Source: a virus | Length of the DNA: 64,000 nucleotides | Reading direction: 5' to 3' (one strand) | Virus record (IMG/VR): IMGVR_UViG_3300037234_000386 | Coordinates: 1-64,000 of that record | Shown: positions 1 through 64,000 of the stretch, in pieces | Layout: each line of letters opens with the position of its first letter | Position numbering within the stretch: the first letter of the stretch is position 1 | Notes under the pieces: model-generated | The model's input: the letters and a program-made list of their open reading frames with translations, nothing else | Told to the model about the DNA's origin: nothing | Database searches by the model: none | Made by a program: the position numbers and the translations under genes

Positions 1-151
1 CAAAAGACATTTTAAAAGAGAAGAAATTCACCGTAGAGGTAGCTTACAGCTATGGAGAAAAGATTGTAACCATCAAAACGTTGGCTAATTTAAGTGATGA
101 TTTATTTGAAGACCTTGCACCGATACTAAACAAACACCTAAAATAATTACT

Positions 152-559
152 ATGAACGCTGAAGATCAATTAGTAATACTTATTGCTATCTGTGTTATTG
201 GAATGATAGCTGTGTATATTTTTAGACAGAAACAGAGAACGAACACTATTCAACAAAAGAGCGAGAAAAGAATACCCACTTGTGTAGCAGGGGGCGAACA
301 CATGAAATACTTAGCCACCCAAACAATAACTATCAAGAAACATTATGTAATTAGATATTATACCAAAGAAGGGACGAGTGATTGTATCTTGAGATGTCCA
401 TTTTATAATGGGCGTTTTGACGAGGCTACAATAGGAAGTATTAGATGTTACATGTGCCCAGACAGAGAGCATGATGATGAATTACAGCAACAGGGATACA
501 TAGTATGCTCAAACAGTGGTTTCCGTAACTATGAAAAAGCTAGAGTACTTAAAAATTGA
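152..559 (+). CDS. hypothetical protein, N-terminal TM helix, Cys-rich C-terminus
   Basis: ORF with hydrophobic N-terminus; tightly packed + strand operon. Confidence 0.6.
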   Translation: MNAEDQLVILIAICVIGMIAVYIFRQKQRTNTIQQKSEKRIPTCVAGGEHMKYLATQTITIKKHYVIRYYTKEGTSDCILRCPFYNGRFDEATIGSIRCYMCPDREHDDELQQQGYIVCSNSGFRNYEKARVLKN

Positions 560-743
560 TGGAATGTTTACAGATATATCAAAAGAACCAAGAACTAGCA
601 AAGGATATTATATAGTATCTGGATTTGTAGGAAAAGAGAAAGTGTTGCTTATGACAGATTATTGGGATGGAAATAAATGGGATAATATTACCAGAGAGGT
701 GTGTTATATCAATATACCACCCTCCCATATAGAAAGAGACTAA
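531..743 (+). CDS. hypothetical phage protein
   Basis: ORF 516..743; internal ATG (MKKLEY) is the more plausible start. Confidence 0.5.
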   Translation: MKKLEYLKIDGMFTDISKEPRTSKGYYIVSGFVGKEKVLLMTDYWDGNKWDNITREVCYINIPPSHIERD

Positions 744-769
744 GTAAATTATCTAATAAAAACTGAACT

Positions 770-973
770 ATGAAAACTTCAGATGTAAAATGCAATAAGA
801 CCTACATGTTAGGGGATGAGATGGTCACAGTAATCGAAAGGAAACATGGTCGATACACAAACAAACCCAATATGCAATCGGGTGAAATGTTCACAGGGAT
901 GAAAAGAGAGCAAAAGAAATTTCTGTTGAGTAATGGCGAAATTGTAAAGGCTCAAAGATTAACGGAAATATAA
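770..973 (+). CDS. hypothetical phage protein
   Basis: ATG after A-rich leader, operon context. Confidence 0.6.
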   Translation: MKTSDVKCNKTYMLGDEMVTVIERKHGRYTNKPNMQSGEMFTGMKREQKKFLLSNGEIVKAQRLTEI

Positions 974-994
974 AAAACACCTAAAGCACAAGCT

Positions 995-1393
995 ATGATA
1001 CTAGGATTTTTAAAGGGCTTTAACGTCAACGGCAGACGTAAGGAAACGGATTTCGAGAATAAGATAAAGAAGGGTATAAAACTCCATACCATTCGGGTTG
1101 ATGGAAAAAACAGGTGGAGAAAGGGAATGAAGATTCATTTCGCCACAGGAAACAGAACCCCTCAGTACAATTGCTTTAAAGAGGGAGTCTGCACAGGAAC
1201 TCAAACTATTGAGATAAGGGATCATTATTCTGTGTTGATAGGAGGCAGAATGCAAACCAACGATCAAATACAAGACATTGCTATAAACGATGGTTTTGAC
1301 ACCATTGAGGACTTTTGGGCATGGTTTGACCAATACACACCATTTACAGGAAAGATTATTCACTGGACTAATATTCGTTACGATGAATTTTAA
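995..1393 (+). CDS. ASCH/PUA-like domain protein
   Basis: KxHTIR motif, GMKIHF, and C-terminal A-x-x-DGF-x-x-x-EDF-x-x-WF, typical of phage ASCH proteins. Confidence 0.65.
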   Translation: MILGFLKGFNVNGRRKETDFENKIKKGIKLHTIRVDGKNRWRKGMKIHFATGNRTPQYNCFKEGVCTGTQTIEIRDHYSVLIGGRMQTNDQIQDIAINDGFDTIEDFWAWFDQYTPFTGKIIHWTNIRYDEF

Positions 1394-1403
1394 AAGATAA
1401 GCT

Positions 1404-1616
1404 ATGCAAAAGACAGTAAATTGCAAGAATGATACCGGCAGCTATAGTTTTACGATAACGACTTATACCGAAAAAGAAGATTTTGAAAAGGCTCACAAAA
1501 AACACACTTCTTCAAAGATTGCTAAGAGTTGCTTAGGATGGGTTTTTAGAGTAACTGATGGTAAGCGTTTACTAGAACAACACCAATGGTGCTATGGACA
1601 CATAAAGAAGGGATAA
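1404..1616 (+). CDS. hypothetical phage protein
   Basis: ORF in operon. Confidence 0.55.
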   Translation: MQKTVNCKNDTGSYSFTITTYTEKEDFEKAHKKHTSSKIAKSCLGWVFRVTDGKRLLEQHQWCYGHIKKG

Positions 1617-1619
1617 ATA

Positions 1620-1883
1620 ATGGAATTAGAATTTACAATACAGGAACTAAAGGATGCAATAAAAGCTACTCATCTTATTAAAATGCAGAATACTATAGAC
1701 GAAGTTATCAAACGCCTTCGCTATATAGAGAAAGAGCACAAGGAGGGTAAAGCTAAGTTTAGTGGAATTGAACATTTAACACTTGTATTACAATCTGGAT
1801 ACATAACAATGAGTATGTATTTAAAGATGCGAGAGATTATAGAAAATCCAGAAACACCTTACGAAATAACAATAAAATCATGA
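1620..1883 (+). CDS. hypothetical phage protein
   Basis: ORF; ATGA overlap with next gene. Confidence 0.6.
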   Translation: MELEFTIQELKDAIKATHLIKMQNTIDEVIKRLRYIEKEHKEGKAKFSGIEHLTLVLQSGYITMSMYLKMREIIENPETPYEITIKS

Positions 1884-2224
1884 TAGAAGAAAGAATAGGA
1901 ATGGAAAACAATGAGATTAAGCTTATCAAGAAGAATGATGAATTAGTTTCAAAGATAATGGAGCAGCGCAAGTTATCGGAAGATAAGGCTCAGTTAGTAA
2001 AGAGCATGATGCGCTATAACATGTGGACAATGAAGCAGTTTTGTGACCTTACGGGTTACAAGGAGAGCACAGTAACCAACCTCACCAGACCATCATACAA
2101 TAAAAACAATGATGTGATTACTCAATTAGACTTTTGTTATCCTCTCAGGTCGTTAGATCGCAAGGGACCAAAATTCATTGTTAGAAACGAGAAGAGTGAA
2201 CAATTCTTACCTAAAGTAGACTAA
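1880..2224 (+). CDS. hypothetical protein, possible HTH DNA-binding
   Basis: WTMKQFCDLTGYKESTVTNL resembles an HTH. Confidence 0.55.
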   Translation: MIEERIGMENNEIKLIKKNDELVSKIMEQRKLSEDKAQLVKSMMRYNMWTMKQFCDLTGYKESTVTNLTRPSYNKNNDVITQLDFCYPLRSLDRKGPKFIVRNEKSEQFLPKVD

Positions 2225-2227
2225 AAC

Positions 2228-4255
2228 ATGCCATTAGATTTTTCAGACTTAGGGATAAAGACAAAGAATGCAAAAAGATATGCTACCACGTGTCCAGAGT
2301 GCAGTCACAATAGAAAAAAGCAATCAGCACCATGCTTAACTGTTAACGATGAACCGAACAACAGATGGTATAAGTGCTGGAATTGTGGCTTTAGTGGAAA
2401 TTTAGATGTGCAGGACAAGTACGAAGCGGTCAGAGAGAAAGCCAAGATGCCCAATCTACGGAAAGCATTCACCCAAAAAGCTAAAGCATACATTAAAACT
2501 TGGGGCATTAGTGAAAAGACATTAAAGCATTTTGAAATTTACGAAGGAGTGATATTTGGTAAATTACAACTAAACTTTCCATTTTTCATGCATCATACAT
2601 TAGTAAATGTAAAACATCTAAATGCAGAATGGAAAAAAGGAGACAACTATTCCAAATGGTATCAACTATCCCTTAAAGAAGGGGAAGAGAGAAAGATACT
2701 CCCGTTTGGAATAAACAAGATAAAAACCCACGATGAAGATGGTGTTAAAATACCTAATTTAAGGCTCTTAATTACAGAAGGAGAAAAAGATTGTGTCACA
2801 TTTTTCGAGTGTGAATACGAAAATGTAATATCAGTTCCACAAGGAGCACCTTCACTTAACGCCAAAGATTTTAAGAAAGAATTTGCATGGTTAAATGATC
2901 CATATGTAAAAACTATCTTGGATGAAGTAGAATATTTCTATTTAGCCGTAGACGCAGATGAACCGGGTAAAAAGCTTTGCCATCATCTATCTGAAATACT
3001 AGGCAAAGAAAAATGTAGAATAATTCAATACCCCACAGGATACAAAGATATTAACGAAGTATTCATGGGCGATGAAAAAAAGGGACTAAAAGCATTGGGC
3101 AAAGATGGAGTTGACGAGTGTTATAAAAACATAAAATCTATTGCTATCAAGGGAATAATTAGGATTCATGAAGTTTATGACAAGATACTTGAAATAAGAA
3201 AGAATGGATTTGTTCCAGGATTTGGAGTTGGGGATAAAGATGTAGATTATCTTTTCACGATGAAGAGAAAGCTTTTGATGGTAATTACAGGCGTACCAGG
3301 GGCGGGTAAGAGCGTTTGGGCAAGGTGGTGGATTGTTAAAATGATAATTCACAATGTTGACTTGGACTTAAAATGGGCAATGTTTACACCAGAAAACAGA
3401 CCAGTAGAGAGGGAATATGCCAAAATACTAGAAGTTTTCACAGGGCAATTGCTAAAAGAGGATTCACACAATAGCATGAGTGATGATGTGCTAAGAAAAG
3501 CTTCTAGATGGATACATAAGCACATAATGATAATAGCTCCAGACAAATACAACCACGAATCTTTTGGAGGAACGGTTAATAATGATAACCACAATACTCT
3601 TGATTCTATTCATAAATACGTAATCTATTTAAAGAAGACAGAAAATATTTTTGGTTACATGATCGATGCTTGGAATAAGATAGAACACGAACAACCAAAA
3701 AATCAAACCGAAACACAATTTATAAGCAAACAGTTAGATAAGGTTCTTTCGTTTGGGGATTATTGGGATGTAGCAACTATTATAATAGCTCATCCTACAA
3801 AAATAGAGATGGTGGGAGAAAACTTTAAAATGCCTTCTCTTTATAGCATAAAGGGATCTTCAGCATGGAAAGAAAAAACAGATATTGGTGTAATCATACA
3901 TCGTTATAAGATGAAGAAGTTATCTGCAAAAGAAGCAATGGAGAAGGGTATTGACTTAGCTTCATGCGATGATGATGAAAAATGGGAAGTTATGCCAAAG
4001 GCACCTAATATTATATTTACGGAAAAAATTAAATTTGAAGAAACTGGGCATGAGAGCAGGGTAAAGATGGAGATGAGGGGATTTGGACAGTTCTTCGTAA
4101 TAAAGAATGGAGATCAAAAATCACTACCTCCACCAGAAGAGCCTAAAAAAAACACCAATAAAAGCAAGCAGCAAAAGATTGAGCACCCTGATTCTAGAAC
4201 GGAGTCTGTAGCTAAGGTATTTGACGATGATGAATGGGATGATTTGCCTTTCTAG
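2228..4255 (+). CDS. bifunctional DNA primase-helicase (T7 gp4/Twinkle-like)
   Basis: Zn finger CPEC...CWNC, TOPRIM ITEGEKD...DAD, SF4 Walker A GVPGAGKS, IDAWN, AHP, IKGS motifs. Confidence 0.93.
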   Translation: MPLDFSDLGIKTKNAKRYATTCPECSHNRKKQSAPCLTVNDEPNNRWYKCWNCGFSGNLDVQDKYEAVREKAKMPNLRKAFTQKAKAYIKTWGISEKTLKHFEIYEGVIFGKLQLNFPFFMHHTLVNVKHLNAEWKKGDNYSKWYQLSLKEGEERKILPFGINKIKTHDEDGVKIPNLRLLITEGEKDCVTFFECEYENVISVPQGAPSLNAKDFKKEFAWLNDPYVKTILDEVEYFYLAVDADEPGKKLCHHLSEILGKEKCRIIQYPTGYKDINEVFMGDEKKGLKALGKDGVDECYKNIKSIAIKGIIRIHEVYDKILEIRKNGFVPGFGVGDKDVDYLFTMKRKLLMVITGVPGAGKSVWARWWIVKMIIHNVDLDLKWAMFTPENRPVEREYAKILEVFTGQLLKEDSHNSMSDDVLRKASRWIHKHIMIIAPDKYNHESFGGTVNNDNHNTLDSIHKYVIYLKKTENIFGYMIDAWNKIEHEQPKNQTETQFISKQLDKVLSFGDYWDVATIIIAHPTKIEMVGENFKMPSLYSIKGSSAWKEKTDIGVIIHRYKMKKLSAKEAMEKGIDLASCDDDEKWEVMPKAPNIIFTEKIKFEETGHESRVKMEMRGFGQFFVIKNGDQKSLPPPEEPKKNTNKSKQQKIEHPDSRTESVAKVFDDDEWDDLPF

Positions 4256-4307
4256 CGCAGCAATAACCGAAACTAAAGCGTTTGGCGTAGTTGAGGTAAT
4301 GGAATGT

Positions 4308-4426
4308 AACGTTTAGCTAAGAATTGAAGCGGCTAAACTCGCAGTATTTAACGAATAGAGACTAATTAAATTGATTAATACAAACCTAGGCATGCGACAA
4401 CCCCGCTTTTATTTTTAGCTGTTGTT
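4308..4426 (+). repeat. attC-like site 1
   Basis: AAC GTTT AGCTAAGAATTGAAGCGG ... CCGCTTTTATTTTTAGCT GTT GTT. Confidence 0.85.
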
Positions 4427-4448
4427 ATAGCCTGTATTTTAGAAGATT

Positions 4449-4733
4449 ATGAAAACGAAAAGAATTTGGAAATTTGAATTAGAGACTACCGACAGACAAA
4501 CTGTAGCAATGCCAGAAAATGCGGAAATACTAACAGTGCAGACGCAAAATGAAACACCTTGCATATGGGCTATAGTTGAGCCTGAAAACAAGAAAGTAAG
4601 GCGAGTGTTTGAAATATTTGGCACAGGAAACCAAGTAAATTGTAATGAAGATACCGAGCGAAACTATATAGGTACATACCAATTGAGACAAGGTAGCTTA
4701 GTGTTTCATTTATTTGAAGATACCGCAATATAG
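4449..4733 (+). CDS. cassette 1 gene, conserved small phage protein
   Basis: Flanked by GTTATAGCCTGTATT / AATATAGGCTATAAC; IWKF...ILTVQ...WA...GTG...YIGT...VFHLFE pattern. Confidence 0.8.
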   Translation: MKTKRIWKFELETTDRQTVAMPENAEILTVQTQNETPCIWAIVEPENKKVRRVFEIFGTGNQVNCNEDTERNYIGTYQLRQGSLVFHLFEDTAI

Positions 4734-4738
4734 GCTAT

Positions 4739-5230
4739 AACGTGTGCATAAACCAAGTACGCAAGTTTAGATAGAATTATAATTGAAATACTAATTAAAA
4801 ATAAAAAAGCGATGGATTTTAAAAAAGAAATTATTAAGATTATGGTAGATGCTCAAGAAAAAGTAAAGATGGGCAGCGATGGTGATTACAGCCAAGAGGT
4901 TGCAGTATTAGCCGATGATTATGATGATGTAGCGGGAAAAATATATGAAGGACTTATAAAAAAGCTACAACACCACAGAGACACTACTATTGGCTTATAT
5001 GCTACTGATAAAGAAATAGGAAAACTCCTTCATTTATTTTGGCAAAGCAGCTCAGACGCTTGCCCATTAGAATGCGGCGAGGCTGAAAAGCAAGAGATTG
5101 AATTTGAGAAATGGGTTAAGGGTATTAGTTTTAGAATTGATTAAGCGTGTAGGCTTTTATTTTTAATTGCCTAAATAACCTAAGAACTTAAATTGAAAAC
5201 AACCCTAAGTATTGGGTTTGATGCGTTGTT
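4739..5230 (+). repeat. attC-like site 2 (gene in loop)
   Basis: AAC GTGT GCATAAACCAAGTAC ... GTATTGGGTTTGATGC GTT GTT; extra G in right arm. Confidence 0.8.
4812..5144 (+). CDS. cassette 2 loop gene, hypothetical
   Basis: ORF lies wholly between the arms of site 2. Confidence 0.75.
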   Translation: MDFKKEIIKIMVDAQEKVKMGSDGDYSQEVAVLADDYDDVAGKIYEGLIKKLQHHRDTTIGLYATDKEIGKLLHLFWQSSSDACPLECGEAEKQEIEFEKWVKGISFRID

Positions 5231-5253
5231 ATAAACTTTTAAAAAATACCCTT

Positions 5254-5394
5254 ATGGAAACTAAATACAGAGTGAGAATATTTCAAGATAACACTTATGA
5301 AGTTATAGAAAAAGAAACAGGCGACAGTATGTTTCAAGGAACATTAGCTGATTGCGAAGCGTGGATTAGATTAGAAGTAGGCGGGTATTTTTAA
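5254..5394 (+). CDS. cassette 2 second gene, 46 aa hypothetical
   Basis: ATG at 5254; flanked by GTTATAAACTTTTAAAAAATACCC / GGGTATTTTTAATTGTTTTATAAT. Confidence 0.65.
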   Translation: METKYRVRIFQDNTYEVIEKETGDSMFQGTLADCEAWIRLEVGGYF

Positions 5395-5403
5395 TTGTTT
5401 TAT

Positions 5404-5524
5404 AATGGCAAGTATAAGAATAGTGGCGTAATTAATAGAATAAATTTAACTTAAAAACAAATATTGATATGAAAAAAATAAACTTTAAGAACCTAAGTAT
5501 TAGACATTATTTTTATATAGTGTT
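5404..5524 (+). repeat. attC-like site 3
   Basis: AAT GGCAA GTATAAGAATAGTG ... CATTATTTTTATAT AGT GTT. Confidence 0.8.
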
Positions 5525-5786
5525 AAAAGCTTTTATTCAATTTCAGATTAACAATGGAATGTTTAAGCATCAATATTGCTTCGAGCGGGGGCAATGGCTT
5601 AAATACAATTGGAAAGCTAAAATAATGATTGATACTGCAATTAAAGATAAGCTTCACCCGAGGCAATTTTATAGATACTTATATAAATATCCAGATAGGA
5701 ATGTGGAATTTGACAACGAAGATAGCTGCTCTGCATTTTGGGTGCGAGGGCTTTACTTTTGGGAAAAGAAACCTAATTGCTTTTAA
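5469..5786 (+). CDS. cassette 3 gene, hypothetical
   Basis: Starts in the loop of site 3; its TAA stop coincides with the junction GCTTTTAAT. Confidence 0.7.
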   Translation: MKKINFKNLSIRHYFYIVLKAFIQFQINNGMFKHQYCFERGQWLKYNWKAKIMIDTAIKDKLHPRQFYRYLYKYPDRNVEFDNEDSCSAFWVRGLYFWEKKPNCF

Positions 5787-5905
5787 TGGTAAATGTATGA
5801 AACGGTGGGATTTGAAACACGAAACCGACAAATAAAATATAAATTTAAACAAAGCTAGTGGGCTAATAATTGCACCTTAACCCCACTGTTTTATGACATA
5901 TTGTT
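5785..5905 (+). repeat. attC-like site 4
   Basis: AAT GGTAA ATGTATGAAACGGTGGG ... CCCACTGTTTTATGACAT ATT GTT; extra G. Confidence 0.85.
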
Positions 5906-5922
5906 AAGGTGCGTTATTTATT

Positions 5923-6144
5923 ATGAAAAATGCAACTGCTGAAATTCATTTGAGTATGAATGTTGAATGCCCCCATTGTGAGGATGACATAAATTTACTT
6001 GAATTAACTGAACTGACGGATGACGGATGGATTTATAATAAAACAATGCCTGATGACCGAACATGGGGTTGTGAGGATTTTAGATACAAGCTACAATGTC
6101 CAAGCTGTAAAGAAAATTTTATGATTAAGGATGTAATTTATTAA
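5923..6144 (+). CDS. cassette 4 gene, Zn-ribbon protein
   Basis: CPHC...CPSC; flanked by GTTAAGGTGCGTTA / TAATGCACCCTAAC. Confidence 0.8.
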   Translation: MKNATAEIHLSMNVECPHCEDDINLLELTELTDDGWIYNKTMPDDRTWGCEDFRYKLQCPSCKENFMIKDVIY

Positions 6145-6152
6145 TGCACCCT

Positions 6153-6204
6153 AACGATGGTTGTAAGATTTCGTTGTTTTTCACAATGAATTTTACAACG
6201 TGTT
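6153..6204 (+). repeat. attC-like site 5 (shortest, ~52 nt)
   Basis: AAC GATG GTTGTAAGATTTCGTTG ... CAATGAATTTTACAAC GT GTT. Confidence 0.88.
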
Positions 6205-6277
6205 AGCTGACTGGTGCGAATAATTTAGTACAAACTTAAATACGAAAAACAAACAAAAATATTTTAAATTTTTAGCG

Positions 6278-6862
6278 ATGGAAGAAAAAATACTGTATTG
6301 TGGGATGGCAGATGATATTCTGACACCAATGATTTTAGTCCCAAATTTTACTAATCTTTTTGTGATTGACATATTTGATATTGCTTTTGCGAAAGAAAGA
6401 ACTTGGGATGGACAGAAAAAAGATATACTACAATGTTTGAAAAATGGCAATAATGAAAAATCGCATCATAGAGAAGTTTATTTGTATTATGACAAAAGTA
6501 CACCAACATATTCAATAGATGAGAGATGCGACATAATAGAGGAAGTTGAGAATGGTAAAATTTGGAGAGTAAAATTTACATATAATGACATTGAAAGGCA
6601 GTTGATTTATTTCCATCACACAAATTTTATTGCAAATTGGGATAATGAAATTAAAGATATTTCTCATCTAATGTGTATGGGTGCAGAATTCCCAATAGAA
6701 AAAAAAGTACTCAATAAAATGATAAAGGAAAGATGCAATGAGAAATGCAAATTTTTCGACCAATTTGCAGAATTTGACAATACGATAAAGGCAAATGCAA
6801 TAGGAAGAGATATTTTTATCAATGACTTAGAAAATGTATTATGTGCGGTGGGGAAAATTTAA
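6278..6862 (+). CDS. cassette 5 gene, hypothetical (possible Rossmann-like fold)
   Basis: 194 aa ORF; segment bounded by GTTAGCTG / CAGCTAAT. Confidence 0.75.
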   Translation: MEEKILYCGMADDILTPMILVPNFTNLFVIDIFDIAFAKERTWDGQKKDILQCLKNGNNEKSHHREVYLYYDKSTPTYSIDERCDIIEEVENGKIWRVKFTYNDIERQLIYFHHTNFIANWDNEIKDISHLMCMGAEFPIEKKVLNKMIKERCNEKCKFFDQFAEFDNTIKANAIGRDIFINDLENVLCAVGKI

Positions 6863-6914
6863 AATATTTTGAACCGAAATGTTAATACGAAGAACGAACG
6901 TAGCACTTGCAGCT

Positions 6915-7103
6915 AATGGACAAGGCTAAGATTAGTTGCGTATTATTAAAAAACAAATAAAATAAGTACATATGAGTAATTTAACAGAAGACCAAATAAA
7001 TGCAGTAATTGATTGGATGAATAACTGGGAACAATTGAAAGATACTGTAATTCCGATACGTTTCAAAGAGGATTGGACTAAGCAATTAAATTTAGCTGAT
7101 GTT
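6915..7103 (+). repeat. attC-like site 6
   Basis: AAT GGACAA GGCTAAGATTAGTTGC ... GCAATTAAATTTAGCT GAT GTT. Confidence 0.82.
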
Positions 7104-7262
7104 AACCACAGTATTTTTAAACCACCATTAGGATTGAAACCTAAATTTATACACGACCAACATCGACAAAGTGAAATAATGGCTGCAATAGCAAGATATT
7201 TAGATGTAGGTAAAACACCACCTAAAGAATGGGCGATTGAATTTGCCTCATATTGTGGTTAA
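6972..7262 (+). CDS. cassette 6 gene, hypothetical
   Basis: Reads through the right arm of site 6 (KQLNLADVNHS); stop TAA lies in TGTGGTTAAC. Confidence 0.75.
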   Translation: MSNLTEDQINAVIDWMNNWEQLKDTVIPIRFKEDWTKQLNLADVNHSIFKPPLGLKPKFIHDQHRQSEIMAAIARYLDVGKTPPKEWAIEFASYCG

Positions 7263-7392
7263 CGTGTTGTATAAACTCAGTAACGTAATTAACCGCAACC
7301 GCTCAATTGAAAAACTACTGATTCCGTTTTTATTTTTTAGGGAGGGTTTTATTTTTTTTACCTTTATATTAGGATAATAAATATATTACCCT

Positions 7393-7400
7393 TATATTTG
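7393..7400 (+). promoter_or_regulatory. Bacteroidota sigma-A -7 box inside cassette 7
   Basis: TATATTTG matches TAnnTTTG, 22 nt before ATG 7423. Confidence 0.55.
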
Positions 7401-7422
7401 GGTATAATTAAAAAGCTAAAAA

Positions 7423-7623
7423 ATGAATTACGTAAAAACAATAAAGACAACACTTAGAAAAACTAACAACACTTCAGGGGCTATGGATGATTATTTTACC
7501 TCTAAAAAGGAATTGGATAAAATTGATTTAGCTTTTTATAAAAGTGGAAGTTTAATATTTATAGAAGATGAAAATCAAGTTTATAGAATACACCAAAAAG
7601 AAGTTTTAACGCTTAAAAAATAA
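7423..7623 (+). CDS. cassette 7 loop gene A, hypothetical
   Basis: ORF downstream of promoter box. Confidence 0.7.
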   Translation: MNYVKTIKTTLRKTNNTSGAMDDYFTSKKELDKIDLAFYKSGSLIFIEDENQVYRIHQKEVLTLKK

Positions 7624-7626
7624 ATA

Positions 7627-7815
7627 ATGCTTGAGTGGCTAATAAAAAACAAAGATTCGTTAAGTCTTAGAGGCATAGAACGACAATTAGACATGCCAGA
7701 TACTACGTTGGTAAAAGCTGTAAACGGTAGCCAAAACCTACCTAAAAAGTGGATTGAACCGCTAAATAAATTCCTAATGGTTTTGCAAAAACCAACGAGC
7801 GTTGGCAAAAAATAA
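7627..7815 (+). CDS. cassette 7 loop gene B, small HTH protein
   Basis: LSLRGIERQLDMPDTTLVKAVNG is an XRE/Cro-like HTH. Confidence 0.7.
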   Translation: MLEWLIKNKDSLSLRGIERQLDMPDTTLVKAVNGSQNLPKKWIEPLNKFLMVLQKPTSVGKK

Positions 7816-7915
7816 AAACATTAGCTGTGAATTTCACTATGAAAAACTTAGCAGTTATTGATTTTATACGTTGTTGTATTGAACGACTAAAAGGAGTGGC
7901 GTTTTAATGCAATAC

Positions 7916-8037
7916 AACGTTGAGTATATAGCAAATTGCTTATTAATAAATAAAACAAAAACTTTGAATATGATTACAAAATATGTAAATACTTGGAGAC
8001 TTAAAAAATGGCAAAGCAATTTGCTATATACATTGTT
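7916..8037 (+). repeat. attC-like site 8
   Basis: Perfect 18-bp stem GTATATAGCAAATTGCTT / AAGCAATTTGCTATATAC between AAC and GTT. Confidence 0.9.
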
Positions 8038-8209
8038 AGGGTTAGTTTACTCTACAAAGATTGTAAAGGGTGATAAAATTAGATGTTATGGAATAGGTTA
8101 CCCTCATTGGAAAGGCGAGGAATTTGAATGTACACTAGACTTTAAGGATGGAACAATAGGTGTAAGAAATGCAGTAAGGGTAGCCGAGAAAGATTTTAGG
8201 AAACTATAA
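7970..8209 (+). CDS. cassette 8 gene, hypothetical
   Basis: In-frame ATG 7970 after A-rich leader in the loop; segment GTTAGGGTTAGTTTA / TAAATTAACCCTAAC. Confidence 0.65.
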   Translation: MITKYVNTWRLKKWQSNLLYTLLGLVYSTKIVKGDKIRCYGIGYPHWKGEEFECTLDFKDGTIGVRNAVRVAEKDFRKL

Positions 8210-8218
8210 ATTAACCCT

Positions 8219-8496
8219 AACGTTTATTTAAGGGCAGTGCTAAATAACGAGAGAATTTAAAACGTGAATTATAAATTAACAATTTAGAAGCGATGGCAGA
8301 TAATAGAATATATGGATATTACTGGGTGAAAATAAATGAAAAGTGGGAACCCGCATTATGGAATAGTAAAAAGCAGTGGATATTGATCGGATTTGAAAAA
8401 CCTGCTTTAGTGGATGAGGTTGGTGAACTTATTATGCGTGATGGCAAAAAGCCAACAAGCGAGCCTGATACTCAGGCATTGCCTTTAAATGTTGTT
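8219..8496 (+). repeat. attC-like site 9
   Basis: AAC GTTT ATTTAAGGGCAGTGCT ... GGCATTGCCTTTAAAT GTT GTT. Confidence 0.85.
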
Positions 8497-8691
8497 AGCT
8501 TTAACGAAGCCTGTGAATGTGATAACACCGAAGTTTGCGGTATATGCTTTCGTAAAAAAGGATATGAAATAATTGATAACGAACTAAAATTCACAGGCGT
8601 AGAGGAGGTTTGCGATAAATGCGAAGAACCATTTAGCTACAAGGGAGAATATAGGAACATTTGCTTTAAATGCGAAGATGATTTTATTTAG
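8293..8691 (+). CDS. cassette 9 gene: small beta domain plus Cys-rich Zn-binding domain
   Basis: GYYWVK N-terminal domain, linker encoded by the hairpin arm (QALPLNVVS), then CEC/CGIC/CDKC/CFKC. Confidence 0.75.
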   Translation: MADNRIYGYYWVKINEKWEPALWNSKKQWILIGFEKPALVDEVGELIMRDGKKPTSEPDTQALPLNVVSFNEACECDNTEVCGICFRKKGYEIIDNELKFTGVEEVCDKCEEPFSYKGEYRNICFKCEDDFI

Positions 8692-8704
8692 CAAACTTAA
8701 AGCT

Positions 8705-9168
8705 AACGGAAATAATAAGAAGCGTACGGAATAACCTGAGAATTTAAAACGAGTAATAATTTAAAATAAAAAAAAGCGATGGAAAATTTTGGAAAATTTA
8801 TGACACTAGTAATGGCTATGATTATTAGCCCGATTGTAAGCGGTTTTGTAACTATGAAGTTATGGTTTTGGTTTATGGTTCCAATATTTGGAATGAACCC
8901 ACTTAGATTAGTTGAAGCGATTGGATTAATGTTTTTAATTAATTACCTGAAGTTTAGAAAAACAAAGCCTACGGATAAGGATAAGTTTTGGCTTGAATTT
9001 ACAGAAAGTATAATTACTGTGATACTTATAGCTGCTGTGGCTTTGTTTAGCGGTTGGATAGTACAGAAGTTTATGTAAAGTGTGCGTAGGCTTTTTATTT
9101 TAAATTGCCTCAGTTTACACGAATGAAGCCACGAGCTACGGCACTAAGTATGCTTTTTATTTAGTGTT
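8705..9168 (+). repeat. attC-like site 10 (gene in loop)
   Basis: AAC GGAAAT AATAAGAAGCGTAC ... GTATGCTTTTTATTT AGT GTT; followed by gene-less segment GTTGTACGC...GCGTACAAC. Confidence 0.8.
8779..9078 (+). CDS. cassette 10 loop gene, membrane protein
   Basis: Three hydrophobic segments, LWFWFMVPIFG motif. Confidence 0.8.
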   Translation: MENFGKFMTLVMAMIISPIVSGFVTMKLWFWFMVPIFGMNPLRLVEAIGLMFLINYLKFRKTKPTDKDKFWLEFTESIITVILIAAVALFSGWIVQKFM

Positions 9169-9243
9169 GTACGCTGTGCTTTTTATAAGATGCTGAGAGG
9201 GTAATTATTAAGAACCAATAAAAACCTTTTTAGCATTGCGTAC

Positions 9244-9450
9244 AACGTGGATGGGCTATGAGTAGTATTTTTAACGAATTTGAAACACTAAACTAAAATT
9301 ATACATAATGATAACAGATGCTAAGATAAAACAAGGAATGGAGAAAGCTTATAAAAAAGCAGGACATAATACCTACTTCAGCAATGGTTTTGAAGCGGGG
9401 GTAAGGTTTGCACTAGAACAAGTTAAAAATATTACTTATGAGCCTGTGTT
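9244..9450 (+). repeat. attC-like site 11
   Basis: AAC GTGG ATGGGCTATGAGTAGTATTTTTAAC ... GTTAAAAATATTACTTATGAGCCTGT GTT; extra G. Confidence 0.9.
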
Positions 9451-9592
9451 AAGCGTTGTTGATTCAGATGCAAAAGAAGAGAAAGAAAAAATAATAACAG
9501 CAATACTTTATGAGCACATGGATCATCACAGCGGAAAAGTTTCAGAATTAGATTTTGATGCAGTTGTTGCAGACGTAATTAAACATACGTAA
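9308..9592 (+). CDS. cassette 11 gene, hypothetical
   Basis: Reads through right arm (VKNITYEPVLSVV); segment GTTAAGCGTTGTT / AATAACGCTTAAC. Confidence 0.75.
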   Translation: MITDAKIKQGMEKAYKKAGHNTYFSNGFEAGVRFALEQVKNITYEPVLSVVDSDAKEEKEKIITAILYEHMDHHSGKVSELDFDAVVADVIKHT

Positions 9593-9593
9593 T

Positions 9594-9631
9594 AACGCTT
9601 AACATATATTATCCTTAATGTAGTTAATCAA
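9594..9631 (-). other. putative attI-like primary recombination site
   Basis: Last AAC (9601-9603) is not followed by a hairpin. The minus strand reads GATA-ATATAT-GTT, the same xWTA-N6-GTT geometry as the hairpin arms, and sits next to the recombinase start. Confidence 0.6.
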
Positions 9632-10465
9632 TTGACACAAAAATACTTAAAAATGGAATTGACAGAGTTATTAAAAAAATATGACAACAACTTAAACCTT
9701 AAATATGATTCTAAAAATACTAAAGATGGTTATAGGAATGCGATCAATAGATATATAAAGGACAATGATAGGGTTTACAGAATGTCTACCGACAATATAA
9801 AGCAATATATGTCTAATTTTAGAAAAATATACTCTAACTCTTATTTTAATATTATGGGATCATCATTAATTTTACTTTACCGAGATGTGTTAAATCAACC
9901 ATTAAAAATGAAGTGGTTTAAGTCTATAAAAACAGAACGAAAGTTTCATCGGATAATAACTAATGATGAATTTATTCAGATGATGAAAAATGCTAAAAAT
10001 TTAAAACATAAGGTGATTTTAATAATACTTTATTCGACAGGAATAAGAGAAACTGAGTTAATAAACATTAAACTCTCAGATATTGATTTTAACTCTAAGA
10101 GAATTTTTATCAAATCGTTAAAGAATGGTAAAAACAGATATTCTCCACTAAAAGAATTAACTGAGCGTTACATTAAAGCATATATCAGAGGATGGAGCCC
10201 TAAAGAGTATCTTTTGAATGGTCAAAATACATTAAAATACTCCACAAGCAGTGTATTTCAAATGATAAAAAAGGTTTCTGAAGGTAAAGTTAATCCTCAC
10301 TTATTTCGTCATACTTTCGCCACACTTATGATTGAACATGAAGATGTGTTTTACACACAAGAATTATTAGGGCAAAGAAATCTTAATAGTACATTACATT
10401 ACAATCACATTTCTCAAGAAAGATTAATTAAATCATTTAATCCACTAGACAAAATAGCAAGTTAA
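9632..10465 (+). CDS. tyrosine recombinase (integron-integrase-related, lacks IntI-specific insertion)
   Basis: YSTGIR, KNGKNR, HLFRHTFAT, ELLGQ, catalytic Y in TLHYNH, C-terminal NPLD; alternative start ATG 9653. Confidence 0.93.
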   Translation: MTQKYLKMELTELLKKYDNNLNLKYDSKNTKDGYRNAINRYIKDNDRVYRMSTDNIKQYMSNFRKIYSNSYFNIMGSSLILLYRDVLNQPLKMKWFKSIKTERKFHRIITNDEFIQMMKNAKNLKHKVILIILYSTGIRETELINIKLSDIDFNSKRIFIKSLKNGKNRYSPLKELTERYIKAYIRGWSPKEYLLNGQNTLKYSTSSVFQMIKKVSEGKVNPHLFRHTFATLMIEHEDVFYTQELLGQRNLNSTLHYNHISQERLIKSFNPLDKIAS

Positions 10466-10467
10466 TT

Positions 10468-10737
10468 ATGAAAACACAGGGAAACGAAATTTTAATATTA
10501 CCGGATGAAAATCCAGCAGAAACGAAAACAGGTATCATCATACCTAAAACAGCTAGTAAATTAAAGCCATCTGGAATAGTTATTGGCTGTGGAGATGGTT
10601 GCAAAACGGCTTACAAGGGAGCTAGAGTACTTTATAGTCCTAAAAATGGAAGTATAATGGATATTGAAGGTAAAGAACACCATGTCATTAGAGAAGAGCA
10701 ATTATACTATGTTTATGGGAAAGAAACAGATAGTTAA
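10468..10737 (+). CDS. GroES/Cpn10-like co-chaperonin
   Basis: ETKTGIIIP mobile loop, GIVIGCGDG, GARVLY, IREEQL. Confidence 0.85.
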   Translation: MKTQGNEILILPDENPAETKTGIIIPKTASKLKPSGIVIGCGDGCKTAYKGARVLYSPKNGSIMDIEGKEHHVIREEQLYYVYGKETDS

Positions 10738-11149
10738 TAACTACAGGTGTACGAAAGTTGCTCGTAAATTCATGTATCGTTACTTAATGCCTTTAAACAA
10801 AAGGGTTGAAGAGGCAAGGGTTATTATGTCTGATGAGAATAGAACTTGGGAGCATGGGCAAAAAGAGAGATCTCAGAATAAATTTATCCTGATGGATACT
10901 GAGAACATTGATATGCATTCTTTTTATCATGAAACCATGAAATTAGCAGAACAGCATGAGAATATAGTGACTGAACTGACGGAAATATACTCAAAATGGT
11001 ACAATAAAATATCTTCAAAAGGCAAGCAGCCAAAAGAGATGATGAGTATGCAAGCAGCAGAGTTACAATCTATTTTTACAAAAATATATGAAGCCATTGA
11101 ACCATTAAAACTTGAACTTAAACCACCCGAAGGGTATAAAACAAAATAG
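10664..11149 (+). CDS. hypothetical helical protein (true start probably downstream)
   Basis: ORF fills the gap between GroES and YqaJ. Confidence 0.6.
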   Translation: MKVKNTMSLEKSNYTMFMGKKQIVNNYRCTKVARKFMYRYLMPLNKRVEEARVIMSDENRTWEHGQKERSQNKFILMDTENIDMHSFYHETMKLAEQHENIVTELTEIYSKWYNKISSKGKQPKEMMSMQAAELQSIFTKIYEAIEPLKLELKPPEGYKTK

Positions 11150-11151
11150 CT

Positions 11152-12261
11152 ATGAAAAAACATTTAAAAGTTTATCACATGAAAGAACATTCTCCAGAGT
11201 GGTATGCTTTTAGAGAGAATGGAATCGGAGGTTCGGAGTGTGCTAATGCAATAGGAATGGGGCATCCTAAATATAGTTGTCCAGCAGTATTATATCATGA
11301 AAAAGTAGGAACACATCCTCCTATTCAAAAAGACAATGAGAGAATGTTTTGGGGACGAAAGAACGAGGATAATATTGCTGAGGTATGGAAATACTACGAC
11401 AATACTACTGATGGATATATTGAAAATTACAAAAACAAAACTATTGTTCGCAATTGTCGCAACGTAAATGGATATGTTGTTAATCCTAATTATCCTTGGT
11501 TATTTGCCTCATTAGATCGAGTGATGAACAAAGAAGGCGGCATTAATTTCATTACAGCAGAGCCATTGGAACAAGAAGCTATTTTGGAATGTAAAAATGT
11601 AGGTCAATATGCTGCAAACACTTGGGAAGATGGCATACCAATGTATTTCCTTATTCAAGTACACGAATACATGATAGTATTAGAAACTGATTATGCAGAA
11701 GTAGCAATGCTTGTTGATGGTGGAAGACTTGAAGTCGTTAAGCTAAATCGAGACGATAAGCTTTGTGAACAGATTATACGAATGACAAAATCATTTTGGT
11801 ACGATAGGGTTGTTCCTGCAAAAGAAGCCTTTGCAAAACAACAAGAAGCTGACAAGGCAGGGAACATGAATGAGTCTGAAAAACATGAAGCTATTATACA
11901 GCATTTGGAGCCAGAACCAAATGATTCCGAAGCTTACAACGCCTTTATGAATGAAAAGTTTGTTAAGGAAAGAGAATCGGTTCAAGGCAACATGGATCTA
12001 CTCAAGTTGGGAAGAAAATACCACTTGTTAAATAAGATCATTAAAAAGCTGGATGCCGAAAAACAACTTATAAAGAATGTTTTTGCTAAATTTTTAACAG
12101 TTAATGGCTCTGAATCAGTAGATTTTGGTAGTAGTGGTCGGATTAATTGGTCCTCAAGAAAAGGATCTAGCAGCAGAACATTTGGTAATAAACTTAAAGA
12201 AAAACCTTCTGACGATATTGTAGAAGATGAAGTGAGTAAACTAGATCTGGATTGTTTTTAA
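11152..12261 (+). CDS. YqaJ/lambda-exonuclease family nuclease
   Basis: EWxxxRxxGIGGSE, WGxxNE, ASLDR, LECK, Y-x-x-QV-x-x-YM. Confidence 0.92.
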   Translation: MKKHLKVYHMKEHSPEWYAFRENGIGGSECANAIGMGHPKYSCPAVLYHEKVGTHPPIQKDNERMFWGRKNEDNIAEVWKYYDNTTDGYIENYKNKTIVRNCRNVNGYVVNPNYPWLFASLDRVMNKEGGINFITAEPLEQEAILECKNVGQYAANTWEDGIPMYFLIQVHEYMIVLETDYAEVAMLVDGGRLEVVKLNRDDKLCEQIIRMTKSFWYDRVVPAKEAFAKQQEADKAGNMNESEKHEAIIQHLEPEPNDSEAYNAFMNEKFVKERESVQGNMDLLKLGRKYHLLNKIIKKLDAEKQLIKNVFAKFLTVNGSESVDFGSSGRINWSSRKGSSSRTFGNKLKEKPSDDIVEDEVSKLDLDCF

Positions 12262-12274
12262 ACTAACAAGAGCT

Positions 12275-12583
12275 ATGGACCAATCAGAAGCCGTTAAGAA
12301 AATATTGAGCGAGATGAAGGCAAATGGGATTGTATCTCCCGCCTTCACTCACAAAGCCACTATATTTTTATCAATGCTTTATGGTATTGGATATGACAAG
12401 GGAATAGCTCATAAATCTCATTCAAAGAGGGTTGGAAGATATGACAAATATGGTAATTGCACAGCAACTTATGATAGTGCTGAACAGGCTGGCAGAAAGA
12501 ATGATTGTGATGCAAGCACGATTGCTAAGGCAGCAAGAGGAGTAATTACGAGCGCAAAGGGAAATTTTTACAAATACATATAA
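12275..12583 (+). CDS. NUMOD1-like DNA-binding protein
   Basis: YDKYGN...YDSAEQAGR...STIAKAARG...SAKG.FYKY. Confidence 0.65.
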   Translation: MDQSEAVKKILSEMKANGIVSPAFTHKATIFLSMLYGIGYDKGIAHKSHSKRVGRYDKYGNCTATYDSAEQAGRKNDCDASTIAKAARGVITSAKGNFYKYI

Positions 12584-12586
12584 GCT

Positions 12587-12895
12587 ATGGCAATAAAGAC
12601 AGTAGTAGAGGTTATGAAGCCTGTTTATAACGAAAAGGAACAGCAATTGGATGTTGATGGTGAGGTTTGGGACGAAAGTTCGGAAAAGGAGCCTCAAATG
12701 GAGCCACAAACATTTTATCTTCTCCATTTCGGATTGCAACCTAACTTCGTTTACGATAAAGACGGAAAAGTTATCCCATATTCGGAAACAATGGGAATTT
12801 GTCAACACATGGAATCAGGGCATATACAATTAATACACCCTACACAGCTAAGGGTGCTGGGAGTTGCTGAAATACAAAAGAGAGGACTTGTTTAA
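12587..12895 (+). CDS. hypothetical protein
   Basis: ORF coupled (TAATG) to RusA gene. Confidence 0.65.
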   Translation: MAIKTVVEVMKPVYNEKEQQLDVDGEVWDESSEKEPQMEPQTFYLLHFGLQPNFVYDKDGKVIPYSETMGICQHMESGHIQLIHPTQLRVLGVAEIQKRGLV

Positions 12896-13335
12896 TGTGT
12901 GAAAATAAAAAAATAGTACTAACTGTTTATGGTGTTCCTCAGGCTTTAAAAAGGCATAGACACAAAGCAATAGGTAAATTTGTCCAAACCTACGATCCTT
13001 CATGTGAGGATAAGGAAAATTTTCTTTGGAAGGCTATCTCTGAGAATAAACCAGATGCACCAATGATAGGAGCAATTGAACTAAATATAATATTCTACAT
13101 GCCCAGACCAAAAAGTCACTATGGAAGTGGTAAGAATGAAACTGTTTTGAAAAAGAGTGCACCTAAATATCATACAAAAAAGCCGGATCTTGATAACATG
13201 ATTAAATTCGTCAAGGATGCTTTGAATGGCGTTTATTGGAAAGATGATTGTCAGATTTATAAGCTAGACGATACACAGAAAGTCTATACATTAATGACTC
13301 CGCGAATAGAAATTGTGATAGAAGAAATAAATTAA
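12895..13335 (+). CDS. rusA: RusA-family Holliday junction resolvase
   Basis: KPDLDNMIKFVKDALNGVYWKDDCQI signature. Confidence 0.92.
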   Translation: MCENKKIVLTVYGVPQALKRHRHKAIGKFVQTYDPSCEDKENFLWKAISENKPDAPMIGAIELNIIFYMPRPKSHYGSGKNETVLKKSAPKYHTKKPDLDNMIKFVKDALNGVYWKDDCQIYKLDDTQKVYTLMTPRIEIVIEEIN

Positions 13336-13356
13336 TTTACAAAAACCAATAAAATT

Positions 13357-13659
13357 ATGTCAAAAAAACAGAACAACATGTTCTTCATATCTGGAAGAGT
13401 GATTGAAGTGATTATGCCCACGCGTTATTCAGAGAAGTTCAGCAAATCAGGAATAGTACTTGAGGTATTTGCCAACGGGCGCAGAAACGAAGTATTGATT
13501 GATTTCATAAATTCAAATATGGGAATCACTCTAGGAATAAATGCTGGGATGTGGGTTAATATTGATTTTATGATAGGTGGAAAAAAACACGTTAACGACA
13601 GTGGTATTGCAAAATTTTATCCATCTCTAGAAGGAATCAGCTGCACCAAGGAGGATTAA
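13357..13659 (+). CDS. DUF3127-like OB-fold single-stranded DNA-binding protein
   Basis: ISGRVIEV...FSK..IVLE...DF...G..V.IDF.I.G...FY.SL.G pattern. Confidence 0.65.
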   Translation: MSKKQNNMFFISGRVIEVIMPTRYSEKFSKSGIVLEVFANGRRNEVLIDFINSNMGITLGINAGMWVNIDFMIGGKKHVNDSGIAKFYPSLEGISCTKED

Positions 13660-13661
13660 CC

Positions 13662-14243
13662 ATGAAAAATGCTAAAGTAAAAATATCGTTTCAAAAGGCT
13701 ATAGGTGTGGCTAGGAGATTTTTAGCATTGATTGAACCTTGTATTGAGAAAGCTGAAATTGCCGGATCCTTGCGCAGGCAGTGCAAACACGTATCTGAAA
13801 TAGTGATAGTATGCGTAGAAAACAGGGAAAATGAGTTAAGTAATCTATTTCACAAGGATTACCCGGGAATGATCGTTAATGGAAAAAAGCTCAAGCGTTT
13901 TGAGTATCCAAAAGACAGCATCCAGATTGAATTACATATAGTGGCCGCCTCTGATTACGGGAGAATGTTGGCGATACGTACAGGCAGTTCCGCTTTTATG
14001 CATATAAAACTGAGCATCACATGGAATCGTTTAGGCTTTTGTAGCACTGAGCATGGACTACGCAGAAAAAAAGAATGTGAAAAGAAAGGGAAAAAATGGG
14101 TAGTCAAGGCAGAATATATTGGCAAGGAGACGAAACCGGTAGCATTCAAAACCGAATACGACTTCTTTAATTTCCTTGGCATTGAATACACGCTCCCAAA
14201 CGAAAGAAATTGGACTAGCGTGAGAGGAGAATTGAACTATTAA
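13662..14243 (+). CDS. family X polymerase/nucleotidyltransferase-like protein with degenerate active site
   Basis: IAGSLRR, RTGS, TEYDFF..LG.EY..P.ER thumb motif. Confidence 0.8.
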   Translation: MKNAKVKISFQKAIGVARRFLALIEPCIEKAEIAGSLRRQCKHVSEIVIVCVENRENELSNLFHKDYPGMIVNGKKLKRFEYPKDSIQIELHIVAASDYGRMLAIRTGSSAFMHIKLSITWNRLGFCSTEHGLRRKKECEKKGKKWVVKAEYIGKETKPVAFKTEYDFFNFLGIEYTLPNERNWTSVRGELNY

Positions 14244-14396
14244 ATTTTTTTCGTATATTGCAGATGCTTAATTAATCTATCTAAAATGAAACACCATCGT
14301 AAAATATAAATCAGTCCCCACGCAAAGGTAATTCCCTTCTCTTTAGAATAGAATTAATTAAGCAACCTTTGTGTCGGGGATTTTATTTTTATTATT

Positions 14397-15083
14397 ATGT
14401 GCAGGAGGATCGAATATTTATCAGGAAAAATTATTGGAGAAAATAACATTGTCTACATAAAACCAGCTCCATATTATTTTTTTAAAGGAGGCAAAATGAG
14501 ACAGGATGAGTTCCTTTGTTTTTGTGGAAATAAATTTATTTCATCGCCATCAAAAGTTAAAAGTGGACATACTAGTTGTTGTGGATGCTTGGGAAAAGAA
14601 CGTTTTAAAAATAGGTTTTTAAAACACGGACTATCAGGAAGCCGACTTTACAAAAGATGGATAGATATAAAAAAGAGAACCAATAACCCAAATCACAAAC
14701 ACTACGGACATTATGGAGGACGGGGTATCAAGATGTGTGATGAGTGGATTAATGATCCCAAGGCATTTATTGACTACTGCAAAACCTTGGAGGGATGTAA
14801 TGATAAAACATTAAGTTTAGATAGGAAAGTTAATGATGGAAACTATGAACCTGGTAATATTAGGTTTACGAGTGCAAAGATACAAGCATTAAATAGGCGA
14901 GTGGCGAAAAACAACACAGCAAAAAAATCAGGAGTTCATTATAATAAAAACAGTAAAAAATGGAATGCCTGTATATATGTTGACGGAAAATGCAAGAATC
15001 TTTATTACGGTGATTCCAAAGAAGAAGCAATTGCAGCAAGAGTAGAATTTGAAAAAGTATATTTTAAAGAACTAGGAGTATAA
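14397..15083 (+). CDS. HNH-type homing endonuclease with AP2-like C-terminus
   Basis: SCCGC, RLYKRW, YGGRGIKMCDEW, SLDRKVNDGNYEPGNIRF, GVHY...KWNACI. Confidence 0.85.
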   Translation: MCRRIEYLSGKIIGENNIVYIKPAPYYFFKGGKMRQDEFLCFCGNKFISSPSKVKSGHTSCCGCLGKERFKNRFLKHGLSGSRLYKRWIDIKKRTNNPNHKHYGHYGGRGIKMCDEWINDPKAFIDYCKTLEGCNDKTLSLDRKVNDGNYEPGNIRFTSAKIQALNRRVAKNNTAKKSGVHYNKNSKKWNACIYVDGKCKNLYYGDSKEEAIAARVEFEKVYFKELGV

Positions 15084-15103
15084 ATTTAAAACAAGTAAAT
15101 ATT

Positions 15104-16621
15104 ATGGAAACAGGATTAGTAAAATCATCATTTAACCTTCCTAAATTTGTGGAAGACGCGTATTCAACTATCGAAAAAATGAATCAATTTGCTGATATAT
15201 TATTAGAGAGTAAATTAGTTCCTGATCATTTTTTTGAAAAGGGATCTGATAGAAAACCTGATTATAACAAAGGAAAAAGAGCCTCTGTTGTAATTGTTTT
15301 ATTACAATCTCAACAATTAGGGATTCCTCCATTGACGGGACTTCAGCAAATAATACCAGTTAATGGATTATTGTCTCTAAAAGGTGATCTATGTAAAACT
15401 ATGATATTCTCCTCTGGAAAGTTAAAACAAGATTCTTGGATAGAATCTGAATCTGGAGACATTGAATCAGGCACTTTAAAAATGACTATCACAGCGGCAA
15501 GGTCTGATAATGGTATGGCTTTAACTAGATCGTTTTCTATTGATGATGCAAAAAGAGCCGGTTTATGGGTTACTGATGATGATCTTAAAGGAAATGATGG
15601 TTGGAAGAAAAAGAAGTCGGCTTGGTATCGTCACCCTAAGCGTATGCTATTATACAGATGTCTAGGTTTTATATCTCGTGATTTATTTACAGATATTATT
15701 TTTAATATGTACACCACCGAAGAGGCAATGGACATTCCACAGGATGAAACTTTAATCATAGAGAACTCCAATGGAACACAAGTGACAATTCCTGATAAAG
15801 AGTTTAGCCAAGAACGCAGCCAACAATTGACAGGCAAGGCAGCGGACAAGATTGCAAAGGAAGAAGCTAAAATAGTCCCTCCGGAAGAAGCCGTGGTGGT
15901 AACAGAGGAAGCCCCAATTAATCAGTCTGAGATGGACTTTGAAAATCAGGTTGGTACTGGTACTGGCAAAATAGAAGAATCTAAGACGGTTGAGAATACA
16001 ACAGGACCTCAGCCTCATAAGTACACCGAAGATGTATTAATGGCGATGGATATTGGTGATGTAAGAAAGATCATAAGTTCGGATGTTGCCATGTTTGAAG
16101 CACAAGATAAACTACCTGGTACTAACACGAATAAGAAACTTCGATTAATCATTCTTAACAACCAGAAAGGCGAATTGAATGCTTATTGCAAGGCTAACGG
16201 TGTTGAATTGGAAGCTTTTGCTACAGAAGTTGAAGAACCTCAAAAGGATGTTCCTGAAGAAAAAGTACCTGAGCAAAGAGTATCTGACAAATTACCACAA
16301 CCTACACCAACACCAGAAAAGAAAGAGGTAGCTCCAGAAGACCACAAGATACCAGAGAAACCTACACAGGACTTTCCTTTAGGAGAAAATAAGTTTGGGA
16401 TAACAGTAGTGGAAATTCCAGAAGGAGATGAAGCGCGTTCTTTTGATGATGGAAAAACCCTATATGAAGAATTGGAGTCTATTGCGGGATTGGATAACAA
16501 AAGGTATGCTCATCTTATTGGGACTACTTTTACGTTTTTAGCAAAATATACTGATAGGGAGCAGTTGTGCTTTAAAGCCAGCAAGGCACAAATAAATAGT
16601 TTGCTAAATAGCATGAAATAG
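15104..16621 (+). CDS. RecT/Red-beta-like single-strand annealing protein with long acidic tail
   Basis: GIPPLTGLQQI, FSIDDAKRAGL, W-x-x-HPKRMLLYR, MYTTEE. Confidence 0.78.
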   Translation: METGLVKSSFNLPKFVEDAYSTIEKMNQFADILLESKLVPDHFFEKGSDRKPDYNKGKRASVVIVLLQSQQLGIPPLTGLQQIIPVNGLLSLKGDLCKTMIFSSGKLKQDSWIESESGDIESGTLKMTITAARSDNGMALTRSFSIDDAKRAGLWVTDDDLKGNDGWKKKKSAWYRHPKRMLLYRCLGFISRDLFTDIIFNMYTTEEAMDIPQDETLIIENSNGTQVTIPDKEFSQERSQQLTGKAADKIAKEEAKIVPPEEAVVVTEEAPINQSEMDFENQVGTGTGKIEESKTVENTTGPQPHKYTEDVLMAMDIGDVRKIISSDVAMFEAQDKLPGTNTNKKLRLIILNNQKGELNAYCKANGVELEAFATEVEEPQKDVPEEKVPEQRVSDKLPQPTPTPEKKEVAPEDHKIPEKPTQDFPLGENKFGITVVEIPEGDEARSFDDGKTLYEELESIAGLDNKRYAHLIGTTFTFLAKYTDREQLCFKASKAQINSLLNSMK

Positions 16622-16660
16622 TTATCTTTGTTTAAGTAAAACTCTTACTTACTCTAAACG

Positions 16661-16699
16661 AGGGTAGCTTTTCCGAGATGGATTGGCTACCCTTTTTTT
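16661..16699 (+). terminator. intrinsic terminator
   Basis: AGGGTAGC / GCTACCCT stem plus T run. Confidence 0.65.
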
Positions 16700-16719
16700 A
16701 TTCACTTAACACAAGTATT

Positions 16720-17190
16720 ATGGAAGAAACAGGTTATCATTGTTGGGTAAAACTATATGAAGATTGGGTTATTGCCCAATACATAGGAGGTGGAAAATGG
16801 TTAATATTAGCCAGAGAGAATTTAATAGATGAAAAAGACCTTACCATAGGTGATCTCATATTAGGACAAGGAGAACGTTCAGAAGCTTTCCTAATGGTTA
16901 TGAAAGAGCGTAAGAGGCAAATACAAGTAGAAGGACATACTCTTGAGCATGATGATGAATGGGTTGATGGAGAGCTGTCGGAAGCGGGGGCTTGTTATGC
17001 AGGGTTTGAGAAGAAGATCCGCACCATTGATGGAGGTAAAGGAAATATTTCTATAGATAGAACTTGGAGGTGGCCATGGAATATGAAATGGTGGAAGCCT
17101 TCACCAGAAGACAGAGTAAAAGAACTCACTAAGGCTGCGGCTTTGATTATTGCTGATATTGAAAGAATTTTACGAATAAAGAAAGGGTAG
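16720..17190 (+). CDS. two-domain phage protein with conserved ERxRQ...HDD...WPW...AAALIIA.IER domain
   Basis: Widespread phage motif; ATG 16720 preferred because the longer ORF overlaps the terminator. Confidence 0.75.
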   Translation: MEETGYHCWVKLYEDWVIAQYIGGGKWLILARENLIDEKDLTIGDLILGQGERSEAFLMVMKERKRQIQVEGHTLEHDDEWVDGELSEAGACYAGFEKKIRTIDGGKGNISIDRTWRWPWNMKWWKPSPEDRVKELTKAAALIIADIERILRIKKG

Positions 17191-17195
17191 TAACG

Positions 17196-17516
17196 ATGGG
17201 AAGTATAAAGTTAGAAGATGTCGCAAAAGAGAAGGCAAAGCTATATTTCAAAGACAATGCGCAGGGTGGTACAGTAGATACAATGGCATCTGCCATGATT
17301 GATTTTTTGAGAACAGTTTTGAAACCTTCGAAATTAGCTGAATTAGAGGAAGTTGCACCTCCTGCAAAACAATACCAATTATGTCCAAAGTGTATTGGGC
17401 AAGGAATAGTAAGTAAACCTCCTTATGTTGCAGGTGATGTAAACGAGTGGCTAAGTTCAGAATCATTATATACGTGTAACGTTTGCAATGGAGATAAAAT
17501 AATACCAACGCCATGA
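17196..17516 (+). CDS. hypothetical protein with DnaJ-like Zn motifs
   Basis: CPKCIGQG...CNVCNGDK. Confidence 0.7.
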   Translation: MGSIKLEDVAKEKAKLYFKDNAQGGTVDTMASAMIDFLRTVLKPSKLAELEEVAPPAKQYQLCPKCIGQGIVSKPPYVAGDVNEWLSSESLYTCNVCNGDKIIPTP

Positions 17517-17989
17517 GTAAAATCATCCACAGGGGATCAGGAGCGGCTTTAACCGAAATGGCTATATTTAAGCAGGTTTGGATGAGAAGCAACAAGAGAT
17601 CGTTTATAAGCGGTCTGCATTTACGAGGATTAGAAGGAACAGAGCTATTTATAAGCTGTTTTGCGCATGTTCTTGCCAAGGGACTGAATAAGTATCCGTT
17701 TTTTCGCTTTTATGCTAAAAACCTAGCTCTATTGGAGCCAAAAGAACATCATTTGTTCGATAATGGTACTGAAGAAATGAGAATCCATTACGCATTGGAT
17801 ATAGAAGAGAAGGGTGGCACCTGCGATTGGAAAAAGCTTTATGACTTGCGCGATGAGCTTGAAAAGGAGTATAAGAAACACTTTCCTTCAACATTCATGG
17901 GCATCCTCAACTATAAATATGATCCTGAGGAGGTATTTAAGAAGGTAGGCAAGCTTAACCAGGAGTATTTTAAATCGTTGGAGGGTTAG
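17513..17989 (+). CDS. HNH-like nuclease-fold protein
   Basis: FAHVL...NL.LL...EHH.FD pattern. Confidence 0.55.
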   Translation: MSKIIHRGSGAALTEMAIFKQVWMRSNKRSFISGLHLRGLEGTELFISCFAHVLAKGLNKYPFFRFYAKNLALLEPKEHHLFDNGTEEMRIHYALDIEEKGGTCDWKKLYDLRDELEKEYKKHFPSTFMGILNYKYDPEEVFKKVGKLNQEYFKSLEG

Positions 17990-17992
17990 GTT

Positions 17993-18118
17993 ATGGCAGG
18001 AAAGAAAAAGAAGAAGATTGAGAATCCTGAGCCTGTGTATATCGTATGTACAGGGTGCAGTGATTACTTTATAAACTACAAGGGATCCGATGGGTTTTGT
18101 AGGAAGTGTAAAAAATAG
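17993..18118 (+). CDS. 41 aa Zn-finger microprotein
   Basis: MAGKKKKK...CTGC...CRKC; read manually, below the ORF-track cutoff. Confidence 0.5.
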   Translation: MAGKKKKKIENPEPVYIVCTGCSDYFINYKGSDGFCRKCKK

Positions 18119-18127
18119 CTTAAAAGG

Positions 18128-18156
18128 AAAGGGGACCAGTAATGATCCCCTTTTTT
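18128..18156. terminator. bidirectional terminator between convergent operons
   Basis: AAAGGGGA / TCCCCTTT with flanking A and T runs. Confidence 0.7.
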
Positions 18157-18550
18157 ATGTTGTAGAGTAATTGATTTTAAACGTAGAGTTGTGTTTTTCT
18201 AAAAGCATCAATATTGCCTTAACATGATCTTGGTGCTCTTCTGTGGTTACTACGGTAAGAAGCTTTTCGAAATGTTTTATTAGAAAAGGTATTGATGGTG
18301 CAATTAATAAAGCATGATTATCATCCTTATGAGCTTTCCAAAAAGCATCTGGTTTATACATAAAAATAATAGTAGCCAGACCGTTTTTGCCAATAAGATA
18401 CTTTGGTTTGTCTTGCTTATACACCTTTGTCAAACATTTATTTAGCTTCACTTCACCCATGTCGAACAATACATTCATAGCATCTTCGTATGATCCCCTG
18501 TGAACAATCACCTCTCTTATTGGTAATGGATATTTCCCTAGTGTTTTCAT
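18155..18550 (-). CDS. hypothetical protein
   Basis: Minus-strand operon ORF. Confidence 0.65.
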   Translation of the reverse strand: MKTLGKYPLPIREVIVHRGSYEDAMNVLFDMGEVKLNKCLTKVYKQDKPKYLIGKNGLATIIFMYKPDAFWKAHKDDNHALLIAPSIPFLIKHFEKLLTVVTTEEHQDHVKAILMLLEKHNSTFKINYSTT

Positions 18551-18553
18551 GAT

Positions 18554-18748
18554 TTACAAGTTAGATATTAAATAAAAAAGGGCTTCTACTGGCAAAGTAT
18601 GAGTACTCTTGCCGTTCTCGATGGTAAATAAGGCGATGTGTTGAGAATCGTCAATAACAATTCTCTTATCATCAATAACAATATCAGTCCAATCAGTCTC
18701 CTTGCTGACCGTCACTCTTTTCTTGCTCGTCTGTCTGCGTACCCTCAT
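18554..18748 (-). CDS. hypothetical protein
   Basis: Minus-strand operon ORF. Confidence 0.55.
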   Translation of the reverse strand: MRVRRQTSKKRVTVSKETDWTDIVIDDKRIVIDDSQHIALFTIENGKSTHTLPVEALFYLISNL

Positions 18749-18947
18749 CTGATTCCGTTTTAAGTTTTCTAAAGATAGTTACAACTGCATAAATATCTTC
18801 AGCAATTCTTATTGTTCCTCTAGAAGTGCTGATTAATTCAGTCTTACCAGTTGTAGATGGTCCAATCGTTCTCGTTAAATTAGCTCTAAAAAGAACCATC
18901 TTGCCCTGTATTTTAAATTTTAGATTCTTAGCGTCAAATCGTGCCAT
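18693..18947 (-). CDS. small conserved protein (GPSxTGKTxLIxTSRG motif)
   Basis: Recognisable motif of a small beta-rich putative nucleic-acid-binding family. Confidence 0.65.
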   Translation of the reverse strand: MARFDAKNLKFKIQGKMVLFRANLTRTIGPSTTGKTELISTSRGTIRIAEDIYAVVTIFRKLKTESDEGTQTDEQEKSDGQQGD

Positions 18948-18951
18948 TGTA

Positions 18952-19131
18952 CTAAGAGTTTGTTAATTGGTTCTTAAAAGCAATAGCTTCTTTGCTCTCA
19001 ATATGGAATACAACCTTGTTTTCGGGCAAATAGAGACATGCATCGCCTCTCTTTATGGTTTTACCCGTTTCAGCACAAGTGCTTTCGAATTTAGACTTCG
19101 TGAGTCTTCCTGATCTAGTTGCTCGTGTCAT
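18952..19131 (-). CDS. small phage protein (SKFESTCAETGKTIKRGD motif)
   Basis: ATG 19131 lies downstream of the minus-strand promoter. Confidence 0.65.
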   Translation of the reverse strand: MTRATRSGRLTKSKFESTCAETGKTIKRGDACLYLPENKVVFHIESKEAIAFKNQLTNS

Positions 19132-19158
19132 AATCTTATATGTATTGGTTTGTGTGTG

Positions 19159-19190
19159 CAATATTACAACGAATAAACGAATAAAACAAA
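19159..19190 (-). promoter_or_regulatory. leftward host-type promoter
   Basis: TTTG-N19-GTAATATTG on the minus strand. Confidence 0.65.
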
Positions 19191-19220
19191 TACATATCAC
19201 AAAAAATAATCACAAAAAGA

Positions 19221-19252
19221 TTTGTTTATATGGAATAGATGTCGTAATATTG
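19221..19252 (+). promoter_or_regulatory. rightward host-type promoter
   Basis: TTTG-N19-GTAATATTG. Confidence 0.65.
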
Positions 19253-19278
19253 TGGTGTATTAACTAAACTATAAAACA

Positions 19279-19689
19279 ATGATAAGTCAGATTTACCGAG
19301 TGCACTACATGAAAGACAGGTTTTCTTATGTAGGATTACTTAGAAACGAAAAGAAGTTTAGCATTAACGACAAGGTGTTTTTCTCTATTAACAACCACGA
19401 TATAGCTTTTGGGCGTATTGTAGGTGTAGAATTACCACCAGCAGAAAATCCAGAATATAGATATAAGATTGAGTTACCTGAAAAACTTATACTCCAAAGA
19501 ATGGAGCATAAGGATTTTTACGCAGGTAAAGATATTGACAAGGTAGATCTTAATTGTGATAAGATTTTTAGCACAATTGAAGAGGCTAAAGAATCTGCAA
19601 TAAAAAATCTTGAGCGCATGGCTGAATTACAACGAGTAGAGATTGATAGATATTTTTACGCACTACAATCAAGCAGTTCTAAAGGTTAG
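19279..19689 (+). CDS. hypothetical protein (SH3/KOW-like)
   Basis: KFSINDKVFF...GRIVGV...YKI pattern. Confidence 0.7.
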   Translation: MISQIYRVHYMKDRFSYVGLLRNEKKFSINDKVFFSINNHDIAFGRIVGVELPPAENPEYRYKIELPEKLILQRMEHKDFYAGKDIDKVDLNCDKIFSTIEEAKESAIKNLERMAELQRVEIDRYFYALQSSSSKG

Positions 19690-19705
19690 TTAGTATTGGA
19701 TAATT

Positions 19706-20146
19706 ATGGTTTATAGCTCGGTTTATGCTTGTCCGGGCTTTTTACACCTTCTAAAAATGAATTATATGGGACATACAAAAAGGAATTGCGACTATTGCGA
19801 AAAAGAGTATATGGCAGACAACCGAAATTTAAAGCGAGGTTGGGGGTTATGTTGTTCTAAGAGGTGTGCAGCAAATAAACGAGAAAAGAGTAGACCTAAC
19901 TATGATCCAAAGCGAGTTGCTGCTAATAATATTAAAAGAGTTAGTTTTCAAGAACAGGCTTACGAGCGTGGATCAAATGCATTTGCAAGACGTAGAGGCT
20001 ACCCAACATATGCAGAAATGCAAGACAGTCAAGCTATGGAAGATGGCAGTTGGGATGCTCATGGAGGTGTTGAATTGTCGATATGTAATATCTGTAATTT
20101 AAGAGCTAACTATTGCAGATGCGGTGAAGGATGTGATGATTATTAA
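19706..20146 (+). CDS. Cys-rich hypothetical protein (start likely internal)
   Basis: CDYC...RGWGLCCSKRCA motif. Confidence 0.65.
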   Translation: MVYSSVYACPGFLHLLKMNYMGHTKRNCDYCEKEYMADNRNLKRGWGLCCSKRCAANKREKSRPNYDPKRVAANNIKRVSFQEQAYERGSNAFARRRGYPTYAEMQDSQAMEDGSWDAHGGVELSICNICNLRANYCRCGEGCDDY

Positions 20147-20157
20147 AATTTTGAAAT

Positions 20158-20643
20158 ATGGAATTTACTTTTAAAAATAAGACTTACGAACTCGTAAAAG
20201 GGAATGGCTGGAATTGTGTTGAATGCGACCTGCATGACATGCAAGGGTGTGCTATTTCAATAGCCAACGCTCCTTTTGAGATAGCTAAAAACACTCATGA
20301 ATGCGAAGATGGTGGTTATGTGTGGAAAGAGAATAGGAATAAAAGTATTGATAGGCTACATGAAGATGCGACACGTGCTGCAAGTGGTGTGATCGAGCGC
20401 ATTAATGATGCCCGTATTGCATCAGCAGCCACCCGCATAGGAGAATTCGATAACCTTCACATAACAGCACACATGGATATTGACAGAACAGTAGAGTCTT
20501 TAAGACCTATCCTAGCGTACAAAAAGAAAGCAGCTACGGAAATACTTAGGTTTGGTGATGTGGATGAGGAGCAGGTTGTAGTATTGAACGCCATACTTAA
20601 ACATGCAGATAATATGATAAATCAGGTACTTAGAATATCATGA
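20158..20643 (+). CDS. hypothetical protein
   Basis: Operon ORF. Confidence 0.65.
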   Translation: MEFTFKNKTYELVKGNGWNCVECDLHDMQGCAISIANAPFEIAKNTHECEDGGYVWKENRNKSIDRLHEDATRAASGVIERINDARIASAATRIGEFDNLHITAHMDIDRTVESLRPILAYKKKAATEILRFGDVDEEQVVVLNAILKHADNMINQVLRIS

Positions 20644-20927
20644 GTAAAGGATGCAGACATATAAAAATAGGAGATGCCACAGCTATATTGTGTGGAGGCG
20701 AGCCAACAGATCATGAGTGCAATGATAAAGGCCCCGTAATGTACACGTTCTCGGATGGAGATTCTTGTAGCTTATTTGACAAGGCTAGGAAAGAGCGCAT
20801 GAATCTTAACATGTGCGATGCAGACAAGCTTCACTTCATCCGTGAGAAAGGAATCGATATAAGGGGAGGTAGTGTGTCCTGCTCCATATGTAAGAGGCTG
20901 GCATCAGCAGACATGTACTATTTATAA
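20640..20927 (+). CDS. Cys-rich hypothetical protein
   Basis: ATGA overlap with previous gene. Confidence 0.65.
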   Translation: MSKGCRHIKIGDATAILCGGEPTDHECNDKGPVMYTFSDGDSCSLFDKARKERMNLNMCDADKLHFIREKGIDIRGGSVSCSICKRLASADMYYL

Positions 20928-20952
20928 TTTATAAACCAAAAACAGAGTAAAT

Positions 20953-21171
20953 ATGAAAATTAAAGAAATTGTTTCTCAGTCTCGAAGAGATTTTTGGGCA
21001 GACATGGAGTGTGAACATTGTGGTCATATAGAGAAAAAAGTATCTGGTTATGATGATACTAATTATCACAATAACGTAATACCAGACATGAAGTGTAAGG
21101 AATGCGGAAAGAAGGGTAGCGAAGAGCATCGCCCACTAGCTCCTAAATATCCTGAAGGAATGCAATTGTAG
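20953..21171 (+). CDS. Zn-ribbon protein
   Basis: RRDF...CEHCG...GYDD...IPDMKCKECG. Confidence 0.75.
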   Translation: MKIKEIVSQSRRDFWADMECEHCGHIEKKVSGYDDTNYHNNVIPDMKCKECGKKGSEEHRPLAPKYPEGMQL

Positions 21172-21185
21172 AAATAACAAGGCAC

Positions 21186-21225
21186 AAAAAAACCCTAGCA
21201 CAAACGAATGTACTAGGGTTTTTTT
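21186..21225. terminator. bidirectional terminator
   Basis: A7-CCCTAG ... CTAGGG-T7 between convergent genes. Confidence 0.8.
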
Positions 21226-21763
21226 ATTCTTCATCTAAGAACCAATCAAAACCTTTTTCTTCTTTATAAACAGCATTCATGTTGTCTTCAAGAGCAGCCT
21301 TATTCACTTTTCTCAACACTCTTTTAAAAAAAGCAATTCCTGCTGGTGTAAACAATATAAATGTTTTTTGCATACAGTTTCTATGAGGATACACAGCATC
21401 GAAAGTTTGGCGAGAAAAAAAACCTAAGTCTTTTAGCGTATGTATTCTAATCCTCTCCTGGTGGCAAATATTATGGTTCCTGCTATCAATAGTTACCGTT
21501 CCTCCTTTGGTTAGAAACCACAGCTTGCACATAATGAACCAATGATAAAGACCTACTTTAGGCTCAGTCTCTTCCAAAACTTTTATTATTGGATATATGA
21601 GTGCTATCCCATCAAGCATAGAGAATGGAAATAGATAATTCCATATTGCTTTGTATAGGATTTTGAATAGGTTGATTTTTTTACCCTCTAATTTTATGTA
21701 GATGTTTTTTATCGAGGGATCAAGCTCGTATAGTTCGGGTGGTGCTGGCGTGTTATTTTGCAT
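21224..21763 (-). CDS. hypothetical protein, possible winged helix
   Basis: IHTLKDLGFFSR...ILFTPAG resembles a MarR-like wHTH. Confidence 0.55.
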   Translation of the reverse strand: MQNNTPAPPELYELDPSIKNIYIKLEGKKINLFKILYKAIWNYLFPFSMLDGIALIYPIIKVLEETEPKVGLYHWFIMCKLWFLTKGGTVTIDSRNHNICHQERIRIHTLKDLGFFSRQTFDAVYPHRNCMQKTFILFTPAGIAFFKRVLRKVNKAALEDNMNAVYKEEKGFDWFLDEE

Positions 21764-21962
21764 GGCCTTCTGTATTAAATCCGTACTTTTCCATTACTGG
21801 AAGGATCTTTGCCCTGTGAACTGGCTCTATTGTATCGCTCTTCGTCTTGTAGTTGAGATAATTGCGGCCAAGTGTGCACTCCTTTAGAAATATCGCAACC
21901 TTAATGGCTTGATGCCCTTTTAGAAAGGCTTTTAAGTCCTTTTTTGTTAGTTTTTGCTTCAT
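21753..21962 (-). CDS. small putative DNA-binding protein
   Basis: Minus-strand operon ORF. Confidence 0.6.
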   Translation of the reverse strand: MKQKLTKKDLKAFLKGHQAIKVAIFLKECTLGRNYLNYKTKSDTIEPVHRAKILPVMEKYGFNTEGHAK

Positions 21963-22165
21963 TATGCTAGTGTTAGTTTAATAAATACGTTTTGATACCT
22001 TAGACATCGCCTCAAATCATCACTGTTTAAAATAGGATGCTTTGAATAAGTTTCGCCTTCCTTGTTAAGCTCAAAAATTTCTACTGTATCGCTTAAAAAC
22101 AAGTTGCTTGCAATTTCAAAAACATTGACATAAACAATATTTTTGACAAATATATATTTTTCCAT
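21962..22165 (-). CDS. hypothetical protein
   Basis: TAATG coupling. Confidence 0.6.
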   Translation of the reverse strand: MEKYIFVKNIVYVNVFEIASNLFLSDTVEIFELNKEGETYSKHPILNSDDLRRCLRYQNVFIKLTLA

Positions 22166-22245
22166 AATAAAAAATATTAGTTAATAAAAATGTCTTTACG
22201 ACTTGGAACCCCAAACCAGAACAATCTGGTGAGGGGTTTAATAAA

Positions 22246-22428
22246 TTAATTAATCACTACTAAATTAGAAAGAAAACCTATTACATAATGATTTGAGTTA
22301 AAAAAATCCAGATAAACCAAATCATATTTTTTATTTACATTACTTTTTCTAATTTCTGAAATTGTACCAATATAAGAACAGTGTTCTTTTTGTGGCAATC
22401 CTCCTATTTTACCTATTAATTCATTCAT
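22246..22428 (-). CDS. hypothetical protein
   Basis: ORF with A-rich leader. Confidence 0.5.
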   Translation of the reverse strand: MNELIGKIGGLPQKEHCSYIGTISEIRKSNVNKKYDLVYLDFFNSNHYVIGFLSNLVVIN

Positions 22429-22486
22429 GATTTTAATTGTTTAGTTACAAAATATATATTCATTCCTAGATTTTCAAAAAATACCA

Positions 22487-23194
22487 TTATCTTAAAATAT
22501 CAAATGAAATATAATATTTATTACCTGTTTGACGTAAACAATAATAAACGGTTTCGCCTGCGTCTGTGTGTGTGTAAGCTTCGGAACAATAAAAACAACC
22601 TTTACCATAAATAGGAGGTAAGCATTCTAAAAAATGCCAGTAAATGGGCTTTAAAACTTCAAACTCTTGCCCTAGTCTTTTACTAGACATTTTCTTTTTA
22701 ACCTCTTCAAAGTGTTTCCATGCAACGCGCTCTAAATCATTGCGCTCTACTTGTTCTGCTAGTCGTTTGGCGTACTCTTCAAAATAATATATTATAAGAT
22801 TTAATTTATCATCAAAAAAAGTATTTTCTTCTTGGCTTACTGCGTTGTTTCTGTTTCCATTGTAACCAACGACACCACCACAAAAAGAGAAATCAAAATA
22901 TTTACCTATTTGTACTAAATCAATAACTAAGACACGTATTTTGTTATATTCTCTAATTTGCGGAGTATATCCATCTATAGAAGCTGCGTTTTTTGCAGAT
23001 TCAAAGCTGTGCATGTTTAATTTATTTTTATCAAACCATGTGCTTAATGGGTGCACATCACAAGCAAAAACATATTTACAATTAAACATTATTTTTAAAT
23101 ATTCACTAACCTTGTTAAATCGTTCAATTGCCTGATTTTGGTTAGATATATTTACAAAATCGTTTCCTGGTAATTTATTGAAGTTTGGTATCAT
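22487..23194 (-). CDS. hypothetical protein (C-terminal YWHFLECLPP...F..SEA motif)
   Basis: Motif typical of early/anti-restriction-associated phage and plasmid proteins. Confidence 0.7.
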   Translation of the reverse strand: MIPNFNKLPGNDFVNISNQNQAIERFNKVSEYLKIMFNCKYVFACDVHPLSTWFDKNKLNMHSFESAKNAASIDGYTPQIREYNKIRVLVIDLVQIGKYFDFSFCGGVVGYNGNRNNAVSQEENTFFDDKLNLIIYYFEEYAKRLAEQVERNDLERVAWKHFEEVKKKMSSKRLGQEFEVLKPIYWHFLECLPPIYGKGCFYCSEAYTHTDAGETVYYCLRQTGNKYYISFDILR

Positions 23195-23272
23195 AATATA
23201 AAGTTTAGATTAATACTATTACTGTCTCCTTTGCGGAGTAGAACCGAAAGCAGGTGCGAACCTGCAAACGGT

Positions 23273-23497
23273 TTATTTTTCATGTCTTTCTATACAATAG
23301 TTAGTTAACCATGCAGAATACAAGTTGTACTGCTTTTCGCTTATCCTTTCCTGTAGACGTTCCCTGTCTAGGCTTCTAAGCTCATTATCTAAGGTATCGT
23401 TCAAATATTGTCTTCTATAGGGTTTATCTGTCCCCTTTTCGCTGTCTGCATGTGCTTTCAAGCGTTCTTTGTATGCTTTGTAAATTGAATTATCCAT
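23273..23497 (-). CDS. hypothetical protein
   Basis: Minus-strand operon ORF. Confidence 0.65.
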   Translation of the reverse strand: MDNSIYKAYKERLKAHADSEKGTDKPYRRQYLNDTLDNELRSLDRERLQERISEKQYNLYSAWLTNYCIERHEK

Positions 23498-23499
23498 TT

Positions 23500-23715
23500 T
23501 TAAGCCTCCACTGCTTCAATTAATTCTTCTAAACTGTTTATTGGTTCACTCCATGTAAAAACATCATAATCTGCAACAATCTCAACATTTACACCATCCT
23601 GTAAAATGTCCTGTGTTCTATTCACATTTACACTACCTTCAACACAATACCAACCATTATGAGCAAATACTGTACAAGGTGTATTTTCACTTCCGTAAAA
23701 TCCTGTTAAAATCAT
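23500..23715 (-). CDS. acidic hypothetical protein
   Basis: WYCVEGSVNVN motif; A-rich leader. Confidence 0.7.
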   Translation of the reverse strand: MILTGFYGSENTPCTVFAHNGWYCVEGSVNVNRTQDILQDGVNVEIVADYDVFTWSEPINSLEELIEAVEA

Positions 23716-24057
23716 ATTGTAAAATTTAAGTTAAATTAATAAATAGTTGCCTTTGCGGCATGGGTGGGCAGTGCAGGAGCAACCCACACAGCCCAAAAAT
23801 TAGTTAATACTTGCATTTAGTAGCATAAAAAAGACCCAAGCCAAGAACACCACTAAAAACACTATAAAATTCACATCTTTGCGTTTAATAGACATAATAT
23901 AAAATTTAGTCTTCATTTATAATTTCGTTAATGCTTCTATTGTCGTGAGGTAAAACTTCATTGATGTAAAATATTTCAATCTCGTCTTGTGTTGGCTCGG
24001 TTGCTAAAAAAGCTTCAATTGTTTGTTTCATAATACAATACTTAGTTAATAGTTAAT

Positions 24058-24336
24058 TTACTTCCCTAATGTTTGTTTTACTATGTTTTTATAGTCGTAT
24101 TTTGGAACATTAGCATAAAATAGTTTGTCAAAAAATGAAAAGGTGTAAGCTCGTTCAAACGTTTTTTCTCTCTGTTTCTCAGCTTCTTTTTTGTCTGTAA
24201 ACAAAACCCCAATGCCTTTAATCCACAGATCACCATCAATATAACTATGTTGAACACTAGGAGCATTCGTAAACTGTTTTTCAATTCCTATTATTCTGCC
24301 TTTAGTTGTTTTTTCATAACCTACTATAGTTTTCAT
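24058..24336 (-). CDS. hypothetical protein, first gene of leftward operon
   Basis: ATG with A-rich leader. Confidence 0.65.
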   Translation of the reverse strand: MKTIVGYEKTTKGRIIGIEKQFTNAPSVQHSYIDGDLWIKGIGVLFTDKKEAEKQREKTFERAYTFSFFDKLFYANVPKYDYKNIVKQTLGK

Positions 24337-24339
24337 AAT

Positions 24340-26010
24340 TTAAGATTTAGTTAATGATTGTCTTTGCGACATTGCACCACACCACCCAACCAAGGGAAGT
24401 GAGGAGAGAGAGAAGAGAACTAAACAGAGTAGCCAAGAAACAATTGTAAAGTATGGACCTTGCAGTCTGTTAAGTTGGTGCGCTCAATAGATTGAGTCTT
24501 TGTATTGTCGTTGTAAACGGTTTCAAAGGCGATTAATTTACCGTTAATAATTTCGTGCTCTACATCGTGAGCATCTAATATTTTAGTTATCCAGCACATA
24601 AGCTATCTTTTATAAATTATAAATAAACCTATTGTAAACATGCAAGCCAGAGAGATAAAACAACATATACTCTGCATTTCCTCACACTCACAACCAAAAT
24701 AAAAGCTTGCAACCATAACAAGCAATAAGAACAATATTTTAACAATTTTCATAGCTGTAATTTATTGGTTAGTCCCTTACATGTTATCAAAAACACACAA
24801 TCTACTGTTGTAGTAAGGGTTTGTAGCTTTCTAGCGTTCAAATTGTCACTGGTTATAACCCATTTTACTTGCATTCTCGAAAACTCAGGAAATAAAGAAC
24901 TTGTTTGTGATTTGATGAAACAAAGTAAAGCAATAAAGTAACACCGTGCACTATCGCATTGCATGTTATAGAACACAAACGCACGGCATAACCTCACAAC
25001 ACCAGTAAACACACTGCACAACACCACTAAATAAAAAACAAACAATTATAATAACTATACAGAGAACAAGAGAGAGGAGCCAGAGAGAGGAGAACAACAC
25101 CACAGTAAAAACTCATATAAGCTCATTTAAGCACATTACAGTACATCAGTGCACCACAACACCACAATTACAGACATAACACCACCACACACAAGAGAAT
25201 ACCGAACACACCAGACACAACACCATAACAAAGAAAAGAAAGAGAGAGTACAGAGAGGAGAGAGAGTAAAAGAATAATAGCAGGGTGTTTGTTCGTTTGT
25301 TATGTCTTAATTACCTAATTTATTGCTTTTGTGTAGATTTAACGAGTGATTACTGTGTTTAACCCATTGTCAAAGACATGGAAAGGCAGCATTAACAATG
25401 GGTTCAGCGTGTTTTATTACTCTCTGTGTGTGTATTATTTTGGACTGCTCAAAGTGACTGATAATTATAATTGTGTTAAATAGGCCATATTGACATATGA
25501 ATTAGTAAGCCTCTCCCCTACCCTATCAATAGGACATTAGAACGCTTTATTGCAGCCTAGAATGAACCGCTTTTAAGTGTTGGTATGCTGTGAGCCAGTG
25601 AGAACACAAAAGAGGGGGTACGGTTCGGAAAAATCGTTTGGGGATCCAGATCGGAGACCGGTTTTACATACATAGACCCCCGTGACAGATACACTCAGGA
25701 TATTTTTTTTGGGGCAGTGGTAGTGGGGTTTATAGGGGAAGCTTGTTCTGTGTGGAGAGTGGGGTTCTCTGTGTGTGCAGAGATGGGTATTGGGTTACAC
25801 AGAGAGAATAATGGACAATACGCACGTGTAGGACTAGTGGTACAATGTAATATTATACAAAAAAAATTTCGAGATATTAGGGTTTTTGTTTGGTTGTTAG
25901 GAATAAAGGTAGTAATATTGCTAAAGTAATTTTACGGAATTTACATTATAGCGTTGATGGTATGACCGCTGAGAAAACCATTGGGGCATTAAAAAGGGTT
26001 AAAATAGAGG
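24340..26010. other. large non-coding strand-switch region
   Basis: No convincing ORFs; AC/AG-rich low-complexity tracts then GT-rich tracts; genes diverge on either side. Confidence 0.65.
25889..25920 (+). promoter_or_regulatory. rightward host-type promoter
   Basis: TTTG-N19-GTAATATTG, third copy. Confidence 0.65.
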
Positions 26011-26014
26011 TATT

Positions 26015-26320
26015 ATGGAAGTATTTAGGGAAATATTGGAAAATGTACATGGATTAATAGAAAATGGTAATGGAGCTACGGAATCGGATTTGAGGGGACT
26101 GTGGAATGATTTGTCAAATGCTATTAGTGACCACGAAAAAAAATCCGAGAGAGTGGGGCTGAATTTTTGGACTTGTAAGAGGTGTGGTTGTATTACCATT
26201 ATTCCTGGCATTGTCTGTATAAATAAATATACAGCTGGAGGGGGTAATCTCTGTGGTGGAAGCTTTAGGAAATCTACAGATGAAGAATTAACTAATAACC
26301 CTAATTGGGAAAATAAATAA
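26015..26320 (+). CDS. hypothetical protein
   Basis: First ORF after promoter. Confidence 0.6.
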   Translation: MEVFREILENVHGLIENGNGATESDLRGLWNDLSNAISDHEKKSERVGLNFWTCKRCGCITIIPGIVCINKYTAGGGNLCGGSFRKSTDEELTNNPNWENK

Positions 26321-26324
26321 GGAC

Positions 26325-26603
26325 ATGAAATATTATTACACATTACATTACAAGGAGTTTGGAGGAAAGGGAACTGCTGTAATATTCACGAATCTATCAG
26401 GCTTGGCAAAATTTGTTTGTGGCAAAGATAGTCATGAGAAGTTTTACAACGAGGTGCTGAATCATTTTAGCAGGAAGAAGCTGCAGTGGTATGAGGATCC
26501 TTATATTGGGGTAAGTATTATAAAGAGCTTGCAGTTAGTAAAGGGCAACCAGCGAGTTGTAAGTAAGGCAGGTAGTCATAGTAGGAATTTTAAGAGCAAG
26601 TAG
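26325..26603 (+). CDS. hypothetical protein
   Basis: Operon ORF. Confidence 0.6.
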   Translation: MKYYYTLHYKEFGGKGTAVIFTNLSGLAKFVCGKDSHEKFYNEVLNHFSRKKLQWYEDPYIGVSIIKSLQLVKGNQRVVSKAGSHSRNFKSK

Positions 26604-26605
26604 GT

Positions 26606-26806
26606 ATGGAAGGAAAATGTAGTAAGGCGTGTTGCTGTTGCAATTGTAATAGCCAAATGGAGTTAACAGAACCTCCTAAAAAGAATGTTGTGAGTAAGCA
26701 CTTGGGATATGTTTGCACAGTATGTTTAGAATTAACTAGCTGCAGACAGGCTTATTTTTTTGAGGGAAAGCATGGTTTGTGTGAGCTGTGGAATAAAAGA
26801 AAGTAA
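26606..26806 (+). CDS. Cys-rich hypothetical protein
   Basis: CCCCNC...HGLCE. Confidence 0.6.
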   Translation: MEGKCSKACCCCNCNSQMELTEPPKKNVVSKHLGYVCTVCLELTSCRQAYFFEGKHGLCELWNKRK

Positions 26807-26828
26807 TTAATATTAAAACCTGAACAGG

Positions 26829-27083
26829 ATGAGATTTTCATTGAGAAACCAAAAAAAGATATCAGGAAAGCTGGGACAAAAGTATTTGGATATATTACTA
26901 ACCTCGTTGGTAATGCATTTTACCAGCACAAATGAGATTGAGGAGCACACTTATGAAGGTGAGGATTTTAAGGTAATCCATGTTCCCAATGCACAACCAA
27001 AGACCGATAGTGTTTTTGAATTTTATGTAATAAGTAAAACCTTTGATGTATATAACCTTGCTTACAAGAGCACAATTGGATAG
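26829..27083 (+). CDS. hypothetical protein
   Basis: Operon ORF. Confidence 0.65.
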   Translation: MRFSLRNQKKISGKLGQKYLDILLTSLVMHFTSTNEIEEHTYEGEDFKVIHVPNAQPKTDSVFEFYVISKTFDVYNLAYKSTIG

Positions 27084-27086
27084 ATT

Positions 27087-27467
27087 ATGGAAGCAACAGA
27101 ATTAAGAATAGGAAATCTAATAATAGATAAAGAATTTCCTTCATTAACATCTACAATTGAAGAAATAGGATTTAATTGGATAACCGCAAGTTATGACGAC
27201 GGTCAGGATGTTAGTTGTTTTGAACCAATACCACTAACCGAAAATTGGCTGACTAAATTTGGGTTTAATTCTAAATATAAATCAGTGCACACTCATTGGA
27301 ACATAAAATGGTTTGGATTAGACCAAAAAGCGGATGAGGATGATGAGGGAAACAGGGTAGAGTTGGAAGAGGTCTTTTATTACGATTACAGATTAGAAGT
27401 AAAATATGTCCACCAATTACAAAACCTATATTTTGCATTAACAGGAGAGGAGTTGAAATATGAATAA
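27087..27467 (+). CDS. conserved Bacteroidota phage protein
   Basis: ELRIGN...PIPLTE.WL.KFGF...KYVHQLQNLYFALTGEEL. Confidence 0.8.
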   Translation: MEATELRIGNLIIDKEFPSLTSTIEEIGFNWITASYDDGQDVSCFEPIPLTENWLTKFGFNSKYKSVHTHWNIKWFGLDQKADEDDEGNRVELEEVFYYDYRLEVKYVHQLQNLYFALTGEELKYE

Positions 27468-27616
27468 CTACATTGAGATATTGGATGAAGAGGAGATGCT
27501 TCACATTGAAGAATACGAATAAAGCATTCCGGGATGGATTTAATATAGGGAGGTTGCCGCCAGCTTTTAATGAACGAAAAATTAACCTCTCTTTTCACAA
27601 ATAAAAGACTTGAACT

Positions 27617-28417
27617 ATGAGTAAAATAGAATGGACTGACGAAACGTGGAATCCGATAATAGGATGTTCAAAGATAAGCGAAGGTTGCAAAGAGTGTTAT
27701 GCTGAAAAGATGGCTAATAGATTGGCTTCAATGTCAAGTACGGACTATTATCAATCAGTTACTTTAAAACATGCACATGCATTACCTTCTGGATGGAATG
27801 GTAGGACATCATTTATAGAGCACCAATTAGAAAAACCTTTTAAGTGGAAAAAACCACGAATGATATTTGTTTGTTCAATGGGTGATTTGTTTCATGAATC
27901 GGTGCCTTTTGAATGGATTGATAAAATTATTGATGTTATTCGATGGAATAAGCAACATACATTCCAGATACTTACAAAAAGACCTGAGAGAATGAAGGGA
28001 TATTTCACAGAGCACGTTCCAGATAAATACTACATGGAAAATGGCAATTACCTTGATAATTTATGGCTCGGAGTAACATCCGAAAATCAGGAGCAAGCCA
28101 ATAAACGCATTCCTATCTTGTTGTTAATTCCTGCGGTAAAGAGATTTGTAAGCTGTGAACCATTGCTTTCTGAAATTGATTTTCACCAGAAGCATAACAA
28201 TTATTTTCAAGGAGTTGTGACAGAAAATAATGGAGAGATAGAATTTTATGGAGCTGCTATTCATTGGGTTATTGCTGGTCCCGAAACAGGACATAATGCT
28301 AGGCCAATGCAAAAGGAATGGATAAAAGGATTACAAGAGCAATGTAAGAGTGCTAAGGTCCCTTTCTTCGACAAGAAAAATACATTAGGATTAAATTTAA
28401 CTCAAATACCTGAATAG
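27617..28417 (+). CDS. phage Gp37/Gp68 (DUF5131) family radical-SAM-like protein
   Basis: IEWTDETWNP..GCSKISEGCKECYAE, FVCSMGDLFH, FQILTKRPER, SCEPLL. Confidence 0.9.
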   Translation: MSKIEWTDETWNPIIGCSKISEGCKECYAEKMANRLASMSSTDYYQSVTLKHAHALPSGWNGRTSFIEHQLEKPFKWKKPRMIFVCSMGDLFHESVPFEWIDKIIDVIRWNKQHTFQILTKRPERMKGYFTEHVPDKYYMENGNYLDNLWLGVTSENQEQANKRIPILLLIPAVKRFVSCEPLLSEIDFHQKHNNYFQGVVTENNGEIEFYGAAIHWVIAGPETGHNARPMQKEWIKGLQEQCKSAKVPFFDKKNTLGLNLTQIPE

Positions 28418-28419
28418 CT

Positions 28420-29019
28420 ATGAAAGAATTATTCACAAGCATAAAAATTTGGGCAAAAGATTTTTTTAAAACAGAAGATCCTATTTCGGAATCTTTGGCC
28501 ATCATAAAAGAGGAGTTGGACAAAATAGAAACTATTGAAAGAAATTTCAAAGATGTTCCTGGTTCAAAACTTTCTCTTAGAAAACTTCATGCAGCAAAAT
28601 TGCAGATAATGCTGTTTGCATATTACAATGCCGCGGGTATTACGTTTGATTCGTTAATCGATAATATGGAGGAAGAGCAGTCCAGAAACATTACTTTAGC
28701 ATGGATATATAAAAAGGGTGTTGGAGCAGAAGAAGAAGAAACGTATCGATTCACGTGTAACAGAGATCGCTCTTCTAAAAACCCAAAATTCTTTTTTATG
28801 ATTTCATCTGAAGGCATGAATTGCTCTATTGAAGAGTTTAAAGAGTTTTTGGAATTACAAACAGTAACGGATTGGCATTTTAAAGTACATTGCTCATCAA
28901 ATCATTATATTTTTTGGACATTCGATGTTACCGATGCAGATAGAATAAATTTTGATTTAAAATTAAAGTTTATTCCCCATCCAAATAGATTTATAACCAA
29001 AACAATTCAGGAGGACTAA
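28420..29019 (+). CDS. hypothetical protein (N-terminus possibly MazG-like helical)
   Basis: Operon ORF. Confidence 0.6.
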   Translation: MKELFTSIKIWAKDFFKTEDPISESLAIIKEELDKIETIERNFKDVPGSKLSLRKLHAAKLQIMLFAYYNAAGITFDSLIDNMEEEQSRNITLAWIYKKGVGAEEEETYRFTCNRDRSSKNPKFFFMISSEGMNCSIEEFKEFLELQTVTDWHFKVHCSSNHYIFWTFDVTDADRINFDLKLKFIPHPNRFITKTIQED

Positions 29020-29021
29020 TT

Positions 29022-29468
29022 ATGACTAAGAACGAAATTATTAATAAGATATGTGAGAAGCATTATCCTCAACCAGAAAGAGGTTCTGAGTCTATTAAAA
29101 CGACCAATGCTAGGTGTGGGTTAAAGCTGTTGTTAGAGCAAAAGTGGGTAGTGTTCCCTTTGTGTTTAGAGGACATTACTAAGATAATTAAAGCACACTA
29201 TCCTAATAAAGTAACAACTTCACATACCGAAGTTGTTGCACTAGGTAAAAATATTATGAAACTTATTGGGGATATAAAAGAAGTTAACGAAGAGATTAAG
29301 GCACATAATGCTACAAGCGGAGACTTACCGCTACACGAGTCTCATATGTGCTATAAAGATGGCCACGCTATGTTACCGGTATATTCTTTTCAGCACGAAA
29401 AGCTTGCTCATGGACTAAATAAGTGTTACAGGTGTGGATGGGAAGAGGAGTGGCAGTATGACTTCTAA
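29022..29468 (+). CDS. hypothetical protein
   Basis: Operon ORF. Confidence 0.6.
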   Translation: MTKNEIINKICEKHYPQPERGSESIKTTNARCGLKLLLEQKWVVFPLCLEDITKIIKAHYPNKVTTSHTEVVALGKNIMKLIGDIKEVNEEIKAHNATSGDLPLHESHMCYKDGHAMLPVYSFQHEKLAHGLNKCYRCGWEEEWQYDF

Positions 29469-29673
29469 AAGGTGCAAAAAGGTTGAGTATGATTCATTGA
29501 ATTTGGCTAAACGTAAGGTGCAAAGCATTAATACTTACAACAAGTCTCACAATATTGAGGAAAGGTTTTATGCATACAAATGTCCTCATTGCAAATCATG
29601 CCACATCACCCACATGAAGAAGTCGGAATACAAAACAAAGAAGAAAAATAAATTTGCCAATAAAAATAAATAG
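29458..29673 (+). CDS. small Zn-binding protein
   Basis: CKK..Y...A....YAYKCPHCKSCHITH. Confidence 0.65.
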   Translation: MTSKRCKKVEYDSLNLAKRKVQSINTYNKSHNIEERFYAYKCPHCKSCHITHMKKSEYKTKKKNKFANKNK

Positions 29674-29726
29674 CAATAAATTAGTAATCAATTAATATTA
29701 GTATAAATCTAAAAACAAAAAAGCGT

Positions 29727-30308
29727 ATGAAAAGGGTAATTTTATCTTTAAGCTTTGTGTTGCTAATGATTACGGCATTGTCCGTAATGGATGTTGGACC
29801 GCCAATTATCCACAATGCAGCACAGCAAGAAATGGTGATGGATTGTCAACTGGATGTTGATATGAATATTATCACACAAATCGAAGCACAGCCGGTATTC
29901 CTTATTAATGAAGCGGAGGTTGAGATATCCTTCGGTGATTTATATGGCTTGACTCTAATTGATAATGAAGCCAATAAATGCAATAGTGCAATGTTCACCA
30001 ATACAACTTACGATAGTTCTGGTGGTGCTAACATGATTAAAGGAATTAACACAGATTATCTAAAGAAAGCAGGGATCGAAGTCACCCATAGCTATAATAA
30101 TGGAGACTCGCAGTCTAGCTTATATGAGGATAACGGATGCTTACAGCACTTGAAGAAAGGCGGGTCGGTAATCTACTCAGTTTCTACAAGCGATATATAT
30201 AATACTGCTAACCTAATGGGACTTTTTCCGATACTTTCATATAAGTATAAGGATAACAATTTTAAATGCGATTTCGACTTCAGCATGAATAAACTATTAG
30301 TCATGTAG
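29727..30308 (+). CDS. secreted or membrane-anchored hypothetical protein
   Basis: Signal-peptide-like N-terminus. Confidence 0.55.
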   Translation: MKRVILSLSFVLLMITALSVMDVGPPIIHNAAQQEMVMDCQLDVDMNIITQIEAQPVFLINEAEVEISFGDLYGLTLIDNEANKCNSAMFTNTTYDSSGGANMIKGINTDYLKKAGIEVTHSYNNGDSQSSLYEDNGCLQHLKKGGSVIYSVSTSDIYNTANLMGLFPILSYKYKDNNFKCDFDFSMNKLLVM

Positions 30309-30375
30309 TTGACTCGCTAGAATAGAACCAAAAGTAATAATACAAAATAATTATACTTTTATTTGAATTTTTCAG

Positions 30376-30412
30376 AAAAGCTCCTTTGTGATATCCAGAG
30401 GAGCTTTTTTTT
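30376..30412 (+). terminator. intrinsic terminator
   Basis: AAAAGCTCCT / AGGAGCTTTT plus T run. Confidence 0.75.
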
Positions 30413-30695
30413 GTTACAATAACACAAAAAATAGAGTACTACTTCAAAAGTGTGCCTTGTGACAAGCGGAATTAAGCACATTTCAAGCCACTCGCACGAA
30501 CACCACCTCAACACTACAGTATTGTAACATGCTGATTAATAAAACCATCCATCGAATATACCAAGGCAACCAAACCTGTTAATAACTTCCAAAAACGACC
30601 GTTCTATTTATACAGAATCAATATTACTCTTTATTTTAGATAAGATATTTTGTACCTTGCATTGATTTAACGTTAAAACATTTAAAAGAATTATC

Positions 30696-31376
30696 ATGGG
30701 AAAAACAACCGAAGTAAGAGCCAAGGCTGAACTAAAAGTATCATTCTCTCACGTGATACCAGCAAAGAAGAAGGGTGAGAAAACAAGAGGTTCTGGAGTA
30801 AAGGGATCTGGTAAGGTGATAAGGTATATTCAGATTGAACCTCTGGAGAGTGAAGTTTTGAAGGAGCGCATCAAGGCTGCTGAATCTATTTTAAAAAATG
30901 GAGCAGGAAAAGGGCTGTCTAAAAGCGAGAAAGCTAAAATCGTTAAGAAGATAACTGTTGATTTAAAAGCTGAACTTGATGATGCACACAAGGATGCTAT
31001 TGATGTGCTAACGCAGAATCACGAGGAGGAGATTGTTAAGCTTAAAGATGAAATCACTCGATTAACGACACCGCCAGAAGGTGGGCCAACAGAAATTATA
31101 GAAGAAGAGGTTGTAGAGGAAGAAATTATTTCCACCCCTTCTGTAATAGCAAAGTTCGAATGTACTTATAATGAACAGCTAGAAAGTGATGAAGAGCACA
31201 ACGAAGTAAACTTAACCGCTGTAATTGAAGGAAGCGAAGAAAACAAGTCTTTCTCAAAATTCACACCAGCTGCAAATGTTTACATGGTTATTTCGAAAGA
31301 AACTCCTGCTCATGAATTTTTCGAAAAAGGAGTGGAATATTTTGCAAGCTTCACGAAGGCAGAAAAGAAAAAATAA
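30696..31376 (+). CDS. hypothetical protein with conserved C-terminal EENKSFSKFTP domain
   Basis: Basic N-terminus, coiled coil, conserved small phage domain. Confidence 0.75.
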   Translation: MGKTTEVRAKAELKVSFSHVIPAKKKGEKTRGSGVKGSGKVIRYIQIEPLESEVLKERIKAAESILKNGAGKGLSKSEKAKIVKKITVDLKAELDDAHKDAIDVLTQNHEEEIVKLKDEITRLTTPPEGGPTEIIEEEVVEEEIISTPSVIAKFECTYNEQLESDEEHNEVNLTAVIEGSEENKSFSKFTPAANVYMVISKETPAHEFFEKGVEYFASFTKAEKKK

Positions 31377-31424
31377 CTATATTTACACCATCACTGATCC
31401 CTAACAGTGGTATGTTCAGGTCAG

Positions 31425-31457
31425 AAACCAGTCTTTTCTCAAGAGGCTGGTTTTTTT
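31425..31457 (+). terminator. intrinsic terminator
   Basis: AAACCAGTC / GGCTGGTTT plus T run. Confidence 0.7.
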
Positions 31458-32186
31458 ATTCCAAAAACTTGTGCTAATTTTATCCCAATAATTTTTCACA
31501 GCTGATTGGTACCAGCTTAATAGTAAGACAACAATGAACAAGATATTTAAAGACATACCTTTATACCTGAAAACCGCCTGCGCCCCCGTTGTCTGGGAGT
31601 ACCAACAGGTGGTTTTTGCATTTAGCTCAAATTATAGCCAGTATCAGAATCTCATTCCTAATGACTGGAATGGTAAAACGTGCAGCCCACCATAGCAGCC
31701 TTACGGCAAGTCAAGAGTGCTACGTAATACAATCACTTTAAACTTACTAGAAGCCGAACAAAGGTGTAATTTAAGCTTGTTTAATTCTAACGAAGTTTTC
31801 TGGTTACTTGTGTTACTGGTTAGAGCCTCACTTAATTCCTCGATTGTTTATACTGATGAATGTGGTACGCATGTAACTCTTTATCTGGGGGTAGGGGGTT
31901 ACTTGTTTTTGTACCTACTTTTCAAACCTCTTCATGTTTACCTGATAAATAAAAAGCTAGTTAACTATTCCTCTTCACAGAGAAGGAAAAGAAAAACTCT
32001 TAATTTTTTTATACCTTTGAAACAATTAGCCGATGCCGAACGGTTGATATGCTTTCTTGTTTCATAGCAAGTGCACTCCTTTGTTTTTACATTGGAGTGT
32101 TTTTGGTTTATGGATATATTTCTTAATTTTGTTGTATATTTACGTAGAAATGATATAAGAGTCTTTTAAAACCTAAAATATTTATC

Positions 32187-32510
32187 ATGAGAAACTTTGG
32201 ACAAATGTTATTAGATGCGCTTGGAAACGCAATACCAGCATTAGGATTAGATACTGCCCTAACAACAGGATCACAAACATTAGATGGCAGTGCGGCAAGT
32301 GCATCCTCAACAGTGTTCGACTCCAAACATCATAGAGTAATAAGAGTTGCCTGTGTAGATGATACGTGGTTAAAAGTAGGCACAGCCCCAACAGCTGTAT
32401 TAGAAGAAGGAGCATTCTTTCCAGGAGGATCGGTGGAGTATGTAAATGTTCACAAGAATGAAAAGATAGCCGTTATCGGAGGAATAGTTAGTGTAACTAA
32501 AACGAAATAG
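32187..32510 (+). CDS. small beta-rich virion protein (putative)
   Basis: Start of late block; decoration-protein-like composition. Confidence 0.6.
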   Translation: MRNFGQMLLDALGNAIPALGLDTALTTGSQTLDGSAASASSTVFDSKHHRVIRVACVDDTWLKVGTAPTAVLEEGAFFPGGSVEYVNVHKNEKIAVIGGIVSVTKTK

Positions 32511-32512
32511 TC

Positions 32513-33946
32513 ATGTTGTTAAGCGTTGGACTAAAGAGATTAATGGGATCTGGTGGTGGTTTATTTTATAAGCTAAAGAAGTACTATCAGTATGTAATAA
32601 CAGGCAAAGCCAACGAAATTTATGAGCGTGATGGTAAGTGGTGGTATCCTAATTTCGGTACAGGTTTAGTTCCTGTAGACCTACAGATTACAGATACTCA
32701 GATAGCTACATTTGATGGAGATTCTTATTTACAGGCAGAGATTGGATCATTAGCTGGATTATCAATAGTTGATTATATTGGAAGTTGTATTATTTCGTTA
32801 GATTTAGTTAACGATAGAATATTGTTCACCAAAGGGAATGCTATTTATTTAAGACTTTCAAATGGGCTAGAAATTTGGTTTAAAGAATCTAATGGAGAGT
32901 TTATATACACAACGAATGGAGCAAACCCAAGTTTAATTATTATTCAAAATGTGCTTAATTCAATACCTGTAAAAATAGACGATGATTATGTATTTACAGA
33001 TAAAAGTAATAATAATAATAAAGTTAAAATAACAAATACTGGATGTATAAAGTTTGATGGGACTCCAAAAAAGATAATTTGTGATTACTTAACAGGTGGC
33101 GATAGTTATTATATTAAATCAATTAACTACGGGTTTGATACTGTTAATGATAACAGGATACTTATACATAGTTCTGGGGGAAGCTCAGATTCTGCTAAAG
33201 GTATATTAATAATGATATTAAGAATTTCAGGAACTACATATTTAAGAGTATGGTTTTCGAATGGAACAACACGAGCATTAAACACAATTGTACTAACTAC
33301 AGAAATACAAGAGGATAACGAAGTTGAGTTTATTTGGGATGGTATCACTGGCAACGCAGCAACCGTATTGTTAAATGGAAACACGATAAATATTCCCAAT
33401 ACACTTTCGTGGGTTGGCAATTCAGATACTAAATCTTACATAGGCGGTAGTGTTGATTTTACAAATCTTCTTTATTATAAATTAGTATCTGAATCATATA
33501 CAACTGAGCAGGTATTTCAAGAAACAAATGAAACTATATGTTATGATATAAGCGGAAATGATAATAATGTTTCTTTAGATGATATAATTCTAAGGAGTAC
33601 TACTGATTACATCCCTTATGCATTAGCTTTAGGTTGTACTATTTATCAGAGACAATCAAATGATAAGTATATAGTGATATGTTATAATAAAACTGAATCT
33701 ATTGTTGATTTTGATAGGATTGGATATTTTCCACCTGGTAGTGGGGTTTTGATAGCATTAGGCTATTTATATACGTGGCCTGATAATGAACAATTAAAAG
33801 AAATACTAACAATCGAGGGTTTATATGATATGAATGGTGAAGCAATACCAGTACCTTTTGAAACAATAAAAGCAATAACACCAAGTCAAAGTATTATTAA
33901 GCAAGAAACAGTAAACACAGTAAATTTAATGGAGGTAAAATTATGA
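32513..33946 (+). CDS. putative virion/fibre protein with LamG/ConA-like domain
   Basis: FDG repeats, YIGG, YDISGNDN motifs. Confidence 0.55.
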   Translation: MLLSVGLKRLMGSGGGLFYKLKKYYQYVITGKANEIYERDGKWWYPNFGTGLVPVDLQITDTQIATFDGDSYLQAEIGSLAGLSIVDYIGSCIISLDLVNDRILFTKGNAIYLRLSNGLEIWFKESNGEFIYTTNGANPSLIIIQNVLNSIPVKIDDDYVFTDKSNNNNKVKITNTGCIKFDGTPKKIICDYLTGGDSYYIKSINYGFDTVNDNRILIHSSGGSSDSAKGILIMILRISGTTYLRVWFSNGTTRALNTIVLTTEIQEDNEVEFIWDGITGNAATVLLNGNTINIPNTLSWVGNSDTKSYIGGSVDFTNLLYYKLVSESYTTEQVFQETNETICYDISGNDNNVSLDDIILRSTTDYIPYALALGCTIYQRQSNDKYIVICYNKTESIVDFDRIGYFPPGSGVLIALGYLYTWPDNEQLKEILTIEGLYDMNGEAIPVPFETIKAITPSQSIIKQETVNTVNLMEVKL

Positions 33947-34980
33947 TAAACCCAACTAAAATAAAAATAATAAGTCCTGAAACTATACATGCCGTAAATG
34001 GGTTTGAACTAAATGTGTATAAAAATAATTTTATTAGGTCTTTAGCTGAGTTATATAATGATAATATAGAGTTGTTTTCTACTGGTTTGGAATCTGAAAT
34101 GAAATCAAGACGAGAATCGGCAAAAATAAATTCAACGAGTGCAAGAAACGAGATAATAACAGCTAAATTATTTAATAATTACGGCTTAGAAATACAATCA
34201 AAAGATATTACGCTTGAAATATTAGCAGCTACGGGGTTGGGAGTAACTAAAAATATATTAATGGTTGGAGATTCAATTACTGCAAACAGTCAAATAACAA
34301 CAGCAGTAAGAAATAATTTTGTAACGCTTGGAGGAACTACCCCTACATTTGTAGGAACAGAAGGGATTGCACCAAACAACCATGAAGGTATAAGTGGCTA
34401 TTCGTGGACTTCTTTTAATTCAAGTTCTTCACCTTTTTGGTCAGGTAGTGCAATAGATTTTGATTGGTACGCAACAAATCAACTAGGAGGTATAACGATA
34501 GACTGCATTTCATTTCAATTGGGTGTTAATGATTCATTTGTAGTATTAAAAACTGATGCAGAAATAGAGGCAGTTGTGCAAAATGCAAAGGATTTAATTA
34601 ATGCCTTTATAAGTTATAATGCAAGCGGTAAAATAGTAGTTATATTACCTTCGTGCGCAGTAAATAGTGCTGATGGATGGGCGGATTCTTATGGCTCAAA
34701 TTATAGAAGAAATGACTATGTAAGTAATATCTATAATTTACAAGCAAAATTAATTGAAACATTTGACGAAGGAGTGTATAATTCTAATGTATTTGTAAAC
34801 GTAGGGGGTTTTTGTCTTGATAGAACGGACGGCATAGCAAAAGACCCCGCAGAAAATAAAAATAGCAGAATACCTGTTCAATATGAGTTTTATAACCAAG
34901 CATTACACCCATATGCAACAGGGGGGCATCAAACTATAGCTGACGGTATTTTTCCAACATTTTTAAAAGTACTAACATGA
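33943..34980 (+). CDS. SGNH/GDSL hydrolase-domain protein (putative capsule deacetylase/esterase)
   Basis: VGDSIT, EGISG, LGVND, ALHP blocks. Confidence 0.85.
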   Translation: MINPTKIKIISPETIHAVNGFELNVYKNNFIRSLAELYNDNIELFSTGLESEMKSRRESAKINSTSARNEIITAKLFNNYGLEIQSKDITLEILAATGLGVTKNILMVGDSITANSQITTAVRNNFVTLGGTTPTFVGTEGIAPNNHEGISGYSWTSFNSSSSPFWSGSAIDFDWYATNQLGGITIDCISFQLGVNDSFVVLKTDAEIEAVVQNAKDLINAFISYNASGKIVVILPSCAVNSADGWADSYGSNYRRNDYVSNIYNLQAKLIETFDEGVYNSNVFVNVGGFCLDRTDGIAKDPAENKNSRIPVQYEFYNQALHPYATGGHQTIADGIFPTFLKVLT

Positions 34981-35465
34981 AACTAACGATAATAAATCAA
35001 AACACAGATTTTTGGGATGCTGTATCAGATACAGCGGAACCTGTATTATTGAATAGATTTGGGTATACTCTATTTCAACAGATAGCAGATCCTACAGAAT
35101 TTATAAGGGTAGTTCACGCAAATGGATTACCTCAGAAAACTACTATATCTGGGTATACTAACGAAGGAGAAAGATATGCTAATAAAGGATTTAGTAATAG
35201 TGGTAATGAACTATTGAATGAAGATGATGAGGTGTTGAATGATTTATTTGCCGAATATGCAGCATTAAATGGGTTGGCTTATCCAAATAGGATAACACAT
35301 GATTTTCTAAAAGGAATCGACACAGCAGGAATACCAGAAGAATATTTTAGAATAGAAAACGATACAGATTATATTAAAAATATGGCTAGTAATTCGTTAC
35401 CAATAGTTGTATTGCATTTAGGTATAGTGGTAACCCATTTAGGAGAAATTGTAACACATATATAA
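34977..35465 (+). CDS. hypothetical virion-associated protein
   Basis: ATGA coupling. Confidence 0.6.
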   Translation: MKLTIINQNTDFWDAVSDTAEPVLLNRFGYTLFQQIADPTEFIRVVHANGLPQKTTISGYTNEGERYANKGFSNSGNELLNEDDEVLNDLFAEYAALNGLAYPNRITHDFLKGIDTAGIPEEYFRIENDTDYIKNMASNSLPIVVLHLGIVVTHLGEIVTHI

Positions 35466-35483
35466 CCTTTAAACCACAAAATC

Positions 35484-37184
35484 ATGTCAGAATTAAAAGA
35501 TATATTACTTAGCGGAGATATAGAAAGCATATTGCTTAAACTTAGCGATGCACAGCTTTATGGTGTGAATACTTTAGGAGTCAATGTATTTAATATTTAC
35601 TCGGAGGCTGATTTTCCAACACCCGTTGGTGGAGTTAGCACATTAGTAAGTGGTAAATATATTATTAAAAAACCAATTACAATATCTACTATTAACGAAT
35701 TTAAATGTGCTGTAAATTCTATTATAGAATGGACTAGCGAAGACAAAGAAAACCACATTCTTACAAGTAGCCATAGCGACAAAACTCTTTTCAATCTAAT
35801 ATTAGGAAAAAGATTCAAGTGCACACATGCATCTTTCTTGTTAAATGGAGATAATGCTAAATTTATAAATATAACTGGTGCTGGATTTAATTCTAAATTC
35901 AATGATTTTAGAGTTACCTTTACTGGAACAGGAACTACTATTGGTGGAACAACAAATACCTTTGATGGAACAAATGAGTTTCTTGATGGAACAATTGCTG
36001 GATTTAAAGATGGATTAACCATTAATAATACTGGTGGAACTCAGGTTATAGGTGTATTATTTATTTCAGACTTTACCGGTACAGATGCAATATTAAAAGC
36101 AATTAATGTTCCTGCACTAGCCGTAAACTTTAATACAAATGTATTTATTGGAGGAGCATCACAATCGAACTATTACATTGATCCAACGATTACGGTTCCC
36201 ATGCAAGTTCAGGGCAACATCACAGGAGGACCAACATCATTCTTTAAATCGGGAAGCACTGGAATATTTACAGCAGTTGCGGATGCCTCTATAGGAGCTA
36301 CTGCCATAACAAGTGTAACAGATTCGAGTGGGGTAGCTAGATTTCATTTTACAGGACCAACAGTTTATGAAAATCAAGAAGTAGTTGTTTCTGGATTTAT
36401 TACAAACACTGATTACAATGGGGCTTGTATTGTAACAGCTACAGATGGAACAAGTTATTTTGAAATAGCCTGTGCTCCATTTGGAAGTAATGAAACGGGA
36501 AGCTTTTTAAGTAACTCAGTTACATTAACAGAGGTAGGAACGGCATTAACAGAAGGTGAGACTGTTTTATTGGATACTACACTAAGCACAATGTATGACG
36601 GAGGAACTTATGTTTATAACAAACAAACTAATAGCGTTCAGGTAAATAAAACATGGGATTCTACTATTACTGGCACATGGGATTCTGGCTCGTTAACTGA
36701 AGATAGTAAATATGTAAATTCAGTTGGAAACGGAGCTCAGCCAGATAGCTCTAGTAATGCAAGTGTATTTGTTTCAGGTAATGCTGTTACATTTGACACT
36801 ACAGGTTCGGGCACATGGGATCCAATGGATTTAGGCACAGCATTAGAAGGTCAGTCAAATAGTAGATTCAAATTAATTGATCCAGCAACAGGAGAAATGG
36901 AATACACTGGACTAACTCCAATTAATGTAGGATTAGCGGGTTCAATATCTGCGTTAAAGGCGGCTGCTTCTGTTGTGAACCATAAATTTAGAGTAAATAA
37001 AACACAAGGTAGTGAGCCTTTCGATGCTATTGAACCAGAAAGAGGACTGAGTACTGCAGCTGCATCAATTGCATTAGTATCTTCAATACACCTTAATCCT
37101 GGAGATAGGTTTAGACCTGAAATAGCATCTCAAACGTCAGCTACAACTGTAACTATAACAGATTTATCAATAACAACAGGATAA
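35484..37184 (+). CDS. putative fibre/spike protein
   Basis: G/T/S-rich beta-solenoid-like sequence. Confidence 0.6.
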   Translation: MSELKDILLSGDIESILLKLSDAQLYGVNTLGVNVFNIYSEADFPTPVGGVSTLVSGKYIIKKPITISTINEFKCAVNSIIEWTSEDKENHILTSSHSDKTLFNLILGKRFKCTHASFLLNGDNAKFINITGAGFNSKFNDFRVTFTGTGTTIGGTTNTFDGTNEFLDGTIAGFKDGLTINNTGGTQVIGVLFISDFTGTDAILKAINVPALAVNFNTNVFIGGASQSNYYIDPTITVPMQVQGNITGGPTSFFKSGSTGIFTAVADASIGATAITSVTDSSGVARFHFTGPTVYENQEVVVSGFITNTDYNGACIVTATDGTSYFEIACAPFGSNETGSFLSNSVTLTEVGTALTEGETVLLDTTLSTMYDGGTYVYNKQTNSVQVNKTWDSTITGTWDSGSLTEDSKYVNSVGNGAQPDSSSNASVFVSGNAVTFDTTGSGTWDPMDLGTALEGQSNSRFKLIDPATGEMEYTGLTPINVGLAGSISALKAAASVVNHKFRVNKTQGSEPFDAIEPERGLSTAAASIALVSSIHLNPGDRFRPEIASQTSATTVTITDLSITTG

Positions 37185-37244
37185 TACAAAAGTTTAGTAC
37201 CTTTAGAAAATAATTAAATTTTATATAAACAAATACATTTTATC

Positions 37245-37757
37245 ATGGAAGATTTTAAATTCATAACCGAAGTGAAGGTTACTGTAATACCAGTAACGCC
37301 CAAGACAGGGATAGAGCAAAGAGGGCCTTATGAAAGAAACAAATCCATTGTTGTAGAAAAAGGTGTTTCTACCTATTACGGAGACAAGGGAGATGTGGCT
37401 ACATTGGCTGCTAACGCTTTAAAAACGATAACAAGACAGTGGGGACTTTTAGCCTCAGAACCAGCAACAGGTTACGTAACGGCAGCAACTCCAGTAGCTG
37501 ATGTCACCGCAACACTAAATGGTAAGGCTCACGATCATGGAACAAGTACAGTTGTTACATTTGAATATGGAACCACTATGGCACTTGGAACAAGTACAGC
37601 AGCAGCAGAAAGTCCATTGACAGGAGATGCATTACAAGCGGTTTCTCTTGACATATCTAGCTTAACGGCAGAAACTCAGTATTATTTTAGATTAAAAATG
37701 GTTTCTGGTGGTATAACTGTTTATACTACAGTAGGAACATTCGTAACAAGCGCATAA
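37245..37757 (+). CDS. FN3-like domain virion protein
   Basis: ATLNG...FEYGT...ISSLTAETQYYFRL. Confidence 0.75.
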   Translation: MEDFKFITEVKVTVIPVTPKTGIEQRGPYERNKSIVVEKGVSTYYGDKGDVATLAANALKTITRQWGLLASEPATGYVTAATPVADVTATLNGKAHDHGTSTVVTFEYGTTMALGTSTAAAESPLTGDALQAVSLDISSLTAETQYYFRLKMVSGGITVYTTVGTFVTSA

Positions 37758-37761
37758 TATT

Positions 37762-38076
37762 ATGATTAGAAAAGCAATCAATTTAGTTCGGCAACTATTG
37801 GCTTTCCTCAAAAAATGGCTTTATCCTAAAAAAGAACTTCTAAAAGCCACGGATGTACTTGACCAATTTTCATGCTTCAAATATAATGGACAGTGGATAA
37901 ACATGCACGCCTCAGAATTGCCTGAGTGGAAAGCTTCCGATAGAAAAAAACGCAGAAAGACAGCAATGCGATTTAAGCAGATGCAAAAAAAAGGAAAAAT
38001 AAGATTTGAAAAAATTAACGGCAAAATGAGCTGTATAAAAAATAAAGACTATGGGAATACCGAGAGTAGGGAATAA
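37762..38076 (+). CDS. basic hypothetical protein
   Basis: Operon ORF. Confidence 0.6.
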   Translation: MIRKAINLVRQLLAFLKKWLYPKKELLKATDVLDQFSCFKYNGQWINMHASELPEWKASDRKKRRKTAMRFKQMQKKGKIRFEKINGKMSCIKNKDYGNTESRE

Positions 38077-38749
38077 AGTAATAGTAGAACTTGATCCAGA
38101 AAATTCGCTTATCGAAACTAAGTCTGGATTTAAACTTCAAATAGACACCTCATACGAACCCGAAAAACATGTTGTAAGAATGGGAACGGTAAAAGAGGTT
38201 CCAGAAAAAATTCTGTTTTCCAAAAGCGATAGGAATATAATGCCATGGGACACCGACATGGAGCTTAAAGTGGGTGACAGGGTGATAATGTACTATTTAG
38301 CAGTGATAAACTGCATATCGCCAGAAAAACGCTGGTTTTACGTAGAAAATGGAAAGATAATAATCTTCATTACATACAACAACATATATGCAGCAATCAG
38401 GGATGGTGAAATTATTCCTATAAATGGATATGTCCTTGTAGAACCAATGGAAGATCCTGAGTGGGTTAGTATGCAAGAAAGAATAAAGCAGGGTGGATTA
38501 CTTGTTCCTGACATGCGAAAGCTTAGTAATAAAAACGTAGTTTACGGAAAGATAGCTTATTTAGCATCTCCAATAAGGACTTATTATGACGAACACAAAT
38601 CCGATGAAAATATTAATGTAAAAGTTGGAGATGAAATCGTCATGAAAAAAGTGAGAGATATTCCAATGGAGTATGAGTACCACACAAAGGTAGATGGAGG
38701 AAGAAAACTTTACCGCTGCCAGAGGCATGACATTATTGGAACCCTTTGA
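38051..38749 (+). CDS. tandem GroES-like domain protein
   Basis: Two repeats: ETKSG...GTV...ELKVGDRV and PINGYVLVEP...YGKIAY...VKVGDEI. Confidence 0.75.
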   Translation: MGIPRVGNKVIVELDPENSLIETKSGFKLQIDTSYEPEKHVVRMGTVKEVPEKILFSKSDRNIMPWDTDMELKVGDRVIMYYLAVINCISPEKRWFYVENGKIIIFITYNNIYAAIRDGEIIPINGYVLVEPMEDPEWVSMQERIKQGGLLVPDMRKLSNKNVVYGKIAYLASPIRTYYDEHKSDENINVKVGDEIVMKKVRDIPMEYEYHTKVDGGRKLYRCQRHDIIGTL

Positions 38750-38769
38750 TATATTTAAAGTTAATTTTG

Positions 38770-38777
38770 TACATTTG
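38770..38777 (+). promoter_or_regulatory. Bacteroidota -7 box upstream of HNH gene
   Basis: TACATTTG. Confidence 0.5.
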
Positions 38778-38868
38778 TAATGTAGTCAAGACTTAGCGGT
38801 TTTGTTCAATGAGGTTCACGTTCCTACTACATTATTTATAACAACGTGAATAAAAAAAACGTAAAATC

Positions 38869-39603
38869 ATGCAAGCAGAAGAAATTTGGAAAGACATACC
38901 TGAATACGAGGGATTATATCAGGTTAGTAACTTGGGTAGAGTAAAGAGCTTAGAAAGAACTGTAATAAAGTTTGGAAAAACAAAGCAGATTATTAAAGAC
39001 CGCATTTTAAAAGAAGGCTACAATCCCAAAAGATATTACAATGTAACCCTTTGTAAAAAAGGGACAAAGAAATCGTTCCTTATACACCTATTAGTAGCTA
39101 GAACCTTTAAAAATCACATACCAAACGGTTATAAATTAGTTGTAGACCATAAGGATTTTGACAAGCTTAATAATAGAGAAGATAATCTTAGGATTATAAC
39201 ACAAAGAGAAAATGCTAATCGAAAACATCTAAAAAGCAGTTCGAAATATACGGGAGTAGGGTGGAATAAAAAAATGAAGAAGTGGATGGCTAGAATAGCC
39301 TTAGATGGCAAAGATATATATTTAGGATCTTTTATTGATGAACACAAGGCTCACTTGGCTTACGAAGAAGCTCTATTATTGATAAATCAAAATAAAAGTA
39401 TTCAGCCAGTGATTAATAAATATAAACATAAGTTTATTTCAGAATACAAAGGAGTAACGTGGCTTAAATTAAAACAAAGATGGATATCTCGAATATATAT
39501 AAATAATAAAGTAAAGCATTTGGGAAGCTTTAAAAATGAAATAGATGCCCATTTAGCATATCAAACAGCACTTAAACAAAAAGAATATGAACTGGCAATT
39601 TAG
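38869..39603 (+). CDS. NUMOD4-HNH homing endonuclease with two AP2-like domains
   Basis: EIWKDIPEYEGLYQVSNLGRVKS, IHLLVA..F, VDHKD.DKLNN...NL, SKYTGV and SEYKGV repeats. Confidence 0.92.
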   Translation: MQAEEIWKDIPEYEGLYQVSNLGRVKSLERTVIKFGKTKQIIKDRILKEGYNPKRYYNVTLCKKGTKKSFLIHLLVARTFKNHIPNGYKLVVDHKDFDKLNNREDNLRIITQRENANRKHLKSSSKYTGVGWNKKMKKWMARIALDGKDIYLGSFIDEHKAHLAYEEALLLINQNKSIQPVINKYKHKFISEYKGVTWLKLKQRWISRIYINNKVKHLGSFKNEIDAHLAYQTALKQKEYELAI

Positions 39604-40225
39604 CAACATGGAGTTCCGAAAAATGTTATTTAATCCTACAAAAGTTGTAGAAGGGAAATCTGTATTAAAAATATTTCCTGAACTTTCTAAGCATAAAATA
39701 TTCAGAACATCGCCCGGTCCAGAAATAGATAATAATTTAGTTTTATTATTTATAATGTGCATATATGACAAGGGCACTCCATATCGAGGAAAGTATTCAG
39801 ACGTTTTAAAAAGAAAGGCTGAAGTAGCTAATGATGTAGGATTTAAGCATGATGAAGAAGGTAATTTTGAAACACCAATAGAAGACATGCTTAAAGGCAA
39901 TAATGAAGTTGTGAACAGAAAGATTGTTGAATATGTAAGAATACATCGAAACATCAAGTACACATATTTTGTAGCAATGGAACAAGCTTATTATGATTTA
40001 ATGCTTGAAAGCTTATCTGATCCAAAGGCAAAAAGCATGGAGAAGTTTAAAGAAATGCAGATAGAGTTGGAGGATACCATGAGTGATCTTCTTAATGATG
40101 ATGAAAATCCATATTTAAAAGATAGAGTGCTTCGTTACATTGCAGAAGTTAGACTAGGACTTCGCCCTGAAGATATTGCTAAAAAAATTAAAAATGGTGA
40201 AACGCCTGTGAAACTAATAAAATAA
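39587..40225 (+). CDS. hypothetical protein, candidate terminase small subunit
   Basis: Position directly before terminase; helical. Confidence 0.45.
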   Translation: MNWQFSNMEFRKMLFNPTKVVEGKSVLKIFPELSKHKIFRTSPGPEIDNNLVLLFIMCIYDKGTPYRGKYSDVLKRKAEVANDVGFKHDEEGNFETPIEDMLKGNNEVVNRKIVEYVRIHRNIKYTYFVAMEQAYYDLMLESLSDPKAKSMEKFKEMQIELEDTMSDLLNDDENPYLKDRVLRYIAEVRLGLRPEDIAKKIKNGETPVKLIK

Positions 40226-40230
40226 AATCC

Positions 40231-42483
40231 GTGAGCAGCCTATCCTTAATAAAAAACTATAGTGATACTGTAGATCCAAGAATACTGATGCAGTACAAAA
40301 GTGCGGATAGATTTCTATTTGTAAATACTGACGATAAAGATCTTGAGCCAATAAGGATAGACTTACCAAGTCCTCCGGAATACCATGAAATAGATGGATT
40401 TGGATTACCTGCAAAAGATCAAATATTCACCCCTCCCAAAGTACCAAGAAGATTAAAGGAGCTCCAAAAAAAGCTTAATACAATTGATGAAATTTGGGAA
40501 GTATTAGAAAACAACCAAGATATTTATGAAGACGAAATTAAATTCATAAACGATGCATGGTTCCATCGATTATATGGATATTGGTTTTTCAACAACGGAA
40601 AGCCAACATATATTGATGGATGGCATTATTTCTTTTGTTCGTGGTGGTCTATTGACGTAGGGCTTCCAGAATACAGATCTAGAGATAGAAAGTTTTTCTT
40701 GTTCGCAAGAATGACCTATAACGAAACCCATACATTTAAAGATATAGATAAAAAAGGGAATGCTATTATTTCAGAAGAAACAGGTTATTATGATTTCCTA
40801 GATACTGGAAGCAGAGTGCTATATGGATTTAACTACCCTAAGCACAGGCGCGAAGGAGCCACGTATAAAGCACAATGTATTGGTTATGAAATTCTTAGCA
40901 GAACAGAAAATGCTAGTGGTGGTATTCAAAGCCAGAATGATAATCAAGCTAAGGATTGTTTTCTAAAACACCTTATAGCACCATGGAAGAAACTACCATT
41001 TTTCTTCAAACCAACTTACGAAGGCTCTACATCTCCAAAAACAGAATTATCATTTTCACCACCAGCAAAAAGACTTTCTTCAAAAGGATCACTAGCTAAA
41101 TCAGAAGAAGGTTTAGGATCAAAAATAGATTTTACAAATGCAGAAGCAGGAGCTTATGATGGTTGGAAAATGTACTACCATCATGATGATGAAGTAGGAA
41201 AATTAAAAGGAGGAATATCGTGTTGGGCAAGACATTTAGTTGTAAAAGAATGTCTACAACAAGGTGCAGGTAAAAACATAATCGGATTCACCATAAAAAC
41301 ATCTACAGTAGGAGAGATGGAAAGAGGAGGTGGTAAGGCTTTTCAAACTCAATGTGAATTAAGTGATTATTTTATAAGAACACCCAATGGTCAAACGGTA
41401 TCAGGATTAGCTACACTGTTCATTCCTGCATATGATGGACTAGAGGGATTTATAGATAGATATGGCAATTCTGTAATCGACACACCGACAAAAGAACAAT
41501 CGGCATACATAAACTCAAAGATTGGAGCAAAAGAACACCTATTAAACAACAGAAAAGGATTTATTGACTCTGCAAACTACGAGGGACTATCTGAAGAAAC
41601 GAGAAAATATCCAATGAGCTTTACCGAGTGTTTTAGAACATCGGCAAAAGACTCTGGATTTAACATGCAAAAATTAGAAACATATATTGACGAGCTTAGG
41701 TTTAATCGAAGTTCAGCACCAGTTGAAGGTGATTTTAGATGGATAAATAACGCAAAAGACACGAAGGTTGAGTTTATTGCACGAAAGGGAGGTAAATTCA
41801 AAGTATCACACCAACTAAACGAAGGTGAAAGTAACAGAAAGTTTTGGGATGAAGAAACTTTCTCTTGGAAACCGGGAAACACCAGTTGGGGAGTAGCAGG
41901 AGCAGACCCGTTCAAGTTTAACAAAACCGCAGGAAACAGGAAGTCAAAAGGAGGTGGATCTGTTGTTAGGAAAGGTAAGATGAAGGATGGTGATTTTTCT
42001 ATGAAAAGAAAATTTGTTTGCACCTATTCTCATAGAACATACGACAAAGCTTTATATGCTGAGGATATGTTAATGATGAGTGTTTATTATGGAGTACAAA
42101 TGTTTCCTGAAATAAACGTTGATTTAATATGGGATTATTTTGAGCAAAGAGGATATTCAGCATTTTTACTTTACAGAGTAGACCCGAAAACTTTTCAACA
42201 AAACAAAACTCCAGGTGCAAACACCAACGAAAAACTTAAACAAGACATATTTACAGAGTTCATGGGATTCATAGAATCAGAAGCCGATGAAGAGAATCAT
42301 ATTGAGCTATTAGAGGAATGCAGGGATATTGCAGGGATTGAAGAAATGACAAATTACGACCTTTTTACAGCAGCAGGATATGCTTTATTAGGTACAGCGG
42401 GAATATACAATGAGATAGAAGAATTGGACAAACAGGAGATTGATTTGGGAGCTTTCTACAAAAAAAGAACTTATAAAAGATAA
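40231..42483 (+). CDS. terL: terminase large subunit
   Basis: KHRREGAT Walker A variant as in crAss-like terminases, HDDEVGK Walker B, TSTV, GADP nuclease motif. Confidence 0.88.
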   Translation: MSSLSLIKNYSDTVDPRILMQYKSADRFLFVNTDDKDLEPIRIDLPSPPEYHEIDGFGLPAKDQIFTPPKVPRRLKELQKKLNTIDEIWEVLENNQDIYEDEIKFINDAWFHRLYGYWFFNNGKPTYIDGWHYFFCSWWSIDVGLPEYRSRDRKFFLFARMTYNETHTFKDIDKKGNAIISEETGYYDFLDTGSRVLYGFNYPKHRREGATYKAQCIGYEILSRTENASGGIQSQNDNQAKDCFLKHLIAPWKKLPFFFKPTYEGSTSPKTELSFSPPAKRLSSKGSLAKSEEGLGSKIDFTNAEAGAYDGWKMYYHHDDEVGKLKGGISCWARHLVVKECLQQGAGKNIIGFTIKTSTVGEMERGGGKAFQTQCELSDYFIRTPNGQTVSGLATLFIPAYDGLEGFIDRYGNSVIDTPTKEQSAYINSKIGAKEHLLNNRKGFIDSANYEGLSEETRKYPMSFTECFRTSAKDSGFNMQKLETYIDELRFNRSSAPVEGDFRWINNAKDTKVEFIARKGGKFKVSHQLNEGESNRKFWDEETFSWKPGNTSWGVAGADPFKFNKTAGNRKSKGGGSVVRKGKMKDGDFSMKRKFVCTYSHRTYDKALYAEDMLMMSVYYGVQMFPEINVDLIWDYFEQRGYSAFLLYRVDPKTFQQNKTPGANTNEKLKQDIFTEFMGFIESEADEENHIELLEECRDIAGIEEMTNYDLFTAAGYALLGTAGIYNEIEELDKQEIDLGAFYKKRTYKR

Positions 42484-42514
42484 TTTTTATTTAACTTAGT
42501 AAAAAAAATAGGAA

Positions 42515-44845
42515 ATGAGTTTGTCGTTAATTACAACAGGGGGTTATCAGAAAGGAGCATATGCATTTCCGGAAAATGAGATTCCTACAAACGAAAAGAA
42601 TGGAGAATGGTGCCGACAATGGTGTGAAGCTATTTATGCCACATGGGTTTCTGATCGTGCGGGACTACTTTATTCTACAAACGAACAATTTCAAGAACTA
42701 AGAAGATATGGTGCGGGAAAACAGAGCATCCATAAATATCAAGACATACTACTTGATGAATCCGAAGAAAATGATGGAGAGATAAAAGGTTATTTAAACA
42801 TTAACTGGGAAATATTCTCTATAATGCCAAAATTCAAACACGTTATCCGTGGAATATTTGAAGACCAAGACCACTCCATAATCGCAACAGCCGTTGATCC
42901 ATCAAGCATAGAAGATAAAGAAACCGCAAAACTAAAAAAATGGTTTAATGCAAAATACAAACCCGTTTTAGATCAGGTTAGATCAATGACAGGAGAGCGA
43001 CCACAACCAGAATGGTTGCCAGAAACAGCCGACGAATTAGAATACTACCAATCAATAGGTGGATTCAAAATGGCTAAGGAAACGGAGATTGAAGAAGCAT
43101 TGCAATATACTTTCTATCTAAGCGATTGGAAAGAAACAAAAAGAAAAATAATTGATGATTTCGCAGATATAAATTGTGCTGCAGTAAAAGATTTTACCGA
43201 CACTTATACAAAAAAAGCAAAAATAAGATATGTTGATCCTGCCAGATTTATAATTCAATATTCTAAACATTGGGATCATAGAAACTCAGAATACGCAGGA
43301 GAACTTATTCAAGAATCGATTTCCAACATACGTAAAAACACTGATTTATCAGAAGATCAATTACGTGATTTAGCCCATTTATACAACGGTAGATATGCAA
43401 ATGGAACATTAGATTCTTGGTCAGGAGATGATTTAGGAAACCTCGATGGTAATGGATGGCGTTATGATGATTTTATGATTGACGTAATGGATGCAGAATG
43501 GTTCACCATCAATCAAAAGAATTTTACCACAAGGATAAACGAACGAGGAGAGACACGTAGGTATGAAGAGGAGTCTGGTAAAATTCACAATAGCAAAAAG
43601 AAAAAAACAGAAACCACTAAATACAAGACAGTATATAGGGGTAAATGGATTATAGGTACTGAATATATTTATGATTATGGGTTACAGTATGATATTCCTC
43701 GCCCAGGAAAAAAAGAAGTAGAATTGTCATATAAATTTTACAAATTACCAGGCAGATCATTAGTAGACTTATGTGTTCCTAATTTAGATGCAATGCAATT
43801 AACATGGTTAAAACTTCAAAATGCGATTGCAATGTCCTCAAACTCTGGTATAGCGGTAGAATTTACATCTCTTTCAAATATGTCTCTTGCTGGTAAAAAA
43901 TTAGATCCAATGGAGATTCTTTCTATAAGAAGAGATACTGGTGATTTAATTTATAAGACCACTACTCATAAGGGAGTTCCGAACGTTCCGGGAGGACGTA
44001 ATCCAATACAACAACTAGTTGGAGGTATTGGACCGCAGTTAGGAGAATTTGTAACATTATTTGAATTAAACCTTAATTTTATAAGAGAATTTACAGGGAT
44101 AAACGAAATAGTTAGTGCAAGCAACCCTAATCCAGAACAAAGCGTGGGAGGATCCGAAATAGCAGTGGCAGCATCTAACAATGCGTTAAAGCCTCTTTAT
44201 TCAGGATACCTTAGATTAAAAGAATTATCGGCAAGAAGCGCAGCTCTTAGAATACAATTATTACTTCGTCACGATAAGGAAGCGTACAATGGATATATTC
44301 CTGTAGTTGGTGGAGTTGGTGTAAAAGTGCTTGCAACAAGTACCGATGTTCTTGATGTAGATTATAGCATAATGATTCAAGCCAGACCTACTAAACAAAG
44401 AGTACAGGCTATAATGCAAGCCGCTACAATTGCCATGCAGCCAGATAAAGATGGTAATAGTGGTATTGAATTAAAAGACTTCTTGAAGATTGAACAAATG
44501 TTAGAGAATGGTAATGAGAAAATGGCTGAGACTTATCTTAACCATGAATCTAAGAAAAACAAGAAACGCCAGCTACAGGTTCAGCAAGAAAACATGCAAT
44601 TAAACAGTAAAAACGAGCAACAAACCGCAGCTGTTAAAGCCAAGTTAGAACAAGAGGGAAAAACTTTTGTATCGAAACTTAAAATACAAGAAGAAACGGC
44701 AAAAGCAGATTTAGAAGATCGCAATGCAGCCAGAGAGTTTGAAAGGGAAAAAGAACTTGAAGGAATGAGACTCGTTTATGAAAAACAACAGTCATTGAGA
44801 CAAGAAAATAATTCACAAGAAAAGCAAACTTTAAAAACGGCATAA
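42515..44845 (+). CDS. portal protein
   Basis: 776 aa directly after terL, coiled-coil C-terminus, IREFTGINE; crAss-like synteny. Confidence 0.8.
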   Translation: MSLSLITTGGYQKGAYAFPENEIPTNEKNGEWCRQWCEAIYATWVSDRAGLLYSTNEQFQELRRYGAGKQSIHKYQDILLDESEENDGEIKGYLNINWEIFSIMPKFKHVIRGIFEDQDHSIIATAVDPSSIEDKETAKLKKWFNAKYKPVLDQVRSMTGERPQPEWLPETADELEYYQSIGGFKMAKETEIEEALQYTFYLSDWKETKRKIIDDFADINCAAVKDFTDTYTKKAKIRYVDPARFIIQYSKHWDHRNSEYAGELIQESISNIRKNTDLSEDQLRDLAHLYNGRYANGTLDSWSGDDLGNLDGNGWRYDDFMIDVMDAEWFTINQKNFTTRINERGETRRYEEESGKIHNSKKKKTETTKYKTVYRGKWIIGTEYIYDYGLQYDIPRPGKKEVELSYKFYKLPGRSLVDLCVPNLDAMQLTWLKLQNAIAMSSNSGIAVEFTSLSNMSLAGKKLDPMEILSIRRDTGDLIYKTTTHKGVPNVPGGRNPIQQLVGGIGPQLGEFVTLFELNLNFIREFTGINEIVSASNPNPEQSVGGSEIAVAASNNALKPLYSGYLRLKELSARSAALRIQLLLRHDKEAYNGYIPVVGGVGVKVLATSTDVLDVDYSIMIQARPTKQRVQAIMQAATIAMQPDKDGNSGIELKDFLKIEQMLENGNEKMAETYLNHESKKNKKRQLQVQQENMQLNSKNEQQTAAVKAKLEQEGKTFVSKLKIQEETAKADLEDRNAAREFEREKELEGMRLVYEKQQSLRQENNSQEKQTLKTA

Positions 44846-44847
44846 TC

Positions 44848-46071
44848 ATGGCACTAAAAACAAAAGAATTTGAAAAAGACCCTGCTTTCCAAGCTTTATT
44901 GGAAATAGAAGGAGCTGATGTTGACGGTTTAAAAAAACAAGCTGGAATGGAAGTAGACACTCCTCCATCAGCAGATACAATTCCACCGGTGGAAAATACC
45001 GTTCCACCAGTAGACACTCCTCCACCAGCAGATACAATTCCACCAGCTGAGAGTCCTACAGATACGGTTCCACCAGTGGAAAAACCCAAGAATGACCAAC
45101 AGCCTCCAAATCAGGATGGCGCATTTCTGAAAGAGATTTTTGGAGATCGTTACAAAACGATAGAAGAGGCTAAGGATGCAAATATATCCGGTATTTTCGA
45201 TGAAGCTGAAACTTTGCGCAAAGACAATGCTGAATTGAAAACGAAACTTGAAGCGAAGCCCAAAACAAATTTCGCAAATGACGAAATGGCTTTATATAAC
45301 GAGTTTGTGAAAGAAACTGGACAGTCAAATTATGGTTTGTTTGAAAAGATTAACAGTACTGAACTTGCGACCATGGATCCTATGGAAGCTCTTGTGGCGA
45401 AGTACATTCTTGATAATCCAAACCAAGCAGGACAGGAAGATATGGTAAGAAAGTTTTTCGTAAAGAAATACGACATGGATCCTGACCATGATGAGGAAAC
45501 TTTAAGCCTCAACAAATTTAGCATGGAGGCAGATGGAGCCACCGCAAAGAAAAGCTTACAAGAGATTAAGGAAAAGTTAAAAATTCCTGAACCATCCAAA
45601 GAACCAGCTCAACCAAAGGTTAAAACACCCGAGGAAATAGCTACATTGGAAAAAGGATGGAATGATTTTGGAACTAAAGCTGCTACTCATTTATCAAAGC
45701 TTCAAATCCCAATTAAAGATGGCAAGGAGTCTCTTTTGGACTATGAAATTTCAGAATCCGAAAAGAAAGAGGTTGCTGATTATATTACCAATTTCGCAGC
45801 TAAGAACCAAATGGAACTTACAAAAGAAAATGCTGATATTTTAGGCAAAGATGCTTATCAGAAATTGATGATTAGAAAGCTACCAGAAATCGTGCATTCC
45901 GTTTTTGAGAAAGCACGAGAAATGACAGAAGCAGAAGTCCATAACTTGTATTCTAATCCATCACCATTAAACAACAAAGACACTCCTCCACCAACATCTG
46001 ACACAACACAGTCGGATTATGAGAAGAGGATAGCCGAAGCCGCAGAAAAAACAAAGGCGAAGCTAGGTTAA
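44848..46071 (+). CDS. putative scaffolding protein
   Basis: Acidic/Pro-rich N-terminus; between portal and capsid genes. Confidence 0.65.
   Translation: MALKTKEFEKDPAFQALLEIEGADVDGLKKQAGMEVDTPPSADTIPPVENTVPPVDTPPPADTIPPAESPTDTVPPVEKPKNDQQPPNQDGAFLKEIFGDRYKTIEEAKDANISGIFDEAETLRKDNAELKTKLEAKPKTNFANDEMALYNEFVKETGQSNYGLFEKINSTELATMDPMEALVAKYILDNPNQAGQEDMVRKFFVKKYDMDPDHDEETLSLNKFSMEADGATAKKSLQEIKEKLKIPEPSKEPAQPKVKTPEEIATLEKGWNDFGTKAATHLSKLQIPIKDGKESLLDYEISESEKKEVADYITNFAAKNQMELTKENADILGKDAYQKLMIRKLPEIVHSVFEKAREMTEAEVHNLYSNPSPLNNKDTPPPTSDTTQSDYEKRIAEAAEKTKAKLG
44952..45085 (+). repeat. in-frame tandem repeat (DTPP.ADTIPP)
   Basis: GTAGACACTCCTCCA-CAGCAGATACAATTCCACC repeated. Confidence 0.8.
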
Positions 46072-46122
46072 AAAACGAGTAAGAAAGAGGTGAATATATT
46101 GTTAAACTTAAAAAATTGAATT

Positions 46123-47499
46123 ATGAATCCAGATGCAGTCGCGCAGATATATGCCTCAGATATTGTTTCAGGCTTTGATATTTACAAGCCGCAAGTAATG
46201 AATGAACTTTTCTCCAGATATAACGATCAGGGTGCTAGTTATTTTCAGTTATTGAGATCACTAGGTTTTGAGTCGGAAGTCGCAGGAGATACCTATAAGC
46301 ACTATGAAGAAAATCGTATTCACGAAGTAATCATAGTAGATGCTATCGTTGCACAACCAGCTATTGGAGCTGATATTGTGTTTGTTATTGATGCAGATTC
46401 ACTAGATGCCAGTAATAACTTCTATTTAAGAGTATGGGATCAAATCCTGTTTAAAAATGAAGTTCCGGGATCAGTGATGGCTATTGACGTATCAACGCCA
46501 ACAGCACCGTCAGTTACGGTGCGATTAAATGACAGTACCGACCAATTTCCAGCATTAACAGAAGGAGAAGAGTTGGTTATCTTTTCTGGTGCCCATTCAG
46601 AAGGTTCAGATCAGCCTGATTCTGCTATTCGCGGAACATGGGAGTATGAGAATGATGCTCAAATAATCAAGGAATCAATTGGCTATACTGGTTCTGAAAT
46701 GGTTAATCAAGATTGGTTTGATGTTACCACATTGGGAACTAAAATCAAAGCTTACTATAATTTAGGACAGCAAGTAGATATTGATTATCGCACTTCTCTA
46801 AAAATAGACGGAGCGTTACTTTGGGGAAAGAGAACGGCAAATTCAGCCCTTATTGATCCAGTAACAGGAAGACCTATTAAAACTACAGAAGGTATTTTTC
46901 CTTACACAAGACGAGTTGGAAATGAACAAACATATGTTCCTGGTGCTTTTACTGTAAGTGAATTTGACGAAATGGACTTAACCTTAGACCGAGAGGGAGC
47001 AGGTAAATACATTTGTGGTTTATTGGGTATTAAATTACACCAAGACATTGAAAACACGCTTAAAACTTACTTTACAGATACAAATATTCAATTTGCTGCG
47101 AAAGCAACTAATGATGCTTTGTTCCATAAAGATGAGTCTTTAGCTGCCTCAGTAAACTTTAAGTATCTTACTAAAAGTGAACGTACTTTCTTATTTAAGC
47201 GCATGAATAACTTGAACAACCCTAAAACATATGGAGCGACAGGTTATACAGCAAATCAACTTGGTCTTTTTATGCCAATTAATAAGAAGAAAGATCCAGT
47301 AAGCGGAAACATGGTTCCATCTATCGGTACTCGTTACCGTGGATTAGGTGACTATAAGAGAAGAATGGAAGTTTGGGAAGTTGGTGGAGCTGGTACTGGT
47401 TTGAAAGTGAACGGCATTGATAAAAGAAACACTTATCAGCGTTGTCATGTAGGAGCTCATTTCAGAGGAGGAAACCAATTTGTTTTAATGGAGCCTTAG
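46123..47499 (+). CDS. major capsid protein
   Basis: 458 aa after scaffold, QIIKE, ALLWG, TEG motifs; followed by a terminator. Confidence 0.78.
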   Translation: MNPDAVAQIYASDIVSGFDIYKPQVMNELFSRYNDQGASYFQLLRSLGFESEVAGDTYKHYEENRIHEVIIVDAIVAQPAIGADIVFVIDADSLDASNNFYLRVWDQILFKNEVPGSVMAIDVSTPTAPSVTVRLNDSTDQFPALTEGEELVIFSGAHSEGSDQPDSAIRGTWEYENDAQIIKESIGYTGSEMVNQDWFDVTTLGTKIKAYYNLGQQVDIDYRTSLKIDGALLWGKRTANSALIDPVTGRPIKTTEGIFPYTRRVGNEQTYVPGAFTVSEFDEMDLTLDREGAGKYICGLLGIKLHQDIENTLKTYFTDTNIQFAAKATNDALFHKDESLAASVNFKYLTKSERTFLFKRMNNLNNPKTYGATGYTANQLGLFMPINKKKDPVSGNMVPSIGTRYRGLGDYKRRMEVWEVGGAGTGLKVNGIDKRNTYQRCHVGAHFRGGNQFVLMEP

Positions 47500-47509
47500 A
47501 GATATATTA

Positions 47510-47547
47510 AATAGAAGGGGTGAAAAAGTCCCTTCTATTATTTTTTT
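47510..47547 (+). terminator. intrinsic terminator after MCP
   Basis: AATAGAAGGG / CCCTTCTATT plus T run. Confidence 0.7.
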
Positions 47548-47566
47548 AATAATTAAATTTACAGCT

Positions 47567-48496
47567 ATGTTATACAAGAACGATGAACCTTACAAATTAT
47601 CAGCGGCAGAACATGGGAAACTTGCAAGAATGTTTCCAAAATTAAAAGGAACAGCTAGTAAAGCAGGAATGCCTCTTAAATTAGTTTATCCTAAAAGCAG
47701 GATAAAAGCGAGTAGGAGTGCGCACAACCTCAAACCAGACAAACCAGCTTCAATAGCATTTCCATTGGTAGCAACAAGAAGAACCGATACGGGAACAGAG
47801 CAGTGGAGATATGCTGATAACAGAGTACATGGTACGAATGGTTCGTTTGTATATTCGCCTGTGATGTTAACTTTTACGGGTAACAAAGTACTTGAACAAT
47901 CAGACATTGAATTAATTTACTGGTTAACCGAAATATGCCCATGGTTAGAGGGTGGTACGAATTGGAATGGAAGAACACCTAAATGCGTTATTGAAAATCT
48001 TATTGCTGAAGCAGATGTTAAAGCTGAAAAACAAAGAGTTTTAGCTGATTTAAAAGCATTGATTTATTCAGACGTAGTGGGATTGAAAGAAGATAAGTTA
48101 AGACTTGTATCTAAAGCTTATTTTATTCGCAACGTAGATGATATGTCATTAGCGCAAGTTCAATTATCATTAGAATTTGAGGTAATGAGAGACAAAACAA
48201 AAGGAATTGCAAATTTCCTTGAACTAGTTGATGCCGAACAGGTATTGATAGTAAAATCAAACATCCAAGTGGCTATTGACAATAGGATTATTTCTTTTGT
48301 TAAAAATCAGAATACATGGTCATGGGTTACTGAGCAGGGGAAGAAAAATGAAGAAATTGTAAAAACGATACCAACGGCAGAACCAAACGAAGCTTTATTT
48401 GATTACTATAATGGGAATCAGGCTTTTGCAGAGCAATTAACAGCAGCATTAAAGGCGGCTAAATTATATACTGGAAAAGACGAGAACGAAGAATAA
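47567..48496 (+). CDS. conserved post-capsid protein of crAss-like gene block
   Basis: Position and size. Confidence 0.55.
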   Translation: MLYKNDEPYKLSAAEHGKLARMFPKLKGTASKAGMPLKLVYPKSRIKASRSAHNLKPDKPASIAFPLVATRRTDTGTEQWRYADNRVHGTNGSFVYSPVMLTFTGNKVLEQSDIELIYWLTEICPWLEGGTNWNGRTPKCVIENLIAEADVKAEKQRVLADLKALIYSDVVGLKEDKLRLVSKAYFIRNVDDMSLAQVQLSLEFEVMRDKTKGIANFLELVDAEQVLIVKSNIQVAIDNRIISFVKNQNTWSWVTEQGKKNEEIVKTIPTAEPNEALFDYYNGNQAFAEQLTAALKAAKLYTGKDENEE

Positions 48497-48520
48497 AAAA
48501 GGCTTTGTGAAAATATATTT

Positions 48521-48555
48521 AACGTGCCGTATTTCTAGTAGGATACGGCACGTTT
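48521..48555 (+). terminator. hairpin/terminator
   Basis: AACGTGCCGTAT / ATACGGCACGTT. Confidence 0.6.
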
Positions 48556-48573
48556 GCTTAAAAAACTAAAGTT

Positions 48574-51500
48574 ATGGCAGATGCTATTTTAACATTTGAT
48601 TTAAACCAACAACCAAAGCGCATTATAGTTGAGGACAACCTTGATTATGGAGCACAGGGTTGGGATATTAATGATGTAGTTGCCGTAATTACATTTACAG
48701 GAACAGAAGGGGTAATTTATGAAAACACAGATTTCAACAGTCCAGATATAGTTCCTGCTACTAGTTTATTAATGACTACAGTAGTACCATTGCCATTAGA
48801 CCCATTAACCGATTATACAGAAGTATTAAAAGGAAATTATACGCTAAAAGTTACGTGGTACAATAGCGTACTGGATGAAGAATATGAGTTTTTAGACACC
48901 TATCAATATGATTTTGAATTACCTGTTATTGCAAACGTAGCAGTATCGGGGCCATATTCAGGAACACTTACCTCAACAGATACGACTGTTTATGGCAGCA
49001 ATGTATATCAGCTTACACGCGAACATAGAATAAAATACCCAACACAACTACCAGGACCACCAGCAGATATTGTTAGCTCAAATGCCGAAATAGTTGTCAC
49101 ACCAATATATACCAATAAGTGGACTATTGAAATAACCTCATCTGTAGAATATAGTAATCCAGATGAATTAAGGATTTTATGGGATGGTTATGGTGAGTTT
49201 TTCGAATGTGTATATGGTAGTTGTATTTCGGCAATGTACGATGCAATCAACACCATGCTAATAGGATATTACGAAGATTTAGCATGTCAATCATACAACC
49301 AAGAAGCTTATCAAAAAAGGCTTGTAATAGTCAACACAGCATGGCATTTATTAAATATAGCCTATATCGCAGGAGATGTTGATGAAGCCGATGCACAAAG
49401 CTATGTTATCCAAGAACAAGTAGAATGGACAGGTTCAGGAACATGTGATGGAACGACTTCTATATTGGTAATTCCATGTCCTCCTTATAGTGGTGGTGGT
49501 GGAAGTGGTGATTATGTCTTTGAAAATGGATTGACACAATCAGGATCACCAATTCCATTAGTTCATCTTGGAGGAACATTAATAGAAGCTACCACGATAG
49601 GAGTAGGTGCCTTTGATTTAATCGTTGCTGGAACAGGTGGTGGTAATGTAGTTTCAAATAGAGTTAGTGCAGCTACGGGTGTTACAAGCACTCATTCTGA
49701 CGGAACAAATGAAGGAAGAGTTTATGTTGCAGCAGATAAAGTTACCTTAGAACGTGCTGATTTAGGAACACCAGCAAATACAAGAGGATATGAAATAGTA
49801 GCTGCGGGTATTGTTGAAAAAGCGGATTATACAGCAGGATATGGAGCAAGAAATCTTGTTGCAAAAAGCTATGTAGATGATACATTTCTTTTAAAAGCAG
49901 CAGGTTCATTTCATGCTTATCCAGCAAAGGGGACTCCAATAGGAGCTGATATTGTGCTTATCGAGGATAGTGCAGATGGATATGCTAAAAAAGAAGTTTT
50001 ATTATCAAATTTAATAAGCGCATCAACATTTATATCATTAACAGATACTATTGACAATTATACAAATCAAGCAAACTTTGCATTAGTTGTAAACGCAACA
50101 GCAGATGCCGTTGCTTCATACGATTTAACACAAACATACATCCACACTACAACAGCAGGACAAATAAATGGATTAACAGGAAAAGCAACTCCCGTAGGTG
50201 CAGACGTTATATTGATTGAGGATAGTGAGGACTCTTTTAATAAAAAACAAATACCATTAAGTGCCATTCCAAGTGCTTCTCAAACTTATTTAGATTTAAC
50301 TGACACAGACAATGATTATACTGGTTTTGGTGGTTATTTATTGCAAGTAAAAGGAACAGAAGACGGAATCGAATTTGCAACTTCTTCAGGATGGGTTCCG
50401 GTAACGGGAGGTTCGTTTACGGGTGTTGTTTCTTTTGTAACATCAAACGACAGACCTATAATTTTAAAACAAACAGGAACGGGTGGAACACCGGGAATAC
50501 CGCAAGGAGGAAATAACTATATCTCTTTCCAAGATGGAGATGGTGATGAGCAGGGGTTCATGGGAATCGATAGTTCTGGAAATATTTATTTAAAAACATC
50601 AGTAACGGGTCAGAAGGTTTATGTAGACAATTCCTTATTTGTAAATGGAGATGGTGCTGTTACTGGTAGTTTAGCTGTTGGTAAAAGTACAGCAACCTCT
50701 GTATTAGATGTAGAAGGAGATGTGAAAATAATATATTCAGGAGCCAATCCCAGTTTATCTATAACTAACGATAGCGCAAGCGACACTCTATATTTGATAA
50801 AAACAACATCTCAAGGCACAGACAGATTTAACATTACTTCAAGTGGAATAGGGTTTTTAGAGAAACAATTAGGAATAGGTATAGAAACCTCTATAAGTAA
50901 ATTACACGTTTACCAAAATGACACTACAACAGATGCTACCACAGGAATAACAATAGAACAAGATGGCACAGGAGATGCTGCTCTACAATACTTATTAACA
51001 GGAGGACAAAGATGGGTTGTTGGGATTGATAATTCCGATGGAGATAAATACAAAATAGCTTCAAGCGCAGACTTGAATACTGATGCGAGAATAACAATTG
51101 ATCCTAGCAGTGGATATTTCGGTATTGGGAAAGACCCATCATCACAATTAGATGTCAATGGAGATGTTTCTATAAAAGGGAAAGGAATGTTAAAAACAGG
51201 AACTAGATCTGGAGATGTACATGTTTTTATTGGAGATTACGATGGATATGCATTTGATTCAATTGGTTTGTATGTAGATAATGAAGAGGCATTAACTTTA
51301 TACGGTGGACATAGAGCTGGATTTGGAATCATTGATCCTAATTACAACATACATGCTTATCAAGATACCAATGGGAGTGTATATGTAGCCGCTGAAAACA
51401 TAAGCACAGGAGGTTCTGCTTTGGCTGGAACAATATACAAGAACGCCACAAGCGAATTTAAATCATATATCGCAGGAGTAAACTACTCCATAGAATCTAG

Positions 51501-53145
51501 TTATGCCGACACCGTTGTAATAAGCACAGATGCTACAGGAGGAATAGTATTACAAGGCGATGAAATTAAAATGGAGAATACGGCTGGTGATATTGTTTTT
51601 AGAATGAAAGATGATAGTCTTGTTGTAGGTAGCGATTGGGCTAATTTAGGATATGACCTTGGTGTGGTAAAAAATTCTGGTACAGGAGCTACGTGGGCAG
51701 GTGTTCAAAACTTAGCAGGTAATGGCACAGCAAGACTAGAGGCTTCTGTCCAAGGAGCCGGTTATACTTGGTTAGAACACTATGGGTATGTTGGGGGTGA
51801 ACAACCATTTACGCTATTGTTTGGTTCTCATGATGTTCGCATATTTACCCAATCAAAAATCATGTTAGAAAACACTTTTAATAATCCTATAATAACCATA
51901 GAAAACGATTTATTAAAATTACAAGGAATACCAGAAGATGCGTTTACATTACCTGCATTAGTATGGGATTCGTCAACAGGGCAAGTAAGATGGAGAAATG
52001 TGGCAGCAGGAAGCGCAGGAGAGGCTAATACGGCATCAAACGTAGGTTCTGGAGCAGGATTAATTTACAAACAAAAAGTAGGAGTTAATTTAGAACTGAA
52101 AACATTATTAGCAGGAGCAGGAGTAACTATTACTAATAACACAAGCGATATTACAATAACAGCTGTTTCTAGTGCAGTAACGTGGGGGGACATTACAGGG
52201 AAACCCACAACAATAGCTGGATATGCGATAACCAATGCTTACACGAAGACAGAAACAGATGGTAGATATGTAAGAAAAGATGTTTATACTGAGGATAATT
52301 CCTTTTCAGGAGACTATTTGGTATGGAACTACAGTGGTTCTTCAAATGTTGATTATATAGCATACAACGATACATCAAACACTTTCTTTTTTAGTGCAGA
52401 TGCTTCTATCGGGAACACAATTGCAAACGCAAACGTACAGGCATCAAGTTTTGTAAAACAAGGAGGAACATCTTCACAGTTCTTAAAAGCAAATGGAACC
52501 GTTGATTCAAACACTTATCTGACTTCATATAGTGAGACTGACACATTATCAAGCGTGGTTGCTAGAGGAAATTCAACATCTTCAAGCATTTCAGTAGGAG
52601 CTATAACGGGAACTTCTTTTTTGAATTTAACTAGCAATGGTTCTTATGTTAATATGAGAAGTAGTGCTGGGGATATTAGATCGTTATTCATAGAAAATGG
52701 CGGAAGGCTTTTGTATAGCGGTGTGGTGGTTGCAATGTTTCCATCAACAATATCTGGAGGAAGTCCAAATTCTTCTGGTTCTACAACCCATACTCACGCT
52801 ATAAGTTTAACCCCTAATTATGTAATATTCCCATTTGATCTTGAAGCAATTTCAGGAACATACAATTGGGATGTTTTAGCGAAGCCAAATATTAGAGATG
52901 CGACAATTGGATCGGGTACTGTAACTATAAATGTGACAAGTACTGGAACTAGTGGAATGAGTGGAATGTGTCGATTTACAAGTGGTGCATCTGCAACAAC
53001 ATTAGTGTTAAAATACAACGGATTTACTACAGGAGTGTGGGTTGATGTGGGAGCTAAGTTAACTTTAGATCCGTCAACTAAATATTTTTTAACATTTGTA
53101 AATTCAGATGGAACTTATATTTTTAATTTAGCTAAATACGTATAA
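48574..53145 (+). CDS. large tail/head fibre protein
   Basis: 1523 aa, G/T/S-rich, repeated TPxGADxxLIEDS, GIG...P...LDV fibre repeats, WGDITGKPTT and SQFLKANG fibre motifs. Confidence 0.8.
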   Translation: MADAILTFDLNQQPKRIIVEDNLDYGAQGWDINDVVAVITFTGTEGVIYENTDFNSPDIVPATSLLMTTVVPLPLDPLTDYTEVLKGNYTLKVTWYNSVLDEEYEFLDTYQYDFELPVIANVAVSGPYSGTLTSTDTTVYGSNVYQLTREHRIKYPTQLPGPPADIVSSNAEIVVTPIYTNKWTIEITSSVEYSNPDELRILWDGYGEFFECVYGSCISAMYDAINTMLIGYYEDLACQSYNQEAYQKRLVIVNTAWHLLNIAYIAGDVDEADAQSYVIQEQVEWTGSGTCDGTTSILVIPCPPYSGGGGSGDYVFENGLTQSGSPIPLVHLGGTLIEATTIGVGAFDLIVAGTGGGNVVSNRVSAATGVTSTHSDGTNEGRVYVAADKVTLERADLGTPANTRGYEIVAAGIVEKADYTAGYGARNLVAKSYVDDTFLLKAAGSFHAYPAKGTPIGADIVLIEDSADGYAKKEVLLSNLISASTFISLTDTIDNYTNQANFALVVNATADAVASYDLTQTYIHTTTAGQINGLTGKATPVGADVILIEDSEDSFNKKQIPLSAIPSASQTYLDLTDTDNDYTGFGGYLLQVKGTEDGIEFATSSGWVPVTGGSFTGVVSFVTSNDRPIILKQTGTGGTPGIPQGGNNYISFQDGDGDEQGFMGIDSSGNIYLKTSVTGQKVYVDNSLFVNGDGAVTGSLAVGKSTATSVLDVEGDVKIIYSGANPSLSITNDSASDTLYLIKTTSQGTDRFNITSSGIGFLEKQLGIGIETSISKLHVYQNDTTTDATTGITIEQDGTGDAALQYLLTGGQRWVVGIDNSDGDKYKIASSADLNTDARITIDPSSGYFGIGKDPSSQLDVNGDVSIKGKGMLKTGTRSGDVHVFIGDYDGYAFDSIGLYVDNEEALTLYGGHRAGFGIIDPNYNIHAYQDTNGSVYVAAENISTGGSALAGTIYKNATSEFKSYIAGVNYSIESSYADTVVISTDATGGIVLQGDEIKMENTAGDIVFRMKDDSLVVGSDWANLGYDLGVVKNSGTGATWAGVQNLAGNGTARLEASVQGAGYTWLEHYGYVGGEQPFTLLFGSHDVRIFTQSKIMLENTFNNPIITIENDLLKLQGIPEDAFTLPALVWDSSTGQVRWRNVAAGSAGEANTASNVGSGAGLIYKQKVGVNLELKTLLAGAGVTITNNTSDITITAVSSAVTWGDITGKPTTIAGYAITNAYTKTETDGRYVRKDVYTEDNSFSGDYLVWNYSGSSNVDYIAYNDTSNTFFFSADASIGNTIANANVQASSFVKQGGTSSQFLKANGTVDSNTYLTSYSETDTLSSVVARGNSTSSSISVGAITGTSFLNLTSNGSYVNMRSSAGDIRSLFIENGGRLLYSGVVVAMFPSTISGGSPNSSGSTTHTHAISLTPNYVIFPFDLEAISGTYNWDVLAKPNIRDATIGSGTVTINVTSTGTSGMSGMCRFTSGASATTLVLKYNGFTTGVWVDVGAKLTLDPSTKYFLTFVNSDGTYIFNLAKYV

Positions 53146-53150
53146 CAATT

Positions 53151-53825
53151 ATGTTTATACCACTAGTACACGGACAGAATAGAAATGGTGCAAAAAAAGA
53201 GTATGGCTCTTTATATAATTGGTTTGTGGTAGAAAATGATTCATTAAATTTAATTACAGGATTGCACGTTCCAGATATTGACGAAACACATACTTTAGCA
53301 TCTTATTTAGGAGGAATTTCAATTGCTGGTGGTAAATTGAAAGAAATAGGATTTTATAATTGGCTAAGTCCAAATACAGGAGCAACTAATGAAGTTAACT
53401 TTACTGCGCTACCTGGAGGATTCAGATCTAAACATGGAACGTTTGAGGGGGTAGGAGAGGTTTTTAACTTTTGGACTACTACTAGAGAGCCGCTAATAGA
53501 ACTTGCTGATAATCGAAGAATTTACGATAATTCTGCTGAATTAGATTGGTGGGGTGATGAATTTGAGTTAGGATATAATATTAGATGTATGAGAGAATTA
53601 ACAGCAGGAGAGCAATCGTCATATTCAGATGGAGATATTGTAGAATATAAATTAGATTATGACGATAACTTTTACGCCATTATTAAAATAGGAACACAAG
53701 GATGGATTCATATGAATTTAAAAACAACCCATTATTTAAATGGTATTGCAATTCCAAATATAACAAATGATACGATATGGCAAAACATACGAGCACCAGC
53801 CAGATGCACATATAACAATGAGTAA
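53151..53825 (+). CDS. FISUMP/Fib_succ_major-domain protein, circularly permuted
   Basis: YGSLYNW, LHVP, AGGKLKE, NTGATNEVNFTALPGGFR, GYNIRC, then KIGTQGW...NLKTTHY. Confidence 0.85.
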   Translation: MFIPLVHGQNRNGAKKEYGSLYNWFVVENDSLNLITGLHVPDIDETHTLASYLGGISIAGGKLKEIGFYNWLSPNTGATNEVNFTALPGGFRSKHGTFEGVGEVFNFWTTTREPLIELADNRRIYDNSAELDWWGDEFELGYNIRCMRELTAGEQSSYSDGDIVEYKLDYDDNFYAIIKIGTQGWIHMNLKTTHYLNGIAIPNITNDTIWQNIRAPARCTYNNE

Positions 53826-53856
53826 GAAAACAATGTTTAACTTAACACATACAATA

Positions 53857-53943
53857 ATGAATAAATCACAGCCGATTAAACCGACAACACCAAAAACGAA
53901 GAAGACAACAACTAGTACTAAGCCAAAAACAAAAAAGAAGTAA
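53857..53943 (+). CDS. 28 aa Lys/Thr-rich micro-ORF
   Basis: MNKSQPIKPTTPKTKKTTTSTKPKTKKK; TAATG coupling to the next gene. Confidence 0.45.
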   Translation: MNKSQPIKPTTPKTKKTTTSTKPKTKKK

Positions 53944-54392
53944 TGGATAGGTTTAGTAAAATACTAAGGGTAATGCCTGTCGTTCTATTTATTATAGGGC
54001 GATGGGTATTTGATGCTTTTTCTCCTAGCATTAGTGATTTTGCTGAAATAACATTAATCAACAATTCTCCAATGATAACTAGCTGGCAAGTGTTTTATTA
54101 CATAACGCTAGATCTATCATGGTTACTTCACTTATTGAATTTGAGATTAAAAGAAAATGTGGATAACTACAAATCTTTTTACAGCATATTAGGATTGTCT
54201 TTTTTAATAGACATTTATTTTAATATTTCCAAAATAGGGATGGATTTTGATGAATATGTAGTCTCGATAACGAATTACGAACAAAATATTTTGACAGCAG
54301 GATTAATATGTGCTTTACTGTTAATTTTGCTAGTAAAAATATTAAGTCAATTAAAATCATTAACTTGGTTAAAAATAAAAAACCATGCCTAA
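53943..54392 (+). CDS. multi-pass membrane protein (holin candidate)
   Basis: About 4 hydrophobic segments. Confidence 0.5.
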   Translation: MDRFSKILRVMPVVLFIIGRWVFDAFSPSISDFAEITLINNSPMITSWQVFYYITLDLSWLLHLLNLRLKENVDNYKSFYSILGLSFLIDIYFNISKIGMDFDEYVVSITNYEQNILTAGLICALLLILLVKILSQLKSLTWLKIKNHA

Positions 54393-54714
54393 AACAGTCA
54401 TTGAAAAAATAATAATAGCAGTAGTCTCGCTGCTTATAGGCGCAGGATGCCTTTCTTTAGCGACAAACGCTATTAATGCAGCTTCAACAGATGATCTTAA
54501 AGATGCTGTCGTTAGTATGGAGGATTACACCAATACTGCCATGAAAAATCATGAAGAAAAAGAGTCTGTTAAATATGATAATATGGTAGAAAAACTTAAT
54601 ACTGTATATAACAGGCAAGAATGGATGTTTTTGAGAGAACTAAAAAAAGCCGACAAGGCTGCTTATATAAAGGAACTAGAGGAAATTGAACAGCGTAAAA
54701 TAAAGCGTAATTGA
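54385..54714 (+). CDS. single-TM coiled-coil protein (lysis-related candidate)
   Basis: N-terminal TM followed by helical domain. Confidence 0.5.
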   Translation: MPKTVIEKIIIAVVSLLIGAGCLSLATNAINAASTDDLKDAVVSMEDYTNTAMKNHEEKESVKYDNMVEKLNTVYNRQEWMFLRELKKADKAAYIKELEEIEQRKIKRN

Positions 54715-54765
54715 TTAATAGCTAATAATTTCATAACTTTATAAAAAATTAAATCACACAATACT

Positions 54766-55263
54766 ATGAAAAAGAAAGAGATATATGACTTTAGTAAAGG
54801 GCTAGACGAATCGGCATTTGAACACCCTAGTATTACTTACATAGTGAATGTAAACAAGCGTGAGGTAAAGGAGCGCATAGAAGACATGGAGAAGTGTGTT
54901 GAACCGGATGAGGAAATGAAAAAATTCACTGAGGAGAGAAGGGTTTTGGCTGAGAAACACGCTAAGAAAAATGAAGACGGTAGTTCTAAAACGATTAATA
55001 TAGAAGGACAACTTCCATATTACGACATAGAAGGGCAATTTGACACCAATAGCTCATATAGCAAAGAGTTTGTTAAATTGCAGAAGAAATACAAGGCTAC
55101 TACCGACAAACACGATGCTAAGGTAAAAGCTTTCAACGAGGTACTAATGGAAGAGGAATCTGATTTTAAACCAAAAATGTTATTGCTCAGTGTTTTGGTG
55201 AAACACGAAAAATGTCCTCAATCGGTAATGGATAAAATATTTTATATGATCGATCCATCTTAA
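54766..55263 (+). CDS. helical hypothetical protein (fibre-chaperone-like)
   Basis: Charged helical ORF. Confidence 0.55.
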   Translation: MKKKEIYDFSKGLDESAFEHPSITYIVNVNKREVKERIEDMEKCVEPDEEMKKFTEERRVLAEKHAKKNEDGSSKTINIEGQLPYYDIEGQFDTNSSYSKEFVKLQKKYKATTDKHDAKVKAFNEVLMEEESDFKPKMLLLSVLVKHEKCPQSVMDKIFYMIDPS

Positions 55264-55274
55264 AAATTATAATA

Positions 55275-55985
55275 ATGGCATACTTAACGCTTTTTAAACA
55301 ATGGGAACTGGTAGAATACATCGCCAACAAAGATTATCAGGGTAATGTAATTGAACCGGATAGATTTGCTCAGTTGGTAAAAGTTGTTAATATGGACTTG
55401 TTTAAAGTAAAAATGGGTCTTCCAGAAGATTTTAAGATAGGAATGCCATTATCAAGACAATATTTGGATGCCAATCAGACTTTTACAGACGAAACAAAAT
55501 TCCTTAAAGAAAGAGTTCCTGCACAAGTTGTTACCACGGGAGTAATTGCGTATCCTTCCGATTATTTTAGGTTTGATGCAATGACATACGGTTATCAAAG
55601 AAATATTGACGGAACTCCAACAGTTATTCCAAAGATAGTAAACATGCTAACCGTAGCAGATTACTCGGATAGGGCAGGTAATTACACAAAACAACCAACA
55701 ATAAAGAATCCAGTATGTGTTACTAGAAACGATGGTATCTATGTTTATCCAATAACAATAGTAGCCGTAGATTTTAATTACATAAAATATCCAGTAGAAC
55801 CTGTTTTCGCATACAATCAAGAAGCGGGATACATAACAGAAGATGCTGGGGGTTCAACTCAATATGAATGGCCCGAAATATTACTGATGGATTTGACACG
55901 AAGAATACTGTCATACATAGGTATTAACCTGAGAGAGAAGGAGCTACAGCAATATGCAGAAGTTCATAAAGCAATGGGAGACTAA
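55275..55985 (+). CDS. tail ring/head-tail adaptor protein
   Basis: IANK.YQG...P..F, YP.DY, IYVYP, NYIKYP..P, ILSYIGINL; crAss-like ring protein pattern. Confidence 0.7.
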   Translation: MAYLTLFKQWELVEYIANKDYQGNVIEPDRFAQLVKVVNMDLFKVKMGLPEDFKIGMPLSRQYLDANQTFTDETKFLKERVPAQVVTTGVIAYPSDYFRFDAMTYGYQRNIDGTPTVIPKIVNMLTVADYSDRAGNYTKQPTIKNPVCVTRNDGIYVYPITIVAVDFNYIKYPVEPVFAYNQEAGYITEDAGGSTQYEWPEILLMDLTRRILSYIGINLREKELQQYAEVHKAMGD

Positions 55986-56000
55986 TTAATATACATTATC

Positions 56001-56108
56001 ATGAAAAAAGGTGGAGCAAAAAAGACGGTTAAAAAGACCACAAGTAGCAATGGTAAGAAGACAGTAACGAAAACGACTTCTAGAGCGAAGCCAATACGTA
56101 GGTACTAA
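56001..56108 (+). CDS. 35 aa Lys/Thr-rich micro-ORF
   Basis: MKKGGAKKTVKKTTSSNGKKTVTKTTSRAKPIRRY; TAATG coupling. Confidence 0.5.
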   Translation: MKKGGAKKTVKKTTSSNGKKTVTKTTSRAKPIRRY

Positions 56109-56749
56109 TGAGGAAAATTGAGCTACAGGAACTTGTATTAGATTATTTATCGGGAGGTGATGCGCCTTCCGATGTAAGAGGTAAATATCACTCTGAGATT
56201 ATTAACAATCATGTTAATTTAGCTTACAACGGTGTTGTTTTCAAGATATACATGGAGGGCAAATCTTATAGTGACTATAGTATGCTCGATGCATGGGCTA
56301 GAAACTACACGATCACTATTACAGATATAGATGAACCCAAAGGAAACGTATTATTACCCTATCCACCAGTACAATTGCCTAATAACATGGGAATATTACA
56401 ATTAACTCCTTCAGATGATTTAGTGAATGCTTTTGCTTATAGAGAAACGAATGCCAACGCTGTGTTTGCAGCATTAGAAGTCGCTGCAGTAAGCACAAGG
56501 CCTACGTTTTACATGGAGCAGAACACAGGATCGGGAGTAAACACCCATGTATTAAAGTTAGACAAGATACCAAGTGGATGCACAGAAGTCTTTTTAAAAC
56601 TAATTGTCCCATTGGAACAGGTTGATGATTATGACACCATTGCAATACCAGCAGGGAATGAAGAAAAAATAATAGGGTTTGTAATAGACCTATTAAGAGG
56701 CAAGCGAGATCAAGACACTGTTAACGATGGAATAGCTAATCAGAAATAA
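56108..56749 (+). CDS. tail ring protein
   Basis: Synteny; C-terminal D.VNDG. Confidence 0.6.
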   Translation: MRKIELQELVLDYLSGGDAPSDVRGKYHSEIINNHVNLAYNGVVFKIYMEGKSYSDYSMLDAWARNYTITITDIDEPKGNVLLPYPPVQLPNNMGILQLTPSDDLVNAFAYRETNANAVFAALEVAAVSTRPTFYMEQNTGSGVNTHVLKLDKIPSGCTEVFLKLIVPLEQVDDYDTIAIPAGNEEKIIGFVIDLLRGKRDQDTVNDGIANQK

Positions 56750-56759
56750 AAATTGAATT

Positions 56760-57518
56760 ATGTCTTTGACGAATCCGAAATCAGCAGGAACTACTACAAT
56801 AAATTATGTTGTAATGAGTATTTTAAACAGGCTCAAACAGTATTCTATGCGTAATTATTCTTACTTAGAGCAGATTCTAATTGAAGGTTACACAGATTTG
56901 AACATGTGGCATTTGAATAATATTGAGGTTGTTTATTTACGAATGTCAGAAGCTAAGACGGTGACGTTGCCATGCGATTTTATTGACTACTGCAAGATTG
57001 GAATCCCAATAAACGGTAAGATCAGAGTACTTACTAATGATGAAAATATATTATTTCCAAGAAAATTTGCCGATGGAGAAGATGTTGGAAACGTAGGGGA
57101 TAATGTGAATTCAAATTTATATTTCACTAATCATTATTGTGGCAGCAACTATGTAAATAGTCTATATGGTCTATCAGGAGGTGTTGATGGTGCCAAATAT
57201 AGGGTTGATAAAGAAAAAAGGACAATAATATTTTCTGGTTCCGTTCCAAGAGCAGAAATTGTTTTAGAATACATTTCATCTGGAGTAAGTTTACAGGGAA
57301 CAACAGTTATTCCAAGAGAAGCGGTTTCCACACTAAGAGCTTATTTATTGTGGCAAATCATTGAGAACGATAGGAAGGTATCCATGAATGAAAAGGAGCG
57401 AAAAAAAGCACAATACGAAGAAGAGGTTGCTGCAATGAGGTTCTTCCAACTTGCACCAACAGCAGACGAATACAGACGAAATCTTTATAAGAGTATTAAA
57501 CAGTCTATTAAAAGATAA
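56760..57518 (+). CDS. tail tubular/ring protein
   Basis: LPCDFIDYCKI, IVLEYIS.G, IP...AL.AY. Confidence 0.7.
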   Translation: MSLTNPKSAGTTTINYVVMSILNRLKQYSMRNYSYLEQILIEGYTDLNMWHLNNIEVVYLRMSEAKTVTLPCDFIDYCKIGIPINGKIRVLTNDENILFPRKFADGEDVGNVGDNVNSNLYFTNHYCGSNYVNSLYGLSGGVDGAKYRVDKEKRTIIFSGSVPRAEIVLEYISSGVSLQGTTVIPREAVSTLRAYLLWQIIENDRKVSMNEKERKKAQYEEEVAAMRFFQLAPTADEYRRNLYKSIKQSIKR

Positions 57519-60500
57519 TGCAGAATAAAGACAACATATTGCCAGTAGGAGGGATGAATGCAGATGATGATCCTAGATTCTTTGAGAAAGGGGATTATCT
57601 TGAAGCTGGAAATATTCAGATTGGTTCAAATCAAGACCAGGGGGACTTTGGATTGGTTCAAACACTAAGATCAACCAAGGATACTTCATTTCCTAGTCTT
57701 TCTACAGAAAATTGGACTTATGCTGTAGAAGAATTAGGTAAGGCTGTAGATAAAAAAAATAATAAGGTATATGTGTTATCCTACATAAAAGATATTTATA
57801 ATTTTGACGAACAAGGAGTTGAGCCTGATTTATTTGTTATATACAAACACGATTTAGTAACAGGTGTAATCAGCGTAATATTCCAACAACGAGCTAGCGC
57901 GTGGAATCTTAGTAAATGGGATTCATCTATGACTAAATTTTACAATCCGGTTATCGTCGATAATAATTTGATTTGGACTGATAATGTCAATGACATTAGA
58001 ATGATAGATGTTAATAGGATGGAAGTTAGCTACGGTACAGGTATAACTACAGCTGTATTTTGGGATGGTAACGTTGCTTATATCAATGGCTATAATCAAG
58101 GAGACTATATATATTATCAAGAAAAAGTTTATCTTGTATTACAAAATACATCGGGAGTAGATATTGTTCCAATAGAAGATCCTGCTTATTATGAATATAA
58201 GTGTTTAATTTTAGACTGTTATTTAGACGTAAGCGATCCAAATAATTTTGTATTAGCAGCACTTCCTCCATTAATAGCAGCAACGCCTATTTATGGAACA
58301 GATCCTTTTAGGGCAATTAATCAACTTAGAGGTAGAGTTTTCCAGTTTTCCTACAGATACATTTATATTGATTGGAGGAAAAGCACATTTGCACCTCCTA
58401 GTATAATTGCGCCACCTAATAACGAAGAAAACACATCTGGAGTACCAGATCCTAACACTGCTTTAAACAACCTCATAAACATAACAATTAACACAGGTAA
58501 CGAAGAGGTAAGGGCTATTGAAATAATAGTTAGAGATTCTGATGATATATCCGTGTGGTATCAGATAAATAAAATAAATTTATTTAATGAAAATGGGTGG
58601 AGATTATATTCTGCTCATAATAATATTACGTTTCCTTTTTATAATGATTTTTCTAAAATAGCAATTGACAGAACACTTGTCTACACTTTATTTTCATATG
58701 TGCCAATAAAAGCAAAGCACATGGAACTAATAGAGGGAAATAGGCTTGTTTTTGGCAATATTACAGAGGGTTATGGTAATATTTATAACAACGTAACATT
58801 AAGCTTATCTTGGGTTGATTTGGGATTTATTGGTGTTTCTAAAACAAATTTCCTTTTTGAATTTGAAAGAGAACCAAGCCAAACAATGCCGGCAGGATGG
58901 GAAGATTGGCAAATAAGAATAACAATACCTACATTCACGCCACAAACGAACGGGTCTTTTGTTTTAAGATTTAAGCTATCAACAGATAACGATTGGAGGC
59001 AGATTTCGCACGACTACATTGTAGGAGATGCCTATCCGTCTTCTGTAAAGTCAGCTTTAGTTACTTTATTTATTGCAGAATGGGGTGTTGATAATACAGA
59101 CGTTTGTTACCGACCAACAGATTATTCATCATGTGTATTCCCCAGAACAAGATATCGACTTAACGCATATAGTGTTTATGCAGATATGGAGTGGGATGGC
59201 TATTTCATTACAAGTGGAGCTGATACTGTTGAAAAATATCCAGTGCTTAAAGTAGGGTCAAACCATAGTTGGGGCATCGTATATCGGGATAAGGTTGGAA
59301 GAATATCACCAATTGTCGGCGGTGGTGAAATTGTAAAATACATTCCTTTTTATACGGAAGATAATGCTATTGAATCAAGCTTCCTGCCAGTAATAGATAT
59401 CAATATAAACCACACTCCTCCATCATGGTCAGAGAGTTATGAAATAGTTTATGCTGGAAACAAATCAATTTCATGGTTCTTATCATTATTTGGTTATGAA
59501 ATGACATATGGAAAAATAGACCATGACGATCCAGATGATGAAGGTAGCGAAGGATCTCAGTCTTATCGAATAAAAATAGCAGAGTCACAGCAAAATGCTC
59601 GTAATTTTTGGGACAATTGGTCTGTAGAGGAATACGTTTGGGAAAAAGGAGATCGTATTAGAATCATAGGAAGATACTCTTCCAATAATTTAATAGAATT
59701 AGAAGGTGGAATTTGGGACACCGAAATAGCTGGTGTTTACACTGATACTGATTGGGAAAATTGGGATAGTGAAACCGAAGAAATTCTTCAAACATGGGTA
59801 TATTTTAAAACATCTTCAGCTATTGATTTATCTTCATATATTTCGGCAAAAGAAAGTATATATTTTGAAATTTATAGGCCAGCAAAAGAACTATCTACCG
59901 AATTATTTTTTACAACAGGAATGACTTTTGAGATAGAAACAGATCTGTATGGGAATAAGTATCATAAGGGAAACACTAATCAAGTGTTAAATACATCGGG
60001 GAGTTCAATTTCTCCAGCTATAGTTAGAAACACAGCACATGATGCGTGGAAATACATAAGAAATTTTAGGAATGATGAAGGTGCTGAGTCTGTTGCTTTT
60101 TGGGCAGAAAGCCAATATGCAAGCGACTGGTATATAACACAGAAATTAACTTCATCAGGAACCCCTATTCCAGATTTAGACAGCTTACAGCAAAATATAT
60201 TGACTAAAAGATACAGGCATGGAGGACAAGTAAGTATTGGCTCTCAAACAAATAACATTGCTAAGTTTGACTTTGATGATTTTGATGATCTAAAAGATGA
60301 ACATGGAGATATTGAAGGATTAAGGATGATTGGATTTGTTTTAAAAACAATACAGCAATCAAAAGTTTCCAGTGTATTTATAAATAGACAAGAATCATAT
60401 AATGCAGCGGGGGATTCAGACTATCAACTTATAAACAAAGTATTCGGTAGTGTTCGTCCAAGTTTAGAAAATTGGGGAACAGATCATCCAGACAGTGTTG

Positions 60501-61270
60501 AGGTCAACGATAGACATTTATATTTTTGGGATCAATCAGAAGGTATTGTAGTAAGAGATGCACCGAATGGAGCTATTGCCATTAGCAATAAGAAAATGAA
60601 GCGTTATTTCACAGATTTAGCGAAAACGTTAGATTCAGAAGATACCGAAAACCAAAGAGTTGTTTTTTCGTATTCAAAAGAAACGGATGAGTTGTTTTGT
60701 TTGTTTGGAAACAGCGATGCTTCAAAACAAATAATAACATTTTCGGAAAAGAACACCAGATGGAGAAGAACAATAGACTTAGCCTTTCAGCTTGGAGTAT
60801 TTTATTGGATAGGGAAGCGTTTATTTCATGCGAACAACAATAAATTATCTGAATGGTGGAGAGGCACTGATTATCAAAAAATAGGTGGAACAGAGAGAGA
60901 GGGAGTCTTAACTCTTTATAGCAACACTGATCCAGCAAAAGTAAAAACATTTGATTCAATAATTGTTTATCAAACAGGAGCAAGACCAAAATTTACATCT
61001 ATTGAAATACCAGAAAAGGCATCGGCAGTATCTTCATTAATGAAAACGTATATTTACGATGTTAATATTAAAGAAAAAGAAGGTGTGTTTTATTGTCAAA
61101 TTCTTAGAGATATAAATGATCCTAGACCATTGACTGATAACCAGAAACTAATGAACGGTAGAAGGTTAAGAGGTTTATATGCAAAAGTATCATTAAAATT
61201 CACAGGAACGGATAAAATCACCTTATCAAATATAATAGTGTTATCAACACCTAGCGAAAGAAGTCAATAA
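57518..61270 (+). CDS. tail muzzle/stabilisation protein (P22 gp10-like position)
   Basis: GGMNADDD...GDYLEA.NI N-terminus, LIWTDN, FQFSYRY, KEG.FY, GRRLRG C-terminus. Confidence 0.8.
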   Translation: MQNKDNILPVGGMNADDDPRFFEKGDYLEAGNIQIGSNQDQGDFGLVQTLRSTKDTSFPSLSTENWTYAVEELGKAVDKKNNKVYVLSYIKDIYNFDEQGVEPDLFVIYKHDLVTGVISVIFQQRASAWNLSKWDSSMTKFYNPVIVDNNLIWTDNVNDIRMIDVNRMEVSYGTGITTAVFWDGNVAYINGYNQGDYIYYQEKVYLVLQNTSGVDIVPIEDPAYYEYKCLILDCYLDVSDPNNFVLAALPPLIAATPIYGTDPFRAINQLRGRVFQFSYRYIYIDWRKSTFAPPSIIAPPNNEENTSGVPDPNTALNNLINITINTGNEEVRAIEIIVRDSDDISVWYQINKINLFNENGWRLYSAHNNITFPFYNDFSKIAIDRTLVYTLFSYVPIKAKHMELIEGNRLVFGNITEGYGNIYNNVTLSLSWVDLGFIGVSKTNFLFEFEREPSQTMPAGWEDWQIRITIPTFTPQTNGSFVLRFKLSTDNDWRQISHDYIVGDAYPSSVKSALVTLFIAEWGVDNTDVCYRPTDYSSCVFPRTRYRLNAYSVYADMEWDGYFITSGADTVEKYPVLKVGSNHSWGIVYRDKVGRISPIVGGGEIVKYIPFYTEDNAIESSFLPVIDININHTPPSWSESYEIVYAGNKSISWFLSLFGYEMTYGKIDHDDPDDEGSEGSQSYRIKIAESQQNARNFWDNWSVEEYVWEKGDRIRIIGRYSSNNLIELEGGIWDTEIAGVYTDTDWENWDSETEEILQTWVYFKTSSAIDLSSYISAKESIYFEIYRPAKELSTELFFTTGMTFEIETDLYGNKYHKGNTNQVLNTSGSSISPAIVRNTAHDAWKYIRNFRNDEGAESVAFWAESQYASDWYITQKLTSSGTPIPDLDSLQQNILTKRYRHGGQVSIGSQTNNIAKFDFDDFDDLKDEHGDIEGLRMIGFVLKTIQQSKVSSVFINRQESYNAAGDSDYQLINKVFGSVRPSLENWGTDHPDSVEVNDRHLYFWDQSEGIVVRDAPNGAIAISNKKMKRYFTDLAKTLDSEDTENQRVVFSYSKETDELFCLFGNSDASKQIITFSEKNTRWRRTIDLAFQLGVFYWIGKRLFHANNNKLSEWWRGTDYQKIGGTEREGVLTLYSNTDPAKVKTFDSIIVYQTGARPKFTSIEIPEKASAVSSLMKTYIYDVNIKEKEGVFYCQILRDINDPRPLTDNQKLMNGRRLRGLYAKVSLKFTGTDKITLSNIIVLSTPSERSQ

Positions 61271-61285
61271 TTTAAAATATATATT

Positions 61286-61984
61286 ATGAGTTTTTGGGCA
61301 AGTTTATTATCTTCTGATGAAGAAGAGGGCAGCAGTAAAAGTGGAGATAGTGGAGATAGTGGTAGCTGGTGGAGTAGTAGCGACACTTCTGACAGCGGTT
61401 CTATTGGTAGTGCTTTAGAAGCAGCAGACCTTGCTGGAAACTTAATTGGTGGAATTCAAGGAGCCAAAATGGGTAGAGAACAGGAGCAAAGGGGAAAGGA
61501 TTTGAGAGCAGAAGCAGCTGCATTATCAGCACAATACGAAAGACCTGAATTCAATACTCCAGAAGCTATTAACCTTATGATGCAAGGTATTCAAGGTAGA
61601 CAATACCAAAACATGCCTGGATATAACATTGCACAAGGTCAATTAGGACAATCGACAGCACAAGGAGCAACTGCTATTGGTGAAATGGGAGCTGGTGCTG
61701 AGAGTATTGGAGCAATGGCTAATCTATATTCTAATCAAATGGGAGCGCAGAGTAATTTAGCAATGCAAAACGCTCAATATAGAGATAAGGGGCAAATGGA
61801 ATATTTGGGTGCTTTAGAAGGACAGGCAGAATGGCAACAAAAAGAGTGGGAATGGAACGAAGCAGATCCTTATATTCAAGCACAACAAAAAGCAGCCCAA
61901 TTAGATATGATGGGAAGACAGATGGAATGGGGAGGTGTTGATACGAGAATGGGATCTTGGCAAGAGGCTTTGAGTGGAGTATAG
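61286..61984 (+). CDS. putative ejection/cargo protein
   Basis: G/A/Q-rich; follows muzzle gene. Confidence 0.6.
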   Translation: MSFWASLLSSDEEEGSSKSGDSGDSGSWWSSSDTSDSGSIGSALEAADLAGNLIGGIQGAKMGREQEQRGKDLRAEAAALSAQYERPEFNTPEAINLMMQGIQGRQYQNMPGYNIAQGQLGQSTAQGATAIGEMGAGAESIGAMANLYSNQMGAQSNLAMQNAQYRDKGQMEYLGALEGQAEWQQKEWEWNEADPYIQAQQKAAQLDMMGRQMEWGGVDTRMGSWQEALSGV

Positions 61985-62016
61985 TAAAATTTTAAATAAG
62001 AATAATACAGACAACC

Positions 62017-63576
62017 ATGGCAACAAAAGGAACAGATCCGATGGGTATAGGTGTACCGACTAGTTATACACCTGTTCATAATCCTATGGAAACAATTAGG
62101 AGATCATGGGAAACGACTAGGCAAAATAGGTTAATTAAGCAAGAGAATAAGCGACAGGACTATAAGGAAAAGCGAGAGGCGTTGCCTACTTTTGAAGCTG
62201 TCAACCAGAAGGTTGGTGGTGTTTTAAATGAAATGACCGAAGATTTAAGAAATTATTATCTAGAAGAATCTAAGAAAGGTGATTTTGAAGCATTTACTGA
62301 TAATCTAACGAAAAAAGGCAGAGCTGTCCAAGCTAGGATGAATGAGAAAGAAAGACAAATAATTGAGCATGGAAAAGCTTATAGTGCTATGGTTCCGAAA
62401 TACAAAGCAGCTTATGACTTCACAACCAATCCTAAGAATTACGAAAACATAGATTGGGAAACTACTCAAGAAAGAATGAACTCGTTTGAAACGGGGGATT
62501 TACAAAGCATGACAAATGCTGTTTCTGAAGGATTAGTGGAAATGAAAGCTACTCCTGTAGATATTCAAAAATGGAAGAGAGACAATATTGAAATGTATAT
62601 TCCGGAAGAGACTGTTGAAATTTCTAGCGAAAAAATAGATGAGACAACAGGTAAAATTAGAATTGAAGATATTAAATATAAAGATCCGAAAGAAGCTGCT
62701 AGACAGATGAGATTAATGTATAATGATGCTCCTGAAAAGATTCAAAAGTATCTTCAAAAAGAATATGAAGCTGCACCAGAGGCAGAAAAAACAACTAAAG
62801 ATGGTCTTGTAATAGGTGTTGATGATTGGTTCGTATCAAAACACATGCCTTCATATGGAAAACAGATTGGAGTAAAATATTACGCAGGAAAACCAACAGG
62901 AAGAGGAGGATTCTCTTTGAACTTTCCGGGAAGAAACGACAAAGGAGTTTATGATTTTAAGGAGTCTGCTCAAACAAAAGTATTAGGAACACCGGCTTAT
63001 ACGTCAGATGGAGAAACGCCAACAGCAAATTATACATCGGCAGCAACTATTAATTTACAAGGAGCATATAAAAAACCTATTATAATGGGTGATTCACCAG
63101 GTAACGTAGATACTCAAACAGGTGAAAGAGCTAAGGCAGGAGCAGCAGCATCGAATGTTCCAGTAGATGTTTCGTTCCATCCTGTAGCAACATCCGAAAT
63201 AACGGTGTCAATGCCAAATGGAAAAGAAGCTACCTTTGCTGCAGGAGAACGCATACCAGATGATGCTATTGCTAAAATGACACCAGAAGACAGGGCAAAA
63301 ACCCAATACGGTGCATTCTTAACATCACTCACAGGATATAAAAAAGCAACGGAATCTTGGGAAAAGGGAGTAGCAGGGATAGATTATGATCCTGCATCGT
63401 ATAGCCAAACAACAATAAGACCATGGAATGAGTCTAAAGGAGCTTTAAAATCGGTATCTGATTCAGATGGCAATTTCAAGTTTGATGAATTGAATACTAA
63501 TGTTAACGAAATGCTAAAACAGCTTAATGCTAACACGGCAGACGATACAGATGAGTTATTTGAAGATCTTTTTTAA
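62017..63576 (+). CDS. putative ejection/cargo protein
   Basis: Synteny, charged helical N-terminus. Confidence 0.55.
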   Translation: MATKGTDPMGIGVPTSYTPVHNPMETIRRSWETTRQNRLIKQENKRQDYKEKREALPTFEAVNQKVGGVLNEMTEDLRNYYLEESKKGDFEAFTDNLTKKGRAVQARMNEKERQIIEHGKAYSAMVPKYKAAYDFTTNPKNYENIDWETTQERMNSFETGDLQSMTNAVSEGLVEMKATPVDIQKWKRDNIEMYIPEETVEISSEKIDETTGKIRIEDIKYKDPKEAARQMRLMYNDAPEKIQKYLQKEYEAAPEAEKTTKDGLVIGVDDWFVSKHMPSYGKQIGVKYYAGKPTGRGGFSLNFPGRNDKGVYDFKESAQTKVLGTPAYTSDGETPTANYTSAATINLQGAYKKPIIMGDSPGNVDTQTGERAKAGAAASNVPVDVSFHPVATSEITVSMPNGKEATFAAGERIPDDAIAKMTPEDRAKTQYGAFLTSLTGYKKATESWEKGVAGIDYDPASYSQTTIRPWNESKGALKSVSDSDGNFKFDELNTNVNEMLKQLNANTADDTDELFEDLF

Positions 63577-63589
63577 AAAAAGCAATCGC

Positions 63590-64000
63590 ATGAGTACAGG
63601 AAAAGAAAATAACAGTAAGAAAATCGCAGATGTATCTACAAAAGAGGCATTTAAAAACCTTAGCGACAAATTTATTAGTAGTCCTCGTTTTCAGGAACTA
63701 GATGAAAAAAAGAAAGTAGAATCTTTAAATAAATTTTACGATAAGTTTGGTGACGATTATGTAACCCAACAGGGAGTAAAAGATCCTATCAAAAAGCAGA
63801 ACCTAAGAGACAAGTGGATAACAACCAATACTCCTGCACCTTCAAAAAAAAAAGATTTGGCTATGCCAGATTTTGGAAAAGCTTTTTTACAAGAACCTGT
63901 CCACACTGCGGATGCGACACGCGTAGCACCAACAAAAGACATTGATATTGAAAGAAAGTTAACGAGCACCTTTACAAATCCAACAAAAGATCCTAAAATA
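63590..64000 (+). CDS. 5' part of a large putative cargo protein (truncated by window)
   Basis: ATG 63590, frame open to the window end (MSTGKENNSKK...). Confidence 0.6.
   Translation, partial: MSTGKENNSKKIADVSTKEAFKNLSDKFISSPRFQELDEKKKVESLNKFYDKFGDDYVTQQGVKDPIKKQNLRDKWITTNTPAPSKKKDLAMPDFGKAFLQEPVHTADATRVAPTKDIDIERKLTSTFTNPTKDPKI

What the first reader, a model, noticed from the sequence alone, without database searches (positions are those of the whole stretch)
4793..9106. A second, nested gene-wrapping signature: AT-rich stem + AG(C/G)GA(T/G)GG ... GCG..GG + stem
Seen: four inserts inside cassettes are bracketed by their own inverted repeats with G-rich motifs on the inner side. (1) AATTAAAAATAAAAA-AGCGATGG [4812-5144] GCGTGTAGGC-TTTTATTTTTAATT. 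(2) AAAATATTTTAAATTTTT-AGCGATGG [6278-6862] GTGCGGTGGGG-AAAATTTAAAATATTTTG. (3) GTTTTTATTTTTT-AGGGAGGG [7423-7815] GAGCGTTGGC-AAAAAATAAAAAC, a perfect 13-bp stem. (4) AATTTAAAATAAAAA..AGCGATGG [8779-9078] GTGCGTAGGC-TTTTTATTTTAAATT. The stems differ in sequence but keep pairing, and the left motif supplies the ATG in three cases. A fifth AGCGATGG (8289) with GCGTGATGGC (8436) lacks a clear stem. Inference: this may be the scar or recognition site of a gene-capture step that loads ORFs into empty cassettes. How integron cassettes are created is an open question.
Basis: partly seen in the sequence, partly recalled or inferred. Interest (0 to 1): 0.82.

Follow-up and report, generated by a model that had tools for sequence, protein, structure and literature searches.

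The report
Hairpin-wrapped exchangeable gene slots in phages
Small genes in this marine phage sit inside DNA hairpins whose two arms stay complementary while the gene between them is swapped, which looks like a phage version of a gene-cassette system and may show how such cassettes get loaded.

Summary
All four perfect AT-only inverted repeats (13-17 nt) are at the stated coordinates and wrap ORFs far beyond chance. The window is a 72-kb phage of Flavobacteriia type. The repeats lie in a 6.2-kb block of small ORFs plus a Xer-like tyrosine recombinase that two 58%-related phages lack. The same signature recurs in seven other viral contigs, giving 16 units. Of 208 arm positions, 207 are Watson-Crick paired, with 12 distinct arm sequences. 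The backbone is conserved while the ORFs differ. One ORF family sits in three arm variants. The source metagenome holds an alternative sequence between positions 4814 and 5149. In most relatives the AT stem is the inner tier of a longer hairpin, bounded by ..TAAC and GTT.. like integron core sites; an ORF-less 120-nt version exists. The left "motif" is a donated start context (ATGG). The right one (GCGnnGGC) is a real junction motif. I read this as an attC-like or dif-module-like cassette boundary. The swapping mechanism is unproven: site-specific recombination on folded DNA, or homologous exchange. No precise empty allele was found, and the recombinase is present in only 4 of 8 contigs.

The parts
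4793..4806 (+). unit 1, left AT arm (AATTAAAAATAAAA)
   Evidence: pair I18: 14 nt, 100% complementary to 5155-5168.
4807..4815 (+). unit 1, left inner motif AAGCGATGG (start codon at 4812)
4812..5144 (+). unit 1 ORF, 110 aa. It is 79% identical to the ORF in G001 (L135:4001-4333), which is wrapped by a compensated arm variant.
   Evidence: The alternative contig path in the source metagenome joins 4814 to 5149.
5145..5154 (+). unit 1, right inner motif GCGTGTAGGC
   Evidence: family alignment.
5155..5168 (+). unit 1, right AT arm
   Evidence: pair I18.
6256..6272 (+). unit 2, left arm (17 nt), followed by TAGCGATGG
   Evidence: pair I5. The same type occurs in G006 at 54-69/422-437.
6278..6862 (+). 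unit 2 ORF, 194 aa. Its homolog in an uncultured 462-kb phage is unwrapped.
6843..6870 (+). unit 2, right motif GTGCGGTGGGG (coding) plus the right arm 6854-6870 (the stop codon lies inside the arm)
7326..7346 (+). unit 3, left arm (13 nt, T-rich) plus AGGGAGGG, which I read as a decayed start context (the G006 counterpart reads TTAGGGATGG)
   Evidence: pair I24.
7423..7815 (+). unit 3 cargo: two ORFs (66 and 62 aa). A host-type -7 promoter motif lies at 7393, inside the wrap.
7797..7819 (+). unit 3, right motif GAGCGTTGGC plus the right arm 7807-7819
8289..8296 (+). fifth AGCGATGG, the start of the 132-aa ORF 8293-8691. There is no arm. The leader is homologous to that of unit 4.
   Evidence: families D7, D8 and D16.
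8436..8445 (+). GCGTGATGGC inside ORF 8293-8691. It may be a right junction that lost its arm, so that the frame reads on into the next GTT../..AAC module (8494-8504/8697-8707).
   Evidence: The alignment to family right ends is weak.
8692..8757 (+). unit 4, outer left flank (E1): ..CTAAC-GG.. then the stem half that pairs with 9107-9165
   Evidence: duplex -23.5 kcal/mol; own partner ranks 3 of 15.
8758..8782 (+). unit 4, left arm (15 nt) plus AAAGCGATGG
   Evidence: pair I14.
8779..9078 (+). unit 4 ORF, 99 aa. G001 has the unit-1 ORF family in this same backbone position.
   Evidence: window 8723-8783 and 9081-9182 match the L135 flanks.
9080..9106 (+). unit 4, right motif GTGTGCGTAGGC plus the right arm 9092-9106
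9107..9165 (+). unit 4, outer right flank (E2), conserved in G001, G004, G008 and G009
9166..9246 (.). outer-type hairpin GTTGTACGC..GCGTACAAC with a 63-nt loop and no ORF. G001 has a 68-aa ORF in the same hairpin. It is also empty in G008 and G009.
   Evidence: z-score -4.3 on the + strand and -4.0 on the - strand.
4424..4741 (+). outer-type wrap GTTATAGCCT../..AGGCTATAAC around the DUF7352 ORF 4449-4733
   Evidence: pair I17.
9653..10465 (+). Xer-like tyrosine recombinase, 270 aa, starting 50 nt after the last GTT../..AAC hairpin (9448-9457/9594-9603)

Best explanation
The AT-rich stems with their G-rich inner motifs are the innermost tier of a hairpin-forming boundary element. That element frames an exchangeable gene slot in a phage-borne cassette array.

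Shown: each unit reads armL, then (A/T)AGCG-ATGG, then one ORF and its stop, then GYG-nn-GGC, then armR. In most relatives the flanks outside the arms also pair with each other, and the whole hairpin is bounded by ..TAAC on the left and GTT.. on the right. Modules of the opposite polarity (GTTnnnnnn..ORF..nnnnnnAAC) alternate with them. The backbone is conserved between unrelated phages while the ORF differs. Pairing is kept through compensatory substitutions and indels.

Inferred: what is selected is the folded DNA form (a hairpin or cruciform), as with integron attC sites or the folded Xer substrate of CTX phage. It serves as a structure-recognised recombination or exchange site. The Xer-like recombinase at the end of the array is the candidate enzyme. 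The left motif is the start context that the backbone donates to whatever ORF occupies the slot. The right motif marks the other junction.

Not shown: how an ORF first enters a slot.
For: 1. Real and specific. The perfect arms exceed all or nearly all of 9702 mismatched flank pairs. Among 29 matches to a right-flank pattern in the viral collection, the 6 preceded by the G-rich motif have a left arm 245-398 nt upstream (5 perfect 15-mers, 1 with a single mismatch). The other 23 have at most 10 nt. A search with the outer flank alone, blind to the arms, found one new contig whose unit pairs at 14 of 15 positions.

2. Covariation. In 16 units, 207 of 208 innermost arm positions are Watson-Crick paired, against 59.8% +/- 5.3 (maximum 79.8%) when right arms are dealt at random; 0 of 2000 shuffles reach the observed value. 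There are 12 distinct arms, and every one of the 13 positions shows at least two pair types, including T-A to C-G and matched 1-nt indels.

3. Outer tier. Cognate outer flanks give a mean duplex of -29.7 kcal/mol, against -22.2 +/- 5.0 for non-cognate pairs and -16.0 +/- 4.5 for the flanks of 55 ordinary genes. The own partner is the best in 7 of 15 units, with quite different sequences in G007, G006c and G004B.

4. Exchange. In 13 of 16 units a single ORF starts 4-8 nt after armL, and all 13 start ATGG. Only one ORF family recurs, and it sits in three arm variants. The ORF of window unit 1 sits in G001 in the backbone of window unit 4. In the source metagenome, unitigs branch at 4785-4814 and 5149-5178, and a contig of depth 4.6 (main path 10.6) joins 4814 to 5149.

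5. Array context. Perfect GTT../..AAC repeats of 9 nt or more number 9 in 4.2-9.7 kb against 7 in the other 66.8 kb of the genome, and 15 in the first 5.9 kb of L191 against 0 in its other 5.5 kb. The window's outer hairpin at 9166-9246 is empty; the same hairpin is ORF-filled in G001. A 120-nt ORF-less AAC..GTT hairpin in L191 has the same outer stem as filled 377-504 nt units.

6. Enzyme. An orthologous recombinase (55% aa identity) follows the array in G001. Related ones follow it in G005 and G006. Array plus recombinase is a 6.2-kb insertion relative to two related phages, which go from primase through one or two small ORFs to Cpn10.

7. Strand symmetry. Folding is equally good on both strands: -574 against -564 kcal/mol, and 89 against 96 G-T pairs.
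Against: No recombinase was found in G009 (57 kb, 64% complete) or G004 (28 kb, 44% complete); G007 and G008 are small fragments.

The observed exchange points for the inner slot lie at the inner edges of the arms (ATGG and GCGnnGGC), not at the GTT/AAC cores.

Sites in inverted orientation do not by themselves allow excision.

No arm-core-arm empty site exists in the 7 contigs searched or among 6 database hits. The one ORF-less hairpin has a different interior, not a clean deletion.

The outer pairing is weak for window units 1-3: own partner ranks 10, 6 and 5 of 15.

The recombinase is not an integron integrase.

Conserved 70-95 nt flanks plus the phage's own RecT/YqaJ genes could produce all the allele patterns by homologous exchange alone.

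One stem class (GCAATAAGAAACG paired with its T-rich partner) folds better on the + strand through G-T pairs, which fits RNA as well.

Most units were found by searches that required an inverted repeat or a right arm, and many share ancestry, so they are not independent.
Confidence: 0.5

Rival explanations
1. The flanks are repeated regulatory modules (leader plus start context on the left, 3' end signal on the right) that work as RNA. The 5' leader pairs with the sequence just after the stop codon, so each cistron is closed into a loop for RNase III processing, for stability, or to bring stop and start together. ORF swapping is ordinary homologous recombination between the conserved modules, as with PeSL cassettes of T4-type phages.
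For: armL lies 4-8 nt before the ATG and armR within -12 to +13 nt of the stop in 13 of 16 units. Folded as RNA, the terminal stem appears in the minimum-energy fold for all six units tested (12-13 of 13 arm pairs). The four window units have pair probabilities of 0.70-0.95; the probabilities for the two G001 units were not read, because of an index offset in my script. All elements are co-oriented with the ORFs. One outer stem class uses G-T pairs on the sense strand. Stop-start contexts such as TAAGCTATG are common across this genome. The phage has RecT-like and YqaJ genes. PeSL-mediated shuffling is documented (PMC2839356: abstract and section 13 read; PMC4122927: abstract read).
Against: Summed over 16 units there is no strand bias in pairing energy or G-T content. 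A 13-17 bp duplex over the A-rich leader should block initiation rather than help it. In unit 3 a host-type -7 motif lies inside the wrap, so a transcript from it would lack the left arm. Sigma-70-type promoter matches are not enriched (25 against 27.1 expected), and none of the 4 terminator-like sites is at an arm, though that scan does not cover Bacteroidetes promoters. No Rfam family matches. This reading does not explain the GTT/AAC ends or the adjacent recombinase.
Confidence: 0.3
2. Insertion into AT-rich palindromes. Each site was once a perfect AT-rich palindrome that broke at its centre (cruciform cleavage). Foreign DNA was joined in, leaving the two halves as arms. The G-rich motifs came in with the insert or arose by microhomology.
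For: The arms are perfect and AT-only, the kind of repeat that extrudes easily (my own knowledge). The arms differ between sites. One unrelated contig (L188) has a 9-bp AT stem with a loop that contains AAGCGATGG.
Against: Arms that carry the same ORF family differ by compensated changes, so pairing has been maintained after insertion. No unbroken palindromes of this kind exist in 7 contigs. The conserved outer flanks and the fixed ATGG and GCGnnGGC junctions are not expected from breakage and joining.
Confidence: 0.07
3. Non-autonomous transposon: each unit is a MITE-like element with terminal inverted repeats that carries a passenger ORF.
For: Inverted ends bracket a short cargo. The homology between window unit 1 and G001 begins 4 nt before the left arm and ends 3 nt after the right arm.
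Against: The ends differ in sequence between units (12 distinct arms in 16), so one transposase could not recognise them all. There is no target duplication outside the arms. No transposase was seen among the proteins scanned. The units are always in one orientation and always in arrays.
Confidence: 0.05
4. Chance AT-rich pairing plus common descent of two cassettes.
For: Units 1 and 4 share ancestry. A-rich leaders and T-rich tails are complementary by composition alone.
Against:: the observed arms lie beyond all or nearly all controls, with unrelated arm sequences in units 2 and 3 and in other contigs.
Confidence: 0.02

Closest known systems
Integron cassette arrays and attC sites, including attC clusters without an integrase (CALINs) reported in phages. 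Source: Qi et al. 2023, PMC9892861 (abstract and the passages found by search were read).
   Same: Co-oriented arrays of compact ORFs of unknown function. The boundaries are imperfect hairpins kept by structure rather than sequence. The ends resemble the core motifs (GTT.. and ..AAC; some instances are exactly GTTAGGC and GCCTAAC). Many ORFs stop at the TAA of ..TAAC. A tyrosine recombinase lies at one end. One ORF-less hairpin is 120 nt, which is in the attC size range as I recall it. That paper lists a CALIN in a Polaribacter phage, so a Flavobacteriia phage is not without precedent.
   Different: The recombinase is a short Xer-like protein, not IntI. It lies downstream of the array on the same strand. 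Each module's own two ends pair over 9-15 bp. ORFs sit inside the hairpin loops. There is a second, AT-only inner stem with fixed ATGG and GCGnnGGC junctions. No attI or Pc was identified. No attC model could be run here.
[quoted passage not shown] Source: PMC13141974, passages read.
   Same: Every module is surrounded by inversely oriented sites. Two module classes alternate. A Xer-type recombinase is the associated enzyme. Modules are shuffled between replicons. Single modules cannot simply excise, and the route of their movement is debated.
   Different: Those sites are 28-bp duplex sites with an 11-6-11 layout, used by the host XerCD. Here the repeats are long, variable in sequence and hairpin-forming; the recombinase is phage-encoded; and no 11-6-11 site was identified.
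PeSL regulatory cassettes of T4-type phages. Sources: PMC2839356 (abstract and section 13 read); PMC4122927 (abstract read).
   Same: Conserved short intergenic modules concentrated in hyperplastic regions of phage genomes. They border ORFans and serve as points of exchange between otherwise unrelated sequences.
   Different: A PeSL is a local promoter plus stem-loop, and PeSLs occur as direct repeats. Here the two halves of the stem lie on either side of the ORF, and no promoter or terminator consensus was found.
Xer recombination on the folded single strand of CTX phage. Source: PMC3442271, search listing with the start of the abstract only.
   Same: A Xer-type recombinase acts on a hairpin formed by inverted sites in single-stranded phage DNA.
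   Different: That is one site used to integrate a whole filamentous phage into the host dif. It is not an array of gene slots.

Membership tests
Integron | Integron integrase (IntI) with its family-specific extra segment | tested here: not met
   NCBIfam TIGR02249 scores 96.4 bits against a cut-off of 265; the best model is XerA-type at 135.6 bits against 220. In the PDB the best hit is a XerC-like/XerA protein over the full length (2e-23). IntI4 matches only residues 14-170. The protein is 270 aa.
Integron | attC: an imperfect hairpin with ..AAC and GTT.. core boxes, recognised by structure | tested here: inconclusive
   AAC..GTT-bounded hairpins with covarying stems are present, and some cores fit the consensus exactly. 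However, the stems are much longer, many carry an ORF, and no attC covariance model (HattCI or IntegronFinder) is available here. Rfam gave nothing.
Integron | Array of co-oriented compact cassettes whose content varies between relatives | tested here: met
   the array is absent from two related phages.
Integron | attI site and Pc promoter next to a divergently transcribed intI | tested here: not met
   The recombinase is downstream of the array on the same strand in all 4 contigs that have it. No attI-like conserved site was identified upstream of it.
dif modules (pdif) | Each module flanked by inversely oriented recombinase sites, with two module classes alternating | tested here: met
   GTT..ORF..AAC modules alternate with AAC..ORF..GTT modules in G004 and L191, and in part of the window.
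dif modules (pdif) | 28-bp XerC/XerD duplex sites (11-6-11) with matching spacers at exchange points | not tested
   No dif-like 11-6-11 site was defined. I did not have a reference site from any tool.
PeSL cassettes | Composite of an early promoter and a local terminator stem-loop | tested here: inconclusive
   Sigma-70-type matches number 25 against 27.1 expected. Terminator-like sites number 4 against 2.1 expected, and none is at an arm. The scan does not model Bacteroidetes promoters. Only one exact TAnnTTTG (a motif I recalled) lies in the array.
PeSL cassettes | Exchange of unrelated ORFs between conserved intergenic modules | tested here: met
MITE / TIR transposon | Terminal repeats conserved in sequence among copies, with target-site duplication | tested here: not met
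   There are 12 distinct arms in 16 units, and no duplication outside the arms.

The most novel reading that the evidence does not exclude
Marine Flavobacteriia-type phages carry their own analogue of the integron. It would be a two-tier system of folded DNA sites (an outer GTT/AAC hairpin and an inner AT stem around a short GCGnnGG core). A Xer-type recombinase would load single promoterless ORFs into the terminal loop of a hairpin, and the backbone would donate the start codon. The conserved ATGG and GCGnnGGC junctions would then be the direct trace of the capture reaction, giving a tractable model for how gene cassettes are made.
Probability: 0.22. Interest if true: 0.92.

Novelty: new variant of a known kind. 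Interest (0 to 1): 0.76.

Why it matters
How gene cassettes are created and loaded is an open question for integrons. How single dif modules move is also unsettled (PMC13141974, discussion passages read).

Here a family of phage arrays shows the boundary element at single-base resolution. The ORF alone varies, from the base after ATGG to a short G-rich junction, inside arms whose pairing is maintained by compensatory change. A small Xer-like recombinase sits beside the array in half of the contigs.

That gives defined substrates (about 15-nt arms, a 7-nt core, 9-nt GTT/AAC ends) and a candidate enzyme for direct biochemical tests. It also shows that phages of marine Bacteroidota may shuffle accessory genes through structured sites rather than through sequence homology alone.

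If the RNA reading is right instead, this would be an unusual way of closing each cistron of a polycistronic phage message in a phylum that lacks Shine-Dalgarno initiation (that last point is my own knowledge).

Tried and rejected
1. A first right-flank pattern gave 118 or more loci, and 0 of 118 had AT-only arms.

2. The recombinase as a single query found no close relative in viral contigs. It found only 27-33% identical relatives in metagenome contigs and 28-29% identical relatives in genomes. Run as an alignment, it found only G001 again. GenBank phages hold only distant integrases and nothing like the backbone DNA.

3. Empty arm-core-arm sites: none in 7 contigs. The database pattern gave 6 loci, of which 4 are one unrelated terminator, 1 is another terminator, and 1 (L188) is an unrelated AT hairpin with AAGCGATGG in its loop.

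4. Global RNA folds of 5-kb stretches do not set the array apart: 19 long helices against 13-20 in the controls. I dropped this as a test.

5. A local hairpin pairing the G-rich motif with C-rich sequence beyond armR has 76% of cells paired, against at most 53% in slid controls. It shows no covariation beyond shuffles (187-446 of 500 shuffles reach the observed values), and RNAalifold gives only -2 kcal/mol. It remains a possibility only.

6. The outer left flank reminded me of a T7-class promoter (recalled). No PF00940 match was found in 5 contigs, but the control genomes did not ring either, so that search says nothing. Pfam and PHROGs scans of the large proteins found no RNA polymerase.

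7. Strand test: no bias.

8. Reading the fifth motif pair as a unit that lost its right arm: the alignment is weak.

9. Sequencing runs: one DNA holder, which may be the source sample; no RNA holder is listed. The joints 7817 to 9267 (depth 3.6, side 33) and 7933 to 8025 (depth 8.9, side 24) were laid at 85% likeness and may come from other organisms. I do not lean on them.

I did not ask for paper supplements; the supplementary tables of PMC9892861, which list phage CALINs, might name related phages.

11. Searches for prior descriptions found no paper that describes ORFs wrapped by covarying AT stems in Flavobacteriia phages. That is a statement about these six searches only.

Full report
**Observation.** I called 101 ORFs in the whole genome and compared each ORF's upstream flank with its own downstream flank. 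Three array ORFs gave perfect complements of 14, 17 and 15 nt. The 9702 mismatched flank pairs had a mean of 7.2, a 99.9th percentile of 12.3 and a maximum of 14. A local-alignment version gave a maximum of 13 in 3000 mismatched pairs. AGSGAKGG occurs 8 times against 3.36 expected (2 of 100 shuffles reach 8), and 6 of the 8 lie in the array. The fifth motif pair has no stem.

**Context.** The window is the first 64 kb of a 72,323-bp viral record with direct terminal repeats. The record comes from a marine sediment metagenome. Its portal protein is 26% identical to those of Flavobacterium and Cellulophaga podophages. Between the primase (2228-4255) and a Cpn10 gene (10468-10737) lie about 15 small + strand ORFs and a tyrosine recombinase (9653-10465). 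Two viral contigs with 58% identical primases have only one or two small ORFs between primase and Cpn10. Their Cpn10 and YqaJ are 52-53% identical to the window's. So the array plus recombinase, 6.2 kb in all, is an insertion relative to those relatives.

**The same signature elsewhere.** The ORF of unit 1 has a 79% identical homolog in a 51.7-kb phage (G001; L135:4001-4333). That homolog is wrapped by AATTAAAAAATAAAA/TTTTATTTTTTAATT. Compared with the window, each arm carries one extra base, and the two changes match each other. A right-flank pattern found 29 matches in the viral collection. Six are preceded by the G-rich motif, and all six have a left arm 245-398 nt upstream: five are perfect 15-mers and one has a single mismatch. 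The other 23 have at most 10 nt. A pattern taken from the outer flank only, so blind to the arms, found one further contig (L191). Its unit pairs at 14 of 15 positions. AT-only perfect repeats of 12 nt or more, spaced 100-1200 nt apart, number 20 in seven contigs (241 kb), and 12 of them carry the inner motifs. Adding units whose arms contain a C-G pair gives 16 units in 8 contigs.

**Covariation.** Over the innermost 13 positions of the 16 units, 207 of 208 cells are Watson-Crick pairs. When right arms are dealt at random among units, the mean is 59.8% (sd 5.3, maximum 79.8%), and 0 of 2000 shuffles reach the observed value. There are 12 distinct arms, and every position shows at least two pair types. 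Within the homologous type-1 series, the T-run/A-run boundary shifts step by step (AATT|A.., AATTT|A.., AATTTT|A..), and every shift is mirrored on the other arm. One position reads T-A in most units, C-G in two (G004, L191) and C·A in one (G007). Two caveats apply. Many units were found by searches that required a repeat. Many are also related by descent, so they are not independent events.

**Anatomy.** In 13 of 16 units a single ORF begins at the first ATG, 4-8 nt after armL. The stop lies between 12 nt inside armR and 13 nt before it. All 13 start ATGG. AGC(T/G)ATG is also a common start context elsewhere in this genome. I therefore read the left "motif" as a start context supplied by the backbone. 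In unit 3, and in one G006 unit, that context has decayed (AGGGAGGG, AAGGGAAGG) and the ORF starts further in. The right motif fits GYG-nn-GGC across units, whether it is coding or not. It loosely repeats the GCG-AT-GG of the left side in direct orientation.

Outside the arms, the 70 nt upstream pair with the 85 nt downstream. Cognate duplexes average -29.7 kcal/mol, non-cognate ones -22.2 +/- 5.0, and the flanks of 55 ordinary genes -16.0 +/- 4.5. The own partner is best in 7 of 15 units, and the sequences involved are unrelated in G007, G006c and G004B/L191. This outer pairing is weak for window units 1-3. The whole hairpin is bounded by ..TAAC-GG on the left and GTT.. on the right.

Between such hairpins lie modules of the opposite polarity, GTTnnnnnn..ORF..nnnnnnAAC, with perfect 9-13 nt ends. 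There are 9 of these in 4.2-9.7 kb against 7 in the other 66.8 kb of the genome, and 15 in the first 5.9 kb of L191 against 0 in its remaining 5.5 kb. Units 2 and 3, and G006c, appear to be nested inside wraps of that polarity. For G006c this rests. For window units 2 and 3 the outer repeats are only 7 nt, and I read them by eye.

**Exchange.** All-against-all comparison of the 16 cargo ORFs finds one family only: window unit 1, G001a, and more distantly L191 3066-3389. That family sits in three arm variants. G004, G005, G008 and L191 share a nearly identical backbone but carry unrelated ORFs. In G001 the unit-1 ORF lies between flanks that match the flanks of window unit 4. The window-to-G001 homology for unit 1 runs from 4 nt before armL to 3 nt after armR. 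In the contigs of the one run that holds this DNA (possibly the source sample), the assembly breaks at 4785-4814 and 5149-5178. A contig of depth 4.6 (main path 10.6) joins 4814 to 5149, with unknown content between. The outer hairpin GTTGTACGC..GCGTACAAC is empty in the window, G008 and L191, but holds a 68-aa ORF in G001. L191 658-777 is a 120-nt AAC..GTT hairpin with the same outer stem as ORF-bearing units of 377-504 nt, but its interior is different. I found no precise arm-core-arm empty site.

**Enzyme.** The recombinase matches Pfam Phage_integrase (4e-27). It scores best on a XerA-type model (135.6 bits, below the 220 cut-off) and far below the integron-integrase cut-off (96.4 against 265). 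In the PDB, a XerC-like/XerA protein matches over the full length, while IntI4 matches only the N-terminal half. An ortholog (55% identical) follows the array in G001, and related ones (E about 1e-41) follow it in G005 and G006. In three of these four contigs, the gene starts 30-50 nt after a GTT..AAC hairpin. G009 (57 kb, 64% complete) and G004 (28 kb) have arrays but no such gene.

**DNA or RNA?** As RNA, the terminal stems are predicted to form. However, summed over the 16 units, the two strands fold equally well and carry equal numbers of G-T pairs. The outer hairpins have similar z-scores on both strands. Unit 3 has a host-type promoter motif inside the wrap. One outer stem class does favour the sense strand. 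No promoter or terminator consensus marks the arms, and no Rfam family matches. I lean to a DNA-level role, but this is inference.

**Comparison with known systems.** The system works most like integron attC sites and like the dif modules of Acinetobacter plasmids. It shares ORF shuffling at conserved intergenic modules with the PeSL cassettes of T4-type phages. It fails the defining tests for a true integron: it has no IntI, and no divergently transcribed integrase gene with attI. It also fails the tests for a TIR transposon. I file it as a new variant of structured cassette-boundary systems.

**Verdict.** What the element is has strong support: a conserved, covarying hairpin boundary of an exchangeable gene slot. 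How ORFs are exchanged and first loaded is open.

Noticed in passing
window 7951-8221; L009 2436-2952: ORF 7971-8209 is 87.5% identical in DNA to gp30 of Cellulophaga phage phi18:1, an otherwise unrelated 39-kb phage. The homology ends at ..CCCTAAC. In phi18:1 the gene is followed by an 18-bp hairpin. It is also bracketed by direct repeats of about 60 bp of the 3' end of gp29, which looks like a different style of module insertion.
   Followed up: partly
window 7924-7941 / 8014-8031: A perfect 18-nt inverted repeat encloses the start of ORF 7971-8209. A contig of depth 8.9 in the source run replaces the 91 nt between the arms with 22 other letters. The match was laid at 85% likeness with only 24 letters on the shorter side of the joint (side 24), so it may come from another organism.
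   Followed up: partly
whole genome, e.g. 995, 1404, 11152, 12275, 12587, 28420, 47567: Many genes start in the context TAA/TAG-GCT-ATG or AGCTATG. This suggests stop-start coupling as a common way of initiating translation in this phage.
   Followed up: no
window 7393-7400: This is the only exact TAnnTTTG (the Bacteroidetes -7 promoter motif, recalled) close to a gene start in the array. It lies inside unit 3, 30 nt before the ATG at 7423. Only 5 of the 43 such motifs in the genome lie within 80 nt upstream of a called + strand gene.
   Followed up: partly
G000 63527-70576 (L190:527-7576): A 2349-aa protein matches PHROG 14770 (7e-132) and PHROG 616, both large virion-type families of unknown function. 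No RNA polymerase family was detected anywhere in the genome.
   Followed up: partly
window 8692-8757 and the equivalent flanks in G001, G004, G005, G008 and L191: The outer left flank holds a conserved ..AATACGAG(T)ACT.. just before armL, and a second ATACGAG lies about 30 nt after armR. This could be a protein-binding or promoter element. By recall it resembles a T7-class promoter core, but no such polymerase was found.
   Followed up: partly
window 7873-7918; L173 13362-13399; G005 5975-6003: Minimal GTTGTnnnn..nnnnACAAC hairpins in three different phages share the loop sequence CGTTTTAATG. A conserved loop with variable stems suggests a recognised feature.
   Followed up: no
L188 6502-6529: An unrelated 12-kb viral contig has a 9-bp AT stem (AAATAAAAA/TTTTTATTT) whose loop is CAAGCGATGG. 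It is the only thing found that looks like an empty inner site, but it lacks the family backbone.
   Followed up: no
window 4449-4733; L173 12342-12713: Two cargo ORFs belong to Pfam families of unknown function: DUF7352 (1e-27) and DUF7448 (1e-30). Most of the other scanned array and cargo ORFs have no Pfam match. Ten wrapped cargo ORFs had none at E 0.001 or below. One outer-module ORF (5923-6144) gave only weak zinc-ribbon hits below the cut-off. ORFs 8293-8691 and 9308-9592 were scanned against NCBIfam only, with no match.
   Followed up: partly
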